The notes below the pieces were generated by a model. The model saw only the letters and a program-made list of their open reading frames with translations. It was not told the DNA's origin and did no database searches. A stretch of DNA of 14,053 nt from Fidelibacterota bacterium (lineage in GTDB: Bacteria > Fidelibacterota > Fidelibacteria > Fidelibacterales > Fidelibacteraceae). Positions 1 to 14,053 of this stretch are shown piece after piece (within the stretch, counting starts at the first letter, position 1; each line of letters opens with the position of its first letter). Both the position numbers and the translations under genes were made by a program. Location: contig JAYEOX010000093.1 in assembly GCA_034723415.1 (NCBI GenBank), forward strand, positions 1 to 14,053. Direction: 5' to 3'.

Positions 1-2396
1 TACGGCATAACATCTTCTTCAATCCAATAGAATACAGAAGCTCTATTTACATCCGGCATAAATTGATATTTGAAATCTTTATCTTTCAGTATTTTACTTA
101 TTTTTCGTTGTTTGATCTTTAAATATTTAGTTAGATTAAAATAATCATCTTCATTTAAGTGATTAATATCTTTTAAAGTAATATCCTCAAAAAGTTTTGA
201 TCTAACAGGCAACCCGATTATTTGAGACAACAGTTCGTTAATTGAAATATCACTTCGTTGAACTATTAACAATGTCTTTGCTTGACTTTTTATATATCTG
301 ACAAATGCTTCTGAAGTACTAAATTGGAATAGATTTTGCATGTTCACATTTATTCTATTTAATTCATCTTGAGAAAATATTAATACTTTATTCATTAGTG
401 GATATTTTTGACCTTCAACTTCAATTGGTCCCCAACCTTCTACAAACATTTGATAACTATTTTTCTCTAATGCTTTGATTTCCTCATCTGTAATTCCGGC
501 ATTTTTTAGTAAATAATAATAACCGGGACTAAAAGTTCCCCAATCTTGATCGGTCATTTTTTCTTTTCTTTTGTAAATTTTATCTCTTACAAAATCAATA
601 AAATTTCGAGCAAAATCATCATAACCAATTAATTGGTCAGTCAATTCTTTTTCTAATTTTTTAGCAGAAATGCTTTTACCTTGTTCGATGCCATAGATAT
701 TGAAAATTCTATGAGATGTATTCTTTTCAAATCTATAGTTTAAACCATCATTAATTAATTTTGGTTCATAATTTTCAAACCCTTTTACATTGATTTCTAA
801 ATTTGTTTTTTCACCAAATAATTTTCCAATTTTTCTGAATTGATTTACAAATTCAGCAGATGCTTCAAGTTCTTGTTTGGTTCCACTGTTGTGAATCTGG
901 AATGATAAAAAATTATATTCATATTCGTTTAACAGATCAGCAATGATTTCCATTTTTTCTCTGTTTTCAGCTTTATCTTTAGTATGATTTCCTGCATCTC
1001 CGATTACGATTAGGAAATTTGTACCATCTGCATCGACAGGGGAGTCGTAAAGTGAATTAATTATTCCATCAAACATGCTTTCGGTAAATGTATAATTATG
1101 AACATCTTTTGCTGCTACATTACTTAAAAACTTTAAAATATCTTTTGTATTTCCAAATTCTTTCACTTTGAATGCCTTCTCTTCACCTTCAGAAATATCA
1201 CGATAGATCCCAACTGCGAAATTGAATTTATTATTACTGTTTTTCTCTTTCACTTTTACCATAAATTTAGTGATTGCATTTTTGACCGAGCCAAAATATG
1301 GCTGCATGCTTTTAGTAGCATCAATAACAAAAAACACATTTACATTCTTTTTCTTAATAAGTTTCTTAGTAATTTTATCAATTACTTTGGAAAAATTTTC
1401 AGCAGAAATAATTGTTTCTTCTCTATTTTTAACATCGCCAATAATTCCGGCTTTAAGAATTTTGACTTTTTTATTGTCATATTGTGTTGTTTTTGGATTT
1501 TGTAAAAGTGGAAATCTTGGCAATGAACCATTTGCTCTCTTTTTAAGGCTATCCTTATCCCAAATTTTCATGCTATCAGAAATTGAATTATTTGAAGCAG
1601 AATATTTTAAACAGGATTCTTTATCTGCCCAAAAAACCAACTGCTGTTTATTTCTTCTCTCTTTTTGAGCTTCTTTTTTCCAGTTCGGTTCTACAGCAAT
1701 TCTAGAATCCCAATCAATTAAACGATTTTTACGTGTCCAGCCCAATATTTCTTCTTTATCATTAATTGATGCAATAAAATCTGCAGTCGATAATAAATAC
1801 CATTCATTACCTTCAGAATCAATATCAGTTTTATATACATAATAATATTCAAACATTTGAGATTTGTTGCCTGTAAATTCGGCATCTTTGGACGGAGCAC
1901 TTCTAAATTTTACATAATTGAGATCGTATATATCTTGGCCCTTTATTGTTTCTACAGTATTTACAACTAATGCTTTTTTATTTATATTGTATTTTGATGT
2001 AACAAGACATTTATTCCATAGTAACAATTCTCTTTTATGAATCCATCCAAAATCTATAGCGTCTTTAGACAGATCTCTTCCTTGAACATTTTCGTCTTTA
2101 TAAATATGAGCAAATTCTTCATCTTCTTCTATTATATAATAATAGTCCATATATTCAAGTTGCTTTTTTACAGCACTGCTTGGTGATGGTTCACTGTATG
2201 TTTTTGCTCCATTTATCGGTGAATATACGATCCAATTAGCAAAAGTTTTATCTTTTTTTTCTGTTACAGGTGATAGATCATTTTCATTACTCGGAATATT
2301 ATATTTTCGAGGATATCTCAAAATCTTCTGTCCAAATAGTAAATTAAATGCAAAAATTGAAATTACTGCTGTTAATAATAGAATATTTTTTTTCAT
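1..2396 (-). CDS. Secreted VWA-domain protein with two N-terminal SH3-like repeats, TssR-like (T6SSiii TssR family); stop codon probably cut by the window edge
   Basis: Manual translation gives an open frame from ATG at 2396 (GGAG SD at 2402-2405) to position 3, 798 codons, then 'TA' at the edge. Signal peptide MKKNILLLTAVISIFAFNLLFG|Q. VWA MIDAS-like motif NVFFVIDATKSM (Asp codon 1320-1322), then FAVGIYRD and LIVIGDAGNH (Asp 996-998). The C-terminus is FYWIEEDVMP. Size, architecture and C-terminal motif match my recollection of TssR; no search was run. Confidence 0.8.
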   Translation of the reverse strand, partial: MKKNILLLTAVISIFAFNLLFGQKILRYPRKYNIPSNENDLSPVTEKKDKTFANWIVYSPINGAKTYSEPSPSSAVKKQLEYMDYYYIIEEDEEFAHIYKDENVQGRDLSKDAIDFGWIHKRELLLWNKCLVTSKYNINKKALVVNTVETIKGQDIYDLNYVKFRSAPSKDAEFTGNKSQMFEYYYVYKTDIDSEGNEWYLLSTADFIASINDKEEILGWTRKNRLIDWDSRIAVEPNWKKEAQKERRNKQQLVFWADKESCLKYSASNNSISDSMKIWDKDSLKKRANGSLPRFPLLQNPKTTQYDNKKVKILKAGIIGDVKNREETIISAENFSKVIDKITKKLIKKKNVNVFFVIDATKSMQPYFGSVKNAITKFMVKVKEKNSNNKFNFAVGIYRDISEGEEKAFKVKEFGNTKDILKFLSNVAAKDVHNYTFTESMFDGIINSLYDSPVDADGTNFLIVIGDAGNHTKDKAENREKMEIIADLLNEYEYNFLSFQIHNSGTKQELEASAEFVNQFRKIGKLFGEKTNLEINVKGFENYEPKLINDGLNYRFEKNTSHRIFNIYGIEQGKSISAKKLEKELTDQLIGYDDFARNFIDFVRDKIYKRKEKMTDQDWGTFSPGYYYLLKNAGITDEEIKALEKNSYQMFVEGWGPIEVEGQKYPLMNKVLIFSQDELNRINVNMQNLFQFSTSEAFVRYIKSQAKTLLIVQRSDISINELLSQIIGLPVRSKLFEDITLKDINHLNEDDYFNLTKYLKIKQRKISKILKDKDFKYQFMPDVNRASVFYWIEEDVMP

Positions 2397-2406
2397 TTTT
2401 TCTCCG

Positions 2407-3273
2407 TTACTTATTATCATATATTTTAATTATATCTTTTTTTGAGCTGTCAACAAAAGATATTTCTAAATTTTCATAATTTGTTAATATATCATCATTT
2501 TGAAAATTTAATTCCGGAATATATATCTTTGTATTTATATTTTTATGGTTATCTAATTGTTTATCTAATAATTTAAATTTTTCATTATCAAATTTAAAAA
2601 CATATTTTGATAATAATAGATGCACATCATAATCTTCAACTTCAGAATAATAATCAGAAACAAATAATTCATCATAAAAATCATTTATTCTATCGAATAT
2701 TTTATTAAATAAAGAAGTTTCGGTAATTGTATAAAGTTTCTTCCAGCAATCCTGGTCATCTTTGGTTGAAATTTTAACTATTCCATTTGTAATATAAGTA
2801 TATAATTCATTATTGTCTGCGACTTTTTTAATATTATTATATACATCATCTCTGTTAATCCCACCATCAACAATATCTGTAAAAATCACCTGATACGGAT
2901 TATAAATGATCGGAATAATAAGTTTGATATATTCCTGTTTTTTATCATTTTCCGGAAGAATAATTTCAAAAGTAATATTTTTCAAATTTTTCTCATTCAT
3001 TCGCCATCTATTTTTTTGGTTTTTGTTTAAGATCAATTCCAAATTATCGATATTTAATTTATTAATTTCTTTAATAAAATCCTTTTTCTTAAATACCTTA
3101 TGTTCATTGTTTTTAATTGAAAATGTTTTATATCGTAATCCGGCAGGGACTTTAGTATTTTTCCCTTGTTCACTTACTATTTTCCATTCAATTACTGCAT
3201 CTATTTCTTTTTTCCATAGATTACAACTGCTCGTGAAAATAGCTATAATTATTAAAAAGATAATTTTTTTCAT
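2407..3273 (-). CDS. Hypothetical lipoprotein (288 aa)
   Basis: MKKIIFLIIIAIFTSSC has a basic N-region, a hydrophobic core and a lipobox-like TSSC (Cys17). An AGGTG SD lies upstream. The stop is 10 nt before the start of the TssR-like gene. Confidence 0.8.
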   Translation of the reverse strand: MKKIIFLIIIAIFTSSCNLWKKEIDAVIEWKIVSEQGKNTKVPAGLRYKTFSIKNNEHKVFKKKDFIKEINKLNIDNLELILNKNQKNRWRMNEKNLKNITFEIILPENDKKQEYIKLIIPIIYNPYQVIFTDIVDGGINRDDVYNNIKKVADNNELYTYITNGIVKISTKDDQDCWKKLYTITETSLFNKIFDRINDFYDELFVSDYYSEVEDYDVHLLLSKYVFKFDNEKFKLLDKQLDNHKNINTKIYIPELNFQNDDILTNYENLEISFVDSSKKDIIKIYDNK

Positions 3274-3312
3274 TTTACACCTATATTTTTTATTTTATTC
3301 ACCATAATCATT

Positions 3313-3340
3313 ATTTTAATTTAATAAAAATCTATGTCAA
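3313..3340 (-). promoter_or_regulatory. Putative sigma70 promoter for the lipoprotein/TssR-like unit
   Basis: On the minus strand, TTGACA (3340-3335), a 16-nt spacer and TAAAAT (3318-3313) sit about 40 nt upstream of the lipoprotein ATG. Confidence 0.55.
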
Positions 3341-3510
3341 TTCACAAGTTAATATTAATTTTTTGGGCAATTTATTAGCAACTAACTCCAGAGAAATAAG
3401 CCTTACATTTTACGGGTCAAGAAAAAATATGATTTCAATCCAATTAAATAAAAAAAATAGATTTAATGTGCAAGCAAGGTAGGAAAAAATCAACAACAAC
3501 TAACTTATTT

Positions 3511-4125
3511 CTATTCAGATCGTACTGTATTTTGCAATTTTCGATTTATTTCCAATATCAATTCACCTGCTTTATCAATATCTTTTCCAAGTGAAATGAA
3601 GCCGTGTTCTTTCAAAATTATAAAATTGTTTTGTTCTAAAACTTCTAATATAGAGTTCACGAGATTAATAGTTCCGTAATTGGCAAATTTTTTAGTAGAA
3701 ATCAAACTAATTTTTTTATAATTTTGCAACAATTTATTAAAATGTCCATGGAAAATTACATTTATGTCATTTCTTGTTTTATAAATTGCATGGTGAATCA
3801 TGGTTTCTGAAGACGGATTTCGTAATCCAGTTGCATAAATTATTTTTTTTTGTAAATCTGTATTTTTCACAAATACAAAATCGACCATTCGTAATTTTTC
3901 AATATCAGAGTAAGAAGCTGTGATAATGAATCCAGATTTATAACGAAAACTTAAATTTCCACCGGAACTTTTTATTTTTGGTTCATTTTTGTTTTTATAA
4001 TGGGGAATGAAATCATGTTTTGAAAGTATCTTTCCCCAAGAAGTTAATTTTTTTATTTTTTCAGAATATTTAATTTCTTCTTTTTTGAGTATTGTCTTAA
4101 ATTTTGTTCCTTGATAATTTTTCAT
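3511..4125 (-). CDS. Class II aldolase/adducin-family protein (MtnB- or Ald2/DrdA-like)
   Basis: Motifs GGNLSFR, IITAS, PSSETMIHHAIY, VIFHGH and LKEHG give the Glu plus three-His metal site of class II aldolases. The gene starts 2 nt after the mtnA stop. Confidence 0.85.
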   Translation of the reverse strand: MKNYQGTKFKTILKKEEIKYSEKIKKLTSWGKILSKHDFIPHYKNKNEPKIKSSGGNLSFRYKSGFIITASYSDIEKLRMVDFVFVKNTDLQKKIIYATGLRNPSSETMIHHAIYKTRNDINVIFHGHFNKLLQNYKKISLISTKKFANYGTINLVNSILEVLEQNNFIILKEHGFISLGKDIDKAGELILEINRKLQNTVRSE

Positions 4126-4127
4126 AA

Positions 4128-5126
4128 TTATAACTTTGTAATTAGCTCGCTTGGTTTGAATATCCCATTTTCAGTAATGATTCCATTAATGTATTTTGCA
4201 GGAGTAACATCAAAAGCTGGATTAAGTATTTTGCTTTTTCCATTGGCAACTTGTTTCCCAAAAACTTCTCTAACTTCCCTTGATTCTCGTTCCTCAATTA
4301 TTATTTCATTACCGGTTTTACACTTCATATCAATTGTACTGGATGGAGCTGCAACATAAAATGGTATATTATTTTCTTTTGCAACTACGGCCTTTTCATA
4401 AGTTCCTATTTTATTTGCGACATCGCCATTTACAGATATTCTATCTGCTCCAACAAAAACAATGTCAATTTTTTTCTTTTGCATATAGTAACCGGCAGCA
4501 TTATCTACAATTATTGCATGAGGGATTTTTGAATAAGCAAGTTCCCATGCAGTTAATCGACTTCCCTGTAAACGAGGTCTGGTTTCATCTACAAAAACAA
4601 AGATGTTTTTTTTCCCATTTTCAAAAGCAAGATAGATTGGAGCTGTAGCGGAACCATAACCTTGAATTGCTAATTTTCCAGCATTGCAATGAGTTAAAAT
4701 TCCAAATCCATCTTCTATAAGTTCTGCCCCAATTTTGCCAATTAATTTTGAGTTATGAATATCATTTTTAAGAATATTATTGGCAATTTCCCATGCCATT
4801 TTTTTTGGATTATTTGAAAGTATAGCTTTTGAATAGACAAGATTTGTTGAATAAAAAAGATTTTGCGCAGTTGGACGAGTTGATTCAATTTCTGCTTTTG
4901 CTTTTAAGATTTTGGTCTTTTCAGAAAACTCGGAAAATGCTTGAGCCATAGCATATGCAGCTGCAATTCCAATTGTTCCAGCTCCTCGTACATTCATGTT
5001 TTTTATTGCGTTAGCAGTTTCATGATAATTTATCAAAGTAAGATATTCAAATTTAAAAGGAAGTTTAGTTTGATCGAGTAAAATAACTTTACCATTTTTT
5101 TCATAAATTATTTCATTGTGTTTCAT
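4128..5126 (-). CDS. mtnA: S-methyl-5-thioribose-1-phosphate isomerase (eIF-2B alpha-like)
   Basis: Motifs LLDQTKLP, VRGA, RPTA, LTHCNAG (catalytic Cys), DETRPRLQGSRLTAWEL, VGADRI, NKIGTY and NPAFDVTP. AAGGA SD upstream. Confidence 0.93.
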   Translation of the reverse strand: MKHNEIIYEKNGKVILLDQTKLPFKFEYLTLINYHETANAIKNMNVRGAGTIGIAAAYAMAQAFSEFSEKTKILKAKAEIESTRPTAQNLFYSTNLVYSKAILSNNPKKMAWEIANNILKNDIHNSKLIGKIGAELIEDGFGILTHCNAGKLAIQGYGSATAPIYLAFENGKKNIFVFVDETRPRLQGSRLTAWELAYSKIPHAIIVDNAAGYYMQKKKIDIVFVGADRISVNGDVANKIGTYEKAVVAKENNIPFYVAAPSSTIDMKCKTGNEIIIEERESREVREVFGKQVANGKSKILNPAFDVTPAKYINGIITENGIFKPSELITKL

Positions 5127-5259
5127 ATTTATCCTTTAACTCTACATAAAAAATAAAAAACATAAATCCAATATGCAAATATAAATTTATTTAATACTTT
5201 TTAATTCTATAAAATAATCATTAAATTTAACAATGTTTTAATTAACAGAAGGAGAAAAT

Positions 5260-6729
5260 ATCAAAAAATATAATCGTTCAAACGGAATTCTGTTACATCC
5301 AACTTCTTTACCGGGAATGTGGGGAATGGGTGACTTGGGCAAATCTGCGTATAATTTTATTGACTTTTTAAAACAAACAGATCAGAAATTGTGGCAAATT
5401 CTTCCGCTGACTATTCCGGATAGTTTTGGTTCGCCATACGCAAGTAATTCTGCATTTGCCGGGAATACGATGTTGATCAATCCTCAAGAATTATTAAAAG
5501 AAAAATTGGTTTCGCGAGAAGATATTAAAAAATTAGAAAACAAAATTAAAAATAAAATCAAAAGAAAAGAACAACTTCTGAATATTGCTTATGACAATTT
5601 TTTAAATAAAAATATTTTCAAGAAAGAATTTGAATTGTTTATTGAAGAAGAATCGTTTTGGATTAATTATACAGCTAATTTTTTATTACTGAAGAAAATA
5701 TTTAAAAACAAAAACTGGATTGATTTTCCCGAAGATTTTAAAAATAATGAAAACATTTCTACACAGTGGAAAAACGAGAATAAATATGAATTAGATAGAA
5801 TTAAATTTGAACAATTTTTATTTTTTCATCAGTGGGAAAAAATAAAAAAATATGCCCACGCCAATAATATTGAAATTATTGGTGATATTCCAATTTTTGT
5901 TTCTTATGATTCTGCCGATGTTTGGGCTAATCGTTTCATATTCAAATTAGATACAACCGGCAAACCAAAAGTAGTTGCCGGAGTTCCGCCGGATTATTTT
6001 AGTAAAACCGGTCAGCTTTGGGGAAATCCACATTATAATTGGGAAATATTAAAGGAAAATAATTATTCCTGGTGGATAAATCGAGTTAAACATGCATTAA
6101 AAACTGTTGACTACTTTCGGATAGATCATTTTCGTGGATTTGAAGCCGCTTGGGAAGTTCCGATAGAAGAAAAAACAGCTATTAAAGGTGAATGGGTAAA
6201 AGGTCCCGGAGCAGATTTTTTTAATTTTTTGAAGTCAAGATTAGGTGATTTACCAATAATTGCAGAAGATCTTGGTGTTATTACAGACGAAGTTAGAGAA
6301 TTAAGAGATAATTTTAATTTTCCGGGTATGAAGATTTTACAATTTGCATTTGATTCCGAAAACAATGGCTTTTTACCACAAAATTACGATACTGAAAATT
6401 GCGTTGTTTACACTGGAACACATGACAATAATACAACACTTGGTTGGTATAATAATGAAGCAACCGAAAATGAAAAAAACAATGTAAATAAATTTACTGA
6501 TTTTGATGGCGAGAATATTTCATGGGCATTGATACGTTTAGCAATGCGGTCAAAAGCAAATTGGGCAATAATTCAAATGCAGGATATTTTAGCTTTAGAT
6601 GAATCGTCAAGAATGAATTTTCCCGGAACAGTAGAAAATAATTGGCAATGGCGAATGAAAAATCTTGAAATTTCTGAAAAAATAAAGAATGATTTGAAAA
6701 TATTGACAGCTGAAACAAATAGAAACTAA
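5260..6729 (+). CDS. malQ: 4-alpha-glucanotransferase (amylomaltase, GH77); start probably ATC at 5260 rather than ATG at 5317
   Basis: Motifs WQILPL, GSPY, IIGDIPIFV, AGVPPDYFSKTGQLWGNPHY, RIDHFRGF, IIAEDLG, YTGTHDNNT and RMNFPG. The conserved N-terminal RSNGILLHPTSLPG lies in frame upstream of the track's ATG. AAGGAG SD at 5249-5254. Confidence 0.93.
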   Translation: MKKYNRSNGILLHPTSLPGMWGMGDLGKSAYNFIDFLKQTDQKLWQILPLTIPDSFGSPYASNSAFAGNTMLINPQELLKEKLVSREDIKKLENKIKNKIKRKEQLLNIAYDNFLNKNIFKKEFELFIEEESFWINYTANFLLLKKIFKNKNWIDFPEDFKNNENISTQWKNENKYELDRIKFEQFLFFHQWEKIKKYAHANNIEIIGDIPIFVSYDSADVWANRFIFKLDTTGKPKVVAGVPPDYFSKTGQLWGNPHYNWEILKENNYSWWINRVKHALKTVDYFRIDHFRGFEAAWEVPIEEKTAIKGEWVKGPGADFFNFLKSRLGDLPIIAEDLGVITDEVRELRDNFNFPGMKILQFAFDSENNGFLPQNYDTENCVVYTGTHDNNTTLGWYNNEATENEKNNVNKFTDFDGENISWALIRLAMRSKANWAIIQMQDILALDESSRMNFPGTVENNWQWRMKNLEISEKIKNDLKILTAETNRN

Positions 6730-6801
6730 TTGAATAAGTTGTGAAAAAATTCTCACAAATGAAAGCTAATAATCTATTCTATAATTTAAAATAATTTGTA
6801 A

Positions 6802-8568
6802 ATGAAATCTTTTAAAATAATAATCGTTGTATTTTTTGCATTTATATTCTCATTAAAAGTGTATGCATTTGATACTACGAATGTTCGTATTGAACAACTA
6901 AATGATTATTATAAAATCAATGGTGTTTCAAAGACTCAAATTTTTTACAAAAAATATTTTTTATGGGCAGAAATTGTAAATAATAGTAAGATCTATTCAA
7001 AAAATACTCAACAAGTTAAGATAAAAAATGAGTTAAATTCATCAATAAATATATCGAGATATTTCTTTAATAATTTCAGTAGTGGAATAAAATTAAATTA
7101 TTTTAATTTAAGTGATGAACACATAAATTATTCTAATGATTATTCAAAAATGCTCATTGGTTTATCAAATCAATATAAACCCAATATGAAATATATTTTC
7201 GACACCGGATATTTGTCGGAAAACAGATTAAAAATTGAAGATAATGGATATTTTATAAAATTAAAAATTATTCCAAATACAGATTATAAATTAAAGCCAT
7301 TTTCAAATTTGGTTTTTGAGAAAACTAAAAAAAGAGAAAATTATAAATTTGACAATAAATTCATTTTTGATACAGATATTACAAATGATGTAAAAAATAA
7401 AATTGAAGGAAGGTACAATGTCATCAATCGGGAATATTTTGTTGATGAGTTAGGAAATAATATTGAAAAAAGATTAAATGAAAGATACAATATTCGAAAT
7501 AGTTTGACTTTCCCATTATTCTCAAATTCAAAAATGAATTATGATGTGGAATACATTTCAAATAATGATAAACATAGATTTACCTATTCAGATTCTATGG
7601 TCAGCCGTGTATATGAAAGGTTTGAATTTAACAATAAGATCAAATTAATAAATAATTTCCATAAATTGAGAACAACATTTTATTTATCAAATGAATACAA
7701 ACAATATAATTCGAAAGCCACATCTGAAGGAATACATTTACCTGCTGGCTATACTTTTGACAAGAAGAATTTTAAGATCAAATCCTCATATCAATTTTCA
7801 AATAAAGATAGTGTTGAAATTAAATATTTCGCTTCATTATTAAATTTCAATACGCCGGATACATCTAATTATGACGATAGAGATGAGTTATCTTATTCTA
7901 TTAATATGAAGTGGAGACATAGAATAAATTCATATTTAAACTTTGCAATATCTGGAAATTTTTATTTTCATCATTTGGTATATTTGTGGCATCAAAGATC
8001 GGCTCAGAATCATTGGAATAGAATATTTTCATTACAATCTGATCTGATGTTAAATATACCTGATAGGATTATTTGGAGTTCACATCAGGAAATATATACT
8101 AATTTTTTTGTTTATGATTATGAAAATTTACCATTTGTTCATATTAATAGTATGGTATTCCGAGGATTGAAACTTAATCAAAATTTTAGATATTTTTTTG
8201 ATAATCGGTATGGAACAAATTTTCAATTCTTTATCAGATGGGAAGATAGGGGTTTTCTAGATTGGGATAATTTTTATCAAGAGTTGACTAATGACAAATT
8301 CGAATATAAAGTATCTCTATCCGGTTTTAGGAAATTTAAAAATTTATCAGTTAATGCAGGACCAATGTATTCTCAACGTTTTGAGTATAGATATGACATA
8401 TCAAATAATAAATATTTGAGTTTTTATTCATATAGAAAGGGTGTGAATTTGTCTATAAAATATAAAAGGATATTTAATATTAATTATAATATACAGAAAA
8501 TAAAACAATCTAATAGAGAATCATATTATAATAATTCCGGATTTGTGAGCATTCATTTTGTTATTTAA
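6802..8568 (+). CDS. Hypothetical exported protein, probable outer-membrane beta-barrel (588 aa)
   Basis: Signal peptide ending in VYA. The sequence is Tyr/Phe/Asn-rich with alternating amphipathic segments and ends in a strand-like GFVSIHFVI. No family assignment. Confidence 0.65.
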   Translation: MKSFKIIIVVFFAFIFSLKVYAFDTTNVRIEQLNDYYKINGVSKTQIFYKKYFLWAEIVNNSKIYSKNTQQVKIKNELNSSINISRYFFNNFSSGIKLNYFNLSDEHINYSNDYSKMLIGLSNQYKPNMKYIFDTGYLSENRLKIEDNGYFIKLKIIPNTDYKLKPFSNLVFEKTKKRENYKFDNKFIFDTDITNDVKNKIEGRYNVINREYFVDELGNNIEKRLNERYNIRNSLTFPLFSNSKMNYDVEYISNNDKHRFTYSDSMVSRVYERFEFNNKIKLINNFHKLRTTFYLSNEYKQYNSKATSEGIHLPAGYTFDKKNFKIKSSYQFSNKDSVEIKYFASLLNFNTPDTSNYDDRDELSYSINMKWRHRINSYLNFAISGNFYFHHLVYLWHQRSAQNHWNRIFSLQSDLMLNIPDRIIWSSHQEIYTNFFVYDYENLPFVHINSMVFRGLKLNQNFRYFFDNRYGTNFQFFIRWEDRGFLDWDNFYQELTNDKFEYKVSLSGFRKFKNLSVNAGPMYSQRFEYRYDISNNKYLSFYSYRKGVNLSIKYKRIFNINYNIQKIKQSNRESYYNNSGFVSIHFVI

Positions 8569-8657
8569 AGAAATATTTTCTCGTTAAGACGCCAAGTCGC
8601 CAAGAAATTTAATTTAATATTAAACTTACAAATTGTACGAAAATTGGAGTTATGGAT

Positions 8658-8699
8658 TTTTAATTTTTAACTTTTCACTTCTCAATTCTCACTTTTCAC
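8658..8699. repeat. Degenerate heptamer tandem repeat (6 units)
   Basis: TTTTAAT TTTTAAC TTTTCAC TTCTCAA TTCTCAC TTTTCAC, read directly, in the spacer between convergent genes. Confidence 0.7.
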
Positions 8700-8851
8700 A
8701 ACTTCGTTCCGGTGTTCTTAACTCCGTATTCGTTTTGTTTGCACAAAGTCAAATTCAACTTTCGCATTCCGTATTCAAATAAATGCTTATTAAGGTCATT
8801 AATTACTAAACTTCAGTTTTGCCATATTACAAAATCGCTTAATTACTCTGG

Positions 8852-10156
8852 CTATATCTTCTCAATAATCAGTTTTTTCTTTGTGATTGTTTCTTCCGAC
8901 AATTCCAATCTTGATTCTATTTTTTTCTCAATATTATTTACTGCATCTTTGTCATTTGAATGTATTCTAAAAATAAGATCATTTCTATCTATTTTATCAC
9001 CAATCTTTTTGTGTATTTCAATACCAGAAACAGGATCAATTTTATCTTTACTTGTTCGACGTCCAGCTCCAAGATCAATTGCATCTAATCCCAGTTGCAT
9101 CGAATTTACTTTTTGTAAATAACCAGTATTTTTCGCAACTATATCTTTGATAAATTTTGCATTTTTATATTTTTGTGGATCATCTAAGAATGAAATATCG
9201 GCTTCTTGATTTTTTGCAATTTCTTTTAATTTTTCAAAAGCAGCCCCGCTATCGATCAGGTCATTTAATTCTTTTTTTATCTCGTTTACGTTTTTTGTCG
9301 GATTTCCCATCAGTAAAGATTCTTGAGCCAATTCCAATGTTACTTCTTTTACATCAACCGGGCCATTCCCCTTTAATACATCGAGTGATTCTTCTATTTC
9401 TAACCAATTACCAATTTTATTTCCTAATGGTTGATCCATATCGGTAATTACAGCCCTTACCTTCAAACCATAATCTTCACCAAAATATTTTAATTTTTTT
9501 GCTAATTCCAAACTCTTTGAATATTCTTGAATAAATGCTCCATTTCCAGTTTTGACATCCAGCACTAATCCTTCAATTCCTTCAGCAATTTTTTTGCTTA
9601 ATATTGAACCGCAGATCATAGGGATTGAACGAACTGTAGCTGTTACATCTCTCAAAGCGTATAATTCTCTATCAGCAGGGCAGATATCATCCGTTTGGCC
9701 AATTAAAGCACAACCAATTTCATTTGTCTGTTTTTTGAATTGTTCAATGCTCATATTTGTATTAAATCCGGGAATACTTTCTAACTTATCTAAAGTTCCT
9801 CCCGTATGTCCCAAAGCTCTTCCTGAAATCATAGGAATTTTTACCTTCCCTGTTGCAGCTAAAAGTGGAGCTAAAATAATAGAAATTTTGTCACCAACGC
9901 CGCCTGTGCTGTGTTTATCAACTATAAATTTATCCGATTTTTTGAATTTTATTCTCTTACCGCTATTTATAATAATATCCAAAAAATGAGCGGTTTCTTT
10001 TTCTGTCATTCCTTTGAAATAAATTGCCATTAAAAGTGCTGACATTTGATAAGCCGGAATTTCTTTATTTAAAAAACCGATAATAAAAAATTTGAGTTCA
10101 TCTTTATTTAATTCTTTTCCCGATTGTTTTTTCTCAATAACTGAATATGCTAACAT
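8852..10156 (-). CDS. pdp: Pyrimidine-nucleoside/thymidine phosphorylase
   Basis: Motifs YQMSALLMAIYFKGM, DKHSTGGVGDK, SGRALGHTGGTLDKLESIPG, LYALRDVTATV, SILSKKIAEG, DVKTGNGAF and LGAGR. 434 aa. Confidence 0.93.
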   Translation of the reverse strand: MLAYSVIEKKQSGKELNKDELKFFIIGFLNKEIPAYQMSALLMAIYFKGMTEKETAHFLDIIINSGKRIKFKKSDKFIVDKHSTGGVGDKISIILAPLLAATGKVKIPMISGRALGHTGGTLDKLESIPGFNTNMSIEQFKKQTNEIGCALIGQTDDICPADRELYALRDVTATVRSIPMICGSILSKKIAEGIEGLVLDVKTGNGAFIQEYSKSLELAKKLKYFGEDYGLKVRAVITDMDQPLGNKIGNWLEIEESLDVLKGNGPVDVKEVTLELAQESLLMGNPTKNVNEIKKELNDLIDSGAAFEKLKEIAKNQEADISFLDDPQKYKNAKFIKDIVAKNTGYLQKVNSMQLGLDAIDLGAGRRTSKDKIDPVSGIEIHKKIGDKIDRNDLIFRIHSNDKDAVNNIEKKIESRLELSEETITKKKLIIEKI

Positions 10157-10158
10157 TT

Positions 10159-10671
10159 TTATTCCCCTATTTTATAATTTTTTGACAATTCTTTGTACTC
10201 TTCTGCTGATTTCAAAATATGCTCATATTCTCCATTACTGATGTTACGAACTATTTTTCCGGGTACTCCTACGATTAATTTTCGTTTTGGAACAATAAAA
10301 TTTTCCTTTATCAATGCCCCGGCTCCTATAATAGATCCTTCACCAATTTTTGCTCCACTTAAAATCGTTGCTCCCATTCCGATCAAAGTATTTGAGGCAA
10401 TTTTACATCCATGTATCGTACAGTTATGTCCTACAGTTACATTTTTGCCAATTATCGTTGAATCATTTCCATAATCTACATGTATAACTGCGCCATCTTG
10501 AATATTTGTATTTTCCCCAATTTTTATACAATTGATATCAGCTCTTAATACAGAATTAGGCCAGATATTTACATTTTCACCAACTTCTACATCTCCAATG
10601 ATCGTAACATTTGGAAAGATTTTTGCAGAATCTGCAATTTTTGGTTTTTTATCTAAATAATTTATAATCAT
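10159..10671 (-). CDS. Gamma-carbonic-anhydrase family / hexapeptide-repeat protein (YrdA-like)
   Basis: Hexapeptide repeats with motifs IIGDV, VLRAD, TNIQDGAVIH, VGHNCTIHGC and GVPGK. The three His ligands are present. Its start overlaps the upstream stop (ATGA). Confidence 0.9.
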   Translation of the reverse strand: MIINYLDKKPKIADSAKIFPNVTIIGDVEVGENVNIWPNSVLRADINCIKIGENTNIQDGAVIHVDYGNDSTIIGKNVTVGHNCTIHGCKIASNTLIGMGATILSGAKIGEGSIIGAGALIKENFIVPKRKLIVGVPGKIVRNISNGEYEHILKSAEEYKELSKNYKIGE

Positions 10672-12077
10672 TGATCGTCCTTTTTTTTCTTTTTAAATTT
10701 AAAATACTTGAGAATATTGATATTTATTCTTTCGTGAATAGCATACCAAGTTAACATAATTCCGATAGATCCAATGATAATATTTGCACTCCACATTGCG
10801 ATCCACGCAGATAATAAATTTCGATCGGAAAGTCGTTCTCCAGTCATTAACAATGCCCAATATACAAAGAAAAAGACTAAACTAAACGATCCGGCAACAG
10901 CAAGATTCCCTTTTCTTGATAACATTCCCAGTGGTGCCCCAATTAATACAAAAATAATGCAAGCTACAGGCATAGATATCTTTTTATGGATTTCCACCAA
11001 ATATTTATTTTCCTGTTTAGTATGCTCGCCATATATTTTAATATTTGATTTTAGTCTATTTTTTAGATTATTTAGTTTTCTAATTTTTCTTTTATAAAAT
11101 TTGGATTTATCTTGAGTAATATTTGATTTTAATGAATCCTTCTCATATGCTGCGATTTCACTAATCAATACTTTTTGCATAGCAGATAGTTTTGTCTTTG
11201 AAGTATCTAAATTATATAATTTAAATTTATCTAGAATTCTTGTCCGAATATTATTCTTATATCTTCTGCTTATTTTAACACGCTCATACATTTGTTGAAT
11301 GTTCATTTCTCTATCACCACGATATTTTGAATCTTTTCTATCCAACAATAGATCCGGAACAGGTATCACAATTTTGTGTTTATCAAAATTTAAAATACGA
11401 TAAACATCTGAATCGCTTCTTTGTAATTCGTGAAATTCTCCATTGAATAAATTTAAAATAACTTTGTTACCAACTACTTCTAACATACCTCGTTTAGCAT
11501 ATATAGTTACCTGTTCGTTTTTTTCTGTTGTGTGATAGATTAGAATATTTTTCAATGTATCATTTTTCTTTTCTCTTATGAATAAACGATAACCCGGAAT
11601 ATCATCTATAAAGTAACCCGCTTCAATACTAAGATCCGGATGTTTGCGTGAAATATCTCTTCTCAATAATTTTGCTTTATGATTTGCATCTGGCAAGATA
11701 TTATTATTAAAAAATATAAGAAAAATTGTTATTAAAGTTGCAAAAAGTAGAGAAGGCCTGATTATCTTTCTAAAATTTATTCCGGAAGCTCTTAATGCAG
11801 TCAATTCATTATCTTCACCTAAACGTCCATAAGCCATCAAAGTAGATATCAAGACAGCCATTGGAACCGCTTGAGCTACTACCCAAGCTAAATTAAGGAT
11901 TATAAATTCTATCATTACAAAAGGACTTAAGTTTTTGCCTACCAATTTATCTAACTGTTGGATTAAATATTGTGCTAAAAATAAAAATGAAATAATAAAT
12001 AAAGAGCCCAAAAATGGTGCTAAATGTTCCTTAAAAATATAAAAGTATAGTCGTGGAATTCTTTTCATAACAAGCAT
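10668..12077 (-). CDS. lptF: LptF/LptG-family LPS export ABC transporter permease (LptF-like)
   Basis: 3+3 transmembrane layout with motifs AVPMAVLISTLMAYGRLGEDNELTALRASGI and EIHKKISMPVACIIFVLIGAPLG. An alternative start is ATG at 12068. Confidence 0.85.
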   Translation of the reverse strand: MLVMKRIPRLYFYIFKEHLAPFLGSLFIISFLFLAQYLIQQLDKLVGKNLSPFVMIEFIILNLAWVVAQAVPMAVLISTLMAYGRLGEDNELTALRASGINFRKIIRPSLLFATLITIFLIFFNNNILPDANHKAKLLRRDISRKHPDLSIEAGYFIDDIPGYRLFIREKKNDTLKNILIYHTTEKNEQVTIYAKRGMLEVVGNKVILNLFNGEFHELQRSDSDVYRILNFDKHKIVIPVPDLLLDRKDSKYRGDREMNIQQMYERVKISRRYKNNIRTRILDKFKLYNLDTSKTKLSAMQKVLISEIAAYEKDSLKSNITQDKSKFYKRKIRKLNNLKNRLKSNIKIYGEHTKQENKYLVEIHKKISMPVACIIFVLIGAPLGMLSRKGNLAVAGSFSLVFFFVYWALLMTGERLSDRNLLSAWIAMWSANIIIGSIGIMLTWYAIHERININILKYFKFKKKKKDDQ

Positions 12078-12149
12078 AATATAATCAAAATATCTATTTA
12101 TTTAAATGTTTTTTTTAGAATTAATATTTGAATAATTAATTTGATTTAT

Positions 12150-12493
12150 CTGAAACACCCCGAAAATTCAAGATAAATAAAATATTCTAATTATGTTTTT
12201 ATTAATTTAATGATTTATGGAGTAAAATAACCCCTCCAAGGGCGGGCAAGCATGTTATTTTATTAAATTTCGGAGAAATTTAAATATGATGGCAAATTAA
12301 TGGAATATTTGTTAAAAAAGCTGCGCTTTTTTTGCATTAACATGGTTAATGCACTCCAAAAAAAACAAAGCAATCTCTTAATAAAATAAATTAATATGAT
12401 AATATTAAAAACAATTTAAAAATATTATTTATATAACATACTATGCTATCGATAGTTATACGAATTATTCTCGTTTTTTTCGGGGTGTTTCAG
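12150..12493. mobile_element. MITE-like non-autonomous IS derivative (344 bp)
   Basis: Perfect 17-bp terminal inverted repeats CTGAAACACCCCGAAAA (12150-12166) and TTTTCGGGGTGTTTCAG (12477-12493). They are directly flanked by TTAATTTGATTTAT (12136-12149) and TTAATTTGGTTTAT (12494-12507), 13/14 identical. No transposase-length ORF inside. Confidence 0.85.
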
Positions 12494-12520
12494 TTAATTT
12501 GGTTTATACATTGATTATTA

Positions 12521-12549
12521 TTGTATTAAATAATAATTTAATATATATT
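12521..12549 (+). promoter_or_regulatory. Possible sigma70 promoter for the peptidase gene
   Basis: TTGTAT, 17 nt, TATATT. This is weak evidence in such AT-rich DNA. Confidence 0.3.
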
Positions 12550-12592
12550 TTATGCTATGAAAAGAGTAGTGAATTTTAAATAAGGAATTAAA

Positions 12593-14053
12593 ATGAAAAA
12601 AATATTAACATTTGTAACCATTATTTTATTCGTTACTGTAGCTTTTTCAGAAACCGGCAAAATTGAAAAAATTCAAAAGGCAATCATAAAAAAAGGTGCA
12701 AATTGGGAAGCAGGTGAAAATTGGGTAACTCGTTTATCAAAAGAAGAACAGAAAAAATTATGTAATTATAAAAGAGTGATACCAAAATTACAAAAAGGTG
12801 ATTTGTTGCAATTGGAAATGACTGAAAATTTGCCAAGTGAATTTGATTGGCGAGATAAAGATGAAAAAAATTGGGTGACAGCAGTTAGAGATCAAGATAC
12901 TGCAGGAACTTGCTGGGCATTTTCTACACTTGGACAAGTTGAATCTTGGTGGAAAATAAAAAATTCCATGCCGGATTCTGCAATTGACCTTTCAGAACAA
13001 TTTTTGGTTTCTTGTAATCCGAATGTTAGAGCAAATTCAGGATATTGGGTAGCCAGTGCATTAGATTTTATTATTGAGCAAGGCGGTGTAGCAACTGAAA
13101 CCTGTTTTCCATATTCCCATAATGATGCACCTTGTACTAATGGATGTTCAAATTGGCAAGATGATGCAGTATCAATTCCCGACTGGGGATATATTACTTC
13201 AAATATTGCCGATGTGGAAACAATAAAAAATGCAGTTTATCGTCATCCTGTTTCTGCTTCGTTTATTGTCTATTCAGATTTTCCTACTTATGTAAATGGT
13301 GTCTATGAGCATGTTTGGGGCGAAGATGAAGGCGGACATGCGGTATTAATTGTCGGTTGGATTGATTCACTGGAATGTTGGATAGTCAAAAACAGTTGGG
13401 GGACAAGTTGGAATCCGGGTGGAGATGATCCGGGTTATTTTAAAATTAAATGGGGCGAATGTGATTTTGGTGAATATAGTGAATTTGTTTATAATAATAA
13501 AATTTCCGGGGATGCTTTTAATGTTTATGATAAAGTGTTGGAAATATCAATAAAACCGGGAAATTCTACAACAAGGACAACGGCATATAAAAACAATGAT
13601 AACTCTACAGCTTTAGAATATGCGAGTACAATTACTTACGATTCAAATAAATTAATTGAAATTGACAAAAAACATTTTCATACAGATACTTCTAATGCTT
13701 ATGATGGGAAAAGTTGGTGGTGTGGTGATACAAGTATTAATGGATATGATGATCATTGGTTGGATTATTTAGAAACTCCAATAATAGATTTGTTAAGCAC
13801 AACTTCACCAAATTTATCATTTAAGGGATATTGGGCAGTTGAATCACCAGGTGGTGAAGATCCTCCATACGACGGCTGGGACGGATGCAATGTTTGGGTT
13901 TCTACTGACGGCGGTAAAAATTTTAATGTAATTGAACCAATTTCTCCGATTTATGATTGCCAACATTTATGGAGTTTTGGTCATCCCGGACAAGGTTGGG
14001 GAATGGGAACTGAAATCGCCGGTTGGGCAGGAAAAAGTAATAGTTGGAAAGAT
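12593..14053 (+). CDS. Secreted papain-family (C1A-like) cysteine peptidase with C-terminal beta-sandwich (MAM/adhesin-like) domain; 3'-truncated
   Basis: AAGGA SD and ATG at 12593, open for 487 codons to the edge. Signal peptide MKKILTFVTIILFVTVAFS, then a propeptide, LPSEFDWRD, VRDQDTAGTCWAF (Gln101, Cys107), DLSEQFLVSC, GGHAVLIVGW (His249) and WIVKNSWG (Asn267). Later SWWCG, LETPIIDL and YDGWDGCNVWVSTDGG. Confidence 0.92.
   Translation, partial: MKKILTFVTIILFVTVAFSETGKIEKIQKAIIKKGANWEAGENWVTRLSKEEQKKLCNYKRVIPKLQKGDLLQLEMTENLPSEFDWRDKDEKNWVTAVRDQDTAGTCWAFSTLGQVESWWKIKNSMPDSAIDLSEQFLVSCNPNVRANSGYWVASALDFIIEQGGVATETCFPYSHNDAPCTNGCSNWQDDAVSIPDWGYITSNIADVETIKNAVYRHPVSASFIVYSDFPTYVNGVYEHVWGEDEGGHAVLIVGWIDSLECWIVKNSWGTSWNPGGDDPGYFKIKWGECDFGEYSEFVYNNKISGDAFNVYDKVLEISIKPGNSTTRTTAYKNNDNSTALEYASTITYDSNKLIEIDKKHFHTDTSNAYDGKSWWCGDTSINGYDDHWLDYLETPIIDLLSTTSPNLSFKGYWAVESPGGEDPPYDGWDGCNVWVSTDGGKNFNVIEPISPIYDCQHLWSFGHPGQGWGMGTEIAGWAGKSNSWKD

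Follow-up and report, generated by a model that had tools for sequence, protein, structure and literature searches.

A TssR-family VWA protein with a predicted lipoprotein partner in Marinisomatota and its probable association with a MacB-type ABC transporter

The locus and its host

TssR is a component of TssNQOPR, the membrane complex of the subtype iii type VI secretion system (T6SSiii) of Bacteroidota (PMC10781749). T6SSiii is reported only from this phylum, and where its membrane complex came from is difficult to trace, as this set of genes is encoded at no locus independent of a T6SS (PMC10781749). The finding of a TssR-like gene in a DNA stretch of 14,053 nucleotides, here called the window, raises the question of whether a TssR protein can serve a system other than a type VI machine. 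The DNA belongs to Marinisomatota (also named Fidelibacterota, Marinimicrobia or Neomarinimicrobiota), thus bearing out the original prediction of a host outside Bacteroidota; the host genome (G000) is 94% complete and, like all the genomes compared, an incomplete assembly.

Two genes on the reverse strand form the locus, as first described: a 288-aa lipoprotein, P0002 (2407..3273), and, after a 10-nt spacer containing GGAG (2397..2406), a 798-aa VWA protein with a signal peptide but no lipobox, P0001 (1..2396; ORF 3..2396), ending in the motif YWIEEDVMP (3..29, reverse strand), whose W and P are invariant in 53 family rows. A Shine-Dalgarno-like AGGTG precedes the lipoprotein start (3278..3282, reverse strand) and is kept in all five genus members compared. 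The proposed promoter is present as a putative sigma-70-like match, TTGACA-16-TAAAAT (3313..3340, reverse strand), agreeing with the consensus at 11 of 12 positions; since three such sites occur in the region and 3.1 are expected by chance, the match alone is not significant. The genes upstream of the pair are metabolic, as noted before, and encode an aldolase II and MtnA.

The TssR-like frame has no stop inside the window; contig C3 shares 127 bp with the beginning of the window and supplies a TAG, after which come a terminator-like hairpin and, convergent to the operon, an OPT-like transporter gene. The same convergent gene follows the TssR-like gene in two other loci (L009 and L010). The TssR-like gene is therefore the last of the operon and not its head, and the contractile or T6SS-like locus imagined to continue to the left of the window is not there.

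A TssR-family protein with an intact MIDAS motif

In P0001, Pfam recognizes the TssR N-terminal barrel (PF17643; residues 28-126, 2019..2315 of the reverse strand; E 2.9e-11, 43.7 bits against a cut-off of 25.7) and TssR_VWA (PF20782; residues 339-504, 882..1394 of the reverse strand; E 2.4e-12, 47 bits, also above cut-off). TssR_M and TssR_C have no Pfam match on P0001 itself; the f14/f20 orthologs, 28-30% identical to it, match all four TssR domains, and among the 53 family rows TssR_C is found in 36 and TssR_M in 25. Positions 10-780 of the family profile align to canonical TssR, and the TssRs of type VI systems show full-length homology to this profile (E 5e-59 to 4e-24), the Capnocytophaga protein being aligned end to end at E 5e-59. 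Through its family, P0001 is thus, as judged by sequence, a true TssR-family member rather than a generic VWA protein, in line with the identity originally proposed. It shares with T6SSiii TssR the length of about 800 aa and the order of N-terminal barrels, VWA and helical C-terminal domain; in the trees, from which near-duplicate rows were left out, its group and the T6SS TssRs lie on opposite sides (support 100, long branches).

Two features set P0001 apart. T6SSiii TssR is an SPII lipoprotein (PMC10781749), whereas P0001 has no Cys in its N-terminal region and hence nothing like the SPII signal of the Bacteroides fragilis protein; of 82 full-length relatives, only 4 show a lipobox-like pattern. 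The VWA domain, instead, carries a MIDAS motif, D359-x-T361-x-S363 (1308..1322, reverse strand), with E439 and D467 further on. D, S and D467 are present in 53/53 rows, T and E in 52/53, whereas the motif is degenerate in all three T6SS TssRs compared. The DxTxS variant together with the distal acidic D467 would correspond to a functional MIDAS.

Fold searches with the model of the whole 798-aa P0001 chain (pLDDT 85.7) returned no folds other than VWA domains (best Z 16.7 for the VWA domain), the best matches being those of pilus-tip adhesins; no solved TssR-family structure was matched by sequence. For the N-terminal barrels an SH3b-like nature is a lead only: the Atlas feature score to bacterial SH3 was 0.85, below the 0.9 bar, and SH3_3 matched 1 of the 53 rows. 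The gene is under purifying selection, as are those of the lipoprotein and of the ABC transporter discussed below, with a dN/dS of 0.06-0.09; the gene of one genus member contains an in-frame TGA, and the interrupted gene of L011 was left out of the alignments and of this estimate.

The predicted lipoprotein partner

P0002 has a type II signal peptide with the lipobox MKKIIFLIIIAIFTSSC and Cys17 (3223..3273, reverse strand); S16-C17 is invariant in 9/9 rows. Its C-terminal part (about residues 121-288; 2410..2913, reverse strand) is predicted to adopt a VWA fold (pLDDT 83), best matched by an integrin I-domain (Z 12.7, rmsd 3.0, 157 residues aligned), and the top matches are all VWA; an Atlas search with this domain gave no usable match. 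In T6SSiii the gene upstream of tssR encodes the PKD-containing TssP. Comparison of the P0002 domain with the domain family encoded upstream of TssR-like genes gave an hhalign probability of 93.7% (E 1.8e-7; reversed control 0.4%). This homology between the 288-aa and 462-aa lipoprotein families is visible only when the C-terminal domains are compared, as the full-length profiles matched in the signal peptide alone.

Co-folding of P0002 with the TssR-like protein scored 0.74, against 0.00 for the best of three controls; at least 70% of contacts agreed between runs and the partner pLDDT was at least 73. Of 157 solved pairs 116 attain the mark used, and of 215 mismatched ones 2 do so, a calibration that is only roughly valid here, where the alignments were our own. 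The core of the predicted interface (residues 178-190; 2704..2742, reverse strand) has 11 of 13 residues invariant in nine close relatives, and the gene has a dN/dS of 0.14-0.22. The suggestion that the lipoprotein is a conserved partner is thus supported, and P0002 is predicted to bind the TssR-like protein.

No type VI machine found

Profiles for TssC, TssN, TssD, TssO, the VgrG OB-fold and TssF all matched the T6SSiii control plasmid NZ_CP027233.1 and had no match in the host genome; PF05947 detects the control TssF only weakly and is a poor test for it. TssB, phage sheath (PF04984) and baseplate J (PF04865) had no match in any of five well-completed genomes but did match their positive controls, that for TssB being E. 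coli only. TssC was found in 0 of 401 genomes of the phylum, and TssD, the VgrG OB-fold, TssF and GPD (PF05954) in 0 of the 13 TssR-positive ones. A tblastn search of the host genome with the control TssP and TssQ returned one 36-residue TssP piece on contig C16 and nothing for TssQ; small divergent TssO and TssQ may escape detection (PMC10781749). In metagenome flanks of up to 10 kb a side, no T6SS family was found in 23 cluster representatives at E 1e-3, nor for 142 of the 157 remaining representatives (first 700 residues, E 1e-15 or 1e-10).

With no sheath, tube, spike or TssN/O/P/Q match beyond that short TssP piece and a host outside Bacteroidota, G000 does not appear to encode a T6SSiii and, lacking matches to sheath, baseplate J and GPD/VgrG profiles, it probably encodes no extracellular contractile injection system either. 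The locus therefore lies, as had been supposed, outside a canonical T6SSiii. The protein could still belong to a dispersed or highly divergent type VI or contractile system, or to its decaying remnant: its homology to T6SS TssR is full-length, T6SSiii loci are often split (PMC10781749), one genus member carries the in-frame TGA, and a sub-threshold TssO match was seen in G034. The last was rejected, since the matched gene encodes a TPR protein and adjoins a decarboxylase-like operon; with fifteen control T6SS proteins as queries, nothing beyond TssR, PKD and weak ATPase pieces was recovered in the host genome, and in 88 loci nothing beyond TssR and PKD. Together with the empty TssD, VgrG, TssF and GPD searches and the low dN/dS, this makes such a reading of the locus very improbable, and it is highly probable that the TssR-like module is independent of T6SS. 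The annotation 'tssR' consequently does not indicate a type VI system.

The ABC transporter

In place of tail genes, the relatives of P0001 have an ABC transporter at their side. Among 78 metagenome loci, of which 13 were dropped upstream and 17 and 29 downstream for short flank, an ABC ATPase lies directly 3' of the TssR-like gene in 59/61, an ABC permease directly downstream of it in 47/49, and a partner domain related to P0002 directly 5' of it in 56/65; the exceptions are two loci without adjacent ATPase and nine without the upstream domain (E 1e-3). Within Marinisomatota, a three-gene operon of lipoprotein, TssR-like and ABC genes is found on five whole f14/f20 contigs, in G144 (gapped) and in G110 (on two contigs).

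In the host genome the pair stands alone, but a permease profile built without Marinisomatota rows retrieved one protein (E 1e-70), a MacB-type ABC gene on a separate contig (C85:2362-4857). In 5/5 genus genomes the gene is likewise unlinked from the pair and lies behind a PepF-like gene. The TssR-like module occurs in 13 of 401 phylum genomes; of these 13, 12 have a strong permease match (E <= 1.5e-53), against 0 of the 388 others; five of the 12 had been rows of the profile, and the 13 genomes represent two or three kin groups, so that this co-occurrence amounts to few independent events. Set aside before counting were 28 genomes whose permease matches were weak (E >= 7e-6) and mostly covered profile positions of about 370-511, in frames of about 400 aa, and G054, with a sub-threshold PF17643 match containing five stops. 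The one positive genome without an ABC match, G140 (77% complete), has the lipoprotein-TssR pair. In the trees, the permease and the TssR-like protein of the host group with the same fused-ABC loci, the permease on a long branch (support 91); TssR and permease identities are correlated (Mantel rho 0.85), which reflects no more than joint inheritance among kin.

The C85 protein has the Walker A motif GKSGCGKT, the Walker B/D-loop DEPTGNLD and the H-loop VTH, with QSGGQ instead of LSGGQ as signature. Hydropathy predicts four TM helices (349, 701, 758, 795) with a large loop between the first and the second. An FtsX domain is found in 34 of 39 ABC rows, the C85 protein being just under cut-off (E 5e-5), and the ABC profile weakly matches FtsX and YtrF structures; the MacB periplasmic-domain Pfam has no match. 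The gene product would therefore be a type VII (MacB-type) transporter: as in MacB, LolCDE, FtsEX-EnvC and YbbAP-TesA, an ATPase is fused to a four-TM permease in which TM1 is followed by a large loop and the C-terminal domain is of the FtsX kind, and the transporter is paired with a periplasmic partner. Unlike in these systems, the partner would be a TssR-family VWA protein with a second, VWA-fold lipoprotein, a new partner class, and the Marinisomatota loci read are not adjoined by a gene for MacA/TolC, LolA, an amidase activator or a hydrolase.

The stand-alone envelope complex of TssR homologue and lipoprotein in the original prediction is incomplete: since a MacB-type transporter travels with the pair, it is probably not one of two proteins. 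An adhesion or scaffold complex sufficient in itself, with the ABC gene a fellow traveller or reassigned, would agree with the bicistronic operon, the unlinked ABC gene, G140 and the resemblance to pilus-tip adhesins; it is unlikely, given that the ABC gene is retained in all five genus genomes under a dN/dS of 0.07-0.085, like that of the TssR-like gene, and is without strong match in any TssR-negative genome. Lipoprotein, TssR-like protein and ABC transporter thus probably work together.

A similar set of parts, lipoprotein, periplasmic partner and ABC ATPase, is found in TagQRST-PpkA-Fha1 of the Pseudomonas aeruginosa H1-T6SS; there the lipoprotein and partner form a complex and ATPase activity is required (PMC13713981). 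The module might accordingly sense envelope damage, with a Ser/Thr kinase and an FHA protein receiving its signal, and kinase, PP2C or FHA genes do occur in 17 of 37 long metagenome loci. The other 20 have none, the Marinisomatota regions fetched have no kinase cluster gene beside the module, and in the host genome the FHA partner profile is unmatched and the matches to kinase and PP2C are on other contigs. The locus thus has neither linked kinase nor FHA target nor T6SS to activate; its VWA and TssR folds also differ from the FGE domain of TagR (PMC13713981), and a sensor of this kind is improbable.

Proposed module and the origin of TssR

The preferred reading, with a probability of about 0.7, is that the pair and the MacB-type transporter are the periplasmic half and the motor of an ATP-driven envelope module, in a genome where no type VI machine was found. 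Gene content, homology, co-inheritance and intact motifs are its observed basis; the steps that follow are predicted or inferred. In the co-fold model the lipoprotein would dock on the N-terminal barrels and the C-terminal helical domain of the TssR-like protein, leaving the MIDAS face free, and would supply the membrane anchor that T6SS TssR has at its own N-terminus. By analogy with type VII systems, for which mechanotransmission is described in PMC12646458, the ABC dimer, rather than pumping a substrate through the inner membrane, would move its periplasmic domain against the TssR-like protein. In a cycle driven by ATP, the metal site may then grip and release an acidic residue on a client protein of the envelope, a detail that is less likely than not. 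The module would serve in assembly or remodelling of proteins of the envelope or surface. Its likely clients are the outer-membrane barrels and large surface proteins that adjoin it in other loci; in the host genome no barrel or adhesin partner family is matched, and no client gene lies next to the pair.

One of the five T6SSiii membrane-complex proteins is therefore present in another phylum, without tssN/O/P/Q or tail genes among those found, tied to an ABC motor and with its MIDAS motif intact. No published description of a TssR-ABC module was found; what is new is its occurrence outside Bacteroidota, reduced to three genes, split over two loci and with no barrels or adhesins found. A tentative scenario, at slightly less than even odds, is that TssR originated in a type VII ABC machine that is widespread in the FCB group, as yet undescribed, and made of a VWA-fold anchor, a MIDAS-bearing TssR and a MacB-type motor; the T6SS of Bacteroidota would have borrowed TssR, shed the motor along with the VWA partner and the metal site, and equipped TssR with a lipid anchor of its own. 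The Marinisomatota copy would be a minimal three-protein core working with unlinked genes. Since a TssR-like protein stands in an ABC-linked module outside Bacteroidota, the origin of TssR becomes testable with a small, expressible complex.

As to the wider distribution of P0001, a plasmid search gave no match, and viral contigs gave three short matches, all to the VWA part. In the NCBI annotation, one relative already bears the name 'tssR'.

The lipoprotein/TssR-like operon and its host

The operon consists of two genes on the minus strand: one for a 288-aa lipoprotein, P0002 (2407-3273), and, starting 10 nt past it, one for the 798-aa TssR-like protein P0001 (3-2396). P0001 matches the Pfam profiles TssR (E 2.9e-11) and TssR_VWA (E 2.4e-12), both beyond their cut-offs; P0002 has no Pfam match. 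The match to a promoter upstream of the operon covers 11 of 12 positions, and the tally of such sites equals chance expectation. A 127-bp overlap joins contig C3 of the host assembly (1.94 Mb, 29.6% GC, 94% complete) to the start of the window. The original prediction read the 798-aa protein as TssR-like, which the Pfam matches bear out, and considered a T6SS-like secretion locus continuing to the left; contig C3 instead completes the TAG stop of the P0001 gene, and beyond it come a hairpin of 12 pairs accompanied by a run of Ts and a convergent gene for a 636-aa membrane protein. The operon thus ends there, with no secretion locus after it. From its sequence, this neighbour is presumably an OPT-type transporter; it is also seen at loci L009, L010 and L034.

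At L008-L011 and L034, malQ directly adjoins the operon in divergent orientation; in the window only, aldolase II and MtnA genes (3511-5126) lie between them. A 588-aa protein conserved in the genus is encoded between malQ and pdp (6802-8568); it has no Pfam or NCBIfam match and, judging by its residues, might be an outer-membrane barrel. A gene for a secreted papain-family (C1) protease (12593-14053) is cut by the contig end.

The same-genus genomes are assigned to Marinimicrobia/Neomarinimicrobiota, phylum Fidelibacterota (synonym Marinisomatota), confirming the non-Bacteroidota host deduced earlier from translation signals. The P0001 gene is present in all four other genomes of the genus, at 80-93% identity, and the P0001 query had no match in 30 other genomes of the order. 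Of the 401 phylum genomes, 13 score above the cut-off of PF17643, the profile of the TssR N-terminal barrel: 5/5 of this genus, 7/9 of family f14 and 1/1 of f20. One TssR-like gene (L011:7834-10218, genome G032) carries a single in-frame TGA after about codon 414, which may indicate a pseudogene or an assembly error.

Relationship to type VI secretion

The TssR-ABC module, comprising the lipoprotein, the TssR-like protein and a MacB-type ABC protein, is real outside Bacteroidota, as a minimal, split form, and there it is very probably independent of T6SS (probability about 0.85). Three annotated T6SS TssRs can be aligned with the family profile (E 5e-59, 1e-27 and 4e-24); the D-x-T-x-S motif of the metal-binding site (MIDAS) is absent from all three, whereas it is near-invariant in 53 ABC-type rows. 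P0001 lacks a lipobox, while TssR of B. fragilis is described in PMC10781749 as an SPII lipoprotein. In the tree the three T6SS rows fall on one side with support 100, the branches being long and the root set by midpoint only. The motif distribution would be more simply explained by loss of the metal site, in a small sample of three T6SS rows.

The positive control was a plasmid from Capnocytophaga whose annotation includes a full T6SSiii. The TssC, TssN, TssD, TssO and VgrG OB-fold profiles matched it strongly and had no match in the host assembly; the TssF profile detects the plasmid weakly. No TssD, VgrG OB-fold, GPD or TssF (weak in the control) was found in the 13 TssR-positive genomes, no TssB, phage sheath or baseplate J in five genomes of at least 90% completeness, and no TssC in the 401 phylum genomes; with incomplete assemblies, these negatives mean "not found", short of proof of absence. 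A lone sub-threshold TssO match among the 13 genomes was a TPR protein and was rejected. T6SS genes were likewise sought in the flanks of the metagenome loci, and none was seen.

A T6SS that is hidden or decayed would be far less probable. Searching the host assembly by tblastn with 15 control T6SS proteins returned TssR (E 0.015), a 30-residue piece of TssG (E 0.04), a 36-residue piece of TssP and short pieces of ClpV; the TssR-like, ABC and lipoprotein genes and malQ are not decaying, since their dN/dS values are 0.06-0.09, 0.07-0.085, 0.14-0.22 and 0.15-0.16, respectively.

In its available parts, PMC10781749 states that T6SSiii was found in none of more than 20,000 other bacterial genomes and that no complete T6SSiii membrane complex was found without a T6SS, and is silent on whether lone tssR hits occurred; the terms "ABC transporter", "Marinimicrobia" and "orphan" are absent from the supplementary text searched. 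No published description of the TssR-ABC module was found in the freely accessible literature.

The probable ABC partner

In f14 and f20 the gene order is lipoprotein (~462 aa), TssR-like protein (~820 aa) and a fusion of ABC ATPase and FtsX-type permease (~820 aa). Gene neighbours were counted in the best 80 of 134 confirmed metagenome loci, for the 78 of them outside this genus: the ATPase lies directly downstream of the TssR-like gene in 59 of the 61 loci whose flank reaches at least 800 bp, and so does the permease in 47/49; a shared ~170-aa domain is encoded directly upstream in 56/65. The neighbour profiles were derived from these loci themselves, and several loci are near-identical.

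In the host assembly, a permease profile made without Marinisomatota rows has one match, an 831-aa protein on another contig (C85:2362-4857, E 1e-70). This protein has the Walker A, Walker B, D-loop and H-loop motifs, its signature reads QSGGQ, and a 330-residue loop is set among four predicted helices. In 5/5 genus genomes the ABC gene sits behind a PepF-like gene, on a contig other than that of the TssR-like gene. The permease profile matches strongly in 12 of the 13 TssR-positive genomes versus none of the 388 others, with weak, C-terminal matches in 28 other genomes; in the trees, P0001 (support 97) and the C85 permease (support 91, long branch) both join the fused-ABC loci. A scaffold of the two proteins without ABC is to be weighed against this distribution, and is improbable; the exception, G140, carries lipoprotein and TssR-like genes only and is 77% complete.

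Behind the ABC gene, three of the five genus genomes have a secreted-looking gene (233-250 aa; L136:5680-6411, L137:2922-3623, L138:9859-10611) that matches no Pfam profile; the host assembly has no match to it. Between the PepF-like and ABC genes lies a small ORF (L114:4886-5260) that contains a KTTQ tandem repeat and whose end resembles a helix-turn-helix; it is also found in L137 and is absent from L136, L138 and L139.

Predicted pairing and proposed mechanism

Close relatives of P0002 were found at 62% identity or more only. Its C-terminal domain aligns with the family of the domain encoded upstream of TssR-like genes (hhalign 93.7%, E 1.8e-7; reversed control 0.4%); P0002 alone fails the HMM of that family, which two orthologs pass weakly. 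The domain model (pLDDT 83) folds as a VWA domain (Z 12.7, rmsd 3.0, 157 aligned). Co-folding of P0001 residues 22-798 with P0002 residues 120-288 scored 0.74 (best control 0.00); the mark is reached by 116/157 solved and 2/215 mismatched pairs, figures only roughly valid with our own alignments. Contacts agree by at least 70% between runs, with partner pLDDT of at least 73. The predicted interface sets P0002 residues 178-190 against P0001 residues 51-56, 104-107, 207-213, 676-691 and 767-785, and includes no MIDAS residue (D359, T361, S363, E439, D467) among its confident contacts. The co-folded models lend support to a predicted binding of P0002 to P0001.

Type VII ABC transporters, according to PMC12646458, use ATP binding to move a periplasmic domain that acts on a partner rather than to transport a substrate across the membrane. 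By analogy, the lipoprotein would anchor the TssR-like protein and the ABC dimer would drive it; more tentatively, its free MIDAS might grip and then release an envelope client. Of the 37 long loci among the 78 outside this genus (from the best 80 of 134), 26 contain barrels, and 17 contain kinase, PP2C or FHA genes; a TagQRST-like sensor is nevertheless an unlikely reading of the module.

Variation among the loci

The family counts 1,412 clusters at 50% identity (E <= 1e-30), T6SS TssRs included. In 14 of the 78 loci outside this genus (from the best 80 of 134), the TssR-like gene is split into two or three frames or that many TssR-like frames are carried. Extra paralogs in the same operon, often shorter (~480-500 aa) and some ending in the same YW motif, were seen in L041, L043, L047-L049, L057, L059-L061, L091, L099, L103 and L110. 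Tubulin_2 (tubulin-like) and trypsin-like protease genes follow the ABC genes in L092, L093, L094, L104, L106 and L112, and L071, L085, L086 and L090 represent a variant whose ABC proteins are ~1,010-1,030 aa and whose TssR-like proteins are 834-910 aa long.
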